A stretch of 64,000 nucleotides of DNA from Polyangiales bacterium (lineage in GTDB: Bacteria; Myxococcota_A; Polyangia; Polyangiales; CBDCBC01): contig OZ243942.1 of the NCBI GenBank assembly GCA_965214225.1, forward strand, positions 1,227,774 to 1,291,773. The letters run 5' to 3'. Under the pieces are notes generated by a model that saw nothing but the letters and a program-made list of their open reading frames with translations, was not told the origin of the DNA and searched no databases. A program made the position numbers and the translations under genes. The number at the start of each line of letters is the position of its first letter. Positions within the stretch are counted from its first letter, which is position 1. Shown one piece after another: positions 1 through 64,000 of the stretch.

Positions 1-381
1 GCAGGGCTCTCAGAACCTAGCCTGATCCGGGCAATGCCAGTGACTCCGACACCCATGTTGTTCAGTTGAGTCAGTTTTCGAGCGCCCCCGCCAAAGTTCT
101 CGTCCTCCCCGCGGTCGTCCTGCGATCCTGAAAAAACAGGAGCGTAGCTCATCCACGTGAGGCCTCTTCCAAAGAACTGATTTTCTCAAGAACTAGGTCG
201 CGAGGAGGAAAGCCGAAAAATGGCCTAAGTGAACGGGATTGGCCTGATCCGGGACCAGCCGACGGAGTAGATACCTGCTAAAGCGCCCGCGTGACTACCG
301 CATATCTGGAGCAACGCCTCCGCCCTCTCAGATCTTCCACATGCAAGCGCCCGCCGTCACTCGAATAGGCGTCCGCTTGGT

Positions 382-1686
382 CTACTCGGCGGCCTTCTCA
401 GGGTCAGCTTCTGGCAACTGCTCAAGCTCCACTGCCGTCACATGACGCTCATCTGCCTCTCGAACGGTAAAGCGGAACGGACCTAACTCGAGCGCTTGCC
501 CCACTTCAGGCACCTTTCCGGCGAGGTCATTGATGAGACCGCCAAGCGACTCGTGATCCCCCGCCACCTCGGGTAGCTCCGCCTCAATCATATCTTGCAG
601 GTCGTGCAGCGACATATTGGCCTGAACAAGATACCGCTTCTCCCCGAGTCGCTGAATAGGAGACTCCTCTCGATCATGTTCATCCCTAATCTCGCCCACT
701 ATCTCCTCAAGGATATCCTCGAGGGTAACCAAGCCACTCGTGCCTCCGAACTCGTCCACGACCACAGCCAAGTGCACCCGGCGTGCCTGCATCTCACGCA
801 GTAGGTTACCTATCTTCTGCGACTCAGCGGCGAAGAATGGAGCTTTGCTAAGCTTGCTTAGGGCGCGTTGAGGCGACCCCTTCTTCATCGACCGGAACAG
901 ATCCTTGGCATAGAGAACGCCTTCAACCTGGTCGAGACGCTCATGATAGATGGGATAGCGGCTATGCCCTTTTTCCACCACGAGAGCGAACACTTCATCC
1001 AGTGACATCGTCCGTTCAATCGCGACCATCTGTGTGCGAGGCACCATCACCTCGCGAGCCACTGTATCCTTGAACTCCAGAACGCTTAAAAGAAGCTCCG
1101 CATGCTCCTGACTGAGGTTTCCCTTCTCCTCGCTTTGCTCAATCAGATGCTCCACCTCGAGCTCGGCGACGCGTTGCGGATTGTCGTCCGCACGCTCGGG
1201 AAGAACCTTGGACACTAGCCGGGCGAATGCGAGGAGGGGCGCCACGAGCGGCGCCATGAGCCACTGCACCGGACGAACGAGCTGAAAGAGGATAAATGCG
1301 TTCCCGTTGAGCCGCCCGCGGCCGTACGTAGTGGCTACCTCTGCCGCAATGCAGTAGGCGAGCCCAAAACCAAGGACGCCTACCGCGAGGCTAAGGTCGT
1401 GCAGATGGGTGCCCGCCAAGAGACGCACACATCGGTCTGCCACAAGCGATGCTCCCAAGCCCACGCACAAGACCCGCCCGACGAGAAACGTTGCCGACAA
1501 TCGACCGCGGCCGATGAGCAGGCGGCGCGCAATACCCGCGTGCTTGCCATCGCTGTCTACGATGGCACGAAGACGCGCGTCGCCCAGCGTATTCAATGCG
1601 TCGTTAAGACCGGCAAACGCAGCACCAACGAACAACACCGCCAGGACAACTATCCAGGCGGTCCAATTCAGTGGAGGGTCATCCAC
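382..1686 (-). CDS. Hemolysin-family / CNNM (HlyC/CorC/TlyC) membrane protein with CBS pair and CorC_HlyC C-terminal domain
   Basis: N-terminal hydrophobic DUF21-like segment; VAREVMVPRTQM, HSRYPIY, VVDEFGGTSGLVTLEDILEEIVGEIRDEHD motifs. Confidence 0.9.
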   Translation of the reverse strand: MDDPPLNWTAWIVVLAVLFVGAAFAGLNDALNTLGDARLRAIVDSDGKHAGIARRLLIGRGRLSATFLVGRVLCVGLGASLVADRCVRLLAGTHLHDLSLAVGVLGFGLAYCIAAEVATTYGRGRLNGNAFILFQLVRPVQWLMAPLVAPLLAFARLVSKVLPERADDNPQRVAELEVEHLIEQSEEKGNLSQEHAELLLSVLEFKDTVAREVMVPRTQMVAIERTMSLDEVFALVVEKGHSRYPIYHERLDQVEGVLYAKDLFRSMKKGSPQRALSKLSKAPFFAAESQKIGNLLREMQARRVHLAVVVDEFGGTSGLVTLEDILEEIVGEIRDEHDREESPIQRLGEKRYLVQANMSLHDLQDMIEAELPEVAGDHESLGGLINDLAGKVPEVGQALELGPFRFTVREADERHVTAVELEQLPEADPEKAAE

Positions 1687-1979
1687 CGAGTCGCTCTCGA
1701 TCGTTCAAGGTCGAATGCACTCCGAAAGCTTTTGGGGAACGCATAGGTGTTTACGACCGTATGTCCTCTTTGCGTGCTGACTTGGACCGACCACTGACAG
1801 CCGACGCATCACAGGACAAACCTGTATGGCAACTTTCAAAGACTGAACCTTCGCAAATGCCAGAACTTGAGCCGATCCGAAGTTATTTGCCACAACGGAA
1901 AAAAGCATAATCGCGGGTTCGAGGCTTTGCAAGCCTGTAGGCTGGCTGCGGCCTTTGATACAACGTAGAAGCTCCAAAA

Positions 1980-3200
1980 CTAGCGCGTGTCCAGATCGCG
2001 TTGTGCAACCGTGGATGCCACACGTAGGCGAAGCGCGTTGAGCCGGATGAAACCAGTTGCGTCACGTTGATCATAAACGTCGTCGGCTTCAAATGTAGCA
2101 AGCTCTTCATCGTACAAGCTGCGTTCGCTGCGCCTCCCGGTGACCGTCACACTTCCCTTATATAGGCGAAGACGCGCTTCTCCTGTCACATGCGCTTGCA
2201 GTTGATCGATAAGCGCCTGCAACGCTTCGCGCTCAGGCGAAAACCAGAAGCCCCGATAAATGAGCGAAGCGTACTTCGGAATGAGACTGTCACGCAGGCG
2301 CATGGCCTCACCGTCGAGCGTGATCGATTCGACGGCTCGATGCGCCTTGTGCAGAACCGTGCCGCCGGGCGTTTCGTACACGCCTCGAGATTTCATGCCC
2401 ACGAAACGGTTCTCCACGATATCAACGCGCCCCACCCCATGTTCTCCTGCTACCTGGTTGAGGTGAGCAAGAAGCTCAGCGGGTGCCATTCGACGACCAT
2501 CGACTGCCACCGGATTGCCCTGCTCGTAACGGATGACCAGCTCCTGCGCAGAGTCAGAGCACGTCTCGTGGCCTTTCGTCCACAGGAACATGCTCTCCGG
2601 TGGAGCGACCCATGGGTCTTCCAGCACTCCGCCTTCGTAGCTTAGGTGAAAAAGGTTCCGATCCACCGAGAAAGGTTTTTCAGGCGTGACTGGCACCGGG
2701 ATCTTATGAGCTTCTGCGTAGGCAATGCAATCCGCCCGCGAGCGCAAATCCCATTCGCGCCATGGCGCGATGATTCGGATGGATGGGTCAATGGCAAGAG
2801 CGGTAAGCTCGAAACGGACCTGATCATTGCCTTTGCCCGTGGCTCCATGAGCAATGGCATCGGCGTTGTGCCGCTTCGCTATCTCCATCATCGCCTTCGC
2901 TATGATCGGGCGGGCGATGGATGTGCCCAGCAGATACTCCCCCTCGTACACCGCGTTAGCTCGCAGCATGGGAAAACAGTAGTCGCGAACGAAAGCCTCG
3001 CGTAGGTCAGGAGTTTCATACGACGTTGCTCCTGTCTTCTGTGCCTTCTCGGCGACCTCTTCAAGGTTCTCCTCTTGCCCAACGTCAGCGCAAAAGGCAA
3101 TAACTTCTGCGTCGTACTTCTCCTTGAGCCAGGTCAGGATAACCGAGGTATCCAAGCCGCCGCTGTACGCTAAGACGACTTTCTTCACTTCCGCACGCAT
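1980..3200 (-). CDS. argG: Argininosuccinate synthase
   Basis: [51 protein letters not shown] motifs. Confidence 0.98.
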
Positions 3201-3429
3201 TAGGTCTCCGCTGCTGTTTCCTTTGAAGAAACTCGCAGCGACGATAGCATCGGCGTACGGAAAACGCTACCGGCGGACAGGAGCATCTGCGCGCTGTCGT
3301 TCGCCTATCCGCAGGGTGGCGTCGCGCAGAGTAGCGTCGCGCAGAAGGACGTCGCGCAGAGTAGCGTCGTTCTAGGCGCTGAAATCGGGTTTGCGTCCTT
3401 CAGCTATGTGTCAGGGCACAGCATTGCGG

Positions 3430-5256
3430 CTAGGCTCTGCCGAGGACACCGCAAAACATGCGATGCGTTCGCTGCAAGGTTTCAAGCTGAACCTGGAGCG
3501 CCGCAGTGTCTTTTGCTCCCAGACTCACTTGCGCCTCCTCGATGACCGCCCGTGCCTTTCCAACAGCGTCGCGTCCAAACTCGCTATCTCTCACCTCTTC
3601 CTCCACCTTGGGCAGCAACTGGGTGATCTCCTGCACCAAGCTCTCAATCTCCTGCAACGACTTCTGCTGCGTCTCCGTCGCACGTCGCTCCACGGCGCTA
3701 TTGCGTGCCTCCTCCACCATCTTCTTCAGCTCTTCGGGCGTAAGACCGCTGGAGGCTTTTACAGTCAGCGACTGGGCGCGACCTGTTTCTAGGTTCGCAG
3801 CTTCGACATTGACTATGCCATCCGCGTTGATCTCGAAAGTGACCTCGATCTCTATCTCTCCAGCTTTGGCCCGCCGGAGACCGGTAAGGATGAACTCGCC
3901 AAGAAGTTCGTTCTCTTCTGCCTTCCCCGACTCACCCTGCATCACGAGAATCTTAACTGCCGTCTGATCATCACGAATGGTTGTGAAAACCTTGGACTGC
4001 TGCGTCGGCACCGTGCTGTTTTGCGGAATGAGCTCCTCGAAGTATCCACCAGACACCATAATGCCCAAGGTGTGTGGCGTGACGTCGAGCAGAATCATCT
4101 CCTCCACTTGCTGAGTCAGTGCGGCACCTTGGATCGCCGCACCCAGTGCGACCACTTCATCTGGGTGTACACCCTTACTCGGTTGGCGCTCAAAAAAATC
4201 CGCCACCGTGTGCTGAACGGCAGGCATACGCGTCATGCCTCCCACCAGAATCACCTCGTCAATGTCGTCCTTATCCAGATCCGCCTCGCGCAACGTTTGC
4301 TCGCAAATCAGAACGGTGCGCTTGATGAGGTCCGCGGTGAGCTCCTCTAGCTTCGCGCGTGACAGGACCCGTTGCAGATGCAGTGAGGTATTGTTCTCGC
4401 TCGACATGATAAATGGAAGATTGATTTCGGTTTCTCCATCGACCGACAACTCACATTTAGCCTTTTCGGACGCATCTTTCAGTCGCTGCAATGCCATGCG
4501 GTCGTGGGTGAGATCGATGTCGTGCTCCGCTTGGAACCCCTTAATCAACCAATTCGTGATGCGCTGGTCAAAGTCCTCTCCGCCCAAGAATGTATCGCCC
4601 GCTGTGCTGATCACCTTAAAGACGCCTTCGCTACCTATCTCCAAGACGGATATGTCAAAGGTGCCTCCGCCAAGATCGAAGATGGCCACCGTACGGTCGA
4701 TCTTCTTTCCAAAGCCATACGCCAGAGACGCGGCTGTAGGTTCGTTGATGATGCGGATCACATCCAAACCCGCGATGGTGCCGGCGTCCTTGGTCGCTTG
4801 CCGCTGCCCGTCGTTGAAGTAGGCCGGCACCGTGACGACCGCCTTTTCAACCTCATGCCCAAGGTGCTCTTCGGCAATGACTTTCATCTCTTGAAGAACC
4901 ATCGCGCTCACTTCCGGCACACTGTAGATGCGACCGCGGATGTTGATCCGGGGATCGTTGTGTGGACCTTGCACGATGCGATAGGACGCAAGCGAAGCTG
5001 AATCGGTCACCTGTGGATGATCCCACTTGCGCCCGATCAGGCGTTTTGCGGCGTAGACTGTGTTTTCAGCATTGGTGATGGCCTGACGTTTGGCTATGTG
5101 GCCGACCAGGCGCTTGCCGCTCTCGGTAACCGCCACCATGGAAGGCGTGGTCTTGTATCCACCGCGGTTGGCGATAACCGTAGGCGCGCCGTTTTCCAAC
5201 ACCGCCACACACGAATTGAAGGTACCAAGATCAATACCTATGACCGTATTCGACAT
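3430..5256 (-). CDS. dnaK: Hsp70/DnaK-family chaperone (probable myxobacterial paralog)
   Basis: GIDLGTFNS, TVPAYFND.QRQATKDAG, EPTAASLAYG, DLGGGTFDIS, GGEDFD, LVGGMTRMP, LLDVTP. Confidence 0.95.
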   Translation of the reverse strand: MSNTVIGIDLGTFNSCVAVLENGAPTVIANRGGYKTTPSMVAVTESGKRLVGHIAKRQAITNAENTVYAAKRLIGRKWDHPQVTDSASLASYRIVQGPHNDPRINIRGRIYSVPEVSAMVLQEMKVIAEEHLGHEVEKAVVTVPAYFNDGQRQATKDAGTIAGLDVIRIINEPTAASLAYGFGKKIDRTVAIFDLGGGTFDISVLEIGSEGVFKVISTAGDTFLGGEDFDQRITNWLIKGFQAEHDIDLTHDRMALQRLKDASEKAKCELSVDGETEINLPFIMSSENNTSLHLQRVLSRAKLEELTADLIKRTVLICEQTLREADLDKDDIDEVILVGGMTRMPAVQHTVADFFERQPSKGVHPDEVVALGAAIQGAALTQQVEEMILLDVTPHTLGIMVSGGYFEELIPQNSTVPTQQSKVFTTIRDDQTAVKILVMQGESGKAEENELLGEFILTGLRRAKAGEIEIEVTFEINADGIVNVEAANLETGRAQSLTVKASSGLTPEELKKMVEEARNSAVERRATETQQKSLQEIESLVQEITQLLPKVEEEVRDSEFGRDAVGKARAVIEEAQVSLGAKDTAALQVQLETLQRTHRMFCGVLGRA

Positions 5257-5394
5257 GATGAACCTAAACTATGGGCCGTGTTGTTGAGACGCGAGTTAGT
5301 CGCCGTCAGAACAAGCTGCAGGCGCTCGCGCAGCAACCCTCCCCCTTCGTACCGTTACACGGAACCACTACACGGTACCATGACACGGATGTTT

Positions 5395-6969
5395 TCAAAG
5401 ATGCTGAAGGAGCTGTTGCGCTTCCGTGCGCACGCGCTCATCCGATAGAGCCACCATCAACTCCCGCTTGGCGTTAAGTGTGAGCTTCGCTTCGAGGTAC
5501 ACACGCCCCAAGAGCACCCTTAGATGCCCATCGTCTGGAGCAAGCGCGAGCGCCTCTTGAAGAAGATCCGCCGCCCGATGCATATCCGTACCGGCCTTCA
5601 GACACGCCACGGCTGCTTTACGACGGCTCTCGACATCTTGCGGCAAAGCGTCCGCGATGCGGCTCCACGACCGACCAGCTTCCTTCCAACGATCTATCGA
5701 TTCCTCGTACTGAGCCTGACGGCGTTGATTTTCTGCAAGTTGTCCTTTCGCCTTTGCACGTAGAGCATCGTGCTTAGACTTGATCTCAAGCTGATTGGGG
5801 GCACAAGCCAGAGCCATTCGTGTAGCGTTGACGGCCCCTACCAGGTCTCCTGCAGCCTCGGACTCGTCGGCGCGCCTCATCAGATCAGCGAGCTTCTCGT
5901 GGCCACCAGTCAAGTTGGAAGCCTGCCTCACTGAGCCCGTAAGGTCACGCGCGACCTCTTTCCGCGTGCGCTTGGTGTCTTCCCTGCTTGCCAGCGGGTC
6001 TTTAGAGACGGCACCACGTACGCGAGGACGCGTTTGCTGCCGCAGAACGCGAGCCACTCGGCGCGCCGCCGCACGCCTTACCTTCAACGTGTCAAGTTGA
6101 TCGAACGCGGCATGGGGCGTTTCCCCTTCCGAAGACGGAGGCGGAACCGTGTTTTGCTCCAGGTACTCCGCAATCAGCGCCTGGTGCAGCTGCGACGCCT
6201 TCTCCCGCGTTTCCAGGTAGACGTCGTACGCCTCACGCGCATTCTTCTTGCTGAGCACGTTGTACGCATCGGTGAAGCGCCGGAAGACCACCTCCAACTG
6301 GCGTCGCACCTCCCCAAGCTCCACGCCGAAGTAAGCGTCGGGATGGAAACGTTTGGAGGCCGCGAAGTAGGCTGTGCGCACAGCCTTGCGGTCAGCGTCA
6401 CGCGGGATCTCCAGCAGCTCGTAGTGCGAGCAGGTTTCGCTTTGTATAAACACCTTCTCAATAAACTGGCGCTGGTCAGCGCTCGGGCTTGCTGCGCTCA
6501 GACTTGCTGCGCTCAGGCTTGCTGTGCTCAGGCTTACTGCGCTCTGCGCCGGCTGGGATAGCGGCGATGTAGCTGCACCCGATGGGGGCTCGCCCAGCGC
6601 CTCTGTGCGCCCCGCCGATGAAGTCCCTGTGCCCGCCAATAAAGTCTCTGTGCCCGCCAATAAAGTCTCTGTGCCCGCCGATGAAGTCTCTGTACCCATT
6701 GCCGACCCCACGCCGCCGGAGCGCTCGCTTCGTTCAACCAAGCCGAGCCGCGAGAGCTTGCTGAGCGTGTGCTCTACCTCAGATTCATTCAGCAACGTAC
6801 GATGGGCAAGCTCCTGAACCGTGGCGCTCCGCTCAAGAGCAGCAAGCACGTCCTTTTCCTCACTAGTTAGGGGTATCGCAGTCAGAGGCACCGACGATGC
6901 CAGCCCACTGGCCCGAGCGTTCGCGGACCAACGGTAACGCACTGTCGCTCTGGAACTCGCCGGCTGCAT
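5395..6969 (-). CDS. J-domain co-chaperone with N-terminal winged-helix-like segment and C-terminal TPR repeats
   Basis: SHYELLEIPRDADRKAVRTAYFAASKRFHPD (HPD motif); TPR-like helices at the C-terminus; directly upstream of dnaK. Start codon uncertain. Confidence 0.85.
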   Translation of the reverse strand: MQPASSRATVRYRWSANARASGLASSVPLTAIPLTSEEKDVLAALERSATVQELAHRTLLNESEVEHTLSKLSRLGLVERSERSGGVGSAMGTETSSAGTETLLAGTETLLAGTGTSSAGRTEALGEPPSGAATSPLSQPAQSAVSLSTASLSAASLSAASPSADQRQFIEKVFIQSETCSHYELLEIPRDADRKAVRTAYFAASKRFHPDAYFGVELGEVRRQLEVVFRRFTDAYNVLSKKNAREAYDVYLETREKASQLHQALIAEYLEQNTVPPPSSEGETPHAAFDQLDTLKVRRAAARRVARVLRQQTRPRVRGAVSKDPLASREDTKRTRKEVARDLTGSVRQASNLTGGHEKLADLMRRADESEAAGDLVGAVNATRMALACAPNQLEIKSKHDALRAKAKGQLAENQRRQAQYEESIDRWKEAGRSWSRIADALPQDVESRRKAAVACLKAGTDMHRAADLLQEALALAPDDGHLRVLLGRVYLEAKLTLNAKRELMVALSDERVRTEAQQLLQHL

Positions 6970-7198
6970 GACCCCTCTTCCAGCTAGTTAGCGGAAGACA
7001 TCTCAGCATCATAGCCGAACTCTCCGTTGCTTTTCTAGACCCACCTGACTCTGCGCTTGCAGCAACCTGCGCTCGCAGCAACCCCACCTGGCTCTGCGCT
7101 CGCAGCAACAAAGATGCAAGAACCGAACTCCTACGCCTTGCGCAACAGTCCTACTGCTCCCCCTCTGACAGTCATCCGGCGGTGGAGCCGCACGTCGT

Positions 7199-8143
7199 TC
7201 AGTTTCTAGTCTGCGAAGGATTCTTAGTCTGGAGGAGATGGACCAACAACGCCTTCTGAACGTGCAGGCGGTTTTCCGCTTCGTCCAAGACACGCGACTG
7301 AGGACCATCAATCACGTCAGCTGCCACTTCTTCACCTCTGTGCGCCGGCAAACAGTGTAAGAAGACAGCCTCCGGCTGAGCTAGCTTCATCCTCTTGGTG
7401 TCCACCTGATAATCGGCGAACACCTGCCTGCGAAGCTTATTTTCTTCCTCTTGACCCATGCTGGTCCACACATCGCTGGTGACCACGTGCGCTCCGCGAA
7501 TGGCATCCTCCGGGTGAAGCACCAGCTCAATTTGACCCGGGGCGGTTGTTTCCGCGTAGCGAAGCACGTTTGGATTGGGGAGGTAGCGGTCAGGGCACGC
7601 AAGCCTTAGCTTCAATCCGCTTAGGCAAGCAGCGTGGATCCAGCTATTGGCCATGTTGTTTCCGTCACCAACCCAAGCCACGGTGAGGTCTTCAAGGTCA
7701 CCAAACTCCATCTTTATCGTAAGTAGGTCTGCTAACAGCTGGCAGGGATGGAAGCGGTCAGTCAGACCGTTGATCACGGGTATGGTGGAGTTCTCGGCCA
7801 GGATCTCCACGCGCTCATGCTCTGCGGTGCGGTAGACCGCCGCGTGTACGAAGCGCGAAAGCATCTTCGCCGTGTCCTCGAGTGATTCCGCCAGCTCTCC
7901 GCGCCCAAGTTGGGTGTCACGCCCCAGAAGACTGAGCGGTTGTCCTCCAAGCTCATAAACCCCCACCTCAAACGAGAGGCGGGTGCGGGTGGATGGCTTT
8001 TCAAAAATGAGCGCAACAGACTTTCCCGCCAAAGGACCTGCTACCTGATGCTCACGCTTGGCTCGAAGTTTCTCCGCCGTGGCAAGCAACTCAAGCAGGT
8101 CGTCCTTGCCGAGATCGAGGAGAGTCTTGAGGTGCTGCGTCAT
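7199..8143 (-). CDS. argF: Ornithine carbamoyltransferase
   Basis: FEKPSTRTRLSFE, HPCQLLAD, WVGDGNN, FLHCLPAHRGEEV. Confidence 0.97.
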   Translation of the reverse strand: MTQHLKTLLDLGKDDLLELLATAEKLRAKREHQVAGPLAGKSVALIFEKPSTRTRLSFEVGVYELGGQPLSLLGRDTQLGRGELAESLEDTAKMLSRFVHAAVYRTAEHERVEILAENSTIPVINGLTDRFHPCQLLADLLTIKMEFGDLEDLTVAWVGDGNNMANSWIHAACLSGLKLRLACPDRYLPNPNVLRYAETTAPGQIELVLHPEDAIRGAHVVTSDVWTSMGQEEENKLRRQVFADYQVDTKRMKLAQPEAVFLHCLPAHRGEEVAADVIDGPQSRVLDEAENRLHVQKALLVHLLQTKNPSQTRN

Positions 8144-8189
8144 GATTACTTCCTTTCAAAGCCGGCTTTCGTATCTAACATTTCTCTGA

Positions 8190-9431
8190 CTAACTTTTCT
8201 GGGCACGAAGGCACGTTTCAACCATCCGACAGGCCGTCTCAATGTCTTCCTCTCCGACGTTGAGCGGCGGCGCAAAGCGCAGCACGTTGTCTCCGCACGG
8301 GGCCACAAGTAACCCATGGTCGCGCAGAGTAGCGATGAAGTCTCTCACGCCGAGCCGCTCATCAAGCTTTAACCCCTGCAACAACCCCCGCCCCCGCTGC
8401 TCAACGGCCAGCGGCAGGTCAGCAGCATTGCACAGCCCTTGCAGCTTCTCTTCAAAGATGCTGCCCATTGCAAGCGTGTTGTCCAACAGCTTTTCTTCAT
8501 CGATAACTTCCAACACTGCCAATGCGGCGGCACATCCCATCGGGTTGCCTCCAAAGGTGGTGCCATGGCTACCCACAGGCAGCCCCTTGGCCAGACGGTC
8601 TTTAATCGCTATCGCGCCCATTGGGAAACCTCCGGCGATGCCCTTGGCCAATGAGCAAGCATCGGCCTGGACGCCGCTCCACTCAGCTGCCAAGTACCTT
8701 CCTGTGCGAGCCGAGCCTGTTTGAATCTCATCGAAGAAAAGTAGCGCGCCGCACGCGTCGCACAACTTTCGAAGCCCTCGCAGGTATTCGTCCTCTGCTG
8801 CTCGAAGGCCACCCTCACCTTGAATCGGCTCTACCAGCACTGCAGCAAGCGCTGAACCCGCAAGGGCCCGAACAGCTTCGAGGTCATTGAAAGGCACATA
8901 GACGATATCGCTAAGCATGTCACCGAGGCCAACATGGTACTTGGGCTGCGCTGTGAGAGACAAACTCCCCATCGAACGCCCATGGAAGCCACCGTGCGCG
9001 GTGATAATCACTTTGCGTTCGCCATCGCCACACTCGTGGTGAAACCGTCGGGCTAGCTTGAACAAACCCTCGTTCGCCTCGGTGCCGCTGTTACAGAAGA
9101 AGAATCTGTCAAAATGGGTCCGCTGGCTCAGTTGATAGGCTAGCTCGATGGCCCGGTCGGAGAAAAACAGGTTAGAAACATGAAGAAGTCTGGATGCTTG
9201 CTCCGCGATCGCTCGGCTCAGTTTGGGGTGCGCGTGACCTACACTGGTCACTGCTATCCCGCCAGTAAAGTCGAGATACTTTTTTCCCGCCCGGTCCCAA
9301 ACATGCACCCCTTGACCGCGGGTTAGCACCATGGGCGCCGGATTGGTCGTGCGGAAGATAGCGCTGTCCGCCGCTTCAAGAAGTTCGTCTTGCGTGCCTA
9401 AGCTTCGACCGGCACTCGATTTGTCACTCAT
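8190..9431 (-). CDS. argD: Acetylornithine aminotransferase (class III, PLP)
   Basis: FCNSGTEANE, FHGRS, DEIQTG, SLAKGIAGGFPMGA, HGTTFGGNP; within arg operon. Confidence 0.93.
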   Translation of the reverse strand: MSDKSSAGRSLGTQDELLEAADSAIFRTTNPAPMVLTRGQGVHVWDRAGKKYLDFTGGIAVTSVGHAHPKLSRAIAEQASRLLHVSNLFFSDRAIELAYQLSQRTHFDRFFFCNSGTEANEGLFKLARRFHHECGDGERKVIITAHGGFHGRSMGSLSLTAQPKYHVGLGDMLSDIVYVPFNDLEAVRALAGSALAAVLVEPIQGEGGLRAAEDEYLRGLRKLCDACGALLFFDEIQTGSARTGRYLAAEWSGVQADACSLAKGIAGGFPMGAIAIKDRLAKGLPVGSHGTTFGGNPMGCAAALAVLEVIDEEKLLDNTLAMGSIFEEKLQGLCNAADLPLAVEQRGRGLLQGLKLDERLGVRDFIATLRDHGLLVAPCGDNVLRFAPPLNVGEEDIETACRMVETCLRAQKS

Positions 9432-10312
9432 AACGCTCCACGTATTTCTGTACCAATACCTCGGTCGGTAAAGATTTCCAAGAGCACAGCATGCTGCTGT
9501 CTCCCGTCAATAATGTGGCACTTGTTGACGCCCCCGCTGAGCGCGTTAAGGGCGCACCCAACCTTCGGAATCATGCCGCCGCTGATCACGCCCTTCGTAA
9601 TGAGGTCTTGCGCCACTTCATCATCCAGCGAGGGGATCAGTGAACCGTCCGAGTCGGCTACGCCAGGCGTGTCGGTCAAGAGAACGAGCTTCTCTGCGCC
9701 AAGCGCCTGAGCAATCTTGCCCGCAGCCGTGTCGGCGTTGACGTTGAGCGAGCGGCCCTCAGCGTCAACAGCAACCGGAGCCACGACGGGCACAAAACCT
9801 CCACCGACCAAGCGGTCAATGACGTCGGTATTAACTTTCTCGACCCGCCCCACCCGTCCAGGGTCGACCTCTGTGCCCTGGCGGGTTCGCATGCGCTCCA
9901 AACGATGCGCCTCCATGAAGCGGTCATCTTTACCGGTAAGTCCCACCGCGCGCCCTCCGTGGCGGTTGATCAGCGACACGATTTGCTGGTTGATTCTGCC
10001 GCCAAGCACCATCTCCACAACCTCCATGGTGCGCTCATCGGTTACGCGAAGCCCCTCCAGCCTTTCGGAGACCACGCCAAGCGAAGAGAGCATCGCATCT
10101 ATCTGAGGCCCCCCACCGTGCACTACGATCGGACACAGCCCCACGTACTTCATCAAGACGATGTCTCGCGCAAAGCTCTCCCGTAAGGAGGGGTCCACCA
10201 TCGCGTGGCCGCCGTACTTGATGACGAACTTTCGGCCATGAAAGCGCCTGATGTAAGGCAACGCCTCATGAAGCACAATGGCTTTTTCCACAGGTTTTCG
10301 CAGATCCGACAT
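9428..10312 (-). CDS. argB: Acetylglutamate kinase
   Basis: VIKYGGHAM, VHGGGPQI, GLRVTD, NVNAD, GGMIPKV, LLEIFTDRGIGT. Confidence 0.97.
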   Translation of the reverse strand: MSDLRKPVEKAIVLHEALPYIRRFHGRKFVIKYGGHAMVDPSLRESFARDIVLMKYVGLCPIVVHGGGPQIDAMLSSLGVVSERLEGLRVTDERTMEVVEMVLGGRINQQIVSLINRHGGRAVGLTGKDDRFMEAHRLERMRTRQGTEVDPGRVGRVEKVNTDVIDRLVGGGFVPVVAPVAVDAEGRSLNVNADTAAGKIAQALGAEKLVLLTDTPGVADSDGSLIPSLDDEVAQDLITKGVISGGMIPKVGCALNALSGGVNKCHIIDGRQQHAVLLEIFTDRGIGTEIRGAL

Positions 10313-10486
10313 CCTTCGCTCCGTGCCTTCTTTAGCGCAGGATGAGGCAAAAACGAGAGCAGTCGAGCCGCAAACTGCGGATCAACACGACGAGCCTGGG
10401 CGTCCACGGCTCTTCGAGGTTGCTGGGCTGACGGTCGGCCAACTGGAGGTCGACCGGCGTGATCTGCTTGAGCGCAGAAGCATCGC

Positions 10487-10997
10487 CGTGGCTGGCCCGC
10501 CGTGGCTGGCCCGCAGGCAGATGCATCGCCGCTCTCTCAGCGGGACCCACCGTCCTTTGGACGGTCCCCCCAATACGTTCGCTCACGATGCATCTTCCCG
10601 CGGGCCCGTCGTACATGCCCACATGCGGAGAGAGTGGCGTAGTTGACTTAGCCGGGAGGCTCAGGCTCATTTCCACAAGAGGATCCTACTGCTTTGCAAC
10701 AACTTGTAGATGCAACCACTTTGTCGTCCCTGCTATCTGAACCCGTCACCCGACCACGTTCGTGATGGACGGGGGAGTTTGGGTGAATGCCGCGGGATTG
10801 ACTTCCGCGGTAGATAGTTTGGGTTGCACAGCGTCTGGGTGCCAAACCCTCGATAAAAGTCGCATCACGCGGTTGACCCTGCTACCCGAGCACCTTCGTG
10901 ATGGGCGGGGGAGTTTGGGTGAATGCTCGGGATTGACTCCCGTGCAGATAGTTTGGGTGGCACAGCGTCTGGGTGCCAGACCTTTAGTAAACCAGCC
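10487..10997 (-). repeat. Modular structured dispersed repeat family 1, locus 1 (inverted relative to the other loci)
   Basis: Reverse-complement copies of GCATCGTGAGCGAACGTATTGGGGGGACC, GGTCCCGCTGAGWGAGCGG, GAAATGAGCCTGAGCC, GTCAATCCCG, ATTCACCCAAACTCCCCCG and TGGCACCCAGACGCTGTGC also found at 28.5, 33.1 and 35.9-37.0 kb. Confidence 0.95.
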
Positions 10998-11087
10998 CCT
11001 CAGTTAACTAGCCTCACCGGAGCGCGCTTAGGCGCGTGAGGACGGGGTTCAGCGGAGCGTGCGGAAGGCACGACCTTCTTGGCAAGC

Positions 11088-11122
11088 GTGCCTTCCTGGT
11101 CAGGAAGGCACTGACCTATTAC
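11088..11122. repeat. Short REP-like repeat family 2, copy 1 (palindrome GTGCCTTCCT-GGTC-AGGAAGGCAC plus TGACCTATTAC)
   Basis: Related to CTTCCTGGTnnGAAAGCCnCTGACCnnTTAC at 12464, 22192 and 25612. Confidence 0.75.
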
Positions 11123-11320
11123 GAAGCGCCGAGCTGAGGTGGAGTGCGGTGCAAAGCATTAGGTGGCGGCAGCGCGCAGTCAATCCGCCTTCTGCCTAAC
11201 CTCATGTTTTTGAGGGCCCGAGCAGATTGTCAGCAGATTGCAACGTGATCTTCAGCAGGAGGAGCAAGAACGGAGGAAGGACGGCGCCGGGGCGGCAGGG
11301 TTTGCGGCTGAGGGGCATCG

Positions 11321-12310
11321 TTGAGGGGCATCGTTGAGAGACCTCGACTGAGCTTCGTCGATCACTTGCTAGCGCACCCCCTGTCAGGTGACACTTCTGC
11401 TGTGACTTACCGCATCTTAGCCTTGGACGGAGGAGGTGTTCGCGTCTGCGCCTCAGCGGTCTTACTCTCCCGCCTACACCGTGTGTTTCCGCGTCTGATC
11501 GACTCCTTTGACATGTTCGCAGGAACCTCGATGGGGGGCGTACTGGCTCTTGGAATGGCGCAGGGCACATCGCCTGACGAGTTGGTGCGGTGGCTTCGGT
11601 CTCACGCCGCTACGTTCTACGGGACACCTGCGTCTTGGCCCGACCCAACGCAACCAGACGACGCGGAGCGCGCGGGTATTACCGAGCAGGCCTTGCAGGA
11701 GGTATGCGGAAAGGCGCACCTAACAGATCTGCCACGACGCGTACTGATTCCTGCTGTGAAACTAGACGCTTCGCACCACGACGGGACGCGCGCTTGGAAG
11801 GTCACGTTGTTTCACAACTTTCCAGGCGTAGACGCCGATAACGAAGAGCGTCTTGTGGACGTGGCCCAGCGCGCCTGCGCCACACCAACCTTCGCCCCAG
11901 CTTATCAGGGATTCATTGACGGCAGCATCATCTGCAACAACCCCTCCATGGCGGCGCTATCCCAGGCAATTCACCCTCAGTGGGGCGTCTGCGAACCCAC
12001 CGAAATCCGCCTTCTCTCGCTCGGAAGCGGCCGGTCTTCAACCTTCATCGAGTCGTCAACTGAAGATTGGGGGCTTGTGCAATGGGCGCGTCCGTTGCTA
12101 GCGCTCTCTACGGATGGCACCGCTGATCTCGCTGACTTTCAGTGTCAGCAGCTGCTTGCGCAACGCTACCATAGGCTCAACCCGCCCTTGCCCTTCGAGG
12201 CGAAGTGGGACGATGTCGGGAGCCTGCCCGAACTCATCCGCCTAGCTGAAGAATACTCCATCGACGCTGCCGTGCGCTGGATCACTGAATATATGCTTCG
12301 CGATAGCTAA
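11321..12310 (+). CDS. Patatin-like phospholipase
   Basis: ILALDGGGVR, GTSMG (GxSxG), FIDGS..NNP (DGx), LLSLGSG. Confidence 0.9.
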   Translation: MRGIVERPRLSFVDHLLAHPLSGDTSAVTYRILALDGGGVRVCASAVLLSRLHRVFPRLIDSFDMFAGTSMGGVLALGMAQGTSPDELVRWLRSHAATFYGTPASWPDPTQPDDAERAGITEQALQEVCGKAHLTDLPRRVLIPAVKLDASHHDGTRAWKVTLFHNFPGVDADNEERLVDVAQRACATPTFAPAYQGFIDGSIICNNPSMAALSQAIHPQWGVCEPTEIRLLSLGSGRSSTFIESSTEDWGLVQWARPLLALSTDGTADLADFQCQQLLAQRYHRLNPPLPFEAKWDDVGSLPELIRLAEEYSIDAAVRWITEYMLRDS

Positions 12311-12369
12311 TCGGGGATGGCTAATCGGGGATGGCTAGTCGGGCAATGGCTAGTCGGGCAATGGCTAGT
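12306..12369. repeat. 14-15 bp tandem repeat containing the patatin stop codon
   Basis: GCTAATCGGGGATG x2 followed by GCTAGTCGGGCAATG x2. Confidence 0.85.
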
Positions 12370-12463
12370 TGAGCGGAAGCCGCTTGCCAGCCCCTGTGCA
12401 CGAAGCGGTCTCAGGTGGTATCCGATCAGTCCATGGTGAGTCGGTGTTTCTCGGGAGGCGTCC

Positions 12464-12493
12464 CTTCCTGGTAGAAAGCCGCTGACCGGTTAC
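12464..12493. repeat. Short REP-like repeat family 2, copy 2
   Basis: CTTCCTGGTAGAAAGCCGCTGACCGGTTAC. Confidence 0.75.
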
Positions 12494-12498
12494 ATCAG

Positions 12499-12540
12499 GT
12501 GGCTAGGCTCTCGTGGCTAGGCTCTCGTGGCTAGGCTCCC
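12499..12540. repeat. 14-bp tandem repeat x3 containing the DUF420 stop codon
   Basis: GTGGCTAGGCTCTC x2 plus GTGGCTAGGCTCCC. Confidence 0.9.
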
Positions 12541-13154
12541 GTTGCTACGCGTAGCATGCCGTAGACGACGACGCCGGTGATGGAAACGTAGAGCCAAATT
12601 GGCAGCGTCCAGCGGGCCACTCGCCGGTGTAAATCGAAGCGGCGAATCCACGCGAGGTAGAGCGTTGAAAGAACTAACGGGACAAGCGCAATGGAGAGCA
12701 CAACATGAGAGGCAAGAATCGTCAAATAGAGCGTTCGAGAGCTACCTGGAGGATATGCGGTGTCGCCGTGAATGTAATGGTAGGTAAGATATCCGATAAA
12801 AAACAAGGATGAGCTTCCGAAAGCAGAAAGCATCATGGTTTGATGCAAAAGGATCTTCCTGCGACGGATGGCTACAAAGCCTAGGATCAGCAACACGGCA
12901 CTGCACGTGTTGAGCGCGGCATTGACCGTTGGCATGAACTGCAGAGGCGCGTCACTGCCACTCCCAGGCTGTTCGAGCGCAAAGTAGATTGCACCCAATG
13001 CAGCGACACACACCACCGTGCCAACCACCAAGGCAATCAACGGACGTGGTGGACGAATGCTCACGCGCAGTCTGTAGCACGTCGAAGAAGTGGAGCCATC
13101 CTGGACAACCCGCCCCGCATCGTCGACTAGGCACCGGCTCTTTGAGAGCGGCAC
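12531..13154 (-). CDS. DUF420 family membrane protein
   Basis: NAALNTCSAVLLILGFVAIRRR, H..MML.AF..S.LF...YL.YH, ARWTLPIWLYVSITGVVVY; true start may be the GTG at 13064. Confidence 0.88.
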   Translation of the reverse strand: MPLSKSRCLVDDAGRVVQDGSTSSTCYRLRVSIRPPRPLIALVVGTVVCVAALGAIYFALEQPGSGSDAPLQFMPTVNAALNTCSAVLLILGFVAIRRRKILLHQTMMLSAFGSSSLFFIGYLTYHYIHGDTAYPPGSSRTLYLTILASHVVLSIALVPLVLSTLYLAWIRRFDLHRRVARWTLPIWLYVSITGVVVYGMLRVATGA

Positions 13155-13262
13155 GCCGATGGATTATGGATCTACCACAACACGGAAATCATCCACGAGT
13201 CTATTTCTCATCGCAACAGCTTCAACCTGTGACAGTGGATCAGCTGAACACGCAAGTTGCTT

Positions 13263-13413
13263 TGTAAAGGCTTCTTTACAAGCTCTGAGCGAGTCTTACC
13301 CAGAATGCGCACTAAGACAGCTTCGATGCGAAAGTTCGTCATCAATGCAGTGCCTTCAAAAGCCTCCTCTTGGGCACGTTGCTTGATGGAACTTGTGTAA
13401 AGGGATCTTTACA
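13263..13413. promoter_or_regulatory. Two palindromic TGTAAA-N6-TTTACA (TyrR-box-like) operator candidates
   Basis: TGTAAAGGCTTCTTTACA at 13263-13280 and TGTAAAGGGATCTTTACA at 13396-13413 in a divergent intergenic region. Confidence 0.6.
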
Positions 13414-13504
13414 AGCCTTCGGCGATGCACCCTCGCTACTGGAGCCAAAAGCACGGCTAACCTTCTGAGACTGCGCATTTCAGTGCGGTGACAGACGTCG
13501 CTCC

Positions 13505-13563
13505 GCCTTTGCGCAAGCGATGCCTTTGCGCAAGCGATGCCTTTGCGCAAGCGATGCCTTTGC
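13505..13563. repeat. 17-bp tandem repeat x3.5
   Basis: GCCTTTGCGCAAGCGAT x3 plus a partial unit. Confidence 0.9.
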
Positions 13564-13786
13564 TGCTTCCGAACTCGCACACTTCAGCGGAGGTGAGCGC
13601 TCTGCTCCTACGCCTGCTGCGCATCGCAAGAGGGTGTGTGCAGCCGGGCGACCCCTAGGAGGAGGCTATGGGCTGCGTCGCCCGATACCCAGCGCGGCTG
13701 CGTCGCTCGATACCCAGCGCGGCTGCGTCGCCCGGGACGCCGTTGAAACAGCATTGGCAGCTAGCCGGTGAGCGGGTATATCGACC

Positions 13787-14989
13787 ATGATGTCCTTTGC
13801 CGTGTTCTTCTTTACCACTCTCGTTGGGATCCACATGTATGTGGGCTGGCGTCTCACCCGATACTCAACCTCATCGGCGGCTGGCAAGTGGGCCATATGT
13901 CTCGCCCTTGCGTGCATGACAGCACTCATCTTCATCACGTTTATCGGTGGTCGATGGGAGAAGCGCCCTAGCCATTTCAACCTCGTGCAGTGGGCAGGCT
14001 ATATCAGCCTCGGTTTTATACTCTCTGTCTTTCCCGTCCTCCTGATCCGCGACCTGGTATGGCTTGTGTTCCGAGGCGCCTCATTACTCGGCTATCAGCT
14101 TGGCGCAGCGCCACAGTCCGCCGTGACGGATGTGGAGAGCAGCCGCCGTCTGTTCCTTCTTCACGCATCCAACATGGCGGCGGTCGGAGTAGGTGCGTGG
14201 GTGTCTTCTGTCGGCGTGGCACAAGCGCGACGAACACCCAACGTCAAGAAGATCACGATCCCACTTCAGCGTCTCCCCCAAGCCTTCGATGGCTTCACCA
14301 TTTGCCAGATCAGCGATCTGCACGTGGGACCCACCATCAAACGCCCTTTCGTGGAGGCCGTGGTCGAGCAAGCCTTGGCACTGGATGCCGATCTGATTGC
14401 TGTTACCGGCGACTTAGTCGATGGGTACATCAACGACCTTGAGCACGATGTCACTCCGTTAGCCAATCTTCGCGCACGTGAGGGTGTCTTCTACGTCACA
14501 GGAAACCATGAGTATTATTGGGATGGTCCAGGATGGGTTGAGAAGGTAAAGACATTGGGAATGAAGCCCTTGCTAAACCAGCATGCTGTTATCCATCGCG
14601 ATGGTCAGGATCTTGTGGTGGCAGGCGTCACGGACATCAGCGGAGGGGAGCATGTACCTGGTCATCGCTCCGACCCAGCTGCCGCCGTCCGAAGTGCGCC
14701 CGACGGCGCACCTGCAATCATGCTGGCTCACCAGCCGCGCTCCCTTCACGCAGTGCGGAAAGAGTCTGTCGACCTTCAGCTCTCCGGCCACACCCACGGT
14801 GGACAGTTTTTCCCATGGAACTTCTTCATCTACTTCGTGCAACCCGTCGTTGCTGGACTCAAGGCCTTTGGCTCGCTTAAAGTCTACGTCAACCGCGGGA
14901 CAGGTTACTGGGGACCACCCACGCGTGCTGGCTCACCTTCGGAGATCACCTTGATCACACTGCGACCCGAGTCTGAGAGCTCCTCATGA
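13787..14989 (+). CDS. Membrane-anchored metallophosphoesterase (YkuE-like)
   Basis: ISDLHVG, TGDLVDG, VTGNHEYY, MLAHQP, LSGHTHGGQ. Confidence 0.93.
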   Translation: MMSFAVFFFTTLVGIHMYVGWRLTRYSTSSAAGKWAICLALACMTALIFITFIGGRWEKRPSHFNLVQWAGYISLGFILSVFPVLLIRDLVWLVFRGASLLGYQLGAAPQSAVTDVESSRRLFLLHASNMAAVGVGAWVSSVGVAQARRTPNVKKITIPLQRLPQAFDGFTICQISDLHVGPTIKRPFVEAVVEQALALDADLIAVTGDLVDGYINDLEHDVTPLANLRAREGVFYVTGNHEYYWDGPGWVEKVKTLGMKPLLNQHAVIHRDGQDLVVAGVTDISGGEHVPGHRSDPAAAVRSAPDGAPAIMLAHQPRSLHAVRKESVDLQLSGHTHGGQFFPWNFFIYFVQPVVAGLKAFGSLKVYVNRGTGYWGPPTRAGSPSEITLITLRPESESSS

Positions 14990-15027
14990 AGAGCGCTAGG
15001 TTTCACCCAGAGAGAACACAGTGCCAC

Positions 15028-15990
15028 TTAGGAAGAACACAGTGCTTCTACTTGCTCAACCAGGTAATGCTCGAGCCAACGCTTCCATGGGCGTAGTCCC
15101 GTCACGAAGCCGAGGTGACCGCCGCCTCGCAGCTTGATCAACTTGGCGCTGCCGTAGGTGATGCCTGCCGTTTCCGACGCGATGAAGGGGTCGTTGTCTG
15201 AGACAACTACCTGCGACGGGATGCGCAGGCAGTCAAGCTTTCCGAGGGCGCTGCTTTGGCGGTAGTAGACCTCGGCGCTGGAGAAGTTGGAGAGCGGAGC
15301 AGTTACCTTCTGATCAAACTCATAAACGGACGCAAAAGGTGAAAGCTGGACGCGCGGAAAGCCCTGATAGACCTGCTGCTGAAACGCTAGATAGCTTCGC
15401 AATCGACGGATAAAATGAAGCTCGTAGATCCGGTTAGCAGGAAGGTGAAGCCTCTGGCTGGCAGCAAGAAGGTCAAGCGGAGGACACACCGCAATGCATT
15501 GGGCGACCTTGTTTTGCAACTCCGAATCCGCCTCAGCCGCGGCCTTCAACGCGATGTTGCCTCCCATGCTGAAGCCGATCACCAAGATCCGGTTCCAGGT
15601 GCGCGTGAGGACACGCAATACCGCAAGAAGATCCTCGCTTCGACCGCTGTGACCGATGTGTCGAGCCAAGCCTCTCCCTGACCCCCACCCTCGCATGTTC
15701 ATGCGAACGGTCGGGTACCCTCGGTCAACCACCTCCTTGGCAACATATCGCATGTACGGAGAGTGATGCGATCCGCACAAGCCATGAAGAAGAAGTACAA
15801 CGCACTGCTTCTGAGCATCCGCATCGGACACTTGTAACGAGATGGCATCGCCATCCGCTAACGGCACCCGCTGCTCGTATGAAGGAGGCTCCGCAGGTGC
15901 GTTAAGCAGACCGATGAGGGTTTGAAGGTGCCCGCCCGGAACAAACGAGAGTCCGTCGATCGCTAGATGCCGGTCGCGCGTGCTCTTCAC
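15028..15990 (-). CDS. Alpha/beta hydrolase, YheT family
   Basis: GGHLQT, LLHGLCGS, NMRG, GFSMGG, DNDPF, GGHLGF. Confidence 0.9.
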   Translation of the reverse strand: MKSTRDRHLAIDGLSFVPGGHLQTLIGLLNAPAEPPSYEQRVPLADGDAISLQVSDADAQKQCVVLLLHGLCGSHHSPYMRYVAKEVVDRGYPTVRMNMRGWGSGRGLARHIGHSGRSEDLLAVLRVLTRTWNRILVIGFSMGGNIALKAAAEADSELQNKVAQCIAVCPPLDLLAASQRLHLPANRIYELHFIRRLRSYLAFQQQVYQGFPRVQLSPFASVYEFDQKVTAPLSNFSSAEVYYRQSSALGKLDCLRIPSQVVVSDNDPFIASETAGITYGSAKLIKLRGGGHLGFVTGLRPWKRWLEHYLVEQVEALCSS

Positions 15991-15993
15991 GGT

Positions 15994-16950
15994 CTATCGG
16001 TCACCAGGCTGACGTTTCTCAGTGCGAGGCGGCTTCAACGAAAAGAGCGAGGCCCCCGTGATCAGCACCACGATCACGAGCAAGGAAACGTAGTTAGGGA
16101 TGTGAACTACATCAACTAATAACAACTTCGCTCCAACGAAGAGCAGCACGGCTCCAAGCCCGTAGTGAAGGTAACGAAATCGAAGCATCATCCCGGCAAG
16201 CACGAAGTAGAGCGATCGAAGGCCGAGGATGGCAAAGATGTTGGAGGTGTAGATGATGAAAGGATCTTGCGTAACTGCGAAGATGGCTGGAATGGAGTCA
16301 AAGGCGAAGATGACATCACTGACCTCGACCACGATCAGCGCGAGTAACAGAGGTGTAGCACGCAGCTTCCCGTCCTCGCGGAAGAGGAAGTGGGCGCCGC
16401 GGTATCCGTCTGTCATGGGCATTATGCGCCTGAACATCCGGACGAACCATCCATCGGTAGGCGCTTCTGGGCCGGCGTCTTCCTTCAGCAATCGTATAGC
16501 TGTGACAATGAGCAACGCGCCGAAGATGTAGAGCACCACGTGGAAGCTCTGAACCAGCGCACTACCCAGAAAAATGAAGAACGCCCGAAGCAGCACGGCT
16601 CCGAGCACACCCCAGAAGAGCACGCGGTGGTGCAGATCGGGTGGTACGGAAAACGCTCGGAAGATCAGGATGAAGACGAAGATGTTGTCGACGGACAGCG
16701 CCTTCTCGAGAAGGTAGCCCGACGCGTATTCCAAGCCCACCTCGGGCCCGAAGGTGGCTATCAGCAATGCGCAGAAAAGTGCCGAGGCAATAATCCATAC
16801 AGCCGTCCAGGAAAGCGCCTCTTTGAAAGAGACTATGTGCTTATGTTTGTTGAAAGCACCGAGGTCGATGGCCAACAGGACAGCCACAACCCCTGCAAAC
16901 ACAGCCCATAAGGTCGGACTGGCAATACTGTGCAACTCCACGTCAGGCAT
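15994..16950 (-). CDS. TerC/Alx family membrane protein
   Basis: YLLEKALSVDNIFVF, HRVLFWGVLGA, DVIFAFDSIPAIFAVT, SNIFAILGLRSLYF. Confidence 0.93.
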   Translation of the reverse strand: MPDVELHSIASPTLWAVFAGVVAVLLAIDLGAFNKHKHIVSFKEALSWTAVWIIASALFCALLIATFGPEVGLEYASGYLLEKALSVDNIFVFILIFRAFSVPPDLHHRVLFWGVLGAVLLRAFFIFLGSALVQSFHVVLYIFGALLIVTAIRLLKEDAGPEAPTDGWFVRMFRRIMPMTDGYRGAHFLFREDGKLRATPLLLALIVVEVSDVIFAFDSIPAIFAVTQDPFIIYTSNIFAILGLRSLYFVLAGMMLRFRYLHYGLGAVLLFVGAKLLLVDVVHIPNYVSLLVIVVLITGASLFSLKPPRTEKRQPGDR

Positions 16951-17225
16951 AAGCGCTCATCATTGGATTCTTGGTCAACACGCATACGGCGCACACGCTA
17001 CGTCTTGCAGCGTGGTAGCTCATCAGACAAATGAGGTTCTATTCGGCCTGACTACCGAAGACCAGCTCGATATACCGCACTAAGGCACCGACGGCGAGTA
17101 GACAATGCTCAGCGCTCGAATGCCCGCCCTCCTCGAAAAGCAACTCAACAGGGCCTGACCGGTCACCGGCATTGTCTACTCTGCAGAGCTACGTCGCCGT
17201 TCACTCGCTTATCGCGCCCGGCACT

Positions 17226-17330
17226 CCTGCACTGTTGCTGCCTGCACTGTTGCTGCCTGCACTGTTGCTGCCTGCACTGTTGCTGCCTGCACTGTTGCTG
17301 CCTGCACTGTTGCTGCCTGCACTGTTGCTG
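17226..17330. repeat. Perfect 15-bp tandem repeat x7
   Basis: CCTGCACTGTTGCTG x7 just downstream of the DUF4340 stop codon. Confidence 0.97.
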
Positions 17331-17336
17331 CCGCTG

Positions 17337-18428
17337 CTACTGCGGCGGCTGTTGCTGTAACTGTTGTTGTAGCTGCCGCATCACCTCGGGTGGAAGCTGC
17401 CCATTCCCAGGCAGAGCTTCAGGTGCGCCCTCCGCGCCTGGTGCCCCATCAGCACCCTCCTCCGTTCTCTCAGACTTCGTGAACGAGTCGGCCTTCGGCT
17501 GGAGTTGCTCTGCGAGGTAGCTAGAGATGGTGTAGATGATCGGGTTGCCCTCGCGCTTCAGGTAAACGTTTTTTGCTTCATCGCCTGCCCCCTCGCCGAG
17601 CTTAAGCACAACTTCTCGCTCCTTCTTCTCCTCCTTAATGCGAAAGCGCGCTGTGGCACGTGGATCCATCACGCCGGCCTGCTCCGCACTGATGCCGGGC
17701 TGAGCGAAGCCGCTCGCGCGCATCGTCGATAGGCTCCTAGCCAGGGAAGAAACCTTGGTGGGATCGAAGTTTTCAATGGTTTTGCCCTCTGCAATGCGCC
17801 AGGTGTCGTCACGCTTCTCGAAGCTGAACTGTGCGAGAGGACCGATGAGCTGAATGGCCACAACTTTGTCTGCCTCAACCTCGGTGATGACGCGGTCGCG
17901 CCAATCCTTAACTTCCTTGTTGAACGCGAACCTCACCGAACCGGTAACAGCAAGCACCTGCGTAGCTCCCGCACGCCGCACCATCGTGCGGCCTCCACGC
18001 GACGCACCGATTAAAATGTCGGCGAGCTCCTCTTTGCCACCCTTTGCGATGACGCGTATGGCTTGCTTATCGTCAACCTCAAGAAGGTTGTGGTTTTCCT
18101 TCTTCGTTGCCGCTATGCCCTGAATATTGAGGTCAGTGAGCGCATCGAGCGCGGAATCCACGGCCGCGTCGTCCACCTCGGCATCCATCGGCTCCTTCAT
18201 TCGCCACACTTTGCTCTCCCGCACCAGCCGCACATGATCCTCGGCTCTTGGAGACTTAATCACGAGTTCGGTGATCGTGTCTTTATCCAGCTTGGGAAGA
18301 AGCTCTGCCTCCTCAGTCTCTGAAAGCGTTGTTTCCGTCGTGTTGCGCTTGACCACCCAAACCGTGAGAATGAGCAGCATCACGAAGGCTGCCAGCGCCA
18401 CGAGCAACCTGTTGCCTCTTAAGCCCAT
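17337..18428 (-). CDS. DUF4340 domain-containing protein
   Basis: N-terminal TM anchor, two W-x-M/I-x-x-P-like DUF4340 repeats, follows a GldG-like gene. Confidence 0.8.
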   Translation of the reverse strand: MGLRGNRLLVALAAFVMLLILTVWVVKRNTTETTLSETEEAELLPKLDKDTITELVIKSPRAEDHVRLVRESKVWRMKEPMDAEVDDAAVDSALDALTDLNIQGIAATKKENHNLLEVDDKQAIRVIAKGGKEELADILIGASRGGRTMVRRAGATQVLAVTGSVRFAFNKEVKDWRDRVITEVEADKVVAIQLIGPLAQFSFEKRDDTWRIAEGKTIENFDPTKVSSLARSLSTMRASGFAQPGISAEQAGVMDPRATARFRIKEEKKEREVVLKLGEGAGDEAKNVYLKREGNPIIYTISSYLAEQLQPKADSFTKSERTEEGADGAPGAEGAPEALPGNGQLPPEVMRQLQQQLQQQPPQ

Positions 18429-18440
18429 ACCAGTCTCCTC

Positions 18441-20081
18441 TTAAACCTTGAGTTGCGCCTTTTTCGATTGCCGGGAGCGCCAACGGAATACGCCAAACAG
18501 TGCGAACACGAGTGGAAGTCCCAGCGTGTTGAGCCAACGGTAGAGTGCCTTCTTTGTCTCCCAAGCTTCTATCGCTTCCTGACGTCGTGCCAGGCCCTTC
18601 TCTGCTTTCCCCCTGTCGCGTTCCTGTTCCGCTGCACGGACGACGTCTTCCGCTTCTCGCACTGAGGAAGGAACTTCAAGTGCCGGATCCTCTACGCTCT
18701 TGGCTCGAATAGCGATCAGGTCGGCATCCTGGGCAAGCCAATCCAAGGCATTGAGACCAAACGCCAGAGCCCCGGTCGCATCCTGCTCACCTTGCCCCTG
18801 AGACTTAGGCAGATACTCATCCCGCAAGACACCACCAGTACCAACGACCAAGGCGCGGAATCCGTTGCTCTTGGATTGAGCTTCCAGTGCTACGGCAAGC
18901 GCAAAGGGCCCCCCTCGGCCGGACTGCGACCACTCATTCGGTTGCCGCGGCGTAACGGAGATATTATCTCCAGTCATGAGCCAAGAGTTTTCGGAGGACT
19001 TCGCCAGCACCGTGCGCTTCACGTTGTCAGGCTTGTTCTTCTTCACCGAGACCGGTGAAGTAAACGGCATCGCGATCTGATTGAGACGGAAGAGGGTAGG
19101 ATGCTCCGCTTGCTCTTCCGTGAAGGACACAATGGGCACTGGGGGATAAGGCACGAAGATCGGAATGCCGAGTGTGGTTTGCATCGGCGCCCGCCCGCAT
19201 TGGGCGTCGGCGACGACGCCTTCTCCGAAAGCGAGGCCCCACTTGTCGAGCAGAGGCTTGAGTCCAGAGTCGACTGGGGACGCCGAAGGTTCAGCGCCTT
19301 CAGTGGAAACCCGCAGTCCACCGCCGAAGATGCCGAGTCCTCCTCCTTGCTCAAGATAGCCCTCTAGATTTTTGACTTCGCTCTCCGTGAACGCCTGCGT
19401 TGGATCAACGACTAGGAGCGCTTGGAGCTTGCTGTCGATCGCGCTCGTCGCTTCCACCTCACTGAACTCGTACGTGGGTGCTGCTTGTTGGAGGCTGGTT
19501 AGACCCTTCTGAAGGTCAGGGCCCTGATGCCCCGTGACCACGCCCACAGGCGCTTTGTCGCCCACTAGCTGCTTCATCAATTGCGTGATCTGGTATTCGA
19601 GCCCAGAGGTGTCCTGGACGACTGGGATGGCCTTGCTCTCGCCGAGGTAGCGCAGCGCGATGCCGCGGTAGCCCTCACGCACGCTCACGCTGTCGTTTTC
19701 AAGCACCTGGTGGCTGACTTTGAAAACGCCATCATTCTGAGCTGCATCCTCTTCCTCTTCGGTATCGGGATTGACGTATCTTACCGTGACGTTGCCTTCA
19801 GACTCGGCTTCGTACTCTTCAAGGATGTCTTTAACGTAGCGTTGGGTGGCGTTGAACGGAGGCGGCAAGTCCTCGGTGAAGTATGCCACGATCTCCAGCT
19901 TATCTTTGAGCCGCTCAGCAACCCGCTCGGAGCCATCGGACAGCGAAAACAGCCGGTTCTCTGTAAGATCGATGCGCCCTGAGATAAAAACCCCAAGCAC
20001 GTTCACAAGCACAAGTATAGCCGCAACCAGCAAGATGAATCCGTAGGATTCTTGCGCAGCCTTTGTATGAATGCGGCTCAT
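18441..20081 (-). CDS. GldG-like ABC-type auxiliary / substrate-binding component
   Basis: RIDLTENRLFSLSDGS, LEYQITQ, VVTGHQG, NALDWL.QD.DLIAIRAK. Confidence 0.85.
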   Translation of the reverse strand: MSRIHTKAAQESYGFILLVAAILVLVNVLGVFISGRIDLTENRLFSLSDGSERVAERLKDKLEIVAYFTEDLPPPFNATQRYVKDILEEYEAESEGNVTVRYVNPDTEEEEDAAQNDGVFKVSHQVLENDSVSVREGYRGIALRYLGESKAIPVVQDTSGLEYQITQLMKQLVGDKAPVGVVTGHQGPDLQKGLTSLQQAAPTYEFSEVEATSAIDSKLQALLVVDPTQAFTESEVKNLEGYLEQGGGLGIFGGGLRVSTEGAEPSASPVDSGLKPLLDKWGLAFGEGVVADAQCGRAPMQTTLGIPIFVPYPPVPIVSFTEEQAEHPTLFRLNQIAMPFTSPVSVKKNKPDNVKRTVLAKSSENSWLMTGDNISVTPRQPNEWSQSGRGGPFALAVALEAQSKSNGFRALVVGTGGVLRDEYLPKSQGQGEQDATGALAFGLNALDWLAQDADLIAIRAKSVEDPALEVPSSVREAEDVVRAAEQERDRGKAEKGLARRQEAIEAWETKKALYRWLNTLGLPLVFALFGVFRWRSRQSKKAQLKV

Positions 20082-20082
20082 G

Positions 20083-20793
20083 TTACCTCCACCTGCGGCT
20101 TTCCAGAGACCGGAACGCCAGTCCGAGGCTCAGCCCAATCACGGTTAGAAAATAGAACACATCCCGGGTGTCTACCACACCGCGGATCATGCTTCGATAA
20201 TGGTAATCGAAGGAAAGCCACTCGATGACTGACGCAAGTCCCGAGGGGACAAACGGGAGAAAGCGGTCCACTATCCAAAAGGCGAAGCACAACACACCGC
20301 CAGCAAAAAAGGCAACGAGTTGGTTCTCTGTCCAACTCGATGCAAGTACGCCAAGGCCGATCATCGCGCCACCCTCGAGCAGCAAGCCGAGGTAGCCAGT
20401 AAACACCTGCCCCCAATCCAGATCCCCAAGGGTTGCCACGCTAAGTGGATAGGCAAGTGTGAGGGCGAGCATCACGCCGAACAAGCCAAACGCTCCCAAG
20501 TATTTGCCCCAGATTACCTCAGCGTCACGCACCGGCATGGTGATAAGAAGCTCGATCGTGCCCGACTTCTTCTCTTCCGCTATTAATCCCATCGTGATAG
20601 CGGGCAGAGCGAAAAGGAGAAGGATTGGAGCAAGCTCAAACAAGTTTCTAACTGTTGCTCGCCCCATTAGGAAAAACGGCTGCCAAAAGAAGATGCCCAG
20701 AATCAGCAGGAAAAGAGCGGTCACAATATAAGCGACTGGACTGTTGAAGTAGCTCCGAAACTGCCGCCCGGCTATAGTTAACGTGTTTTTCAT
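20083..20793 (-). CDS. ABC transporter permease (GldF-like)
   Basis: YFNSPVAY, ITMGLIAEEKKSGTIELLITMPV, WGKYLG, SWTENQ. Confidence 0.9.
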   Translation of the reverse strand: MKNTLTIAGRQFRSYFNSPVAYIVTALFLLILGIFFWQPFFLMGRATVRNLFELAPILLLFALPAITMGLIAEEKKSGTIELLITMPVRDAEVIWGKYLGAFGLFGVMLALTLAYPLSVATLGDLDWGQVFTGYLGLLLEGGAMIGLGVLASSWTENQLVAFFAGGVLCFAFWIVDRFLPFVPSGLASVIEWLSFDYHYRSMIRGVVDTRDVFYFLTVIGLSLGLAFRSLESRRWR

Positions 20794-20831
20794 AGTTGTA
20801 TGCTTTGCTGCCTAAAGCGCCCGTGGCCTGC

Positions 20832-21860
20832 CTAGTTAGTTTGACTCGTGCGGTCTTTGTCAGCCGCGCCACCCTCCAGGGTGAGCTGCCGGAAAACCTC
20901 TTCAAGGTTTCGCTCTTGGCTCTTGAGCCCCACAACGACTCCGCCGCCCTCACTGACGGCGCGCGAAAGACCTGCACGCAGGTCGCGGGTGTCGCTCGGC
21001 GTCACTTCAATCAGAAGCTCTTCACCCTCAGCAGGCAAACTTGTGACGCTTTCAACACCAGTAAAGTTACGCAATCGACTGACGATATCCTGCTCCACAG
21101 CACCCTTGTCGCCGCTCTCGATGAGAACACTGACCACGGTCTTCGTCTTCCCCGCTTGCTGCGTTAGCGTCTGCGTTGCTGCGTCTGCTACCAGCTGCCC
21201 CTTCGAGATGATGAGTACGCGGTCACAGGTAGCCTGCACTTCGGCCAGATTGTGGGTCGACAGGATCACAGTACGCTCGCGGCCAATCTCGCGGATGAGC
21301 TCCCGGATCTCAACTGCCTGGTTGGGATCAAGGCCGCTCATCGGCTCATCGAGGATCAAAAGCGGGGGCTCGTGAATCAAGGCCTGCGCCAATCCCACGC
21401 GCTGACGGTAGCCCTTGGAGAGTGCCCGTATTTCCTTGCCGTAGACTTCACGCAAACCGGTCTGCTCCACCACGCGGCGCACCCGCGCCTGCACGTCGTC
21501 GGACCCGATGCCCCGCATCCTTGCCACAAACTCGAGATACTCCGCGACGAACATTTCGGTGTAAAGCGGGGTGTGTTCGGGCAGATAACCGATGGCTCGT
21601 CTCACCTCGAGAGAGCTCTCAAAGATGTCGTGTCCATTGATTCTTGCTGAACCCTCAGTCGGAGAAATAAAGCAAGTGAGCATCTTCATCGTGGTCGTCT
21701 TGCCAGCACCATTGGGTCCCAGAAAACCGACGACCTCGCCACGGTTGACCTCAAAGCTCACAGCGCTGACGGCTCGCGAGGGCCCGTAGCTCTTGCTCAA
21801 CTTGATGGCTTGTATCATTGCTTCGGCCATAAACATCTCCTCGCCTGGTGCTTCTGCCAA
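20832..21860 (-). CDS. ABC transporter ATP-binding protein (GldA-like)
   Basis: GFLGPNGAGKTT, LSKGYRQRVGLAQAL, ILDEP, STH; probable start 21836 or 21830. Confidence 0.95.
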   Translation of the reverse strand: MAEAPGEEMFMAEAMIQAIKLSKSYGPSRAVSAVSFEVNRGEVVGFLGPNGAGKTTTMKMLTCFISPTEGSARINGHDIFESSLEVRRAIGYLPEHTPLYTEMFVAEYLEFVARMRGIGSDDVQARVRRVVEQTGLREVYGKEIRALSKGYRQRVGLAQALIHEPPLLILDEPMSGLDPNQAVEIRELIREIGRERTVILSTHNLAEVQATCDRVLIISKGQLVADAATQTLTQQAGKTKTVVSVLIESGDKGAVEQDIVSRLRNFTGVESVTSLPAEGEELLIEVTPSDTRDLRAGLSRAVSEGGGVVVGLKSQERNLEEVFRQLTLEGGAADKDRTSQTN

Positions 21861-22191
21861 AGACCCTCAGCATTTCAAGAACGGCCTCACTCTTTCAAGA
21901 GCAGGAACAGGAAGCAGAAGCGTGGTGAACGTATAATTGCGTGGACGTCTGTCAAGTGATGCACCACCGATTTGGCAAAAGGAGAGCACATTCGAAGCCT
22001 GCGCAGTTGCAAAGGCCCATCGGCTTTCGATCGGGGCCTTCGAGGAGGCTGTGCATGCGCGTGCTGTGTATATCGAGAGCTGAGATAGCAGGAGACGCAG
22101 TCGACGGTAGCTCCACCGGAGCGCACTTTCGCTGCGTGAGGATGGTGTTAAACGAAGGGAGCCAAGTGTACAACCTCCTCGGGGAGCGTGT

Positions 22192-22222
22192 CTTCCTGGT
22201 CCGAAAGCCACGCACCAGTTAC
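22192..22222. repeat. Short REP-like repeat family 2, copy 3 (abuts the hslU stop)
   Basis: CTTCCTGGTCCGAAAGCCACGCACCAGTTAC. Confidence 0.7.
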
Positions 22223-22224
22223 GT

Positions 22225-23688
22225 CTAAAGAATATATTGCGCTGCGTTCTCGTCGGCCATAATCGCTTCGAGGGTCTTCTCAACGTACTCGCCACTAATC
22301 CTCATCGCCGCGTTCTTCTTATCCGGGGCATCGAAGGACACCTCATCGAGTAAGGCTTCCAGTATGGTGTGCAAGCGGCGCGCGCCGATGTTTTCTGCCC
22401 GCTGATTTGCGCCCGCAGCAATCTCGGCGATGCTCTCAATGGCGTCTTCGGTGAACGAAAGCTTCATACCTTCAGTTGCGAGTAAGGCTTCATATTGTCG
22501 GGTCAGCGCATTCTGTGGCTCCGTTAGAATACGAACGAAATCGCCCTTCTCTAGCGAATCAAGTTCAACGCGGATCGGAAACCGGCCCTGAAGCTCAGGG
22601 ATGAGGTCGGAAACTTTGGCAACGTGAAACGCACCTGCCGCGATAAACAGCATGTGGTCCGTTTTTACGGGTCCATAGCGGGTGTTAACAGTGGAGCCTT
22701 CCACGATGGGCAGTAGGTCGCGCTGCACGCCTTCCCTGGACACATCGGGTCCCGAAGTTGAAGTTTGCCTCCCTGCCACCTTGTCGATCTCGTCCAAGAA
22801 GACGATGCCGCTTTGCTCCGTGCGAAGTACCGCCTCGCGTTGAATGCGCTCCATGTCCAGACGCTTCTGTGCCTCATCGGCTTCCAGCAGCCGAAGAGCC
22901 TCGGGCACTTTGACGCGTCGTCGCTTGGTCCGACCTCGGAAACCCGGCATCTGGCTCAGCATCTCCCGTAGGTTCAGCTCCATCTCCTCCATGCCCTGGC
23001 CTCCAAACACAGTCATCGAGGGCGAAAGCTGCTCCGGAACCTCAAGCTCGACCTCTTTTTCGTCAAGCTCTCCCTCACGCAGCTGGCGACGGAGCTCGGC
23101 GAGGTCTGCTTCGTCTGAGCTGCTCTGCCGTATCGAGCCATCTCCCGACACCACAAAGGGCCCGAGTTGCTCCGTGCGTGATGCTGAACGCTGCTCGCCC
23201 TCCTCTAGTAGTTCGACAAGCTGCCTCTCAGCCGCGTTCGCTGCATTGATTTTTACGCGCTCAAGCTCCTCTTTTCGTACCATCTGAACAGCGAGCTCAG
23301 TGAGGTCACGAACGACCGACTCGACGTCCCGACCCATGTACCCGACCTCGGTGAACTTGCTGGCCTCCACCTTGATGAAAGGTGCTTGCGCCAACTTCGC
23401 CAAGCGTCGCGCGATCTCCGTCTTTCCCACGCCTGTGGGTCCGATCATGATGATGTTCTTCGGCGCGATCTCCTCACGAAGCTCCGGCGCCACTTGCTGC
23501 CGTCTCCACCGGTTTCGAAGGGCAATGGAAACAGCACGTTTCGCCTTCTTCTGACCAATGATAAACCTATCCAGCTCGGCAACTATTTCACGCGGTGTGA
23601 GATTCTGCCGATCAGCCACTGCACCCTCACCTGGTGACCCAGGGTCGGTGGTGGCCGCATCGGTGGGCAGCTGGTTCTCCTCAGGCAT
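22225..23688 (-). CDS. hslU: ATP-dependent protease ATPase subunit HslU
   Basis: [59 protein letters not shown]. Confidence 0.98.
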
Positions 23689-24244
23689 CACCCAGCTCCT
23701 GCACACTGACGGACTTATTGGTATAGACGCATATATCCGCGGCTATGCTCAAAGCCTCTCGGGCGACGTCCGCCGCTGGAAGCTCTGTATATTTTACTAG
23801 AGCTTTGGCTGCCGCGAGCGCAAAAGGTCCGCCGGAACCAATCGCGATGACGTCGTCGTCAGGTTCGATGACGTCACCATTGCCGGTTAAAAGCAGCGTT
23901 GTCGTTGTGTCCATAGCTATCATCATGGCCTCAAGTTTCCGCAGGTAGCGATCGGTCCGCCAGTCTTTTGCTAACTCAACCGCCGCACGGGTTAGACCGA
24001 AGCGGTGCTCCCGGATTTTGGCCTCGAATCGATCGAGTAGAGCGAATGCGTCCGCCGTTGCACCCGCAAATCCTACCACCACTCTCCCGTCTGCCAACAG
24101 CCGGACCTTCCGTGCACCTTCCTTGATCACGGTTTGTCCGAGCGATACCTGACCGTCTCCAGCCATAGCGGCTCGTCCATAGCGCCGAACAGCCACCACG
24201 GTGGTGGCACGGACCCGTTGCGCGCCGAAGTATGCCTCGCCCAC
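23681..24244 (-). CDS. hslV: ATP-dependent protease peptidase subunit HslV
   Basis: TTVVAVRR...[34 protein letters not shown]; start placed at GTG 24244 after a GAGGG RBS-like sequence. Confidence 0.96.
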
Positions 24245-24462
24245 TGACCCTCGCTTACTAGTTTCTTCAACTTCCAAACGCGGTTTCTTCAACTTCCAAA
24301 CGCGCTGCCCTGAATTTGCACCAAGAGCCGAGCCTCCGCCGAGCGCGCAATGGCCTCGGCGCAGCGTGATGCTATAGCGCACATCACTCAGACGAGCTAA
24401 CCCGGCTGCAGACGTGCCCCGCAGCGCACATCCCTTAGCCTTCCTCCCTGCGAGGAAGATGC

Positions 24463-25524
24463 TTGCTTCAAAAGTGGCGACTGGTAGGTGTAGCGCATGA
24501 ATCGGGCGGAACTCGCATGAATCGGGCGGAACTAGAGCGAGCGCGCCTGCGTACGCTGTCGCTGGTTGTTATTGCATCCGTCATGATCGGCATGGCGCTG
24601 ATGTTTTTGCGGGAGATCGTCGGACCTCTCCTGCTCGCCGTCTTTCTGAGCTTCTCCATCCTCCCACTCGTGGATTGGCTGCAGGTTAAGGTACGCTTAC
24701 CGCGACTTCTCGCGGTGACCGCCGCCATGGCAATCACCATGCTTGGCGCCAGCATCGCAGTCACAGTGATTGCAGCCTCCCTTTACCGCATCGCCGACCG
24801 CGCCGATTTCTACCGCATGCGGCTTATCGAGCTCAGCGCTGATCTGGCAACGGAGCTGACGCAGCGAGGCATTGACGTGGGTCAGTTTGAGTTCGTGGAA
24901 GCGCTCAGTAATGTGCCGGTACTGGAATGGTTTCAGCTTGTTGTGGGTGGCGTCGTCGATTTAGCCGGCACCACCGTGTTGGTGCTGGTCTTCGTGGTTT
25001 ACATGGTGGCCGGACGTCAGCCGCGCGTGCGCCTCCCAGCAGGCTGGGGCGCCTTGGAGCTTACCTCGAGGTCCTACTTTGTAACCAAACTGCTCACTTC
25101 AGTGGTCACAGCCTGCGTCACTGCGATCATCATGCTGGCCTACGACCTTGACATGACGCTGCTTTTCGCCATGCTGACTTTCTTACTGAACTTCATTCCT
25201 GCGGTGGGATCTGTAGTAGCCGTGTTGCTGCCCATCCCGGTTGCGTTGCTCCAGTTTGGCGTGCCCAAAACAGCGATCTTCATCGGTCTACTCACCCTGG
25301 TCCAACAACTGATTGGCAACGTCATCGAACCCAGGATCATGGGACACGACCTGGACCTTCACCCTGTCACGATACTAACTGCTTTGGTGCTTTGGGGCAT
25401 CCTGCTCGGGCCGATCGGCATGCTTCTAAGTGTCCCGTTGACCGTCTGCGTCAAACAGTTTTGTGAGCGCTACGACCTCACGCAGGGCTTTGCCAGCTTG
25501 CTGAGTGGCCGCGTTCGCGTCTAG
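24463..25524 (+). CDS. AI-2E family transporter
   Basis: [42 protein letters not shown]; true start probably at the duplicated ATGAATCGGGCGGAACT near 24517. Confidence 0.92.
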
Positions 25525-25552
25525 AACTGAGTGGCCGCGTCCGCGTTTAGAA
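25501..25552. repeat. 26-bp duplication of the AI-2E 3' end including the stop codon
   Basis: CTGAGTGGCCGCGTTCGCGTCTAGAA / CTGAGTGGCCGCGTCCGCGTTTAGAA. Confidence 0.9.
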
Positions 25553-25611
25553 GACGTCCCCCCCTCAAGGCACCTCCGCTCACGACACTCCGCTCACGAC
25601 ACCTAGCCTGC

Positions 25612-25642
25612 CTTCCTGGTTGGAAAGCCACTGACCGCTTAC
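25612..25642. repeat. Short REP-like repeat family 2, copy 4
   Basis: CTTCCTGGTTGGAAAGCCACTGACCGCTTAC. Confidence 0.75.
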
Positions 25643-25673
25643 TAGCTGCATTTGCTGCAGCCCCACGCTCACC

Positions 25674-26297
25674 GTGCTAGGAGCCTCCGTCATGACCAAG
25701 AAGGTTTCTCGAGAAACACTGAAGACCTTCACACTCATCTCAACGCTTCAGGTTGTGCTGGGCACGTGTGGCGTTGTGAACTCCGGAGGTGAGCTGGCCG
25801 ACCCGCGCCCGCCAGCCCCAAAGCAGGCACTCCCGGAGTCTCCCACCAATGAGGAAGTCGACCAAGCAATCGCGACGCTGGTGAGTCAGGCGCCTTTTCG
25901 ACCAGCGCTTGTTGTTGCAAAGTTGCTAGTTTCCGGCTTGCTCCTCGTCGCCGGACTGGCATGGACCACTCAACGGATTTCCGCGCCGATGTGGACAGCT
26001 CAGGCCGCCATTGGCAACTTCCTCTGGAGCCTCGCCAGCACTGCTTCGGACGTGGGGCAAACTCTCGCCCACCGAGCGCGGTTCATCACCCTTTTTCGAA
26101 GCCGCGTGGCCTCGCTCTTATCCGACGGCGATGGCACGCCGCTTGGGCATCAGGATGTGAGCGAAATCACGCTTCTAACGAGCTACCTGGGAGGCATCGT
26201 CCTGTTTGGCCTGGTGCGTTGCGGCTTTTACATGTGGCTTTTCTTTCGCGCCCGCAGGGAAGACTTGGTCAACTTGCTAGCCGAGCGGCGCCCGTAA
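25674..26297 (+). CDS. Hypothetical membrane protein
   Basis: 207-aa ORF with 3-4 hydrophobic segments; likely start ATG 25692. Confidence 0.65.
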   Translation: MLGASVMTKKVSRETLKTFTLISTLQVVLGTCGVVNSGGELADPRPPAPKQALPESPTNEEVDQAIATLVSQAPFRPALVVAKLLVSGLLLVAGLAWTTQRISAPMWTAQAAIGNFLWSLASTASDVGQTLAHRARFITLFRSRVASLLSDGDGTPLGHQDVSEITLLTSYLGGIVLFGLVRCGFYMWLFFRARREDLVNLLAERRP

Positions 26298-27162
26298 CCG
26301 CACCCAGGTTGATGGCTCCGATCACCGTGTCAGACTTCTTGAACTCAAAGCGAAGCTTATCCAACGCCCGCGACTCAAGCTGCCTCGCTCGCTCACGCGA
26401 AACGCCCAGACATTGCCCGACTTGCGCCAGCGTCTGAGTGGAATCAAGCAGGTACCGCTGCTTGATCACGAACGCCTCCCGTGGGCTAAGGACAGTGAAA
26501 GCATCGCTAAGCAACTCCGACATCTTCTCCGACCACTCGTCGTTGGCGACTTCCTCGGCTGGCGGCACATCGCCACTCTCCAGCCGGTCGAGGAGCTGCG
26601 TGCCCGGCTCTGGTCCAGACGCTGCCTCCAGTGAAATGTCCGTCCCATCAAGCCGCATGAGCATCTTACTCATCGCTTCGCGACTCACGCCGAAGCGCGC
26701 GGCCATCAGCTTGAGAGACTCTTCCGAGTTACCGTGCAGGCTGGCGATCTTCGCCCGCTCACGGCGTAGCTTGAAGAAGAGCTTTGTTCGAAGCGGACCT
26801 GTTCCGCCGCCGACAGAGGTGTGCGACCGGACGATCAACTGCAACATCATCGCGCGAATCCAATGGTTAGCGTAGGTGGAAAAGCGCGTCCCTTTGCTCA
26901 CGTCGAAGCGTCGAGCGGCAATTAGCAGCGCTAAGTTGCCCTCCGCGACCAGCTCCTGCACTGGTAAGCCATATCGCCGGAAACCCACTGCAACTGCCAC
27001 TACGAAGCCGAGATGCGCCTCCACAAGCTTCTGCATGGCGCGCCCGTCACCGGCTTCCATCCTTACGGCGAGTTCGCGCTCATCCTCAGCGGAGAGCCGA
27101 CGGAACTGTCGAATGTTCCTTGCGTAGTTTTGAAATCTGGATTCATCGTTGGTAAGGGCCAT
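26269..27162 (-). CDS. RNA polymerase sigma factor, RpoH/sigma32-like family
   Basis: LSAEDE..LA, ELVAEGNLALL.AARRFD..KGTRFSTYA.HWIRA, RpoH-box-like KLFFKLRR, TLAQVG..LGVSRERARQLE. Confidence 0.92.
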   Translation of the reverse strand: MALTNDESRFQNYARNIRQFRRLSAEDERELAVRMEAGDGRAMQKLVEAHLGFVVAVAVGFRRYGLPVQELVAEGNLALLIAARRFDVSKGTRFSTYANHWIRAMMLQLIVRSHTSVGGGTGPLRTKLFFKLRRERAKIASLHGNSEESLKLMAARFGVSREAMSKMLMRLDGTDISLEAASGPEPGTQLLDRLESGDVPPAEEVANDEWSEKMSELLSDAFTVLSPREAFVIKQRYLLDSTQTLAQVGQCLGVSRERARQLESRALDKLRFEFKKSDTVIGAINLGAVTGAARLAS

Positions 27163-27283
27163 CCGAGCCACCTTTCCTGTCCACTTATTTTCTATACTAA
27201 AGATAGACACAAAGATACAGTCGTCAACCCACATGTTCAGAAATACCCTGGACAAAAACTGGAAATGCTCAAGAGTCAGTGAG

Positions 27284-28282
27284 ATGATAGTCGGTGAAGA
27301 AACAGACGAAATAGAAGAAGCACATTACCGGATCGGTGCCGTGTCCAATATGACCGGACTGACAACCGACACGATCCGGGCGTGGGAGAAGCGGTACCAA
27401 GCCGTCTCACCTGAACGCACTCCCGGGGGAGGACGCAGCTACAGCGACGAGGATGTCCAGCGTCTGCAGTTGCTGGGCATGCTCACTGAACTCGGCCACT
27501 CTATCGGCAGCCTGGCGAGACTGAGTGATGAGACACTCAGGCGGCGGCTTCAGCACCACCAGCAACAGACAACGCCGCGAACGAACGCAGGCGAAGCGCA
27601 AGGACCTATACGGACTGCAGTGTTGGGTCGCGTGCTCGCACAGTACCTACGTACGCACCGCGCTCAGTGGCCGAGCCTGCAGGTTGAGGTCGCCGCGCAA
27701 ACCGCGGAGGAGCTTACTTCCGCCGAGGCTAACCTCTCCCTCATCTTGCTTGACTTAAAAGCGTGTAAGGACGAGCCAGCCGCGCTCGTAGAATCATTAG
27801 CGCAAAAGCATCCGCGGGTTCCGATTGTTGCCACATATGAGTACGCGACGCGGGATGTGCTTCGGCGACTTGCGCGTGCACGCGTCCAGCTCGTCCGTGG
27901 TCCGCTGCGCATTGCCGACTTACGCCGCACCGTCATAGCGCTCGTACCCAATGCGCGGTCCGTCGCAGACGCAAAGAGCGGCGATGACCGGAGGAAGCAG
28001 TCGCTTCGACAGCGTTTCTCCGACGAGCAGCTCGGCCGCTTATGCGAGATGCACTCGTCGCTAGAGTGCGAGTGCACCAATCACCTGGCGGGCATTGTTC
28101 AGTCGCTGCTGGCGTTCGAACGCTACTCGAGCAACTGCGCCAGCGCCAACGCTGACGATGCCATAGCCCACACCCGTCTTTCACAAGGCACCGCCCGCGC
28201 TCGGGTTCAGGTGGAGGAGCTTCTTCTCTGGGTGTGCGACCGGGATGGCATCGACCCCGCCACACTCGGCGAAGGAGTTTGA
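27284..28282 (+). CDS. MerR-family transcriptional regulator (CarA/CarH/LitR-type HTH, non-B12 Cys/His C-terminal domain)
   Basis: YRIGAVSNMTGLTTDTIRAWEKRY..V.PERT.GG.R.YS; C-terminal CECTNHL...AFERYS.NC; no W-x9-EH / ExHxxG cobalamin motif. Confidence 0.88.
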   Translation: MIVGEETDEIEEAHYRIGAVSNMTGLTTDTIRAWEKRYQAVSPERTPGGGRSYSDEDVQRLQLLGMLTELGHSIGSLARLSDETLRRRLQHHQQQTTPRTNAGEAQGPIRTAVLGRVLAQYLRTHRAQWPSLQVEVAAQTAEELTSAEANLSLILLDLKACKDEPAALVESLAQKHPRVPIVATYEYATRDVLRRLARARVQLVRGPLRIADLRRTVIALVPNARSVADAKSGDDRRKQSLRQRFSDEQLGRLCEMHSSLECECTNHLAGIVQSLLAFERYSSNCASANADDAIAHTRLSQGTARARVQVEELLLWVCDRDGIDPATLGEGV

Positions 28283-28475
28283 ACGACGGACATGCCAACT
28301 GGTTCAAAGAGGCGAGCAGCTTGAATATTCCGGCTACATTGTAGACAGGCAACGTGATCCCACACGGCGAGAGCCGGGCCCAACAGGTGAAAGCTGACCT
28401 TGCTTAGTTGGGCGCTGACCTCGCACTGGAACATCAGGTCCCAGGTGTGCGCCATCTTGAGCGAGGACTGAGAAC

Positions 28476-28600
28476 GGTCCGATGGCAGGTGCTTCGTGAG
28501 CGAACGTATTGGGGGGACCGCTGCGCCCTGGTTTGAATTACGCTGCGCAGTGGTGGGTCCCGCTGAGTGAGCGGCAATGCATCGGCCCGCGGGCCAGCCA
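28476..28600 (+). repeat. Modular structured repeat family 1, locus 2 (core hairpin only)
   Basis: TGAGCGAACGTATTGGGGGGACC ... GGTCCCGCTGAGTGAGCGG. Confidence 0.92.
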
Positions 28601-30060
28601 CAAACCGCGTCACCACGCTCACCCCGCGCCAGTTGGGGTCTCTTTCAACCAACTTGCGATGTGCTTCATCTGCAATGTGGAGTATCAAGGTAGCAGTGCC
28701 TGTAACTACTAGAAGAAGCGAACGCGTCACCTCCGCACGCGAGTTGGCGGCTGACATCCTAGTGGCCGCATTGTCTGGCAGAGGTTTTGTCTCAAGCATG
28801 CTTGATGCGGCCCTTGATGCATCCAACCTGTCCGAGCGCGACCGTGCTCTTGCAACGGAGCTCGTCTACGGCACCTTGCGCACAAGAGACCCGCTTGACC
28901 GGCTTCTCAGCGGCTTATGCAGAAAGCCGCTCAAAAAACTGGAGCCACTAGCCTACGCAGTGCTTCTGGTGGGCTCTTATGAGCTGCTGCACCACCGCGA
29001 AACACCCACACGAGCGGTAATCTTCGAGGCCGTATCGCAGATGAAGCGCCGACGCAATCCTGCACTAGCCAATCTCGTCAACGCGGTCCTACGGCGGATG
29101 GCGGCAGAGACGGCGCAGGCATCCGATGAGCCCACGCCAGATGTCCTCTCCGTTCCCGATTGGCTCGTACAAAGCCTTGTTTCTTCATTGGGTAGGCAGC
29201 GATACGAGACGTTCGTCACTAGCCTATCCCGCACACCTCCTCTGACCTTGCGCACCAACCTGTGGAGGAGCTCGAGGGCCGAGTTGATGGAGATGCTTCG
29301 CCAAGAACTGCAGACCAAAGCCGATTGCCGGAGCAGCGCCATCACCCCCACTGCGGTTTATGTGCGGGGCGCAGGCGACATCCGACGCACCCGGGCGTAC
29401 GCCGACGGATTGCTCAGTGTGCAAGACGAAGCGTCTCAAGTGGTATCTCAGCTGGTGGATGCACAGCCCGGGGAGCGGGTGGCGGACATGTGTGCCGGAC
29501 ACGGAGGCAAGACAGTGTGGTTAGCTCATAAAGTCGCGCCACAGGGACACGTGAGCGCTTTCGATATCCGCAGCGAGAAACTTGAGGCGCTTTCTGCAGA
29601 GCGCCATCGCCTCGGGCTTGCGGAGGATCTCGTCTCCACTGCACGTATGGATCTGCTGCGTGTGGATCTGCTGCGTGACCCGCCGAAAGAACGCTTCGAC
29701 CGGGTATTGGTCGACGCCCCGTGCAGTGGAAGCGGCACGCTGCGCCGCAAGCCGGAGCTCCTCCGCCGCCTGACGCCAGATCGCCTGACGCAGCTTGCAG
29801 ACCAGCAGCTTCACTTGCTCACGCAAGCGGCCCGATGTGTCCGCCCAGGCGGGCTCCTGCTTTACGCAGTCTGTTCGCTCACCGCGGAGGAAGGACTGCA
29901 TGTGGTGCAGCAGTTTGAGCAATCGCACCGCGGCGCGGCGCGCTGTGATTTGCCACACTCGAAGACCGTTCGGCCAGATGCCGATGGACTGATTCGGCTC
30001 GGCCCGTGGGTAGCCGAAGGTATGGATGGTCATCAGCTGGTTGGCTGGCAGGTCAGCTGA
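28567..30060 (+). CDS. rsmB: 16S rRNA m5C methyltransferase RsmB/Sun family with NusB-like N-domain
   Basis: DRALATELVYGTLR, VNAVLR, QDEASQ, DMCAGHGGKT, LVDAPCSGSG, YAVCS; the ORF 5' end overlaps a repeat, so the true start is probably near 28696. Confidence 0.9.
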   Translation: MSGNASARGPATNRVTTLTPRQLGSLSTNLRCASSAMWSIKVAVPVTTRRSERVTSARELAADILVAALSGRGFVSSMLDAALDASNLSERDRALATELVYGTLRTRDPLDRLLSGLCRKPLKKLEPLAYAVLLVGSYELLHHRETPTRAVIFEAVSQMKRRRNPALANLVNAVLRRMAAETAQASDEPTPDVLSVPDWLVQSLVSSLGRQRYETFVTSLSRTPPLTLRTNLWRSSRAELMEMLRQELQTKADCRSSAITPTAVYVRGAGDIRRTRAYADGLLSVQDEASQVVSQLVDAQPGERVADMCAGHGGKTVWLAHKVAPQGHVSAFDIRSEKLEALSAERHRLGLAEDLVSTARMDLLRVDLLRDPPKERFDRVLVDAPCSGSGTLRRKPELLRRLTPDRLTQLADQQLHLLTQAARCVRPGGLLLYAVCSLTAEEGLHVVQQFEQSHRGAARCDLPHSKTVRPDADGLIRLGPWVAEGMDGHQLVGWQVS

Positions 30061-30099
30061 CCGATAGAGCAATCAGCAGACGAATAGGACACCAGTGGT

Positions 30100-30145
30100 T
30101 TGACAACACCAGTGGTTTGACAGGGAAGTCCGGAGATACTACCCT
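30100..30145 (+). promoter_or_regulatory. Sigma70-type promoter of tRNA-Pro with a duplicated -35 box
   Basis: TTGACA (30117-30122), 17-bp spacer, TACCCT (30140-30145), GC-rich discriminator; second TTGACA at 30100-30105 from a 17-bp tandem duplication. Confidence 0.65.
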
Positions 30146-30162
30146 CGGGCGCGACTCAAGAT

Positions 30163-30239
30163 CGGGGCGTGGCGCAGTCTGGTAGCGCGCACGGTTCGGG
30201 ACCGTGAGGCCGGAGGTTCGAATCCTCTCGCCCCGACCA
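30163..30239 (+). tRNA. tRNA-Pro(CGG)
   Basis: CGGGGCG acceptor stem, anticodon arm CACGG-TTCGGGA-CCGTG, GGTTCGAATCC T-loop, encoded CCA; 77 nt. Confidence 0.97.
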
Positions 30240-30434
30240 CTTCTCTCGCCCGGATGCGCACCCACAACTCATCATGCATGCACCCATCCATAATATCCTC
30301 AGCCGGCCCGGACTACCCTTAGCCGGGGCACACTGCAGCCGATGAACTACAGCAACGTTCGGCGCTTACCAGCCGCACCTTCTTTGCCCGCGGCACCTCA
30401 GCGCTTGGCGAGAACATCGAAGTAGGGAGGCTGA

Positions 30435-31043
30435 ATGTCGAGAGCAGTACCCCCAATCAAGGCGCTGGTCGTGGACGATGACCGTGAGATTCGCGATTAC
30501 ATGGAGACCTTCCTCGCCAAGGACGGTTTTGAAGTACGGACGCTAGCGGAGCCGGGCGATGCCGTTGAGGAGGTGCGCGAAGGGGGTTACCACCTCATCG
30601 TGTTGGACCTGATGATGCCAAAGATGGATGGGGTTGAGCTTCTTCGTCGCATCCGACAGGTCGACGATGACGTAGCCGTGGTGATTTTTACGGGCTATCC
30701 CTCCCTGGACACAGCGGTCGAGTCGATGAAGCTTGATGTCGTCGATTACCTTAGAAAGCCCTTCAATCCGGAAGAGTTCCGTCAGGTAGTCGATCGGGTG
30801 ATGCGAAAAAAGGGCCTTCTTCGTTCGCCCGAGGAAAGCCTGCATCGCGTCATCGGAGAGACCATTCGCAATCTGCGCAAAGGTCGTGCGCTCACTCTAA
30901 AGCAAATGGCGCGCAGGACGGGGCTGTCGGTATCGCTTCTTTCTCAGATAGAGCGGGCTGAATCGAGCGCGTCGATCAGCTCCCTCTACAAGGTAGCTTC
31001 CGCGCTTGATGTCCGTATGCAAGAGCTCTTTGGCGAGTTTTAA
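30435..31043 (+). CDS. Response regulator: receiver domain plus XRE-type HTH
   Basis: LVVDDD, DLMMP.MDG, FTG, YLRKP; C-terminal IRNLRK.R.LTLKQMARRTGLSVSLLSQIER. Confidence 0.92.
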   Translation: MSRAVPPIKALVVDDDREIRDYMETFLAKDGFEVRTLAEPGDAVEEVREGGYHLIVLDLMMPKMDGVELLRRIRQVDDDVAVVIFTGYPSLDTAVESMKLDVVDYLRKPFNPEEFRQVVDRVMRKKGLLRSPEESLHRVIGETIRNLRKGRALTLKQMARRTGLSVSLLSQIERAESSASISSLYKVASALDVRMQELFGEF

Positions 31044-31128
31044 GGGCGCGCCTCAAGCATGCCTCGGCAAGGCATCGCGCAGGGCTGCCGCAACACCTCC
31101 ACCCGCACGTGTGGCGCCACGCCGGAAC

Positions 31129-32745
31129 TCATCGAGGCTGCGCGAGAGCACGCATACGCTTCTTGATGCTGGTGGAGGCACCGAGCGCTAAGGCTGCGCT
31201 CGCCAACGCGCGCGCTTGCTTTTCCTTGCCTTGCGCCGCGCGCACCTCGGCTAGTCGCGCCAACGCCGTGGCATCCTCTGGATGATGATCAAGGTATCTC
31301 GTGAGCACACGCGCAGCAGGCGAGAGTCGGTTGTGCTGGAGCAGGTGCTCCACTTCGTAACGCATCCGTACCCATTCCGGCACCGTCTGTGCGCGGCTCG
31401 GCAGGTGGTCGCCAAGCTGCTGGAAAACGTGGTAAGCCTTCTTCGCATCACCCCGCAGCTCCAAGATCTTCCCGTACAGCGCTTGTCCCCACAGCGAATG
31501 GTCGTCTCGCAGCAGCTTGAGACTCCGACGGTACTCCCCTTGCTCAGCTAGGAGTTGCGCCAAAGCCCGGTCAAGCTGCGACGAAGCGCAGCGGCGGCGG
31601 CAGCTCTCTAACAAGCTTATACTTGCCCTGTCCATCGCCTCGCGTCGTAAGCCTAGAGCCACAGCTGCACACGCCGATGGATATTCCAAGGCGCGAGAAG
31701 AGAGCTGCTCAAGCGCCTGCAACGCATCGTCCAATGCACCGGCCTCAACAGCTGCCTGGATCCTCAAAAGCAGGACCGGTGAAGCTGGCTGCTCGACGGT
31801 AAGCACCTGAGTCAGCCGCCACGCCTCTTGATCGAGACCAGCGACGAGGTGAAGCCGTGCCGCTTGCTCGAAGCCTCCCACAGCTTGTGAGTCAAGCCTG
31901 CTGAGCACGGAGCGAGCCGCTTGGGGGCGGCCCCGTTGAAGCAGAGCGCGTATGTAAACACGCTTGGCCCAAGGCTCGGCGAACGCTGCACGCGCGATGA
32001 TCAACGCCAGGGATGGATCTGCAGAGGTGAGGGCGCGCTCGGCCATGTGGCGCAGCAAGGAGGCGTCGGAGCTAACCAGCAACGGGGCGGCCTCGCGGAC
32101 GCTGTGGTAGTCTTTCCTCCTGGCGCCCTCCGTGAAGCGTCTCCTGGCCGCAGCGCGCGTGAAACCCTTCCGTGAGACCTGATGCGACCAGAGCACCTCA
32201 TCTCCTGCGTGAGGAAGGCTCATCTGCCGGAGAGCTCGCTCAAGCCGCAACGGAGCGGCCGGGTAGCCCGGCGTCACAGCGGCTGCGCGAGCGTAGCCGC
32301 GTAGGGCGGCGTTCGATGAACCCCGACGCTCCTTCACGTCGGCCCATGCGATCCAAGCGGCCTCCGAAGTCGGGAACTTCGCCAGGGTCATTTCTGAAAG
32401 AAGTTGGGCCTCGCGATGGCGGCCTGCCAAACTTAGAGTCGTTGCCAGACGGGCAAAGACAAACTCATCTGGCGTATCCGCCTCGCGAATTGAGTGCCGA
32501 TATGCCGCAATGGCATCAACGTATCTACCGCGTCTGGTTAGCACCTCCGCGCGGGCAAACCAGGCATAGGCTGCCGGTGCCACTGGCGCGTTGTTCCAGC
32601 GACGCCCATCCACTGTGCGCGGCATCTGCTGAGAGCCTGGAGCTAAACACGCGCCGAGCAGGTTCGCAGCCAGCACGCACAGCAAAAGCTGCGTGTGACA
32701 CAACACGTTTGTACGTTTGCAAACCATCGACGCCGACGTCTTCAT
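31129..32745 (-). CDS. TPR-repeat putative lipoprotein
   Basis: LLGAC lipobox-like sequence; AYAWFARAE and multiple TPR-like helices. Confidence 0.7.
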   Translation of the reverse strand: MKTSASMVCKRTNVLCHTQLLLCVLAANLLGACLAPGSQQMPRTVDGRRWNNAPVAPAAYAWFARAEVLTRRGRYVDAIAAYRHSIREADTPDEFVFARLATTLSLAGRHREAQLLSEMTLAKFPTSEAAWIAWADVKERRGSSNAALRGYARAAAVTPGYPAAPLRLERALRQMSLPHAGDEVLWSHQVSRKGFTRAAARRRFTEGARRKDYHSVREAAPLLVSSDASLLRHMAERALTSADPSLALIIARAAFAEPWAKRVYIRALLQRGRPQAARSVLSRLDSQAVGGFEQAARLHLVAGLDQEAWRLTQVLTVEQPASPVLLLRIQAAVEAGALDDALQALEQLSSRALEYPSACAAVALGLRREAMDRASISLLESCRRRCASSQLDRALAQLLAEQGEYRRSLKLLRDDHSLWGQALYGKILELRGDAKKAYHVFQQLGDHLPSRAQTVPEWVRMRYEVEHLLQHNRLSPAARVLTRYLDHHPEDATALARLAEVRAAQGKEKQARALASAALALGASTSIKKRMRALAQPR

Positions 32746-33050
32746 CTGCCTACCGCGTTTCGGTTAACACGCAGCATCTCCACTCGCACCTGTTGCTCGC
32801 AGACACGTGTTGCTATCATGACCGTAGCTGTAGCACTTTCACACCAGAGCATCGCACGCCAGAGAGACAAGAAAACAAGCTCAGTCTAAAGCGCTCCTGT
32901 CCTCATAGAGCGCTCTTGCCCCAACGAAGAGCACGAGCGCACCTACTGGAGGAAAGGGCGGTGAGCTATCTTCACGGTGTATCCTCTCTCCAACACTGTC
33001 TCACACATCCGCTCCCTTGCGCCACACGCTTAGAAATAGCAGCATCCCGC

Positions 33051-33534
33051 CGACAGGCCCCATGCACATACACTGCGCAGACGCATCGTGAGCGAACGTA
33101 TTGGGGGGACCGCTGCGACTTTTACTGAGGGTTTGGCACCCAGACCCTCTACCGCGGAAGTCAATCCCGCGGTATTCACCCAAGCTCCCCCGACCATCAC
33201 GAACGTGTTCGGGTAGCAGGAATGACGAAGTGGTTGGATCTACACGTCGTTGCAAGTCAGTGGGATGCTCACGTGGAAATGAGCCTGAGCCTCCCTGGCG
33301 AAGTCGACTACGCCACTCTCCCCCGCATGTTGCCGGCATCCACGACAGGCCCGAGGGCTGATGCATCGTGAGCGAACGTATTGGGGGGACCGCTTTCCGA
33401 AGGAAAGGGGTGGGTCCCGCTGAGTGAGCCGCGATGCATCGGCCCTCGGGCCTGCCACCACGCTGCACGGCCTCCCATGCTGCGTCGCCACTCGACGCTG
33501 CCACTCGACGCTGCCACTCGACGCTGCCACTCGG
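33051..33534 (+). repeat. Modular structured repeat family 1, locus 3 (about 1.5 units plus a 13-bp tandem tail)
   Basis: Two GCATCGTGAGCGAACGTATTGGGGGGACC cores (33083, 33363), unit start GGAAATGAGCC at 33275, tail GCCACTCGACGCT x3.6. Confidence 0.95.
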
Positions 33535-33651
33535 CTTCAGACGGTTCATTCCTGCCCCCAAAGATAGATGCGACTGCCCTGTCTGCGCGCTAGATTCGGC
33601 GAACGCGCTTATGGTAGTGTCAGCTCAAGCCCTTAGCCCACGAGATTTCCA

Positions 33652-35793
33652 ATGAATCCTCCCGCAATGCTGGCGTCGCTCCTATTATTGCTTGGTTTGT
33701 TCGCCTGGTCGGCAGTGCGGCGCTACCAGCTACTTCGAGCTGTAGGCGGCGACGCCCCCCTGCGCCTGAACTCGGTCAGCGAACTTCTCGCACGTGTGAA
33801 GATGACCGTTATCTACGCTTTCGGACAGCGCAAAATGCCTTACTATAAGGCGGCGGGTATCGCGCACATCCTTATCTTCTTTGGCTTCCTCGTATTGCTG
33901 CTTAGGAGCCTGCTCCTTTGGGGACGTGGGTTCGATCCAACCTTCGATTTTTACGGCGCACTAGCCCATGGGTCAGGGCTGAGCACTGTATACGCGATTC
34001 TCAAAGATTTCTTCGCGATGCTCGTGATCATTGGCTCCTCCATCTTTCTCTACTTCCGGATCGTCAAGCGCGAAAAACGGATGAGCCTTGGTAGCGAGGG
34101 GCTGATCATCCTTTTCATCATCATCACAATGATGCTCGCCGACTTCCTTTACGACGGAGCCGCTAACCTGCTTCGACATCGCGCCCTTGGCCGTTCAGTC
34201 ACGCCCTCGTGGTCAGACCCAATGGGCTCGCTGGTAGCCACTGCGCTCACGCCGCTTCGGCTTGAGGTCAACCAGCTAACCGCTCTTGAGCACCTTGGTT
34301 TTTGGTGGCACTCGCTGTTTGTCCTCATCTTCCTCAACCTGTTGCCGTACTCCAAGCACTTCCACATCATCACCGCGATACCCAACGTTTTCGCCATGCC
34401 TTTGAAGCCGCGCGGGCAACTGCGACCGGTCGACGACTTGGAAGGTCGGGTGGAACGTGAAGAAGCTCTCGGCCTTGGAAAAATAGAGGATCTCTCGTGG
34501 AAGGAAGTCCTTGATACGTACACCTGCACCGAGTGCGGCCGTTGCAGCGATAACTGCCCCGCCTATACGACCGGCAAGATGCTCTCTCCCAAGCATCTGA
34601 TGCTGGCTCTGCGGGAGCACCTATATGACTCAGAAGCACGCCTCACGTTGGCGACCGACGTGCCTCACGCAGACAGCCAAGATCGGGTTCCGGAGGGTCG
34701 GCAAGAGCTCGGCTACGGAGCGCCCGAGGGTGGATATTTTCGCAGCAGTGAAGAGGTAAACCTGGTGCCTGGCATCATGGACCCCAATGTCATTTGGGCG
34801 TGCACCACGTGCCGGGCCTGCGAAGAGCAATGTCCGGTGATGATCACGTTTATCGATAAGATCGTCGGGATGAGACGCGATCAAGTGTTGATGCATGCTG
34901 CCATGCCTGCAGAACTTGAAAAGCCCATGACGGCTATGGAAGTCAATGGCAATCCTTGGAATCTCCCCTCGAGCGAAAGAGCGCAATGGTGCGACGGGCT
35001 GGACGTTGCCTTCTTGCGAGATAAGCCTGATGCTGAGGTCCTCTACTGGGTCGGGTGCGCAGCGAGTTACGACGACCGCGCCAAGCGTATAGCGCGCGCC
35101 ACAGCTTCTTTGCTGAAGCTTGCCGATGTGGGCTTTGCCATTTTGGGATCGGAAGAACGCTGCACCGGCGACCCGGCCCGAAGAGCCGGCAACGAGTACC
35201 TCTTTGAAATGCTAGCGCAAGCTAACATCGAGACCCTCAAGTCGTACAAGGCGGAGACGAAGAAGATCATCACAGCCTGCCCGCACTGTTTCAACACGCT
35301 CGCTCGTGAGTATCCACAGTTCAACGCGCACTTCGAGGTCGTGCACCACACCACATTCCTCCTGGAGTTGGTGCAAGCTGGAAGGATCCCGCTCGAGTCT
35401 ACCAAAGCCCAAAGCTTCGTCTTTCACGACAGTTGCTACCTTGGGCGCTTCAACGACATCTACGACGCGCCGCGCGAGCTGCTTAAGGCCGTCCCCGGCC
35501 TCGATCTGAAGGAGGTTCCGTACTGGTCGAAGAACAAAGGGCTCTGCTGCGGCGCCGGAGGCGCGCAGATGTGGATGGAGGAGCAGAACCAAGATCGCGT
35601 CAATAATAAACGCGCCCTCCAGCTCGTAGACACTGGGGCAGATGCCGTGGCCAGCGCATGCCCCTTTTGCGCAACGATGCTTGAAGATGGCCTAAAAGCA
35701 ACTGGCAAGTCCGTCACGCAGCTGGACGTGGCCGAGATACTGGCCATGTCCGTGGCGACAGGCAGCGCGTCATCTGCCGAGGTGCAGCCATAG
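33652..35793 (+). CDS. Membrane-bound Fe-S oxidoreductase (HdrD/GlpC/FadF-like)
   Basis: N-terminal TM region; CTECGRCSDNCP and CTTCRACEEQCP; CCG domains (CTGD, HDSCYLGR, CCGAGG, ACPFC). Confidence 0.93.
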   Translation: MNPPAMLASLLLLLGLFAWSAVRRYQLLRAVGGDAPLRLNSVSELLARVKMTVIYAFGQRKMPYYKAAGIAHILIFFGFLVLLLRSLLLWGRGFDPTFDFYGALAHGSGLSTVYAILKDFFAMLVIIGSSIFLYFRIVKREKRMSLGSEGLIILFIIITMMLADFLYDGAANLLRHRALGRSVTPSWSDPMGSLVATALTPLRLEVNQLTALEHLGFWWHSLFVLIFLNLLPYSKHFHIITAIPNVFAMPLKPRGQLRPVDDLEGRVEREEALGLGKIEDLSWKEVLDTYTCTECGRCSDNCPAYTTGKMLSPKHLMLALREHLYDSEARLTLATDVPHADSQDRVPEGRQELGYGAPEGGYFRSSEEVNLVPGIMDPNVIWACTTCRACEEQCPVMITFIDKIVGMRRDQVLMHAAMPAELEKPMTAMEVNGNPWNLPSSERAQWCDGLDVAFLRDKPDAEVLYWVGCAASYDDRAKRIARATASLLKLADVGFAILGSEERCTGDPARRAGNEYLFEMLAQANIETLKSYKAETKKIITACPHCFNTLAREYPQFNAHFEVVHHTTFLLELVQAGRIPLESTKAQSFVFHDSCYLGRFNDIYDAPRELLKAVPGLDLKEVPYWSKNKGLCCGAGGAQMWMEEQNQDRVNNKRALQLVDTGADAVASACPFCATMLEDGLKATGKSVTQLDVAEILAMSVATGSASSAEVQP

Positions 35794-35851
35794 CCCAGCA
35801 GCCATAGCCCAGCAGCCATAGCCCAGCAGCCACAGCCCAGCAGCCACAGCC
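35785..35851. repeat. 14-bp tandem repeat x4.8 containing the Fe-S gene stop codon
   Basis: CAGCCATAGCCCAG x3 then CAGCCACAGCCCAG. Confidence 0.92.
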
Positions 35852-35906
35852 TAGGGCAATCGCATCTAGAAGTAGTAGCAATTGCCCGAGGCCCTACCCG
35901 AGAAGC

Positions 35907-37084
35907 GGAAACGAGCCTGAGCCCCTGGGCGAAGTCGACTACGCCACTCCCCCACGCTTGTCGGCTTCCACGACAGGCCCGCTGGCAGATGCATCGTGAG
36001 CGAACGTATTGGGGGGACCACCGCCCAGCCCTGGTTGAATGACGCAGGGCGGTGGTCCCGCTGAGTGAGCGGCGATGCGTCTCTTAACGGGGGTCTGGCA
36101 CCCAGACGCTGTGCCACCCAAACTATCTGCCGCGGAAGTCAATCCCGCTGCATTCACCCAAACTCCCCCGCTCATCACGAACGTGTTCGGGTAGCAGGAG
36201 TGACGAACTGGTTGCATCTATACGTCGTTGCAAAGCAGTGAGGTCTCCGTTCGGAAATGAGCCTGAGCCTCCCGGCGAAGTCAACTACGCCACTCTCCCC
36301 CCGCATATTGCCGCAACACTGACAGGCCCGCTGGCCGATGCATCGTGAGCAAACGTATTGGGGGGACCGCTGCGACTTTTACTGAAGGTCTGGCACCCAG
36401 ACCCTCTGCACGGGAGTCAATCCCGCTGCATTCACCCAAACTCCCCCGCCCATCACAAACGTGTTCGGGTAGCAGGAGTGACGATTTGGTTGCATCTATA
36501 CGTCGTTGCAAAGCAGTGAGGTCTCCGTTCGGAAATGAGTCTGAGCCTCCCGGCGAAGTCGCCTACGCCACTCTCCCCCGCATGTTGCCGCAACACTGAC
36601 AGGCCCGCTGGCCGATGCATCGTGAGCGAACGTATTGGGGGGACCGCTGCGACTTTTACTGAAGGTCTGGCACCCAGACCCTCTGCACGGGAGTCAATCC
36701 CGCTGCATTCACCCAAACTCCCCCGCCCATCACAAACGTGTTCGGGTAGCAGGGTCAACCGCGTGATGCATCCATACATCGGTGTAAATCAGTGGGTTCG
36801 CTCCGGAAATGAGCCTGAGCCTTTTGGCGAAGTCGACTACGCCACTCTCCCCCCGCTTGTCGGCATGTACGACGGGCCCGCTGGCAGATGCATCGTGAGC
36901 GAACGTATTGGGGGGACCGCCCAAAGGGTGGTGGGTCCCGCTGAGTGAGCGGCGATGCGTCTGCCAGCGGGCCGGCCACCACGCTGCACGGTCCCCCACG
37001 CTGCACGGTCCCCCACGCTGCACGGTCCCCCACGCTGCACGGTCGTCTCCCACGCTGCACGGTCTCCCACGCTGCACGGTCTCT
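35907..37084 (+). repeat. Modular structured repeat family 1, locus 4: tandem array of about 3.6 units plus a 17-bp x6 tail
   Basis: Unit starts GGAAAYGAGYCTGAGCC at 35907, 36253, 36531 and 36805; tail CACGCTGCACGGTCCCC-like x6 at 36980-37084. Confidence 0.97.
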
Positions 37085-37207
37085 TAAACTGCGCTTGAAT
37101 GCCCCCGTACCCGTAAAGCACGTAGGCCACGCCAGTAGCAAGCTGCCAGGGCAAAGCTGCCGGTATAAAGTTGACAACTAAGATGACCGAGCCATGCTCC
37201 CCGCACC

Positions 37208-37687
37208 GTGCTTCCTCTACTAGCGCAGCATCTTCTCACGCAGCATCTTCTCACGCAGCATCTTCTCACGCAAGGCACCGCATCTCCACCGTCGATGATC
37301 TGGCCGATCCTGCGAACACTACTGGTGCTCTTGCTGATTTCCGCATCAGCCTGGTGGGCCCTCCGGTGGCTCTCGAGGAGGGGCTTCGGCGTGGTGAAGT
37401 CGGATGGACAGATTCAGGTTGTACAACATCGGCCGCTCACCCGGACGCAGGCTCTCTACATCGTTGAGGTGGAGGGCCACCGACTCCTGCTCGGGGTCGG
37501 TAGAGAGGGTGCGCCGCGTCTCATCTCCAAGCTTGATGCGGTGCGGAGCGCAGAGTCTCTAGAAGGCCACGCCGCTCAGCTTCGCTCTCTCTCGAGCACA
37601 CCCCCAGGCAAAGACAGCAGCGTGACCGATGGCGAACCGCAGAAGGAGCACCGCTCCGCCGGAAGCTTCCCGGCAACCTTCAGCTAA
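37208..37687 (+). CDS. FliO-like export-associated membrane protein
   Basis: Single TM (LVLLLISASAWWALRWL), then IQVVQHRPL...ALYIVEVEG.RLLLGVG; start uncertain. Confidence 0.7.
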   Translation: MLPLLAQHLLTQHLLTQHLLTQGTASPPSMIWPILRTLLVLLLISASAWWALRWLSRRGFGVVKSDGQIQVVQHRPLTRTQALYIVEVEGHRLLLGVGREGAPRLISKLDAVRSAESLEGHAAQLRSLSSTPPGKDSSVTDGEPQKEHRSAGSFPATFS

Positions 37688-37702
37688 GGAGGCGTCGCGC
37701 AC

Positions 37703-38335
37703 ATGTCATCAACCTGGTTCACTTTCCTCGCCCTCTCGCTTATTCCGGTGGGTCTCATTGCGACCACAAGCTTCGCTAAGATCGCAGTGGTCCTGTCCAT
37801 CGTGCGCAATGCTCTCGGACTTAATCAGGTGCCATCGGGCATCATCGTGGCTGTTGTATCGATCGCTTTAAGTGTGCATGTGATGAGCCCTGTCTTTGAG
37901 AGCATCTTTGTCGACTCGGAATGGAGTTCACTGGAAACCCTTAAGCCCCAGCAAGCCTTTCAGAAGATTGCGGAGCTAAGGCAGCCACTCAGCAGGTTTT
38001 TGCAACGCAACTCGGGAAAGCGAGAGCTCGCGTTCTTTGCCGAAGTTGCCAAATCAAGGTACGCACGCGAAGCATCAGCCGACACGCTGCGCAGCAGTTT
38101 TCGCGTGGTGGTGCCGGCTTTCATGCTCACTGAGCTTGCCGAAGCCTTCCGCGTGGCGCTACTCGTCTTCCTACCGTTCCTGGTGATCGATGTGGTGGTA
38201 GCAAGCATTCTTGCAGCGCTTGGCATGCAGCTGCTCTCCCCGGCGGCTGTAGCCGTCCCCTTCAAGCTTCTTCTTTTTGTGCTCGTGGACGGCTGGTTCA
38301 TGCTCTCACGCGCCCTAGTCTTGAGCTACGCGTAA
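37703..38335 (+). CDS. Type III export gate subunit, SctR (EscR/YscR)/FliP family
   Basis: TTSFAKIAVVLSIVRNALG..QVP, PAFML.EL.EAF, FLPFLVID.VVA.IL.ALGM, PFKLLLFVLVDGW. Confidence 0.93.
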   Translation: MSSTWFTFLALSLIPVGLIATTSFAKIAVVLSIVRNALGLNQVPSGIIVAVVSIALSVHVMSPVFESIFVDSEWSSLETLKPQQAFQKIAELRQPLSRFLQRNSGKRELAFFAEVAKSRYAREASADTLRSSFRVVVPAFMLTELAEAFRVALLVFLPFLVIDVVVASILAALGMQLLSPAAVAVPFKLLLFVLVDGWFMLSRALVLSYA

Positions 38336-38453
38336 GCCGAGGGACGCTGTCTATGGCTATACGTGCGCGATACGTCTCGCTTCCCTCGCCCAGCTAAAGT
38401 GACTGGACGCGTGTCTCGTGCAGTTCACGTAAGAAGGCAATGGGTATAGCTCG

Positions 38454-39240
38454 CTACCGAAGGAGCGTCATCGTCTGAAGGGACTGGTATCCCGCCTCAG
38501 TTCCTATTACTGCCACTAGGTCGGCGACTTGAAAACAAAAATCGGCGTCGGGGTGGGCACACAGTTCCTCATTGCGGAGGACGCCTACCACAGTGGCTCC
38601 GGTGCGATTGCGCACATCGAGCTCTCCGAGGGAGCTGCCCGCGAACGAGCTTCCTGAAGGGATCTGTACCCAGTGCAGTTCGTCGACCATTGGCCGACCT
38701 GAGTTGAGCGATTGTTCTGTACCCTTCCCCCTCGTTGAAGAAAGGCGCAAAGAGGTGTTGGCGCAGCGACTCTGTCCGATTCTGGATCTCCGTAAGTGGG
38801 AACGGAAAGTAGAGCAAGGACTCGCGAACCATTTCAAGACTAGCTTCAAACTCTGGGAGAATGACACTGCTCACTCCCATGTCCCGGAAGACGTCGACAA
38901 ACGCAGGGTCGGAAGTCTGGGCCACAACCTTGATGGCCGCGTTCTGCCGCTTTGCGTGCGAGATGATGGCGCGCGTGGTGATGATATCTGGCGTTGTAAT
39001 CACCAGCAGTCGCGCGGCATCTACCGTAGTCGCTTCGAGCACGATCGGATGTGTCGCATCACCGTAAATGACTGGAACACCTTCGGCTCGGGCGCTTTGC
39101 ATCCGATGCTGGATTGTTGAGCTGCGGCAACACCACCATCAGTGGAACCACCGCTAGGTCCTGAACGATGAGCATTCCAATCATAACCTTGCTCGAGAGT
39201 GTGCCGAGCCAGCCATGGTTCATCAGCAGTCGGATTGCCA
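38454..39240 (-). pseudogene. Remnant of a CPA2/Kef-type cation:proton antiporter (TM fragment, TrkA-N, TrkA-C)
   Basis: [30 protein letters not shown] fragment joined out of frame to VIYGDA...EFEASLEM (TrkA-N); second frameshift near 38690 before GSSLGELDVRNRTGATVVGV (TrkA-C); no 5' end. Confidence 0.85.
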
Positions 39241-39347
39241 GCCCTAGGTTTTGCTGCGCTCAAGGGCGCAGCGTTTCTCGCTCCCGCTGGTGGATTTGCA
39301 TTCCGCGTGAGCACGTGTGCGCAAAGTACACGAGTCGTGGGCCTTAC

Positions 39348-40790
39348 CTACGCTTCGGTGTCAGTGGAGCTTAGGTCGTCGGTGGTGATTTCGTGCTTCT
39401 TCATCAACTTGCGGAGGTATTTCCGGTCGATGTCGGCATCACGCGCGGCATGTGAGATGTTCATCTGGTTGCGGCGCAACAAGGTTGCGATGTAGTCGCG
39501 CTCGAACGTCTCGACCCAACGTTCCTTGGCTTCTTTAAACTTATCGTTCACGTCCACTTCTGCATCTGCCATCTTCGTCGATGCAGCTGACGATACCTCT
39601 GCGCTTCCATCCGAGGAGCGAAGATGCTGCGGAAGATCTTCTAGCCGAAGCTGCGATGAGTCGGCGAAACTCACCGCGCGCTCCACCACATTCAGCAGCT
39701 CGCGCACATTGCCTGGCCAGTTGTAACGGTTGAGTTGATCCCAAACCCGGGGATCCACGTCGACTACGCGCTGGCTTCCTTCTTTGTCGAAGTTGAAGCT
39801 ACACGTGTTTAGAAAATGCGACACCAGTAGAGGAAGATCGTCTTTGCGCTCGCGCAAAGACGGCAGAAGAATCCGTACAACGCTCAATCGGTAGTAGAGA
39901 TCCTCCCGAAAGCGTCCCGCCTTGACCTCTTCTTTCAGCTTGCGGTTGGTTGCAGCCACGATGCGCACATCCACCTTGATGGGCCGCGAACCTCCAACCC
40001 GCTTGACCTCACGCTGCTCGAGAGCACGCAACAGCTTCGGCTGCAAATCCAGCGCGAGCTCGCCAAGCTCATCCAGGAACAAGGTGCCGCCGTTGGCCAT
40101 TTCGAACATGCCTTGCCGCGATGTCATCGCACCTGTAAATGACCCCTTCTCGTGACCGAAAAGCTCGCTCTCGATCAGGTTTTCGGGAACTGCGCCGCAG
40201 TCAAACACAATGAAAGGACCCGAGCGGTGGGCCGACTGCTGATGAATGGTGCGCGCGACGATTTCCTTACCCGTGCCTGTCTCGCCTTCAATGATCACCG
40301 TGGCGTCTGTGCGGCCGATTTTCTCCAGTATCGCGTAAACTTCGCGCATCTTCGCATCCCGACCGATCAGGTCGCCAAAACGCTCTTTGTCGGACGGAAC
40401 GATCCGCAACTTCTCATCAACGGGAACAAAGTTGATCTCAGATTTGCCGAGGGTAACGACGTAGTTTGGACGGAGAAAGGCCTCCCGCACCCGCACGCGA
40501 TTGACGAACGTGCCGTTGGTGGAGCCGAGGTCGCTTATGAGGTAATAGTCGCCTTCCACAAAAATTTTGCAGTGGTTGCGACTGACCGTCTCATCATCGA
40601 GCACCAGGTCATTATCCTCCATCGCGCCGATGGTGATGACATCTTTATCAAACACATGCTCCTGCGCATCCGCATCACCCGTTGATACAACGAGCTTGCA
40701 GCGGCGGAGAGTGATGGTGGTTGGGCGTCCGTCGATGTACGTGATTTTTGTGGCGGAGACTGCGTCGGGAAGCTTAGAAGTAGAAGACAT
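39348..40790 (-). CDS. FHA-domain sigma54-dependent enhancer-binding protein (Fis HTH)
   Basis: [16 protein letters not shown]...DLGSTNGT (FHA); [48 protein letters not shown]. Confidence 0.95.
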
Positions 40791-41041
40791 ACCTGCGGAG
40801 TTTAGCCTCTGATCAGGGGTGGGGTCAACTCTCCCCATGCGATAAAAGTGATCGCGAGTGAAGCCACAGTGTCCGGTCAGTTTCTCGTGAGTCGGTTATC
40901 GAGGTGGTTGTGCATTTGCGTGGTGAAATCGCAGGAGACGCAGTCGAGTAGAACTCCACGCACAACTCCGCCGGAGCGAGCCGGCCTACCGGAGCGCATT
41001 CTAGACGCGTGAGGATTGAATTTGAGGGCGCGACTTCTGCG

Positions 41042-41941
41042 CTAGCTCGGCGGCACGACAAGCTGTTTAAGGCTCTCGGGATGCACTTCCGGCTTGTACC
41101 GCCTGCGAAGAGCACGAAGATACGTATCGAGCGCATCACGGCGCGCCTGCTCCAGAAGCTGCTCCTGGACCCTCTGGCGCCACAGCGCCTCTTCCTCTTT
41201 GGTGAAGTCGCGGCGGCCCGTTACCTTCACCACGCTGAAATAGGGGCCGAGAGACACCGGAGCAGAAACGGCCCCGAGTGTGCCGAGTTTGAACGCCTCT
41301 CGCGCAACAGCTCCCTCCACAGGAGGTCCACCGTCGGCGGCCAGGCCTCCCCGGTTGAAATACCGGAGGTCGCCGCCACGCATTCGTGTTTCACGGTCGA
41401 GACTATGGGCACGTGCAAGCTTCTGAAACTCAGCGAGGTCCCCTGATGACGCCTGCTTCTGGATCGCTTCTGCTTCGGCTCTCGTCGCGACAAGGATATG
41501 ACTTGCACGCAGGAACGGCCCCCTCTTTAAGTAGGGCGGCGTTTGCTTGAGGAAGCTTTCCACCTCCTCGTCCCCGGGCGTCGTCGCACGTGGATGCACC
41601 TTCTGCCGAACCAGCTCCGCCACCATCTGCTCCTCGACGGCATTTTGCCCCTCCCAGCGGAGCTCAGGCGTATGTCTCTCCGCGCGATGTTCCAGCAGAT
41701 GTGAAGCAATCATCTTATCCAAAAGCTGAGCCTTGTTTTCACTGCTAGTGTAGTGCTGAGCTACATCGGCTGGGTGATCGCTCAACCAGGCCCGAAAATC
41801 TGACACGGTGATCACACCCGAACCGACTGTAGCCAATACATGTTGGGCGCCGCCGGAAGCAGCAGCATGAGGACCGCTGTTAGCAGCAGCCAACGCAATA
41901 ATGGCCCATGCGCCCAGCTTGATAAATTTCCAGAGATGCAT
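41042..41941 (-). CDS. PpiC/parvulin-type peptidyl-prolyl isomerase
   Basis: RASHILV, FQKLARAHS.D, GGDLRYF; signal peptide. Confidence 0.88.
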   Translation of the reverse strand: MHLWKFIKLGAWAIIALAAANSGPHAAASGGAQHVLATVGSGVITVSDFRAWLSDHPADVAQHYTSSENKAQLLDKMIASHLLEHRAERHTPELRWEGQNAVEEQMVAELVRQKVHPRATTPGDEEVESFLKQTPPYLKRGPFLRASHILVATRAEAEAIQKQASSGDLAEFQKLARAHSLDRETRMRGGDLRYFNRGGLAADGGPPVEGAVAREAFKLGTLGAVSAPVSLGPYFSVVKVTGRRDFTKEEEALWRQRVQEQLLEQARRDALDTYLRALRRRYKPEVHPESLKQLVVPPS

Positions 41942-41965
41942 CTGCCGCCCAACCTAAAGAGAGCG

Positions 41966-43006
41966 CTACCCAGATACGTCGCGAATGGTGACGAACACAA
42001 GTAATGTTAACAAGAGCACCAGCCCAACGGTGTGCACGACCGCTTCGAAGCGCTCATTTGGCTTGCGTCGCGTAACAAGTTCATAGGACAAGAAGACAAG
42101 CCGTCCGCCATCGAGCGCTGGCAGAGGAAGCAAGTTGAACATGCCTAGCGCCACAGACAGCAACATGAGAATGGTGAGGTATTCAGCCGGCCCCTCACGC
42201 ACCTGTTCGGCTACGATTTTGCCCATGCCCCAAGGGCCCGAAACGCCCTCTGTTGAGCCCTGTTGAATGCGTTTACCTAACTCCTGCAGCTGCGCCACGG
42301 TGAGCTTGACCGGGAAGACCACTGAAGCTTGCAAAGCTTCAGGAAATGGAAGCGGCTGGTAGGTCCTTATCGTCTTGGCCACCACGCCTATCACGCCACG
42401 GCCGCTGCTTCTCTCGGGTGTGATTTGAAGTGCGCGCTGTTTCCCCTCGCGGCTGATCACGTATTCCGTGTGTTTGCCGGCGCGGGGAGACGTGATGGCG
42501 ATCAGGTCTTCCATCGACTGAATCTTCTTGCCTCCCGCCTGAAGCACCCGGTCACCTGGACGCACTCCAGCCTTGGCTGCGGGCGACCCCTTAGAAACAG
42601 CAGCAACTTCAACCGGACGGGTGGGAACATCTTCAGGCCAGCCCGACAGGCCAATGCCTAACACGAGGAGCGACGCTGTGAGGTAGTTGGCGAGCGGACC
42701 CGCCACAATGGTGACCATCCTCGCGAATAATCCCTTGTTGTTGAACAATTCAGGGTCGTCGGAATCCACTTTCTCGTTGATGCTCATGCCCGCGATTTGG
42801 ACGTAAGCGAGGAAGGGAATGGCGCAGATCTGAAAGGTCGTGGCGCTTCCTTTCGGTTGATAGCGCACCAGCGTCGGGCCAAAGCCGACACTGAACCTCA
42901 GCACGCGCATGCCGAAGGCTCTTGCAGCCAGATAGTGGCCGAGTTCGTGAATGATGACAAGCACCGAAATGCCCAGCACAGCTAAGAGGATGTCCCACCC
43001 TGACAT
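41966..43006 (-). CDS. rseP: RIP metalloprotease RseP (M50) with PDZ domain
   Basis: IHELGHYLAAR.FGM.V..FSVGFGP, AGPLAN, PDZ (SPAAKAGVRPGD), NLLPLPALDGG. Confidence 0.93.
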   Translation of the reverse strand: MSGWDILLAVLGISVLVIIHELGHYLAARAFGMRVLRFSVGFGPTLVRYQPKGSATTFQICAIPFLAYVQIAGMSINEKVDSDDPELFNNKGLFARMVTIVAGPLANYLTASLLVLGIGLSGWPEDVPTRPVEVAAVSKGSPAAKAGVRPGDRVLQAGGKKIQSMEDLIAITSPRAGKHTEYVISREGKQRALQITPERSSGRGVIGVVAKTIRTYQPLPFPEALQASVVFPVKLTVAQLQELGKRIQQGSTEGVSGPWGMGKIVAEQVREGPAEYLTILMLLSVALGMFNLLPLPALDGGRLVFLSYELVTRRKPNERFEAVVHTVGLVLLLTLLVFVTIRDVSG

Positions 43007-43096
43007 GCTGCTATTATGGGGCTTCTTGGGGTGGTTGTCGCGGTGATTTGTGCAAAAGCTGCGTCTATCGCAGCTCATACCCTGAGCCAATCCTGT

Positions 43097-44743
43097 ATGC
43101 GAGTTGCCTTATGTCAAGTTAACCCGACGGTGGGACAGGTGCGTCAGAATGCGCAGCGGGTGCTTGCGTGGTGCCTAAGAGCGCATGCAGAAGGAGCCAG
43201 CCTCGCGGTTTTTCCTGAACTTGCCCTGATAGGTTATCCACCCCGTGACCTTGTTCATGACAAGGAGCTGCTCTGGGCGCAGAGGGATGCGTTGGATTCG
43301 CTCGCGCGAGCACTGCCTGCGGAGCTGGCGGTTATCGTCGGCTACGCTGAACAAACAGAAGATGGATCAATCTACAACGCCGCAGCTTTGCTTCATCAGG
43401 AGACAATCGCGCAGCGGGCTCGTAAACAACTTCTCCCCAACTACGATGTGTTTAGCGAGCATCGCTACTTTCGCGCTGGCTTGCGCACGACCACGGCGAC
43501 GATCGGCAACGCGCACGTGGGCATCACCATCTGCGAAGACATCTTCAGCGACGAGGGGAGGATGAGCGAATGGACGTACGCCAATAGCCCTCTAGATGAA
43601 TGTGTGCGTCTCAAAACGGATTTGGTGGTAAACATTGCTGCCTCGCCGTTCACGCTTGCCAAGCATCGACTACGCCATGAGGTGATGTCAGAGCTGGCGG
43701 TAGAGGCAAGGCAACCGGTCATCTTTGTCAACCAGTGTGGGGCAAACGATGGTCTAATATTTGATGGCCGCTCCCTCATTGCCGGGCCGGATGGGAAGAT
43801 ATGGCGGCAAGCTGCTTCTTTTCGTGAGGACTTGGTGGTGGTGGATCTCGATGCAGCTGCGACCTCATCCGCTCAGGAAACCACGCCGCCGTCTGATGAG
43901 GACGATGCGCAGGTTGTGCTTCAGGCCCTCACCCTCGGCCTGAAAGACTTTACAGCTAAGACCGGGCTTACCAAGTGCGTGGTGGGACTCTCCGGCGGCA
44001 TCGACAGCGCCGTGACTGCCGCTTTGGCTGCTCGAGCAGTCGGAGGCGGACGCGTGATCGGCGTGTCGATGCCCTCTCGCTACACCAGCAGCGAGAGTAT
44101 GCGTGATGCACGAGGTTTGGCGAGCAATCTGGGGCTTGAGTTTCATCAGGTGGACATCGACCCGATCTTTCAGCTTCAACTGCAGCAACTGCCGAGCGCC
44201 CTGCAGACCCAAGGTCTGGTTGAGGAAAATCTCCAGTCTCGCCTTCGGATGGTGACTCTGATGGCCTTTAGCAACAGCCACAACGCGCTGCTGCTCAATA
44301 CGGGAAACAAGAGCGAAGCAGCGGTTGGCTACACCACGCTCTACGGTGATATGGCGGGAGGTCTCTGCCCCATCGGTGATCTGTATAAGAGCATGGTCTA
44401 TCGCCTGGCCCGTGCGATCAACCAGCAAGGTGCGGCACCAGTCATCCCTCAGCATACGCTAAGCCGCCCTCCCAGCGCGGAGCTCCGTGCTGGACAGCTC
44501 GACCAAGATTCGTTACCTGACTACGCTCTGCTTGATGGATTGCTTCAACTGCATATCGAGGAGCGCAAGACGCTAAGCGAGTTGGTCGAGGCCGGATACG
44601 AGCGCCATGTGGCGACTGAAGTTCTTGGCATGATTGAGCGAAGCGAATACAAACGCGCTCAAATGCCTCCGGCTTTAATCGTATCAAAGAAAGCGTTTGG
44701 CATCGGACGACTCATGCCTATCGCAGCACGCATTGAACATTGA
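43097..44743 (+). CDS. nadE: Glutamine-dependent NAD+ synthetase
   Basis: FPELALIGYPPRDL, LPNYDVF.E.RYF, ICED, GLSGGIDS, ENLQSRLR, TGNKSE, TLYGDM, PPSAEL. Confidence 0.96.
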   Translation: MRVALCQVNPTVGQVRQNAQRVLAWCLRAHAEGASLAVFPELALIGYPPRDLVHDKELLWAQRDALDSLARALPAELAVIVGYAEQTEDGSIYNAAALLHQETIAQRARKQLLPNYDVFSEHRYFRAGLRTTTATIGNAHVGITICEDIFSDEGRMSEWTYANSPLDECVRLKTDLVVNIAASPFTLAKHRLRHEVMSELAVEARQPVIFVNQCGANDGLIFDGRSLIAGPDGKIWRQAASFREDLVVVDLDAAATSSAQETTPPSDEDDAQVVLQALTLGLKDFTAKTGLTKCVVGLSGGIDSAVTAALAARAVGGGRVIGVSMPSRYTSSESMRDARGLASNLGLEFHQVDIDPIFQLQLQQLPSALQTQGLVEENLQSRLRMVTLMAFSNSHNALLLNTGNKSEAAVGYTTLYGDMAGGLCPIGDLYKSMVYRLARAINQQGAAPVIPQHTLSRPPSAELRAGQLDQDSLPDYALLDGLLQLHIEERKTLSELVEAGYERHVATEVLGMIERSEYKRAQMPPALIVSKKAFGIGRLMPIAARIEH

Positions 44744-44828
44744 AGCGCCTTCGCCCTCACAGAGGCGCCTGTGGATGCCTCAATGAAACCGTGACGCATG
44801 CCGCCTGGTCCAGATGATGGGGTGAGGC

Positions 44829-47800
44829 TTACCCAGCGTGCGAAGGATGCGCTCGCGGGGCTGAGTCCGCAAATCCGTGGTCGGTCGGTGGAAGCTTACG
44901 CTCGCGCACGATGTATATCGCGTCCTCCACCGCCACGTAAAGAGCAGGCACAACAATCAGCACGATAGCCGTCACAAACAGCGAGCCAAAGCCCAAGCTG
45001 ATCGCCATCGGTATCAGGAAGCGGGCCTGCCTCGAGGTCTCAAAACACATAGGCATCAGACCCAAGAAGGTTGTGAGCGATGTAAGGAGGATTGGCCGAA
45101 AGCGGCGTTTCCCCCCTTCTATCACCGCCGGCAGCAACGCACTTCCGTCTTTCCTGAAACCGTTTACAGCATCGACGAGAACCAACGAATCATTGACCAC
45201 GACCCCTGACAGGGCGATGATCCCAAACATGCTGCTGATGCTCAGCGTGTAGCCAAGCAGCATGTGACCCAGCACAGCACCCACCATTCCAAAAGGGATG
45301 GCTGACATGATAATCGCCGGTTGGATGTAACTTCTGAAGGGGATAGCCAGCAGCGCGAATATCGCGCAGAGGGCGATAAGGAAGTTAGGGCCCAGTGTTG
45401 AGAGGCTCTCGGATCTCTCGCGATGTTGACCTACGAATGAAGTTTCGAGCCCGGGATAGCGTGAGCGTAACTTCGGCAGCGTGGTCGCTGTGAGCGATTC
45501 CAGCACGGGGCGCGGCGTCACTACGCCGGCCGCTAGTTCAGCAGAGACGTTGACCACCCGCTGACCCTCCTCTCGACGTATTTCGGTCTTTGACCGCCCC
45601 TCCGTGACCTCCGCAACGTAGCCAAGTGGAACAGGCGCACCTTCCGCGGTGGGCACGGTATGCATCTCGATGTCTTCAATGGAGTCACGCTGGTTTTCCG
45701 GCAGGCGCACCATGACCTTGATCTCATTGCGGCCCCGCTGCTCGCGGAGCGCCTCGGCACCAAAGAAAGACGCGCGCAGAGCACGCGCTACGTCGTCTCC
45801 ACTCAAACCAAAGGTGCGCGCTTGAGGACGAAGCGAGAAGTCAAGCTGAGGCTTACCCACGGCGTAACTGTTTTCGATGTTGACCAGCTCCGGCAGCGTG
45901 GTCAGCGCCTGCGCCAATGCCCCCGATGCTTTGGCTAACGTTGATGCGTTCGGATGACTTAGCTGAACGTCCACCGGGCGGCCCGCGCTAGGTCCAGATC
46001 CCCCTGAGATCGAGAGAGACTCTAGGCCGCCTATGTCCGGCAACGCGTCGCGCCAACGTTCCGCAAAGGTCTCACTTGAAAAATCCCGCTGCTCTGACGG
46101 AACCAGCTCAAGCTCAACTGAGACAAGATGGCTGCCGACGCCAAGGGCCGACTCACCGAGCCGCGAAAACATTCCTTTCAAATTGCGGCTTCCACCGCTC
46201 TGCTTAAGCGCCTCCCGAGCGGATTGCTCGATCTTAGCCCGCACGCTGTCGGTTCGTTCCACCGGAGCACCAAACGGAAGACGCGCACTCGCTGTGACGA
46301 CGTCCCCTTCCAGGTTTGGAAAGAAGGTAAAGGGGACAATCCCGCTTACCACGGTGCTCATGATGACGATGAGGAAAGCCACCGCAGCTGAGAGCGTGAC
46401 GTAGCGGTGCGTAAGCGCAGAGGAGAGCCAGCGTCGGTAAGGACCTTCGACAAACCGAGTGAGCTTACCACTGGCGTAGCGCTGCACCCGGTCGATAGGC
46501 CGGAAGAAAGCACTGAAACGCCCGCCCTCACGGTCAACGCCATGCCGCAAGTGAGCGGGCAGGATGAAGAAGGACTCAAACAAAGACACGCTGAGCACAG
46601 CAACCACAACCACCGGTATGATCCGAAAGATTTTGCCGATGACCCCAGGAACAAAGAAGAGGGGAGCAAAGGCGACAATGGTGGTCAAAATGGAGAAGGT
46701 GACAGGCACCGCCATCTCCTGCGCGCCGCGCTTGGCTGCTTCTCCTGGCGCCATGCCTAGCTGAGCTTTGGTGTAGATGTTCTCTCCAATGATGATGGCA
46801 TCGTCGACTACCATACCGAGCGTAACGATGAGCGCGAAGAGCGACACCAGATTGATCGAGACATCGAGCGTTGACATGATGATGAACGCGCCGAGGAAAG
46901 AGATGGGTATGCCCAGTGCCACCCACCCTGCCAGCTGCCGCTTCAAAAACAGCGTGAGAACCAACAACACCAGGAACAACCCTTGCGTGGCGTTGCGCAC
47001 GAGCAGGTCGATGCGGTCTTGAAGACGCTCAGAATCATCGTCCCAGACAACAACCGACATGCTCTTAGGAAGCCCTTCTTGCAGCTCCTGCGCGTAAGCA
47101 CGCACCGCTTTGCTGACTTCAGTCGGGGTTTCGTCACCCACACGGTAGGCCGTTATTCGCACCGCAGGCTGACCGTTGAAGTAGGACGCTTGACCGGTGT
47201 CTTCGTACCCGTCCCTGATCTGGGCAACCTCGCCAAGCCGCACGAGCGAACCCTCCGCTGTGCCCTTCAAGACGATGTCCTCAAACGCCTCCCCCGTCAG
47301 ACGGCGGTCAGCCACTCTCACTAAAAGTTCCCCCGACTTGGTCTTGAGCTTTCCGCCAGGGAGCTCCACCGAGGCGCGCGTCACCTGCTGCGCCACTTCG
47401 TTCAGCGTCAATCCGTAGGCATCGAGTGTCTCACGCGGCACCTCGACAGCTATTTCCAATGGAGGAATGCCGCTGAGTTCGACCTGCGTGATCTGCGGAT
47501 TTCTCAGCAGTTCGAGTCGAGCTTTCTCAGCAATCTGATGGAGCGTGCGAAGAGATTCCGGTCCCGCCACAATGAGCGAGATGACTTGCCTCCGGCGACT
47601 CAGCAGCTCAGTCGTCGGCTTCTCTGCTTCCTCTGGAAACGAGGTGATACGGTCGACGGCGCTCTTCACGTCGGCCAAGACGCGGTCGCCATCGGCACCT
47701 CGAAGGAGGTCAATCGTCGCATTCGCCGATCCCTCGTTAGCGACCGAATAGACGCGCTTGACGCCGTCGAGAGGGCGCACTGCTTCCTCAACAGCAAGCA

Positions 47801-48002
47801 CAATACCCTGCTCGACCTCCTCCGGGCTTGCTCCTGGGTAGGGAACGAAAACGCGCACGGCGTCAAGCTCAAACTCGGGAAAGACCTCCTGTTTCATGCC
47901 GAGGGCAGCTAGAACGCCACCAACGAGAACAACCCCCATGGAGAGATTGGCTGCAACAGGGTTATTGGCCATCCATGCGATGGGACCCTTCTCAAAAGTC
48001 AT
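44829..48002 (-). CDS. RND efflux permease (AcrB/AcrD/AcrF family)
   Basis: 1057 aa; LGMVVDDAIIIGENI, VVVNDSLVLVD, RFRPILLTSLTT. Confidence 0.96.
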   Translation of the reverse strand: MTFEKGPIAWMANNPVAANLSMGVVLVGGVLAALGMKQEVFPEFELDAVRVFVPYPGASPEEVEQGIVLAVEEAVRPLDGVKRVYSVANEGSANATIDLLRGADGDRVLADVKSAVDRITSFPEEAEKPTTELLSRRRQVISLIVAGPESLRTLHQIAEKARLELLRNPQITQVELSGIPPLEIAVEVPRETLDAYGLTLNEVAQQVTRASVELPGGKLKTKSGELLVRVADRRLTGEAFEDIVLKGTAEGSLVRLGEVAQIRDGYEDTGQASYFNGQPAVRITAYRVGDETPTEVSKAVRAYAQELQEGLPKSMSVVVWDDDSERLQDRIDLLVRNATQGLFLVLLVLTLFLKRQLAGWVALGIPISFLGAFIIMSTLDVSINLVSLFALIVTLGMVVDDAIIIGENIYTKAQLGMAPGEAAKRGAQEMAVPVTFSILTTIVAFAPLFFVPGVIGKIFRIIPVVVVAVLSVSLFESFFILPAHLRHGVDREGGRFSAFFRPIDRVQRYASGKLTRFVEGPYRRWLSSALTHRYVTLSAAVAFLIVIMSTVVSGIVPFTFFPNLEGDVVTASARLPFGAPVERTDSVRAKIEQSAREALKQSGGSRNLKGMFSRLGESALGVGSHLVSVELELVPSEQRDFSSETFAERWRDALPDIGGLESLSISGGSGPSAGRPVDVQLSHPNASTLAKASGALAQALTTLPELVNIENSYAVGKPQLDFSLRPQARTFGLSGDDVARALRASFFGAEALREQRGRNEIKVMVRLPENQRDSIEDIEMHTVPTAEGAPVPLGYVAEVTEGRSKTEIRREEGQRVVNVSAELAAGVVTPRPVLESLTATTLPKLRSRYPGLETSFVGQHRERSESLSTLGPNFLIALCAIFALLAIPFRSYIQPAIIMSAIPFGMVGAVLGHMLLGYTLSISSMFGIIALSGVVVNDSLVLVDAVNGFRKDGSALLPAVIEGGKRRFRPILLTSLTTFLGLMPMCFETSRQARFLIPMAISLGFGSLFVTAIVLIVVPALYVAVEDAIYIVRERKLPPTDHGFADSAPRAHPSHAG

Positions 48003-48059
48003 TGGGCGTCTGCCTCGCTCCGCCTGAGAACCGCCGCTTTCCTCACGGAGGTGTGGCGG

Positions 48060-49385
48060 CTAATCATCTGCAATCCGCACGCGCATGCCTTCCACCGCCG
48101 AGCTGGGAGGCGTCAGGACAAGCTGCTCATCTGGAGCGATGGTTCCCGATGCATACTGCATCTCTGCATCCGCCCAGCGCACGCGCATCTTCCGTTTACT
48201 CAGTTCGCGACTCTTGCCGACCACCCATACGTGATTCCCCTCAACCCACGCGCGACGAGGGATAGCGTACACCCCTGCGAGTAGACTGCCGAAGATCGTC
48301 ACGTCGACGTACGCCCCTGGAAGCAGCGGCAGCTTGGAGTCATCCCTTAGCGGGTCGTCCACCATCACCAGAAGTTGCGCGCGGCGTGTCGCCGGATCAA
48401 GCTGCCCGACAAGCCCCGCGACATACCCTTCACGTTCAATGACGCTCTCTCGAAGCTTCTGCCTTACGATAGCCTTGGTAGGTTGTTCAGCATCCGTGCA
48501 CTCTGCCTCGCGCCCAGCACTCTGCTTCTCTTTAGCAGCTCGCTTCTCTTCAGCAGGCCCGCCATTCTCTTCAGCAGGCCCGCCATTCTCTTCAGCAGGC
48601 CCGCCACCCGCAACCGCCTTCGCGTTTCCGGGAGTCTTTGCGGGCCTGCTATCCGCACAGGCACCGCTACCCCCCAGCGAAAGCCACTCGAGGTCTTCAA
48701 CCGGGATGGAGACGCGCACCCGCATGGCCTGCGTACCGACCAGCGTGGCAAGCGCAGTCTGACGCCCGACAACTTGCCCTACGTCGACTTCCTCATCGAG
48801 TACTAGTGCGTCAAAAGGTGCAACCAACCGCGTACGCGAGAGCGCGAGCTTCGCTTGCTCCAGAGCACTTTGGCTCGCAGTCACCGCACTCTCGGCCGCT
48901 TCAAGCTGACTGCTGCGCACAGCCAGCGGGGCTTCCTTAGCGGAAGTGCCCTCACCAAGAATCTTCCATGCACTTCGCGCTACTGCTCCGCGACCCTGCT
49001 CAAGCTCCAGCTCAAGCTCGGACGCACGCACCTGACTCCTCTGTTGCTCAACAGCAAGCTGGTAGTCCCGGGCATCTATTCTCACCAGAAGCTCACCCTT
49101 GCGCACTCTTCCCCCAGGCTTGAGTGAGCGGGAGACATCTACAACCTTGCCCTCGACCTGAGGAATGAGAGTGACCTCCTGCTCCGCTGCGACCACACCG
49201 GTGGCGGGCACCCGCACCTGCACTGACTTCTGCTTTAGCGTCGCCACCTCAACTACGGGAGAGGTAGGCGTGGGCTTGCTCTTGGCCGCCTTGGGCGAAA
49301 GAGAGAAGACAACCAAGCTGATCAACAAAGCCGCGGCAACGATAGCGATGGGGAGGCCCACTGCGATGAGGCGTTTGCGTTTCAT
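48060..49385 (-). CDS. RND periplasmic adaptor (membrane fusion protein)
   Basis: PQVEGKV, V.KGELLVRID.RDY, LSRTRLVAPFD; contains an in-frame GGPAEEN repeat. Confidence 0.93.
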   Translation of the reverse strand: MKRKRLIAVGLPIAIVAAALLISLVVFSLSPKAAKSKPTPTSPVVEVATLKQKSVQVRVPATGVVAAEQEVTLIPQVEGKVVDVSRSLKPGGRVRKGELLVRIDARDYQLAVEQQRSQVRASELELELEQGRGAVARSAWKILGEGTSAKEAPLAVRSSQLEAAESAVTASQSALEQAKLALSRTRLVAPFDALVLDEEVDVGQVVGRQTALATLVGTQAMRVRVSIPVEDLEWLSLGGSGACADSRPAKTPGNAKAVAGGGPAEENGGPAEENGGPAEEKRAAKEKQSAGREAECTDAEQPTKAIVRQKLRESVIEREGYVAGLVGQLDPATRRAQLLVMVDDPLRDDSKLPLLPGAYVDVTIFGSLLAGVYAIPRRAWVEGNHVWVVGKSRELSKRKMRVRWADAEMQYASGTIAPDEQLVLTPPSSAVEGMRVRIADD

Positions 49386-50815
49386 GTTGGTTCTCGCACT
49401 GGCAGGCCCAGCGCCTGCAAGAGAGCAACTCGGGCAGAGAACACGCTTCGCTTCGCTTGCAGCGTGTTGAGCTCAGCGGTTTGCTGAGCATTGAGCGCGC
49501 TAAGAACGTCCAAGTAGTCTCCTCCACCCTCGATGTAGCTTCGTTGCGACTCCTTCAGTGCGGCATTGGCTGCCTTTAGCTGCTCTGCGTAAGCATCTAG
49601 AGAGCGCGTGTGTTCCTTCTCGAAAATGAGTGCCTGACGCACCTCGGCCAGCGCGTCGAACACGGCTTGCTCCAGCTCGCCCACGGCTACGCGGGCGGAA
49701 GCTTTGGCCTCATCAACTTGGCTTGTAATGCGAAAACCGGTGAAGATGGGCAGCGACACCAAGCCGCTCACACTCCAGAACTCTAGCTCTCGGGTCTCCT
49801 GCAACACAAGTGCCTGGTATCCCGCTTGTGCTGACAGCTCGACCGTCGGAAGATGCCCCCACCAAAGACCCGCCGCCCGCTTATCTGCTGCACGCACACG
49901 TGCGCGCGCCGCCTTGAGGTCGGGCCGATTCTTCACCAGCGTCTTGGTGCTACCAAGCCGAGGCTGCGGAGGCAAGTTACGCAGAACGTCCGCAGTCCGT
50001 AAGGGTTCGGCTGTTGCTCCAAACCCCAACACGCTCCGGAGCTGCTGCAGACTCTGCCGATACAGGAGCCGCGCTTGTGGCAGAGCAGCGCGGGTGCCGC
50101 TGAGCTGCTGTTTCTGCTGCAACACCGCAAGCGCAGTGGATCCTCCACGCTCGTAGAGCATAAGCGTGAGCTCGAGCAGCTGCTCACCAACCTTCACTTG
50201 CTTACGAAGCACATCATACTGCTCCCGCGCGTAGACGGCGTCGAAATAGGCTTCCGAAACGGTTGCAGCCAAAGCAATCGCAAGCGCCGCTCGATCGCCA
50301 CGAGCCGCACGCTCACTCCAGCGAGCTGACGCAAGCGCCAGGTAATCACCGCCCCACGCGTCGAGCCGGTACCGTGCATTGAGTGTGGCCGAACCACGCA
50401 GGTAGTAATCAGGGCCTGCTCCCGCGGCGCCGCCTCCAAACTGGAACCCCAACGCACCGGCCGGACCAATCGTCCCTTCGGCCTGCGCAGAGAGTTCGGG
50501 GAAGAGGGGCGCACGCGCCTGCCGTGCTACCGCGTCGGCCTCGCGGATCCGGGCTGTCGCTGCCTTCAGGTCGGGAGAGTACTGCACGACCCGGTCGAGG
50601 TAGTCCTGCAGTTGCGCATCGCGCCAGTGACTTACCCAGACGCGTCCACCGCTACCGGCTGCGTGCACGACGTTGTGGCCAAACACGTACCAAGACAAAA
50701 CCGCAACAAGTGTGAATCGGAGAGGTCTCTTCAAGCGCAACAACTCAGCAGAAACAAGGTCTCGGAGCCCTAACGGCTCACCCTTCAGGTCGTGATGGCC
50801 AAACATCTGAAGCAC
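49382..50815 (-). CDS. TolC-family outer membrane efflux protein
   Basis: SPDLKAA.ARI.EA, RPDLKAA, LPIF.G, YIEG..DYLDVL.A; start uncertain. Confidence 0.9.
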   Translation of the reverse strand: MLQMFGHHDLKGEPLGLRDLVSAELLRLKRPLRFTLVAVLSWYVFGHNVVHAAGSGGRVWVSHWRDAQLQDYLDRVVQYSPDLKAATARIREADAVARQARAPLFPELSAQAEGTIGPAGALGFQFGGGAAGAGPDYYLRGSATLNARYRLDAWGGDYLALASARWSERAARGDRAALAIALAATVSEAYFDAVYAREQYDVLRKQVKVGEQLLELTLMLYERGGSTALAVLQQKQQLSGTRAALPQARLLYRQSLQQLRSVLGFGATAEPLRTADVLRNLPPQPRLGSTKTLVKNRPDLKAARARVRAADKRAAGLWWGHLPTVELSAQAGYQALVLQETRELEFWSVSGLVSLPIFTGFRITSQVDEAKASARVAVGELEQAVFDALAEVRQALIFEKEHTRSLDAYAEQLKAANAALKESQRSYIEGGGDYLDVLSALNAQQTAELNTLQAKRSVFSARVALLQALGLPVREPT

Positions 50816-50883
50816 TCAGCATCTGAAGTACTCGGCATCTGAAGCACTCGGCATCTGAAGCACAGAACCTCTGAAGCACTCAG
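50804..50883. repeat. 16-bp tandem repeat x5 overlapping the TolC gene 5' end
   Basis: CATCTGAAGCACTC(A/G)G-like units. Confidence 0.88.
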
Positions 50884-51090
50884 CAACGCGTGTGTCCGTT
50901 TCGCTCATACGTCAATTTGGACAAGCTAGCTTGGGTCAGTAGGCGCTGGTGTCAACCCTTCTGCAACCCTAAGGTGGGAAACGACCAGCATCCGCGACGA
51001 TGTGACGCAGGTCTCGCAGCGCGCTAAGGTCACGCACCTTCCTTGCACGTTGCAAGAGGTTCCGCCCCCTTTCGGGATCAGATACCCATC

Positions 51091-51807
51091 ATGAGCCGCT
51101 GCATCGCCGTTGTAACGACCCACAACAACCACGACACGCTCGATTCGTTCGTCGAGCGGTTTCGAAGAGCCTGCAACTATCCTCTGCTCGTCGTCGACCG
51201 GCACTCCACCGATGGAACAGGGCATCAGGCCGAAGAACTCTCGCGCACTTACGGGAACATCTCTCTACTGCACAGTCCGGAGGAACTGGGATTCCGTCAG
51301 GCGTGCACCCAAGGGTTTGACTGGGCGCTCGAGAGGGACTTCGACATCGTTTGTCAGCTCCGCGCAGACCTCTCCCACCCCCCAGGCCTCGCGCCGGATT
51401 TGGTTGGCTGCATCGAGCAGGGGGCGGACTTTGTCATCGCCACCCGTCACGCACATGGCGGGTCGGTGCTGGGGCGGGCAGCGTGGCGACGCGCCCTTTC
51501 CCGAGGAAGCTCCCTATACAGCAAGAAGATGCTCTCGGTTGACGTCAGCGACCTGACCAGCGGCTACAAGGCATATCATCGGCGCGTGTTAGAGACTGTG
51601 GACCTCGGCCGCCTTTACTCGAAAGCCGATGCGCCCTTCCAGATCGAGATGACCTTTCGCGCTCTCCTTGAAGGCTTTGCTCTCGCTGAAGTTCCATACA
51701 CATCCGAATACGTGTCGTCCGAAGAAGACGTATCGCCTCGCATCATTTCAGAAGCCGCACTCACCATGTGGCGACTTCGTCGGGATGCCCTCCTTGGACG
51801 GCTCTAA
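51091..51807 (+). CDS. GT2 polyprenol-phosphate mannose synthase-like protein (divergent)
   Basis: DGTG, ADLSHPP, D.VIATR...GG.V.G...RR.LS, DLTSGYKAY, FQIEM. Confidence 0.8.
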   Translation: MSRCIAVVTTHNNHDTLDSFVERFRRACNYPLLVVDRHSTDGTGHQAEELSRTYGNISLLHSPEELGFRQACTQGFDWALERDFDIVCQLRADLSHPPGLAPDLVGCIEQGADFVIATRHAHGGSVLGRAAWRRALSRGSSLYSKKMLSVDVSDLTSGYKAYHRRVLETVDLGRLYSKADAPFQIEMTFRALLEGFALAEVPYTSEYVSSEEDVSPRIISEAALTMWRLRRDALLGRL

Positions 51808-51948
51808 CCTACCCGCTCGCGGTGCGTGACGCGATTTCCCGCAGACCGCAACTTCCCGCAGACCGCAGCTTCCCTCAGGCGTAGCCCGGTGAACCGCGCA
51901 AGCGCAACTGAGCGCGCACACCATGCCGGAGCAGAAAACCGAGATAGT

Positions 51949-53772
51949 TCACTCCACTGTCACCGTCTTGGCTAAGTTTCGAGGTTGATCCACATCCGTC
52001 CCCTTCATGTCCGCCACATGGTAGGCAAACAACTGCAAGGGGATCACCGAGAGAAAGGAGGAGAGAAGCGGATGGCTCCTCGGAATCCTGATCCCGTGAT
52101 CGATGTGGTTCATCTCTGTTGAACTACTGATGCCGACCGTAATCGCCTCCCGAGCCTGCACCTCAGCTAAGTTGCTCGCAGATTTCTCGAAGGTGTTGTC
52201 CTCAGGCATCACCATCAGCACAGGCAGGTGCCGATCCACCAGCGCGATCGGCCCGTGCTTCATCTCTCCCGCAGCGTACCCCTCCGCATGTATGTAAGAG
52301 ACCTCTTTCAGCTTTAGCGCCCCCTCTAAAGCTACTGGGAAGCTAAGGCCTCTACCCAAGAAGAAGACGTGTGGTGACTCGACCAGGACCTTCGCCAGCT
52401 CCTGCACGGGCGAGGCCACCATGGCCAAGGTTTCACGAACCAGTTGGGGAACACGAACAAGCTCGCGAGCAACAGCATGCGCTGACTCCAGGTCACCATC
52501 TCTGCTCTGCTCTGCCAGGCGCAACGCAAGCAGCAACAACGCCACCATTTGAACCGAAAAACATTTCGTAGAAGCCACTCCGATCTCAGGGCCTGCGTGG
52601 GTGTAGAAGGCTGCATGGCTTGCTCTTGGGATGGCGCTTCCATTCACATTGGCCACGGCCAGTACCAACGCTCCCTTCTCTCTCGCTACTTTGACCGCAT
52701 TCAGCGTATCCGACGTCTCTCCTGATTGGCTGACCGCCACCACAAGGTCGTCGGGTCCAACTACTGGATCGCGCGTGCGGAACTCGCTTGCAAGTTCAAC
52801 GCTCGCCGGAAGATGGCTGATACGCTCCACCCACCGCTGCCCAAGCATGGACGCATGGAAACTCGTGCCGCACGCGAGGAAAATAACGCGTCTGACTCCA
52901 CGAAGCTGAGCTTCCGAGAGACCAACTTCCTCCGCCACAACGATGCCTTCTTTCGGGTCCAGTCGCCCACGCAACGTATCCTCCAGGGCACGCGGCTGCT
53001 CATGGATCTCCTTGAGCATGAAATGCTTATAGCCTTCCTTCTCTGCCATCGAAGCTGACCAATGAATCTGCGTGGGTTGTCGCTCCACCTCTTCCAGCCG
53101 CTGATTTCGGATAATCACCCCGTCCGACGAGAGCTCAGCCAGATCACCGTCTTCGAGAAAAATCATTGACCGCGTCTGCGATAGCAAGGCAGGCACATCG
53201 CTGGCGCAGAAATGCTCGCCCTGTCCAGTCCCGAGCACAAGCGGCGAGCCTTGCTTTGCCACCACAATACGGTCGGGTGCGTGGGAGCTGACTACCGCAA
53301 TGGCGTACGCACCTATGACTTGGTCTAACGCGTGGGCCACGGCTTCTAAGAGCGTGCGACCGTCGCTGAGCGCCGAATCGATCAGGTGCGCGACGATCTC
53401 AGTATCTGTGTCACTGCTGGGTTTCCGTCCGCCTTTGACGAGCAACTGCCGCAGGCTCGCGTGATTTTCGATGATGCCGTTATGCACCACGGCGGTGCCA
53501 TGAACAACATGGGGATGTGCATTGGGCTCTGACGGTCGCCCGTGTGTAGCCCAGCGGGTGTGCCCGATGCCGATGCTGCCTCGAACCGGACGTTGCTCAA
53601 GAGCCCGACTTAGGTTCGAGAGCTTGCCCACGGCGCGAACAACTTGAACCTCATGGTCTGCCATCACAGCCACGCCGGCGGAGTCGTAACCGCGGTACTC
53701 CAACCGTCGCAACCCGTCCATGAGGATTTCAACGCTGTCACGCGACCCCACGTATCCGACGATGCCACACAT
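51949..53772 (-). CDS. glmS: Glutamine--fructose-6-phosphate transaminase (isomerizing)
   Basis: MCGIVG, LEYRGYDSAG, HTRWATHG, SQSGET, VASTK, EGALKLKE, PRNLAKTVTVE. Confidence 0.99.
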   Translation of the reverse strand: MCGIVGYVGSRDSVEILMDGLRRLEYRGYDSAGVAVMADHEVQVVRAVGKLSNLSRALEQRPVRGSIGIGHTRWATHGRPSEPNAHPHVVHGTAVVHNGIIENHASLRQLLVKGGRKPSSDTDTEIVAHLIDSALSDGRTLLEAVAHALDQVIGAYAIAVVSSHAPDRIVVAKQGSPLVLGTGQGEHFCASDVPALLSQTRSMIFLEDGDLAELSSDGVIIRNQRLEEVERQPTQIHWSASMAEKEGYKHFMLKEIHEQPRALEDTLRGRLDPKEGIVVAEEVGLSEAQLRGVRRVIFLACGTSFHASMLGQRWVERISHLPASVELASEFRTRDPVVGPDDLVVAVSQSGETSDTLNAVKVAREKGALVLAVANVNGSAIPRASHAAFYTHAGPEIGVASTKCFSVQMVALLLLALRLAEQSRDGDLESAHAVARELVRVPQLVRETLAMVASPVQELAKVLVESPHVFFLGRGLSFPVALEGALKLKEVSYIHAEGYAAGEMKHGPIALVDRHLPVLMVMPEDNTFEKSASNLAEVQAREAITVGISSSTEMNHIDHGIRIPRSHPLLSSFLSVIPLQLFAYHVADMKGTDVDQPRNLAKTVTVE

Positions 53773-53774
53773 CG

Positions 53775-55262
53775 TTAGCTGCCCGCTTTGACTACGTCGT
53801 ACTCTCCGAACTCTGCGAGCGACTCTTTGATCTTACTCAGGTCTCCTACGATCACGATGAGCGAAGACTGGGGTCGGATGTACGCGTCCGCTGCCGCATG
53901 GGCACCATCGGCCTCCACCGTGCGGATCTGCGACCGGAACGTCTCCCAATAGTCGTCCGGAAGGCCGAACACGCGAAGGTCTGCAACCATCGATGTGATG
54001 CGCTGCGCCGTTTCAATCTGAAGAGAAAACGAATCGCTAAGATACTGCTTCGCCTCCTGAAGTTCTTTCGGCGGGACTTTCTCCTCACGGATGCGATCCA
54101 AATGTTCAAGGAACGCCTGAAGCGCTTCCGCCGTGACTTCCGTCCGCACCGAGGCACGCGCAACAAAAGGTGCCTGGTCAACCCTAGCGCCGACCGAACT
54201 GTACGCCCCGTAGGTCAGACTTCTCTTCTCCCGGAGGTCCATGAAGAGCCGTGATGCCGCTGAACCGCCAAGAATCTGGTTTGCCACCTTAAGTGGAACG
54301 TAGTCCGGGTTTCGCCGGTTCAAAGCGAGGTTTCCGATCGTGATCACCGACTGCACCGAGCCGGGTCGGTCCACTACCACCATCTCCCGCTTCTCACGCT
54401 CCTTGGGCAGAGCTGGCTGAAAAGCGCCCTTCGTAGCTTTCGCTGACGCAGCCTCCCAATCTCCAAATCGCTTTTGCACGGAGGCTTCGAGCGCCACGCC
54501 TTTTAGGTCGCCAACAGCCACGAAGAAGGCATTGCCCGGAAGCATATGCTGCTGATGCCAACTCTTGAGATCGCGGACGTTGATCTTCTTGACCACCTTT
54601 CGCGTCGTGTCGACGTGTGCGTAGGGATGGTCCTGGTAGAGCCGCTGATAGAAGGTGCGGGCCGCCAGAAAGTTTGGGTCCTTTTCTTCAAGCGCCAGCC
54701 GGTCAAGCTCACGCTGCTTGAGCTTCTTTAGCTCAGCGTTGGGAAAAGCCGGCCGAAGAGCCACCTCCGCAAGCAGCGAGAGCGCCTCATCGAAATGGTC
54801 CTTCGTCGCCTTAATGCTGATGGACGTCGCATCGGCATCGCTCTCCACGCTGAGGTCCGCGCCGATGCGTTCCACGGCCTGCGCAAGTTCGGCACTGCTG
54901 TACTGCGTGGTGCCCTCCTTCATCATCCGAGCCGTCAGCATGGCCACACCAGGCATGCCCTTTGGATCGTCAGCTCTGCCGGAGTGAAGTACCAGGAGGA
55001 GGTGCACGATCGGCAACTTGCCAAGTGAGACTGCATTGACTTCGAAGCCGTTGCTTAGCTTGGTGCGCTTGATTGGCGGAAGCTTCACATCCTTGGGCTT
55101 CCCAAGCGGAGCTGGAGGCGAAACATAAGCCGGTTGAGCCTTGCCTTCCGCAGCCGACGGACTCTTCGTGCGTTTCTTCTGCGAGCCACCGCACGCTACA
55201 GCAAGTGAGAGCACAAGCGCATGCGCAGCAAGCGCTACACGCGGCATCTTCGTCATTCTCAT
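53775..55262 (-). CDS. M16B peptidase, non-catalytic (beta-type) subunit, lipoprotein
   Basis: LAVAC lipobox; insulinase folds; LGG..ASRLF.DLREKR.LTYG; no HxxEH. Confidence 0.9.
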   Translation of the reverse strand: MRMTKMPRVALAAHALVLSLAVACGGSQKKRTKSPSAAEGKAQPAYVSPPAPLGKPKDVKLPPIKRTKLSNGFEVNAVSLGKLPIVHLLLVLHSGRADDPKGMPGVAMLTARMMKEGTTQYSSAELAQAVERIGADLSVESDADATSISIKATKDHFDEALSLLAEVALRPAFPNAELKKLKQRELDRLALEEKDPNFLAARTFYQRLYQDHPYAHVDTTRKVVKKINVRDLKSWHQQHMLPGNAFFVAVGDLKGVALEASVQKRFGDWEAASAKATKGAFQPALPKEREKREMVVVDRPGSVQSVITIGNLALNRRNPDYVPLKVANQILGGSAASRLFMDLREKRSLTYGAYSSVGARVDQAPFVARASVRTEVTAEALQAFLEHLDRIREEKVPPKELQEAKQYLSDSFSLQIETAQRITSMVADLRVFGLPDDYWETFRSQIRTVEADGAHAAADAYIRPQSSLIVIVGDLSKIKESLAEFGEYDVVKAGS

Positions 55263-56827
55263 CTATTTTGCTCCCTTAGCTGACCCGTTTTGTCCAGACT
55301 TCGTTTCTGACGGATTGGAGGCCTTGCCGCCCTGCTTCGCGGCGGATGCCTCCTTGGAAGGCGGCACCACATCCTTGGAAGGTGGAAGCATATCCTTGGA
55401 AGGTGGAACCACGTCGAGCACCGTACGCCGATCGTCACCAAAATATTCTTTGGCTACGCGCCGTACATCTTCTTTCGTCACATCGAGGTACCGCTGCGGC
55501 TCCAACTTGAGCAGGTTAGCGTTGCCCCAGTAGAGCTCGAACTCCCCGAGCTGCTCGGCCCGCGCAAGATTAGACTCCAGGCCAAACACGAAGAAGGAAC
55601 GCACCAGGTTGTGCGCCTTCTCCAACTCGACGTCGGAAATGCCTTCCTGGGCTACCCGTTCAAGCTCCTTGTAAATGTAGGCTCGGGCTTTGTCTGCATC
55701 ACCTGCCGACGCAAGCACACCCCAGAAGGAAAACAGATCGGGCCCACGACGGTCGTCGGTCCCGACGCTGATGTCTTGAAGCCACGGACGCTCCTTAACT
55801 AGCGCTTGATAGAGGCGCGACGATTCGCCATAGCCGAGCACCACCGCTAGGAGCTCGAGTGGGTAGTGGTCTTCCGTCCGGCTCCTTGGAATGGGGTAGG
55901 CGAGGTGGAATGCCGGGAGCTGCGCGTTGGGATCAACCATCTTCTCGTAGCGCTCTGCCTTCTGAGGCTTAAGCTTAGGGGGCGTATATTGTGGTGTGTT
56001 GCCTCGGGGAATGCTCCCGAAGTACCTCTGAACAAGTTCAATCGCCGTGTCTCGTTCGAAGTCGCCCACGATGCTCAGCACGGCGTTGTTAGGAGCGTAG
56101 TACGCGTTGAAAAAGGCTTTGACTGCAGACAGCGGCGCACGCTGAAGATCTTGCATATCGCCGATGGTTGAGTGGGCGTAGGGCCAATAGTCGCCATACG
56201 CGAGCTCGTTGATGCGCAACATCGATGCCATGTACGGCCGGTTATCGTAGCTCTGTCGACGCTCCTCCATCACCGTTTGTCGTTGGTTTTCAAAGTTTTC
56301 TTGCGTGATGTTCAGTGCCCGCATGCGGTCGGCTTCAAGCCAAAGCCCCAAGGGCAGCTCGTGGCTTGGGAGCGTCTCGTAGTAGTTTGTGCGGTCGCTG
56401 CTCGTCGTCCCGTTCATGCTGCCGCCGCGCACAGTGATGAGACGGAAGTGCTCGCCCTTCGGAACGTGCGCCGATCCCTGAAACATCATATGCTCGAAAA
56501 GGTGCGCAAAGCCGGAGCGTCCTGGTTGCTCGTTGCGCGAACCGACATCGTAGTAAACGGCCACAGCGACCGTGGGTACGGTGTGGTCCTCGCTCAGCAC
56601 CACCCGAAGGCCATTTTTGAGCGTGAGCCTGGTCACAGCAATCGACGAGAGCGGCAGCGAAGAGCCTGCACCCTTAGACTGGCCTGCACCCTTAGATTGC
56701 CCTGCAGTTTGCGCAGCCGCCCGGCCGGCTAGGAACCCAAACCCATTCCACGTGACTGTGGCGCCAGCTGCGGTTGCCAAGCCACATAGCAGAAGCAGCA
56801 GATTCATCCGCAGTTGAGACAACATGA
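55263..56827 (-). CDS. M16B zinc peptidase, catalytic subunit
   Basis: YDVGSRNE..GRSGFAHLFEHMMFQGS (HxxEH), NGTTS.DRTNYYE; start uncertain (56827 or 56809). Confidence 0.93.
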
Positions 56828-57120
56828 TCAAGGCTCTCCTCAACTCTACCTTCCTCTCTTTGCCTTGCCATGAGTTGGACCGCTCCAATCCCTTCTGAGA
56901 GAACGAGCTCTTCGTAAAGAGCGCCTCATGGCTATCCTTAGCTATCCGCGTGGAGGCTAAAGCACACATTTGTTCCTGCACCCTCTTCTCAAACATAATG
57001 AGGCCTCACTCCAGCAACCGCGTTTGAATGCGCTCTAAGATGAGAAACTGACTTTCCTAGGATCGTCACCTTCGCCGCCATGTCAACCGGAGGCTGACAC
57101 CTCCAGCGCCTCCTGAGCTC

Positions 57121-57334
57121 CTAAGCGTCCGACCAATGGGTAAGCGTTCAGGTCCCCTCTGGGCAGTAGAAAACCACCGGGATCGTAGGAGTGAAACGAC
57201 GAGCAACGGTGTTGGTGGTCGACTACGTCTCCTGCGATCCCAGCGCTCGGATCAGAAAAAGCCTCGAAAACCGCATGTTAGGGTACCTGAACGTTTACAC
57301 CAAGGGCACGTCGATAGCATTGCGCCTCGCTTAG
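57121..57334 (+). ncRNA. Candidate 6S-like (SsrS-like) long-hairpin RNA
   Basis: Closing stem TAAGCGTTCAGG/CCTGAACGTTTA, asymmetric central bubble, inner stem GGGATCGTAGGAG/CTCCTGCGATCCC, apical stem; G-U wobbles favour the + strand. Confidence 0.45.
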
Positions 57335-57412
57335 TACACACGGCTTAGTGCACACGGCGTAGTGCACCCGCGCTATGGCAGCTGCTCCTACCGAGCACTA
57401 TATCTTCCCAGG

Positions 57413-58696
57413 ATGATGACCGGAGCTGTGGTTTGTATTGGACGTGAGCTTCTACGGGGTGAGCTCATCGACACCAATGGTGCGTGGCTCGCCGAGAGGC
57501 TCACCACCCTAGGCTACGACGTCAGGGAACTCGCCACGGTGGACGACCACGTTGACCAAATCGAGCAGACCTTGCGGCGGCTGCAGCACCACGCGCTGCT
57601 GATCTGCACAGGGGGCCTGGGCCCCACAACGGACGACCTGACCCGCCGGTCGGTCGCCCAGCTTCTCGATGTTCCGCTCGTCACGGAGGAGAGGGTGCGT
57701 GCGCAGATTGAGCAACGCTACGCAGCGCGTGGAATGAAGATGCCCACCATCAACGCAAGGCAAGCCGAGCGACCCGAGGGCACCGAGCTTCTGGACAACC
57801 GGCGAGGCACAGCACCGGGCTTTCGATGCATCACGGCAGGGGGCCAGTTGGTATGTCTTCCTGGTGTGCCCCACGAGATGAAGGCCATGTTCGAACGTCA
57901 CGTTGCCGACAGGATGTCTCATAGCGGCACGCGCAGCGTGCAGGTGCAGCTTCGCACGTACGGCATGACCGAGTCCGCCGTAGCCGCGGCTTTAGAACCC
58001 CTCGGACTGGAGCAAGCAGAGTGGGCTGCCAATGCCGAAGGCAAACCCGCAGTGACCGTCGCTTACCGAGCCAGCTTTCCAGAGATCTTGGTGAAGCTGC
58101 TCGCCAAGGGACCGTCCATCTCCCATGCGCAAGCCCTCGCCGAACGGGCCGCTCAGAAAGCCTCCGATGCTCTCGGCGATGCCGTCTACGGCTCCGGGGA
58201 CGCGTCACTTGCCGAAGTAACCATTGCCGCGCTGCAGAAGAAGAAGTTGAGGCTGGCAGTAGCCGAGTCGTGCACCGGGGGCCGCATCGCCGCCGCCATC
58301 ACAGCCGTACCCGGCTCGTCCGCCGTTACCCAGGGAGGCATCGTGGCCTACGCCAACCAGGCAAAGGTGGACCTGCTTGGAGTTGACGCGGAGTTGATCG
58401 CGTCGCACGGGGCCGTGAGTGCAGCGGTGGCCAAAGCCATGGCCGAATGCGTCTTGCGCAGACTTGAAGCAGACGTGGCTCTCTCGGTCACGGGCATCTC
58501 AGGGCCAGGCGGCGGTTCAGAGAGCAAACCAGTCGGCACCACATTTCTGGCGCTGGCAGACCGAAGCGCAGAAACCCAGGTGGAACAGCACGTGTTCCCT
58601 TGGGACCGCGCTCGCAACCAACAAGCGGCCACTTGGACGGCACTCAACATGTTGCGGATGAGTCTCCGCGGAGGGGCGAGCACCCACACTCCGTAG
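57413..58696 (+). CDS. cinA: CinA: molybdopterin-binding-like domain plus PncC NMN deamidase
   Basis: ELLRG..IDTNGAWLA, TGGLGPTTDDLT, GTAPG, LPGVP.EM, AESCTGG, HGAVS, TGISGPGGG. Confidence 0.94.
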   Translation: MMTGAVVCIGRELLRGELIDTNGAWLAERLTTLGYDVRELATVDDHVDQIEQTLRRLQHHALLICTGGLGPTTDDLTRRSVAQLLDVPLVTEERVRAQIEQRYAARGMKMPTINARQAERPEGTELLDNRRGTAPGFRCITAGGQLVCLPGVPHEMKAMFERHVADRMSHSGTRSVQVQLRTYGMTESAVAAALEPLGLEQAEWAANAEGKPAVTVAYRASFPEILVKLLAKGPSISHAQALAERAAQKASDALGDAVYGSGDASLAEVTIAALQKKKLRLAVAESCTGGRIAAAITAVPGSSAVTQGGIVAYANQAKVDLLGVDAELIASHGAVSAAVAKAMAECVLRRLEADVALSVTGISGPGGGSESKPVGTTFLALADRSAETQVEQHVFPWDRARNQQAATWTALNMLRMSLRGGASTHTP

Positions 58697-58746
58697 CTGG
58701 TCCGTAGCTGGTCCGTAGCTGGTCCGTAGCTGGTACGTGGCTGGTA
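58691..58746. repeat. 11-bp tandem repeat containing the cinA stop codon
   Basis: CCGTAGCTGGT x4 then ACGTGGCTGGT-like units. Confidence 0.9.
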
Positions 58747-59182
58747 CGTGGCTGTTCGACCAGTAAGTTACCGGTGGATTGCCGCCAGGGCGCCCGTAGC
58801 AACAAGTGGCGAAGCAGCCATTGAAGTAGGCGGCGATTCAACCTGGATGACCGAACCCACGGCGGGCTTAGCAGCGAGCGTGTCGCACCATGCACCTCAA
58901 GTTAGCGTTCCCCCAAGCCTATGCGGCTTTCGGGGGTGTTTCAGCATCGAGCGCGCCCACATGGCTAGGAGGCGTGCACTTCTGTGCGTAACGACGACGC
59001 CAGAGGACGAGAGCCGATTCTGGAACATCCTCGGAAGCCTTGATTTTTACGCCTCGAGGGGGAGCTGAACACGTACCACCTCAAGCCCTGCCGTAGCTCT
59101 AGGTTTCGCCGGTGCAGCGCCAGCAATCCTAGGATGTCACGATGACAAGACTTATGCCGTATGCCATAACTAAACTGAGAGA

Positions 59183-60088
59183 CTAGAGCGGCGGGTGCAC
59201 GCCGTGCGATTCGCCTGCTTCAGGCTCCCGAACCTTTGGACTTAATCGCCCCGTCAATGCGGTGTGAAGCTCGGCTAGCGGAAGCGCAACTTCGCCTGCG
59301 GAGTCCGGCGGAGGCAGCATACCCGTCTCAACGGGCGGCCCCTCCAAAGGAGCGGCTTGCGCCGGTGCCGCTGCCACTGTGTGGACCGTACCAGACAGAG
59401 CGTTGTTGAGCGGCCGCACAGCGTAATGTGTTGGCGCCACGCCGTTAATGCTGAATGGCACCGACTGACCGGCGCGATTGCGGACCACGAGATGCAGATG
59501 CTTGGCTGTGGCGTTGCCGGTAGCCCCTTCGTACCCGATCAATGTGCCAGCATCGACCTTCGTTCCTACCTTGAGGAGCGGGCTGAACTCACCCAAGTGG
59601 GCGTAGGTGGTGGTGAAACGATCCTCACCGCGGGTGGTGGTCACGTGCACCCGGTTACCAAGAGCCGCTGCGGTGTCAGGGTCACGTCCATCGGCGGGAC
59701 TCCAAGCGCGAATAGATGTCACTGTGCCCTCCATCACCGCGCTCACCGGCACATTGGTGCAGCCACTCGCTTCGCACCAACTGACTAGATCAACTGCATA
59801 TTCGCTTCTGTACTTGGCAACGTGGGTGTTTCGATTCCATCCCATCGTCACGAATGCATCCCGCACAGGCGAAACAAGGTCGAGCGTCGGTGTGGGTGCA
59901 GCAGCAGGCGTTTCGGTGTTCGAGGCAGCCTGCGCCTGCTCACGCGTCGCCTGACCTTGCCCCTGGCAACCCAAAGACAGCCCGCAGATCATCAGCGCCG
60001 CCGGGAAAGAGGTTCTTCGAAAGGGTGTTAGAGCGTTCAACATTGCTGCCACGTAGCGAATTAAAGCAAAAGCCATACCCACGCCCAT
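59183..60088 (-). CDS. M23 family metallopeptidase (putative lipoprotein)
   Basis: LSLGC lipobox-like; H...YAVD, YAHL, G..IGYEG.TG.AT..HLH. Confidence 0.85.
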   Translation of the reverse strand: MGVGMAFALIRYVAAMLNALTPFRRTSFPAALMICGLSLGCQGQGQATREQAQAASNTETPAAAPTPTLDLVSPVRDAFVTMGWNRNTHVAKYRSEYAVDLVSWCEASGCTNVPVSAVMEGTVTSIRAWSPADGRDPDTAAALGNRVHVTTTRGEDRFTTTYAHLGEFSPLLKVGTKVDAGTLIGYEGATGNATAKHLHLVVRNRAGQSVPFSINGVAPTHYAVRPLNNALSGTVHTVAAAPAQAAPLEGPPVETGMLPPPDSAGEVALPLAELHTALTGRLSPKVREPEAGESHGVHPPL

Positions 60089-60424
60089 CGGGCATGCATG
60101 CCTAAAAAGCCCTTCCCTTTTCTGGGTATCACTCGTCGCTACGCCAACTTAGTTGTCAAATCCGTATCGCGGGAGGGCCTAGCCTTCTCGTGCTGGAGAC
60201 AATGGACCTCGCCTAGCCTCCACACCCTGTCACCCTGTCACTCCGTCGCGCTTGTCGCCTCCGAATGCCCCTGAGACGCGACGTGAAGCGCTCTTACTCG
60301 AATAGGCGCCACGGCGCGCACGTCTAAACCGCCTGCGGACGGCGTAACATGCTGTGCTGCAAGCGGCTGGCTGGCCTTCGGGCACGAACCGTACTAAGCC
60401 TGGCGCAGCACCCCAAGGAGAACG

Positions 60425-61273
60425 ATGCATAAGATCACCCTATTCACAACGGTTGCGGCATCGGCCGCGTGGCTTGGAGCAGCTCAGGGCGCGAACGCGC
60501 AAGGCCTGGCCTCCTGTGAGGATATCCATGTCGAAGCAGGCGCAGAATGCGTTGTGGAGCCACCCGGCCTGGAATGCGAAGCGCAGTGCGAACCCTTCCG
60601 CGTGGAAGCTGCATGTGCAGCCGACCTCTATGCAAGCTGCCAAGGCGCGTGCAATGCTGACATTGACGTCGAAGTTCCGCAGTGCTCCGCCGAGTGCGTA
60701 GCTGAGTGTGAAGTCGATCCAGGGAAGTTCGATTGCCGCGCTTCCTGCCAAGCGAACTGCTCAGCCGATTGCTCGGCGCGGTGCTCCGGCAGGGCTGACG
60801 GCAGCGGCGCCGAAGGCGAGTGCGAGGCCTCATGTCGGTCCACGTGCGCCGGATCGTGCGAAGGGTCGTGTGAAATAGCACCGCCGAGTGCGAGCTGCGA
60901 TGCCAAGTGTGAGGCCGCTTGCACTGGTGAGCTGCGAGCGGAAGCCAACATCGACTGCCAAGTCGACTGCCAGGCCGGTGGGTACGCGGAGTGTAAGGCC
61001 ACTGTCACGGGTGGCTGCGAAGCTGATTGCCAGACGCAGGAGGGAGCACTGTTTTGCGAGGGGCAATATATCGACCACGGAAGCAACCTGGAGCAATGCA
61101 TCGACGCGTTGCAAAACCTCGAAGTGGAAGTGGAGTACCAGGCGGAAGCCAACGCCTCAGCAAGCGGCTCGGCATCGTGCGCGGTAACCGACAGCAGAGA
61201 GTCGCGCTCGCTGACGGGTTGGTTCCTTCTGGCTTTAGGCGGACTGCTCTACCGACGGCAGCGGCGCCAGTAG
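60425..61273 (+). CDS. Cys-rich secreted protein with a MYXO-CTERM-like anchor
   Basis: Signal peptide; many C-x3-C repeats; C-terminal SCAV...WFLLALGGLLYRRQRRQ. Confidence 0.8.
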   Translation: MHKITLFTTVAASAAWLGAAQGANAQGLASCEDIHVEAGAECVVEPPGLECEAQCEPFRVEAACAADLYASCQGACNADIDVEVPQCSAECVAECEVDPGKFDCRASCQANCSADCSARCSGRADGSGAEGECEASCRSTCAGSCEGSCEIAPPSASCDAKCEAACTGELRAEANIDCQVDCQAGGYAECKATVTGGCEADCQTQEGALFCEGQYIDHGSNLEQCIDALQNLEVEVEYQAEANASASGSASCAVTDSRESRSLTGWFLLALGGLLYRRQRRQ

Positions 61274-61353
61274 GCCGGCAGCGGCGCCAGTAGGCCGGCA
61301 GCGGCGCCAGTAGGCCGGCAGCGGCGCCAGTAGGCCGGCAACGGCGCCAGTAG
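61256..61353. repeat. 20-bp tandem repeat x5 containing the stop codon of the Cys-rich gene
   Basis: CGGCAGCGGCGCCAGTAGGC x4 plus a variant. Confidence 0.95.
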
Positions 61354-61413
61354 AAGGCGGTGAGGTGGCTGGCCTTAGCCGCCTCACCGCCCTCATCGCG
61401 CACCGCGCGCTAC

Positions 61414-61493
61414 TACTACCAAGCTCAGATACTACCGAGCTCAGATACTACCGAGCTCAAATACTACCGAGCTCAAATACTACCGAGCTTAGA
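61414..61493. repeat. 16-bp tandem repeat x5
   Basis: TACTACCGAGCTCA(G/A)A-like units. Confidence 0.92.
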
Positions 61494-61693
61494 GGCCATC
61501 AGCGGCGCCTCGAGGCGCCCTAGCCCAGCCCGGCGCAGTCAGACCGACAAGCGTGTGAACGCACGCCGCAAGCCTTCTGCCGCGGCCGGCTTCATCCTTT
61601 ACAAAGCGCATCCGCGACCGACTCCCTGCGTGCCGAAGCTCACCTGCGATCTCCATCTCGCTCAATCCAGCCAGCCGAAGTGAAGGCAGGCAA

Positions 61694-61775
61694 GGGGACG
61701 CGCGTCAACCTTGTCAACCGTCACAGCAACAGTCAGCCACAACTCCGGCGGTTGACAAGGTTGACACGCGTCCCC
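61694..61775. repeat. 27-bp inverted repeat (one mismatch) with a 28-nt spacer
   Basis: GGGGACGCGCGTCAACCTTGTCAACCG ... CGGTTGACAAGGTTGACACGCGTCCCC. Confidence 0.9.
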
Positions 61776-61795
61776 GTCTCTCCCCCGTCTCTCAC

Positions 61796-62334
61796 GTGCC
61801 CCTTCTCGACTACGCGCCCGACTTCGTCGCCGAGTTTGCCGAGGGTGCTCAGATGCCGGCGCTCAAGCAAGTGGCGAATCGTTCTTATCAGCTCATCCGC
61901 AAGGCGGTCGCTCCGGCTGGCTTAATTTATCAAATCGCTCAGCCTGGCGTTGAAACGATCCTGCCCGGCTTAAACCTTCAAATCTTTTCGCCAAACGACG
62001 TGGTGCAGGTGTCAAGCAGCGCCATTGTCGGCAACTATTCCGCCAAAGGCCTTCCTGATATTTCGCGCAACGTGCTCGAGTTTGCGCTTGAACATCATCC
62101 AAACTTCGCCTTTACTACCGCGGCAGCACCGGAGAAATGGTTCATGAAGACAAAATGGCTGATGGCGTGACACTGTCAGTTCTTTATCGCCTCGCATCGC
62201 GTTTGAAGCACACGCGTGGGCAAAAAACGTTCTTGTCGCCACTCATCCATGCGGCAGATCGCTTTGCACAAGCGCCCAGCAAACCGCACCTCTATCAAGC
62301 GGCGCAGCTTCTGCTTACGTTGCAGTCAGTTTAG
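61796..62334 (+). pseudogene. Probable frameshifted, 5'-truncated gene remnant of unknown function
   Basis: Two overlapping ORFs join into one protein-like sequence (...HPNFAF-YYRGSTGEMVHEDK...) if one base is restored at TTTACTACC near 62112. Confidence 0.45.
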
Positions 62335-63058
62335 ATGCGCAGGGGCGCGATGTAGCCACCCCTCAACGCTATTGAAACATCCGGGTCGGTCGTTGCGTGA
62401 ACCGGTTCACGCGCTTGCGGCGCAGCAAGGCACTTGGACGTCGATGGAGAGAAGCATCGCGACGTCCTCGTGCGGACCACCTCATGCTGGATGAAGATGT
62501 AGCTCATAAGCTCAAGGGCGCGGGGAAGGCCTCTCCAGCCTTAATCGGCGTCATCGGGCGAACATACGTCTCGAGTTCGGCGAGAGTTTGCGTCTTCATA
62601 TCAAACGGACATCACGCTACAGCTTGCGCGAAGCGCTCCGGAGTCGCGCGACCCTGTCGTACGTCAACTGTTGTCCCAATCGGATGTAGTTGAGCGGCTG
62701 TGCGTGCCCACGATTCCTACTCTCGCTCTCATAGGACGACTATCAAATTCTCCGCAGGGATCTTCTTACGCTACCGAGCTTTGGTCACATCTGGCCAGGA
62801 TCCCTCTGACTGGTCTTCGGGAAGTTCTTCTCCGCCTCGCGTGTCGCCTCCTCGCGCAAAACTGTGTTGCTGAGTCGGAGGCTTGGCAGCAGAGCCTTAA
62901 AAGCGGGCCGCAATCGGCTTGGGGGTGAAAGTCGCGGGACCCGAGGAGGTCATGTCATTACCCCCAACATGAGTAGTATCGGGACTTAGGTCGTGGTATG
63001 GTTCCATCATAGTGCTTATTTTCTTCGAGAGCCGCATTGATGTTCGCATGCGACATTC

Positions 63059-64000
63059 ATGACTCTGCATTCCAATGTCTCTGTGGTCACATCAGGTTTG
63101 GGTAGCAAACCTGACCACCGGAGCACGTGGGGAACAAGGCGGAACTGTGGCGTTCCGTCACGCAGGCATAAGCTTCTGTTCGTTATCCCACTTATCAGCC
63201 TGATCTACTGCACAAGCCAATCAGAGTCCTTCGAAACCAACGCCTCTGGCGAGAGCGAACACGATGGTTGCGCTAAGGAGCCGCTAATCGTCATCACGGA
63301 CATGGAACCGGACGATGTCGTTGCCATACATGCCTATGCAAGCGAACTGTCGCAGAGGACCGTTCTGTACGGGACAACTCTAAAACACACATCGATCAAG
63401 GCGGCGCGACTTGAAAGACTTCTTAATCAACTGGGAATCAAACACAGCGGGGTCTTGCCGGGAACTGGGGGAGACCCTGAAGACTATCCCGATTTTGATT
63501 CGTTAGCTGCAGCCAAGAGCTACGCGAAAGAGGGCGAAGGCATTCTGGCAGAGGAACTGCTCGCAGATCTTCGAGATCTCCCAGCCTCCTCAGACGATCT
63601 CGCTCGAGGGATCGCTAGCTTTTTAACTGAGCATCGAAACGTGGAAGTGCAGCTACTAACGGCGCCCACCGATCTGTCGAAAGCTCTGACCATCGAGCCG
63701 GCGCTAGCGCGAAATATTGGGCGAATCGTATTTATGGGCGGATGGTCAGAGACTGTTGAACGTGGCGCGCTCAATCGGTTTGCAACCTTCAACTGGCTTG
63801 TAGACGCACAAGCGACGCAAGATCTGCTCGACATTGTCGAAAACAACCAGATAGCGACGGTGCTGTTTTCGTCTCATGTCGTCAAACCTGCGTTCAATGG
63901 AGGTTCCATCAACCGGGATGGTTATCCCCAATTATTTGAAACTATTGATGGTTTGGTTGAAGCCGATAGTGGCACCTCGCTCAAAAGCTTAGCGGAATGG
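63059..64000 (+). CDS. Inosine/uridine-preferring nucleoside hydrolase-like protein, possibly a lipoprotein; runs off the window end
   Basis: Own translation, open to base 64000: IVITDMEPDD, LLTAPTDLSKAL.IEP.L..NIGRIVFMGG, FNWLVDAQA; KLLFVIPLISLIYC leader. Missing from the ORF track because there is no stop codon in the window. Confidence 0.8.
   Translation, partial: MTLHSNVSVVTSGLGSKPDHRSTWGTRRNCGVPSRRHKLLFVIPLISLIYCTSQSESFETNASGESEHDGCAKEPLIVITDMEPDDVVAIHAYASELSQRTVLYGTTLKHTSIKAARLERLLNQLGIKHSGVLPGTGGDPEDYPDFDSLAAAKSYAKEGEGILAEELLADLRDLPASSDDLARGIASFLTEHRNVEVQLLTAPTDLSKALTIEPALARNIGRIVFMGGWSETVERGALNRFATFNWLVDAQATQDLLDIVENNQIATVLFSSHVVKPAFNGGSINRDGYPQLFETIDGLVEADSGTSLKSLAEW

What the first reader, a model, noticed from the sequence alone, without database searches (positions are those of the whole stretch)
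33346..33454. Covarying ~100-nt core structure shared by five copies of repeat family 1
Copies at 10508-10606 (minus), 28476-28595, 33346-33454, ~35975-36080 and 36875-36973 share one layout: outer stem / conserved TGAGCGAACGTATT / GGGACC stem / variable hairpin / GGTCCC / conserved GCTGAG(T/A)GAGC / outer stem. The outer stem changes on both arms together: CAGGCCCGAGGGCTGATGCATCG pairs with CGATGCATCGGCCCTCGGGCCTG at 33.4 kb, while GGCCCGCTGGCAGATGCATCG pairs with CGATGCGTCTGCCAGCGGGCC at 36.9 kb. The outer stem is degenerate at 28.5 and 36.0 kb. The apical hairpin differs in sequence but always pairs (CTTTCC-GAA-GGAAAG; ACCGCCC-AAA-GGGTGGT; ACCGTCC-AAA-GGACGGT; ACCGCTGCGC..GCGCAGTGGT). Paired changes in stems with near-invariant loops suggest selection on an RNA or ssDNA structure, although intra-element gene conversion could produce the same pattern.
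Basis: partly seen in the sequence, partly recalled or inferred. Interest (0 to 1): 0.75.

Follow-up and report, generated by a model that had tools for sequence, protein, structure and literature searches.

The report
Conserved hairpin core of bacterial repeats
The ~100-base hairpin is real and occurs about 150 times in this uncultured Polyangiales genome as the central module of a mosaic, partly transposon-bounded intergenic repeat; it is an unusual member of the known class of palindromic bacterial repeats, and there is no sign that it is a gene-linked regulatory RNA.

Summary
Observation confirmed and extended. All five window copies match one covariance model (76-118 bits). The genome holds 149 closed cores at about 100 loci, 1.6% of its DNA.

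In 68 distinct copies, 15 of 21 outer-stem pairs and 5 of 5 apical-hairpin pairs show two-sided changes (96.5% paired against 84.5% in shuffles). The loops stay 97% identical in 162 units ascertained without using them.

A sister-genus MAG has about 50 copies with 35-47 bp stems that differ at every locus. They share only AGCGAACG and CGCTNAGTGAGCGG with this genome (core 95% against stem 54% identity).

What it is: the central palindrome of a modular repeat. 31 of 94 loci keep the terminal inverted repeat CAGGGCAATCGCATCTA of an intact ISAs1-family insertion sequence in the same genome. Tandem duplication then makes arrays.

An mRNA-sense RNA role is unlikely. Orientation to genes is random (25:25 in co-directional spacers here, 4:6 in the sister genome), no promoter was found, and Rfam gives nothing. 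Mirrored indels in both arms favour DNA-level arm-to-arm copying.

RAYT, reverse-transcriptase and IS91 partners were tested and not supported. The reason for the loop conservation remains open, and no transcriptome exists.

Verdict: a new variant of REP/MITE-type repeats, of moderate interest.

The parts
33346..33368 (+). 5' arm of the outer stem (CAGGCCCGAGGGCTGATGCATCG)
   Evidence: Pairs with 33432-33454 over 23 bp with one G.T wobble. Covarying positions are counted.
33369..33384 (+). Conserved 5' strand of the internal loop, TGAGCGAACGTATTGG. It holds AGCGAACG, which is shared with the sister genus.
33386..33391 (+). 5' strand of the inner helix, GGGACC. An alternative register pairs ACC with the GGT of the GGTG bulge.
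   Evidence: (invariant, so uninformative)
33393..33407 (+). Variable apical hairpin CTTTCC-GAA-GGAAAG
   Evidence: All 5 counted hairpin pairs show two-sided changes across copies. 37 distinct hairpins occur among 72 type I terminal copies.
33409..33412 (+). Conserved 3'-side bulge GGTG
   Evidence: Invariant columns in alignment A1
33413..33418 (+). 3' strand of the inner helix, GGTCCC
33419..33431 (+). Conserved 3' strand of the internal loop, GCTGAGTGAGCCG. It holds CGCTNAGTGAGCGG-type sequence shared with the sister genus. GCT/AGC can form a 3-5 bp mini-hairpin.
33432..33454 (+). 3' arm of the outer stem
33040..33581 (+). The whole repeat locus that holds the finding. It has two units. 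The first (33065-33120) has only the 5' half of the core. The locus then runs through linker hairpins, the L module (33275-33345), the complete core, the right-hand modules with a 15-nt minisatellite, and the right terminal inverted repeat.
33564..33581 (-). Right terminal inverted repeat (reverse complement CAGGGCAGTCGCATCTAT). It matches the ISAs1-family IS ends CAGGGCAATCGCATCTA.
35852..35869 (+). Left terminal inverted repeat (TAGGGCAATCGCATCTAG) of the four-unit array
35852..36978 (+). Four-unit array with periods of 346, 278 and 274 nt. Its cores lie at 35973-36096 (internal unit with a truncated 3' arm), 36322-36371 and 36599-36648 (5' halves only), and 36872-36974 (terminal, complete).
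10507..10609 (-). Complete terminal core on the minus strand, with linker modules upstream up to about 10990
28473..28596 (+). Solitary core with the long apical hairpin and mismatched outer arms. It has no L module.

Best explanation
The core is the central palindrome of a lineage-specific, non-coding, modular intergenic repeat of the REP / Correia / BOX kind. It is confined to one family of uncultured Polyangiales.

In this genome the palindrome is embedded in a mosaic unit: left end, L module, 5' arm, core, 3' arm, GCCAGCCAC, right modules. Part of the copies are bounded by the terminal inverted repeats of an ISAs1-family insertion sequence present in the same genome. Those copies can be spread as miniature transposons. 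Tandem duplication, in a genome prone to it, then makes arrays in which only the last unit keeps a full 3' arm.

I infer that the arms do fold on each other as single-stranded DNA. I also infer that they are kept complementary mainly by arm-to-arm templated copying during replication or repair (quasi-palindrome correction), perhaps helped by selection for the fold.

The two unpaired motifs, AGCGAACG and AGTGAGCGG, form a direct repeat of GT(G)AGCG displayed on both strands of the internal loop. They are held constant by selection on sequence. The most likely reason is that they are the recognition site of a protein not yet identified, which copies, maintains or uses the element.

Shown: the anatomy, the copy number, the covariation, the match to the IS ends, the taxonomic range, and the random orientation to genes.

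Inferred: the folding in vivo, the copying mechanism, and the protein partner.
For: Anatomy and copy number:
- 149 closed cores; about 109 loci; 57 kb, or 1.6% of the chromosome.
- The unit grammar is (H1 H2 H3 L0 Lm arm-core)n plus a 3' arm. Arrays always end in a complete core and start at variable points.

Transposon link:
- The ends CAGGGCAATCGCATCTA(A/G) are shared by the repeat units and by two intact 1290-bp IS copies at C1:255678-256969 and C1:2101507-2102796.
- The IS product is an ISAs1 family transposase (NF033564, 364.7 bits against a cut-off of 70; Pfam DDE_Tnp_1 and DDE_Tnp_1_assoc).
- The left subterminal ~50 nt of the repeat resembles the IS end.
- 31 of 94 loci keep at least one such end, against about 1% expected by chance.

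Dispersal of composites:
- A deletion derivative with one identical junction (GGGGGGACCGCTGCGAC-TTTTAC) occurs at more than 15 loci, each time ahead of a complete unit.

Pairing:
- One search gives the pair counts and the arm-arm against arm-hairpin association.
- Internal-unit 5' arms still fit the array's 3' arm, with 2.4 mismatches on average against 1.2 for terminal units.

DNA-level copying:
- Type I arms (21 bp) and type II arms (33 bp) differ by a block replaced identically in both arms. A one-base-pair loss at C1:1138564 is mirrored in both arms.
- Many two-sided changes are double transversions, such as C-G to A-T.
- Another hairpin of the same repeat, H1, also keeps pairing at a biallelic site: T-A 113, C-G 102, mismatched 15.

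Sequence selection on the loops:
- The sister genus has cores 94.8% identical but stems only 54% identical, and shares only the two loop motifs with this genome.
- Loops are 97% identical in independently ascertained units.

Against an mRNA-sense role:
- In this genome the 94 loci split into 26 convergent, 18 divergent, 25 tandem-same and 25 tandem-opposite spacers, with no departure from the genome's spacer types.
- In the sister genome tandem spacers split 4 sense to 6 antisense.

Single-strand and replication signals:
- G.T outnumbers A.C 51 to 19 on the top strand.
- The top strand lies on the negative-GC-skew strand at 61 loci against 33.
Against: - Only a third of loci keep a recognisable ISAs1-type end and only 5 keep both. 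No clear target duplications were seen. The way most copies spread is therefore not established.
- The sister-genus copies have no such ends at all.
- No protein partner was found. The RAYT-type Y1 genes are not flanked by the element and occur in half the genomes of the order.
- Pure neutral arm homogenisation does not explain why variation is concentrated at five stem positions, or why the core evolves roughly nine times more slowly than the stem in the sister genus.
- The excess of G.T over A.C mismatches would also fit an RNA fold.
- No transcription data exist, so RNA roles are disfavoured but not excluded.
Confidence: 0.45

Rival explanations
1. The core is a functional structured RNA of a new class. 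Candidates are a protein-binding 3'-UTR or read-through element, an RNase III substrate, a small RNA, or a self-cleaving ribozyme. Its long closing stem needs only to pair, and its asymmetric internal loop is the active or binding site.
For: - It shows the classic signature of conserved loops with compensated stems.
- The loop motifs are conserved across two genera while the stems are entirely different.
- G.T is tolerated far more than A.C on one strand.
- The top strand folds with z about -9 to -11, at -75 to -80 kcal/mol, against -59 kcal/mol for the reverse strand.
- In the sister genome the copies sit 0-30 nt after stop codons, where they would be transcribed.
- Arrays of units recall multimeric RNA elements.
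Against: - Orientation to the adjacent transcript is random in both genomes: 25 to 25 here and 4 to 6 in the sister genome. An asymmetric loop cannot work in antisense.
- There is no conserved promoter; the flanks are unique and the scan is negative.
- There is no terminator-like tail in this genome.
- No Rfam family matches, including every known ribozyme class, even at E up to 10.
- Mirrored indels in the arms are hard to obtain by sequential RNA-level compensation in a family whose other parts are at least 90% identical.
- No RNA run holds the sequence.
Confidence: 0.2
2. The core does nothing. It would be passenger DNA of a young burst of mobile and tandemly duplicated repeats. The loops look conserved only because the copies are recent. 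The stems look compensated only because palindrome arms are mechanically homogenised, and recombination shuffles a few old variants.
For: - In this genome the whole unit, not just the loops, is 80-99% identical between copies.
- The modules are shuffled between copies. The commonest arm occurs with every hairpin type, and arm-hairpin association is weak.
- The genome is exceptionally rich in tandem duplications (earlier notes).
- Core-less units arise at CGATGC microhomology.
- Other hairpins of the repeat behave the same way.
Against: - In the sister genus the stems have diverged to 54% identity while the 47-nt core stays at 95%. Recency cannot explain this.
- The two genera share only the loop motifs, in different element contexts.
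- Variation in this genome's stem is confined to about five positions while its neighbours are invariant. That pattern implies constraint.
Confidence: 0.25
3. The core is a REP/REPIN-type element mobilised by a RAYT (Y1 HuH tyrosine transposase), or a folded single-strand recombination site of the integron attC type.
For: - Both genomes carry Y1_Tnp genes.
- The element is a hairpin with conserved single-stranded motifs, one reading AGTAG in the sister genus.
- The sister-genome copies lie at gene 3' ends, as REPs do.
- Conservation of structure rather than sequence in the stems recalls attC sites.
Against: - The sister genome's RAYT-like gene is flanked by its own, different REP doublets, GGTGACACGCACTAAAGTGCATGTCACC. 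It scores below the NCBIfam cut-off, 68.4 against 80.
- This genome's Y1 gene has no copy of the element beside it; the nearest is about 42 kb away.
- Homologues of that Y1 gene occur in 20 of 41 genomes of the order, while the element occurs in 2.
- The element is 100-140 nt, not 20-40.
- This genome's copies have no GTTRRRY / RYYYAAC boxes, and the copies are not in cassette arrays.
Confidence: 0.05

Closest known systems
REP / BIME elements of enterobacteria, including RIP/RIB units (two inverted REPs around a conserved IHF-binding core), and REPINs of Pseudomonas (own knowledge: Gilson, Bachellier; Bertels and Rainey 2011)
   Same: - High-copy, non-coding, intergenic palindromes.
- Mosaic combinations of modules and tandem clusters.
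- Preference for gene 3' ends in the sister genome.
- Compensated changes that keep the hairpin.
- A conserved non-palindromic centre between inverted arms, as in RIP units.
   Different: - Here the centre is the conserved part and the arms vary. In REPs the arm sequence is conserved.
- The hairpin is 100-140 nt, not 20-40.
- There is no GTAG head.
- It is not the repeat that flanks the RAYT gene.
Correia / NEMIS elements of Neisseria, and ERIC/IRU of enterobacteria (own knowledge)
   Same: - Miniature transposon-like repeats of 100-150 bp that fold into long hairpins.
- Hundreds of copies.
- A central region with a protein (IHF) site in some variants.
- When transcribed, the hairpins are cut by RNase III or RNase E.
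   Different: - Correia ends are conserved 26-bp inverted repeats with TA duplications.
- Here the hairpin arms are internal and variable.
- The transposon-type ends lie about 100 nt outside them and belong to an ISAs1-family element.
BOX elements of Streptococcus pneumoniae (boxA-boxB(n)-boxC; own knowledge)
   Same: Modular repeat in which an internal module is tandemly reiterated between fixed end modules, with stable predicted folds.
   Different: Here the repeated unit is about 270-340 nt and contains the whole 5' arm and core. The sequences are unrelated, and a link to an autonomous IS is visible.
ISAs1-family insertion sequences and MITEs derived from them
   Same: The ends CAGGGCAATCGCATCTA are identical to those of two intact ISAs1-family copies in the same genome. 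The elements are small and have no ORF.
   Different: - Only 31 of 94 loci keep such an end.
- Target duplications were not resolved.
- The hairpin core has no counterpart in the IS, and it also exists in a sister genus without these ends.
Integron attC sites (own knowledge)
   Same: Imperfect palindromes of 57-141 nt recognised as a folded single strand, with structure conserved and sequence free.
   Different: - In attC the conserved boxes are at the base of the stem and the apex is variable; here it is the reverse.
- There are no cassette arrays.
- The R'/R'' consensus is absent in this genome.

Membership tests
MITE derived from an ISAs1-family IS | Terminal inverted repeats matching those of an autonomous IS | tested here: met
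   CAGGGCAATCGCATCTA(A/G) lies at both ends of two 1290-bp IS copies and at the outer ends of repeat units. However, only 31 of 94 loci keep at least one end and only 5 keep both.
MITE derived from an ISAs1-family IS | A cognate transposase encoded elsewhere in the genome | tested here: met
   A 394-aa ORF matches NF033564 (ISAs1 family transposase) at 364.7 bits against a cut-off of 70. It also matches PF01609 and PF13808. There are four paralogues, two within intact elements.
MITE derived from an ISAs1-family IS | Target-site duplications flanking the element | tested here: inconclusive
   6-7 bp direct repeats lie near some ends but with shifting offsets. None is seen at the two IS copies.
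MITE derived from an ISAs1-family IS | Short, non-coding, and dispersed at many loci | tested here: met
   Units are 270-340 nt at about 109 loci. They contain only spurious ORFs.
REP / REPIN mobilised by a RAYT | Copies of the repeat flank the RAYT gene | tested here: not met
   The sister genome's RAYT-like gene is flanked by a different REP doublet. This genome's Y1 gene is flanked by neither.
REP / REPIN mobilised by a RAYT | The repeat and its RAYT co-occur across genomes | tested here: not met
   Y1 homologues occur in 20 of 41 genomes of the order. The repeat occurs in 2 of 401.
REP / REPIN mobilised by a RAYT | A 20-40 nt imperfect palindrome with a conserved GTAG-type head | tested here: not met
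   The hairpin is 100-140 nt and the conserved motifs lie inside it, not at its foot.
Any described RNA family (Rfam 15, including hammerhead, twister, pistol, hatchet and HDV-like ribozymes, riboswitches and sRNAs) | A match to the family covariance model | tested here: not met
   The only gathering-level hit in the window is a tRNA at 30163-30236. At E up to 10 on 32900-37200, only chance-level hits of at most 20 bits appear.
cis-acting mRNA element (3'-UTR stabiliser, attenuator or terminator) | A fixed sense orientation relative to the adjacent gene | tested here: not met
   In co-directional spacers the split is 25 same to 25 opposite in this genome and 4 to 6 in the sister genome.
Intrinsic terminator | A G+C-rich hairpin followed by a U tract | tested here: not met
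   No terminator-like site lies at any copy in 32900-37300. The 3' arm is followed by GCCAGCCAC.
Retro-copied element (fixed 3' end with variable 5' truncation) | A reverse transcriptase in the genome | tested here: not met
   PF00078 is absent from both genomes, although the controls are detected.
Rolling-circle (IS91-type) element with a subterminal hairpin | A Y2 transposase in the genome | tested here: not met
   PF04986 is absent from this genome. The sister genome has one copy.
Integron attC site | RYYYAAC / GTTRRRY boxes at the stem base, and cassette arrays beside intI | tested here: not met
   This genome's stem base is GATGCATCG/CGATGCATC. The sister genome's CAAAC/GTTTG is only a near match, and it lies next to the core rather than at the foot. 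intI was not searched.

The most novel reading that the evidence does not exclude
The hairpin could be the substrate of a mobility or maintenance system that has not been described. In this reading, a sequence-free clamp stem presents an asymmetric internal loop that carries the same GT(G)AGCG motif on both strands. A dedicated dimeric protein recognises the folded single strand (DNA or RNA). This would be a REP-like system without a RAYT, or a new protein-binding or catalytic RNA class. It would be old enough to predate the split of two Polyangiales genera, and it was later captured by an ISAs1-type miniature transposon.
Probability: 0.2. Interest if true: 0.7.

Novelty: new variant of a known kind. 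Interest (0 to 1): 0.42.

Why it matters
- Palindromic intergenic repeats are common, but in nearly all described families the arms are the conserved, recognised part. Here the pattern is inverted. A non-palindromic core is held constant over about 200 copies in two genera, while the clamp stem drifts freely and stays paired. That points to recognition of a folded single strand by something still unknown.
- The family gives a natural data set for separating selection on pairing from mechanical arm-to-arm copying: about 150 paralogues with variable stems, terminal units against internal units, and mirrored indels.
- On the practical side, the repeat occupies 1.6% of the chromosome. It breaks short-read assemblies of the sister genome: many copies lie within about 20 nt of contig ends.
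- It would also be mis-called as a structured-RNA candidate by covariation screens that ignore orientation and DNA-level homogenisation.

Tried and rejected
- Known RNA families. Rfam gave nothing at the gathering threshold or at E up to 10. By eye I also tried hammerhead (CUGAUGA/GAAA), box C/D kink-turn, sarcin-ricin and tetraloop-receptor readings of the loops. None fits in both genera. These comparisons are from memory and were not tested by tool.
- Wider homologues. The covariance model was run on 40 relatives and the pattern on 400 genomes of the order. The pattern was also run on all GTDB species genomes and on the JGI metagenomes. Only the sister MAG has the family. The other hits are single, lack flanking stems, and mostly reflect the near-palindrome CGCTCAGTGAGCG.
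- Expression and strain polymorphism. Only the source DNA metagenomes hold the sequence. There are no RNA runs and no alternative strain that would show an empty site.
- RAYT/HuH partner: rejected.
- Reverse transcriptase and IS91 partners, considered because arrays have a fixed 3' end and variable 5' ends: rejected for this genome.
- IS110, IS66 and rve-type multicopy genes lie 3-30 kb from any copy and share no ends with it.
- Promoter and terminator scan: nothing at the elements.
- The idea that the stems are inverted copies of the target site: rejected. The sister-genome stems, though 54% identical, share motifs along their whole length (GTTGAG, CTGG..GG..CAAAC), so they are diverged homologues.
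- The idea that the core is an independent insertion with a target duplication. Core-less units exist, but their junctions fall in the CGATGC microhomology that both arms share. Deletion by slippage explains them equally well.
- Literature. Two full-text searches (ISAs1 with MITE; MITE with myxobacteria) found no description of this family.
Full report
**1. The observation**

- A 23-bp outer stem, 33346-33368 with 33432-33454, with one G.T wobble.
- The unpaired strand TGAGCGAACGTATTGG.
- GGGACC paired with GGTCCC.
- A small apical hairpin, CTTTCC-GAA-GGAAAG.
- A conserved GGTG bulge.
- The unpaired strand GCTGAGTGAGCCG.

The two loop motifs occur 8 and 5 times in the window, against 0.03 and 0.45 expected by chance. 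A covariance model built from genomic copies (R1) finds the five stated copies on the stated strands at 76-118 bits. The opposite strand of the same places scores 31-38 bits.

The copy at 28.5 kb has mismatched arms. The copy at 36.0 kb is an internal unit of an array. Three further units in the window carry only the 5' half of the core.

**2. How many copies, and is the covariation more than chance**

The window is C1:1227774-1291773 of a 3.67-Mb, 59% G+C assembly. Earlier notes and the sister genome's record place it among uncultured Polyangiales.

The chromosome has 179 copies of the 5'-loop motif and 178 of the 3'-loop motif, each allowing at most 2 mismatches. These make 149 closed cores.

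I aligned 68 distinct copies that have a complete outer stem (A1).
- 96.5% of cells are paired, against 84.5% in shuffles (0 of 500 shuffles reach it).
- 35-49% are paired when the partners are slid by 1-3 columns.
- 15 of 21 outer-stem pairs and 5 of 5 apical-hairpin pairs show two-sided changes.
- The GGGACC:GGTCCC helix never covaries, so it is uninformative. An alternative register (ACC with the GGT of the bulge) fits equally well.

These copies were collected through the loop motifs, so loop invariance there is partly circular. I therefore collected units again through an unrelated upstream module. In those 162 units the 5' loop is 97.4% identical to consensus, the proximal arm 96% and the distal arm 84%.

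As a crude control for shared descent, I compared associations among 72 type I copies:
- The five variable arm positions carry 0.30-0.74 bits of mutual information with their partners in the other arm. Shuffles give about 0.05 (p<0.0005).
- They carry only 0.18-0.28 bits with the type of apical hairpin (p from 0.0005 to 0.33), although the hairpin lies physically between the arms.

The pairing is therefore not simply inherited linkage.

**3. What the core is part of**

BLAST of the 35.9-37.1 kb array against the genome shows a family with about 170-200 unit copies. It covers 57 kb (1.6%) in about 109 loci.

Module mapping gives the grammar (H1 H2 H3 L0 Lm [5' arm-core])n plus a 3' arm plus GCCAGCCAC. 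Three features stand out:
- Arrays always end with a complete core.
- Only that last unit has a full 3' arm. Internal units keep 4-13 nt of it.
- Arrays begin at variable points.

Following the flanks outwards shows that complete copies run from GGGCGATCGCATCTAAAAGTAGTTGCAATCAGCGG... on the left to ...GGCTTAGACGGTTCATCCCTGCCCCCAAGTTAGATGCGATTGCCC on the right. They therefore have terminal inverted repeats, CAGGGCAATCGCATCTA.

The same 17-18 bp close two intact 1290-bp elements, at C1:255678-256969 and C1:2101507-2102796. Their 394-aa product is an ISAs1 family transposase (NF033564, 364.7 bits; Pfam DDE_Tnp_1 and DDE_Tnp_1_assoc). The left subterminal ~50 nt of the repeat also resembles the IS end.

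In the window these ends lie at 35852-35869 (left) and 33564-33581 (right). The link is partial, however. Only 31 of 94 oriented loci keep at least one recognisable end and only 5 keep both. Target duplications could not be resolved.

A deletion derivative lacking the hairpin and 3' loop, with one identical junction, is found at more than 15 loci. Each time it sits ahead of a complete unit, as at 33065-33454. Two-unit composites have therefore been dispersed as wholes.

Within arrays, the 5' arms of internal units still fit the array's single 3' arm (2.4 mismatches on average against 1.2 for terminal units). This is what tandem duplication would leave, in a genome that earlier notes already describe as extremely rich in tandem arrays.

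**4. Relatives elsewhere**

The model and a loop-motif pattern were run over 40 and then 400 genomes of the same order. They found the family in one other genome only: a sister genus of the same GTDB family, with 40 exact and about 50 near matches. Its record title is 'MAG: Polyangiales bacterium isolate MAG_AAO_H125.40'.

Scans of all species genomes and of the JGI metagenomes gave only scattered single hits without flanking stems.

The sister version is simpler:
- A 47-nt core, AGT AGCGAACG ATTCGCGAAGCCGAAGGCGTAG CGCTTAGTGAGCG G.
- It is clamped by a near-perfect 35-47 bp stem that differs at every locus.

Core copies are 94.8% identical pairwise. The 17 stem positions beyond CAAAC are 54% identical. 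The stems still share motifs along their length, so they are diverged homologues and not target-derived.

The two genera share only AGCGAACG and CGCTNAGTGAGCGG. The inner helix, the hairpin and the stems all differ. This is the strongest evidence that the loop sequence itself is under constraint.

In the sister genome the copies lie 0-30 nt after stop codons. Of 22 loci, 11 are convergent spacers, 10 tandem and 1 divergent. This is the usual position of REP-type repeats.

**5. RNA or DNA**

No RNA run holds either version. The two runs that hold the window are the source DNA metagenome.

Three indirect tests speak against an mRNA-linked RNA function:
- In co-directional spacers the element is sense 25 times and antisense 25 times in this genome, and 4 against 6 in the sister genome. 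An asymmetric loop cannot act in antisense.
- There is no promoter-like or terminator-like site at the elements. In the sister genome nothing conserved lies outside the hairpin that could be a promoter.
- Rfam has no match, even at E up to 10.

Two signals suggest a strand-specific single-stranded form:
- Stem mismatches are G.T 51 times and A.C 19 times on the TGAGCG strand (binomial p about 2e-4). The copies are not independent, and the sister genome gives 14 against 9, which is not significant.
- The TGAGCG strand lies on the negative-GC-skew strand at 61 of 94 loci.

Several features favour mechanical arm-to-arm copying at the DNA level (quasi-palindrome correction) over stepwise compensation:
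- The two arm types differ by a block replaced identically in both arms: GGCCCG-CGGGAA-GATGCATCG against GGCCCC-ATGCAGATACACGGAGCC-GATGCATCG.
- The loss of one base pair is mirrored in both arms at C1:1138564.
- Many two-sided changes are double transversions.
- Another hairpin of the same repeat keeps pairing at a biallelic site: T-A 113, C-G 102, mismatched 15.

Yet the variation is confined to about five stem positions, and the core is far more conserved than the stem in the sister genus. Constraint exists as well.

**6. Candidate partners**

Both genomes have Y1 (HuH) genes. These do not fit as partners:
- The sister genome's RAYT-like gene is flanked by its own, different REP doublets.
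- This genome's Y1 gene has no copy of the element nearby.
- Its homologues occur in 20 of 41 genomes of the order.

No reverse transcriptase is present in either genome, and no IS91-type transposase is present in this one. IS110, IS66 and rve-type genes are unrelated to the repeat.

The only supported mobiliser is the ISAs1 transposase, and only for copies that keep its ends.

**7. Conclusion**

The best reading (0.45) has four parts:
- The core is a lineage-specific palindromic repeat module.
- It is older than the split of two genera.
- In this genome it is captured in mosaic units that are partly ISAs1-type miniature transposons and are expanded by tandem duplication.
- Its arms fold on each other as single-stranded DNA and are kept complementary mainly by templated copying, and its unpaired motifs are conserved as a recognition site for an unidentified protein.

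The rivals are:
- A new structured RNA (0.2).
- Functionless passenger DNA (0.25).
- A RAYT or attC-type system (0.05).

It is a new variant of a known kind. It is of moderate interest mainly because the conserved and free parts are inverted compared with classical REPs and MITEs.

Noticed in passing
Genome C1:255678-256969 and C1:2101507-2102796 (outside the window): There are two intact 1290-bp ISAs1-family insertion sequences with ends CAGGGCAATCGCATCTA. Two further partial paralogues of the transposase lie at C1:561849-562649 and C1:770578-771570. A different 506-bp non-coding element at C1:635409-635914 uses the same ends.
   Followed up: partly
window 33484-33530 and 36970-37092: Minisatellites of 15-nt and 17-nt units sit directly to the right of the 3' arm. 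They are built from the repeat's own right-hand module (CACGCTGCACGG.. / GTCGCCAC..). The same occurs at many other loci, for example GCAGCACATCTGCACTCGGGCCAGCCAC repeats.
   Followed up: partly
Genome C1:2377226-2377301 (-): The apical hairpin of one core holds six or more tandem copies of a 12-nt unit, CTGGTTTGAATGAC. This shows slippage inside the hairpin loop module.
   Followed up: no
Genome C1:1027512-1027737 and C1:1410912-1411118: A third small element of about 150 nt, with inverted ends CAATGCTGTTCA(C/G)TTAAG, is inserted in the apical hairpin of two cores. The apex seems to be a preferred place for additions.
   Followed up: no
Genome C1:1526211-1530372 (-), also 1398128 and 1399607: This is a diverged subfamily in arrays with a 293-nt period. 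Its loops read (A)AGCG-TATTGG and GCTGAGCGCGC, and its outer arms are different (GGGCGACGCCTCT..). The loop motifs therefore do vary between subfamilies while GAGCG is kept.
   Followed up: partly
L141 (sister genome C138:69597-70055 and flanks): A RAYT-like Y1 gene is flanked on both sides by REP doublets, GGTGACACGCACTAAAGTGCATGTCACC. This is a classical REPIN-RAYT pair, unrelated to the family studied here.
   Followed up: partly
L034 (sister genome C21, around 7965-8007): The palindrome around one core runs on for more than 110 bp on each side with only two mismatches. It is either a large true inverted duplication or a fold-back assembly artefact.
   Followed up: no
Sister genome, about 15 contig ends: Many copies of the hairpin lie 9-21 nt from a contig end, so the repeat breaks the short-read assembly of that MAG.
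   Followed up: no
Whole chromosome C1: GC skew is negative from 0 to 1.88 Mb and positive from 1.9 to 3.5 Mb, so the origin is near 1.88 Mb. The repeat's TGAGCG strand lies on the negative-skew strand at 61 of 94 loci.
   Followed up: partly
window 10812-10857 and 10946-10991; genome-wide: The linker hairpin H1, GAGGGT(C/T)TGG-CACC-CCA(G/A)ACCCTC, resembles the outer part of the sister genome's stems (GAGGGTCTGGGGGAGGTCAAAC..core..). It may be an 'empty' relative of that hairpin.
   Followed up: partly
window 30163-30236: This tRNA gene is the only Rfam gathering-level match in the window.
   Followed up: no

Follow-up and report, generated by a model that had tools for sequence, protein, structure and literature searches.

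A hairpin-rich modular tandem array in a Polyangiales genome is probably the interior of a MITE-like element related to a resident ISAs1-family insertion sequence

RESULTS

Organization of the focal array

The window, that is, the whole 64,000-nucleotide stretch of DNA that was analyzed (C1:1227774-1291773), comes from a 3.67-Mb genome with 59% G+C. The proteins of this genome find their matches in uncultured Polyangiales (Myxococcota), and none of these matches rises above ~60% protein identity. A first-pass annotation made from the letters of the window had described a tandem array with four unit starts, at 35907, 36253, 36531, and 36805, and with periods of 346, 278, and 274 bp, each unit being built from hairpin-forming modules. 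Both the starts and the periods were recovered by Tandem Repeats Finder (36133-36920, period 277 bp, 2.9 copies, 90% matches) and by a repeat search (starts at 35906, 36252, 36530, and 36804), and all of the claimed modules could be read in the focal sequence. The unit-start module is GGAAATGAGCCTGAGCC..., and the number of units given here is that of the assembly, the public runs of the source sample consisting of short-read contigs only.

The focal element was found to extend beyond these units on both sides. It begins upstream of the first unit, at a terminal inverted repeat lying directly 3′ of 14-bp repeats that hold the stop codon of the upstream gene, and it continues through a 17-bp minisatellite to a degenerate tail that ends at ~37115. 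Its parts are as follows, all on the + strand, with module letters as defined in the next section.

35852-35868, +: left terminal inverted repeat TAGGGCAATCGCATCTA, 16/17 identical to the IS end CAGGGCAATCGCATCTA
35852-35905, +: module El, made up of the left repeat and ~35 nt of subterminal sequence
35906-36252, +: unit 1, 346 bp, with A (35906-35955), a variable small hairpin, the complete H5/H3 hairpin (H5 at 35991-36019 and H3 at 36054-36078), the C palindrome (36092-36107), D (36131-36198), and E (36199-36252)
36253-36530, +: unit 2, 278 bp, A-H5-C-D-E, a deletion variant without the apical loop and H3
36531-36804, +: unit 3, 274 bp, A-H5-C-D-E with a different E-spacer subtype, GTCAACCGCGTGAT
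36805-36978, +: terminal part-unit A-H5-H3, holding a complete ~100-nt hairpin at 36875-36975
36979-37092, +: linker minisatellite, ~6 copies of the 17-bp unit CCACGCTGCACGGTCCC
37093-37115, +: degenerate remnant of tail module T, recognized by comparison with the T consensus

Units 2 and 3 both belong to the variant that has lost the hairpin apex and H3, and they are 99% identical over a stretch of 179 nt. The linker minisatellite follows the stem end GGGCC(N)GCCAC, which is the usual place of the short tandem repeats of this family, and a search of the focal locus for the right inverted repeat found none that was recognizable. Only short open reading frames (ORFs) run across the array, with mutual overlaps on both strands, and the periods of 274 to 346 bp are not multiples of 3; therefore, the focal array is non-coding.

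Recurrence of the same modules at ~10.5, 28.5, and 33.1 kb, always between genes, had also been claimed, and the repeat search located these three copies.

33040-33580, +: second copy, H5-C-D-E-A-H5-H3 followed by a 13-bp minisatellite, tail T, and the right repeat
28474-28597, +: solo H5/H3 hairpin copy
10484-11010, −: third array, C-D-D-E-A-H5-H3 followed by a 14-bp repeat

The second copy is 5′-truncated and lacks a left repeat, and its right inverted repeat, TAGATGCGACTGCCCTG, lies at 33564-33580.

Module grammar and predicted hairpins

Six modules recur in the arrays, and their defining sequences are listed below.

A: GGAAATGAGCC..GGCG-loop-CGCC
H5: GCATCGTGAGCGAACGTATTGGGGGGACC
H3: GGTCCCGCTGAGTGAGCGGCGATGC
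C: palindrome GAGGGTCTGG-CAC-CCAGACCCTC, 23 nt
D: a covarying hairpin, then ATTCACCCAAACTCCCCCG, then a hairpin
E: GCATCTA..GTTGCAAATCAGTGGG

Their order obeys a simple grammar, [left end] - (C D (E) A H5 (H3))n - A H5 H3 - minisatellite - tail - [right end], in which all units within an array stand head-to-tail. A-H5-H3 forms a near-invariant 3′ anchor, in which 74 of the 83 arrays finish, and the 5′ starts vary (A, C, El, H5, D, or H3). El is confined to the 5′ ends of arrays and T to the 3′ ends. The number of A-H5 units per array ranges from 0 to 6, and solo forms (A-H5-H3 and H5-H3) also occur. The unit junctions, H3 to C, H5 to C, and D to E, are identical across different loci; the H5-to-C junction, which marks the H3-less variant, was counted 19 times genome-wide, at ~10 loci.

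Pairing of H5 with H3 yields a ~100-nt hairpin in which an outer stem of 20 to 22 bp is followed by an internal loop that is conserved, then by a GGGACC/GGTCCC stem, and at the apex by a hairpin that varies. In the focal array, the terminal 103-nt hairpin was predicted to fold with −75.4 kcal/mol on the + strand (z = −8.5 versus shuffled sequences) and with −58.6 kcal/mol on the − strand. The outer stem carries paired changes between copies, and in its well-registered part G:T pairs outnumbered A:C pairs on one strand, 191 versus 58, counts that do not represent independent events. These stems were derived from single-sequence folds combined with gap-free pairing of the two arms, since indels hid the long outer stem from RNAalifold when it was applied to 141 hairpins aligned with MAFFT.

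A genome-wide intergenic family

The genome was searched with the modules by BLASTN, as the first-pass annotation had proposed, and copies were abundant beyond the window. With the units as queries, the family comprised 127 loci, all on the main contig, which together amount to 56.5 kb or 1.5% of the genome. Both this abundance and the stability of the terminal hairpin lie far outside what chance would give. Most loci are arrays of 0.4 to 1.9 kb, and family elements span 0.3 to 1.9 kb with 60% G+C. The smallest complete element, El-A-H5-H3-T, measures 336 bp (C1:590138-590456), and complete elements that contain arrays measure 0.55 to 1.16 kb. Of 91 arrays across the genome, not one fell within a crude gene call, and no orientation bias relative to neighboring genes was seen, with 50 arrays co-oriented with and 41 opposed to the upstream gene. 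Certain arrays lie by tRNA-Ile/tRNA-Ala genes; a location in the spacer of an rRNA operon, from which strong transcription would have followed, was considered and rejected, as Rfam and primer-site searches placed the 16S gene ~14 kb and the 23S gene ~0.8 Mb away.

Comparison with Rfam 15 over the whole window at the gathering score gave a single match, to a tRNA, and at E values of up to 10 the interval 35500-37500 gave matches at chance level only, with no group II intron among them. A 25-mer from H5 was absent among GTDB representatives and JGI metagenomes, and the searched literature yielded no paper on this element or on repeats of this kind in Myxococcota. The suggestion that the array could be an undescribed non-autonomous element was thus supported, the family being dispersed, hairpin-rich, and modular, with neither an Rfam match nor a describing paper found.

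Element ends match a resident ISAs1-family insertion sequence

Alignment of the 3′ flanks showed that the family runs past H3, via short tandem repeats that open with GGGCC(N)GCCAC, into tail T, which ends in ...AAGTTAGATGCGATTGCCCTG. At the other side, arrays that open with A are preceded by CAGGGCAATCGCATCTAaaAGTAGTTGCAATCAGCGGATGCCC..., which is module El. Arrays that have kept their ends start with the 17-bp inverted repeat CAGGGCAATCGCATCTA and finish with its complement, so that the outer ends of an element read CAGGGCAATCGCATCTA...TAGATGCGATTGCCCTG. A recognizable left end was present in ~19 of the 83 arrays and a right tail in 28 of the 83. Since few arrays retain their ends, the transposon identity of most loci is inferred from their membership of the family.

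A genome-wide scan for this repeat brought up two copies of a 1.3-kb insertion sequence (IS), at C1:255676-256971 and C1:2101505-2102798. The inverted repeat GGCAATCGCATCTA and its complement, which form the outer edges of the arrays, are found exactly at both ends of this IS. Both copies carry an open transposase ORF, of 411 (C1:255693-256772) and 417 amino acids, which scored 356 bits on the NCBIfam model NF033564, "ISAs1 family transposase" (cut-off, 70), and also matched Pfam DDE_Tnp_1_assoc and DDE_Tnp_1. Among public sequences, the transposase has its nearest homologues in other phyla, at identities of 46% or less. The absence of a mobilizer gene from the window, noted in the first-pass annotation, was thus borne out, and a matching ISAs1-family IS sits elsewhere in the genome. 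A match of the modules to an IS-end family, which the first-pass annotation had named as grounds for refutation, holds in part, as the ends of the element are the inverted repeats of this IS. Because its ends are the IS inverted repeats, the element is MITE-like (a MITE being a small non-coding element with the terminal repeats of an IS), and a candidate mobilizer is present in the genome.

IS-like sequence at the element ends covers ~35 to 50 nt on the left, where it is weak beyond the repeat, and 21 nt on the right. When El was compared with the first ~50 nt of the IS, the sole stretch shared beyond the 17-nt repeat was a short ATCAG(T/C)GG block (ATCAGTGGG). El also resembles the internal module E, but pairwise tests of the two were weak, as 9 and 254 of 2,000 shuffles matched the observed score. 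The idea that tail T is a diverged C-D, which would make each unit a complete element with left and right inverted repeats, was rejected, the score having been reached by 165 and 302 of 2,000 shuffles. No target-site duplication was found beside the two IS copies or beside five elements that have both ends; it may have decayed, or the IS may make none. In the searched literature, we found neither an ISAs1-family IS with a MITE partner nor a MITE in which composite hairpin units form an interior macro-repeat.

Local amplification, spacer enlargement, and strand bias

The A-to-H5 segments of 155 units were aligned, and their identities were compared. The median identity was 95.8% within arrays versus 88.4% between arrays; the nearest neighbor lay in the same array for 76 of the 128 units of multi-unit arrays, versus 1.2% expected by chance; and several arrays contained identical adjacent units. 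Thus, the greater similarity within than between arrays supports growth in place, by unequal recombination or slippage, or else gene conversion. Mixed E-spacer subtypes were present in 19 of 41 multi-unit arrays, and in-place duplication is therefore insufficient by itself, such that exchange between loci or addition of units is needed as well. A constant subtype of the terminal unit was also considered and was unsupported (20 last versus 14 internal). Tandem Repeats Finder returned 56 rows in the window alone, which growth in place would fit.

The sole genome of the same family, G001, contains zero copies and has kept the neighboring genes. Next to the orthologue of an Fe-S oxidoreductase gene, the downstream spacer measures 0.9 kb in G001 versus 3.55 kb here, the upstream spacer measures 0.23 kb versus 0.89 kb, and both of the enlarged spacers contain elements. 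The comparison of orthologous sites that had been proposed revealed extra DNA in the present genome, in keeping with insertion, but at such divergence it gave no precise empty site.

With the replication origin placed at ~1.906 Mb by cumulative GC skew, the strand that reads A-H5-H3 is the lagging-strand sequence in 59 of 91 arrays (65%, p = 0.006); genes showed no replication-strand bias.

The C-D module occurs in other Myxococcota

Among 185,579 species representatives searched, the module consisting of the palindrome and ATTCACCCAAACTCCCCC was found unchanged in three other Myxococcota species. In 3 of 201 genomes of the order, the C palindrome stands unchanged ahead of a covarying hairpin of variable sequence and then of TTCACCCAAACTCCCCC. 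The Myxococcota bacterium IP29b_bin.34 has ~87 C-D copies, often in tandem, the Polyangiales metagenome-assembled genome (MAG) SRP321284_co1_289 has 4, and Myxococcales UBA1660 has 1; the C-D core is present in two metagenome contigs as well. The unchanged core amounts to 35 nt, and an 18-nt C-rich stretch is invariant across the four species. The hairpin between the conserved blocks differs in sequence from genome to genome and keeps its fold, with a mean z of about −3.5 for 40 and 37 distinct versions.

The repeats of IP29b_bin.34 are mosaics of 100 to 700 bp with extra modules of their own and no linked gene. A larger autonomous element around the copies in carrier genome G135 was sought and rejected, because the repeats there span only 100 to 700 bp and sit at contig ends as a consequence of assembly from short reads. 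A homologue of the ISAs1 transposase was absent from IP29b_bin.34 and from the SRP321284_co1_289 MAG, the two genomes searched. Since at least two carrier genomes are without the IS, we read C-D as what would be an older, REP-like repeat that became incorporated into an ISAs1-derived element in this genome. And since C-D spreads without the ISAs1 transposase, another agent should be able to move or maintain it. The 23-nt C palindrome and its adjoining covarying hairpin look REP-like, with no evident GTAG-type 5′ motif; the GTAG that had made one module appear REP-like on the minus strand sits in a hairpin loop and not 5′ of a REP stem.

DISCUSSION

Proposed origin of the array

We propose that the array is probably the interior of a non-autonomous, MITE-like element related to the resident ISAs1-family IS. 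In this proposal, the ISAs1 transposase would have moved a founder element in trans, a step that we infer from the shared terminal repeats. The founder would already have had at least two units, because the unit junctions match between loci, and it would have carried captured older REP-like hairpin modules. After insertion, the long direct repeats would allow unequal homologous recombination or replication slippage to alter the number of units at each locus, and the large hairpins and the tendency of this genome toward tandem duplication would probably assist the change. Deletions, many of them ending in or near the H5/H3 hairpin, would then give rise to the 5′-truncated and the H3-less forms. 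A cellular function is not needed for this course of events, as the hairpins could be kept as part of what is copied or recognized. Several observations sit less easily with the proposal: no target-site duplication was found, few arrays keep their ends, many arrays mix E-spacer subtypes, and C-D spreads in genomes that lack the transposase. In addition, the asymmetry of the arrays, fixed at the 3′ side and variable at the 5′ side, is unlike the random decay of a cut-and-paste element, and the modest replication-strand bias is not predicted by a double-strand DDE mechanism.

Alternative explanations

The asymmetry and the strand bias would both be accounted for if the 277- to 346-bp unit itself were mobile and a structure-specific recombinase, possibly one that acts on single-strand DNA, inserted it at or after the H5/H3 hairpin, such that arrays are extended from an anchor that stays in place at their 3′ side and the ISAs1 ends count as just one of the captured modules. 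The recurrence of the same H5-to-C junction at ~10 loci, the arrays that mix unit subtypes, and the covariation of the stems, with its excess of G:T over A:C on one strand, are consistent with such an insertion, and the order H5-C-D-E-A-H5-H3 resembles a unit set within a solo hairpin. However, tandem duplication with the same end points yields the same sequence, the similarity of units within arrays fits in-place duplication better than repeated import, and no candidate enzyme was found, the Y1 ORF of this genome being weak, unlinked to the repeats, and not co-distributed with them, and a reverse transcriptase being absent; we consider insertion at the hairpin unlikely. The same Y1 ORF is central to a REP/BIME-type system, in which the palindromic modules would be REPs spread by a RAYT (a Y1 HUH transposase). 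This is suggested by the perfect GC-rich palindrome of C, which often stands directly after stop codons, by the covarying imperfect hairpin that follows it, by the mosaic clusters in several genomes, and by the presence in this genome of one RAYT-like ORF. That ORF, however, reached 55.9 bits on NCBIfam REP_Tyr_transpos, where the cut-off is 80, and 23.9 bits on Pfam Y1_Tnp, barely above the Pfam cut-off. No module lies within 1.5 kb of the Y1 ORFs in G000 (this genome), G135, G020, or G001; the palindrome flanks no Y1 gene in the carrier genomes G135 and G020; the best relative of the ORF (42% identity) is encoded by the repeat-free G001, with the ORFs of G135 at 27 to 30%; and the units are 7 to 10 times the length of a REP. 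The proposed link to RAYTs and REPINs was consequently not supported, the search for a RAYT or reverse transcriptase gene flanked by modules having found none in the genome, and we regard a REP/BIME system as very unlikely. An IS200/IS605-type palindrome-associated element was likewise not supported: inverted repeats are present, the sole Y1 ORF is weak, and the strand bias is just 65%.

The stability of the predicted folds, about −75 kcal/mol on the + strand versus −59 kcal/mol on the − strand, together with compensatory changes in three hairpins, the excess of G:T over A:C pairs in the outer stem, and the invariant 18-nt C-rich stretch in four species, could also point to an array of structured small RNAs. 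Its units would be processed to hairpin RNAs that expose the C-rich CACCCAAACUCCCCCG, possibly an anti-Shine-Dalgarno seed, and it would resemble the multi-copy sRNA clusters of alphaproteobacteria. Against this, the orientation of arrays is unrelated to neighboring genes, no promoter- or terminator-like sites were found in the array, there is no Rfam match, and a family of over 150 copies that includes truncated forms and ends in inverted repeats has the usual look of mobile DNA, so that we hold an sRNA array to be highly improbable. The fixed 3′ end and the variable 5′ end would, in turn, suit copying from the 3′ end in the manner of a retroelement, halting early to leave 5′-truncated copies. 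But PF00078 gave 0 hits in the genome (of which ~5% is missing) when positive controls gave hits, and poly-A-like or intron-like features and a group II intron match in Rfam were not found; without a reverse transcriptase, the retroelement reading of the 5′ truncations was therefore dropped as extremely improbable.

Relation to known bacterial repeats

Of known systems, pneumococcal BOX elements come closest to the MITE-like element that we favor, although this is an analogy only, given the different phylum and G+C. In BOX elements, terminal modules with IS-like inverted repeats enclose an internal module whose tandem number changes by recombination (PMC3049150); the resident IS that has similar inverted repeats is ISSpn2, the elements are strongly folded, and there is no clear target duplication (PMC3049150). 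BOX elements, known from S. pneumoniae and S. suis with the structure boxA-boxBn-boxC, are, like the present family, intergenic composites with fixed ends around a variable tandem module, and the present family also has the IS-like inverted repeats, the local change in copy number, the strong folding, and no clear target duplication. It differs in its unit, which measures 274 to 346 bp and comprises five or six hairpin modules, boxB being ~45 bp (6 to 8 times shorter), and in its ISAs1 parent, its strongly asymmetric arrays, and the one module that is common to other genera without the IS.

The family shares with IS-derived MITEs (Nezha/ISNpu3-like, RUP/IS630-Spn1, and Correia) its non-coding nature, its many intergenic copies, and terminal inverted repeats identical to those of a resident, transposase-encoding IS. 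Typical MITEs, however, are AT-rich single units of 100 to 400 bp with target-site duplications, whereas this family spans 0.3 to 1.9 kb, has 60% G+C, is internally tandem, and shows no duplication. The mosaic intergenic clusters, GC-rich imperfect palindromes, and variable tandem number recall the BIMEs and REPs of enterobacteria and the REPINs of Pseudomonas, but REPs measure 20 to 40 nt, take alternating orientations in BIMEs, and go together with a REP-flanked RAYT gene, and none of this is true here, where all units stand head-to-tail. MIRU/VNTR minisatellites, in which this genome is exceptionally rich, are similar in being intergenic head-to-tail repeats whose number changes by slippage or recombination; their units, in contrast, are locus-specific and 10 to 100 bp long, and here a single family occupies 127 loci and has transposon ends.

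Significance

On present evidence, what is new here is an unusually large, modular form of a familiar bacterial repeat rather than a new type of system. The 3′ anchor, the strand bias, and the occurrence of one module where the IS is absent are modest but real leads beyond ordinary cut-and-paste transposition. One bolder idea, which we think quite unlikely, is that an undiscovered structure-specific recombination system acts on the unit, or on C-D together with the H5/H3 hairpins, and adds units at the hairpin anchor; if true, such a system would account for the 3′ end that does not vary, for arrays of mixed subtype, and for the replication-strand bias, as well as for the survival of the 35-nt core, unchanged, among Polyangiales genomes with no transposase in common. 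The family itself accounts for many of the odd intergenic structures in this genome, including long hairpins and minisatellite tails, and it provides annotators with a simple grammar and a candidate parent IS. It is also a good natural case for the study of transposition combined with local tandem amplification.

Borders and unit number of the focal array

A short tandem repeat lies on each side of the MITE-like tandem array, and the 713-aa Fe-S oxidoreductase gene has its stop codon inside the first of these.

Window 35784-35851: 14-bp repeat GCAGCCATAGCCCA, 4.9 copies, adjoining the left inverted repeat of the element
Window 37224-37272: 15-bp repeat, 3.3 copies, at the beginning of the ORF next after the array

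Among the short-read contigs of the source sample, one joined position 36550 to 36824, skipping 273 bp. This junction could reflect heterogeneity in unit number within the population, or the contig could be a repeat-collapsed assembly of a paralogous copy.

Related arrays and a possible hairpin variant on the main contig

Outside the window, tRNA-Ile(GAT) and tRNA-Ala(TGC) (C1:1526262-1530449) are each followed by co-oriented arrays that together span 1.6 to 1.7 kb, and these arrays include runs of the C-D module pair alone. This tRNA pair is usually located in rRNA spacers. An rRNA operon setting was rejected here, as the 16S gene (~1545 kb) is ~14 kb upstream, and the 23S gene maps to ~2324 kb; the rRNA genes are therefore unlinked. 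At C1:1393288-1404040, short matches resembling the H5 hairpin arm (CGTATTGGGGGGACC ... GGTCCCGCTGAGCGCCGCGATGC) recur roughly 0.25 to 2.5 kb apart, and this series looks like a shorter hairpin variant without the GTGAGCGAA block.

By cumulative GC skew over the whole genome, the origin maps to about 1.906 Mb and the terminus close to coordinate 0 of C1, and genes showed no leading-strand preference genome-wide (1168/2287, from crude gene calls).

Transposase genes and the C-D core in another genome

The genome carries a single RAYT-like Y1 ORF, which scored under the NCBIfam cut-off, and two intact insertion sequences besides the ISAs1-family one, an IS110-family element and an rve-integrase IS, neither of which has ends in common with the repeat family.

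C1:3111989-3112315 (locus L011, 1210-1908), minus strand: RAYT-like Y1 ORF, 232 aa
C1:278674-279902 and 2505879-2507101: IS110-family element, 2 copies
C1:447962-449280, 1345149-1346471 and 3224973-3226422: rve-integrase IS, 3 copies

A separate multi-copy family of ~600-bp fragments was observed at C1:31384, 258779, 1350900, 1360899 and 3058306, and a Y1 pseudogene (3058971-3059150) adjoins it.

No gene linked to the mosaic family of Myxococcota bacterium IP29b_bin.34 was found. Within this family of its own, that genome holds ~87 copies of the C-D core; GC-rich hairpins and a second palindrome, GGAGGGTTTGCACCAAACCCTCC, also belong to the family, which frequently lies at contig ends.

Locus L114, 2796-3485: mosaic-family example
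Locus L115, 2535-3385: mosaic-family example
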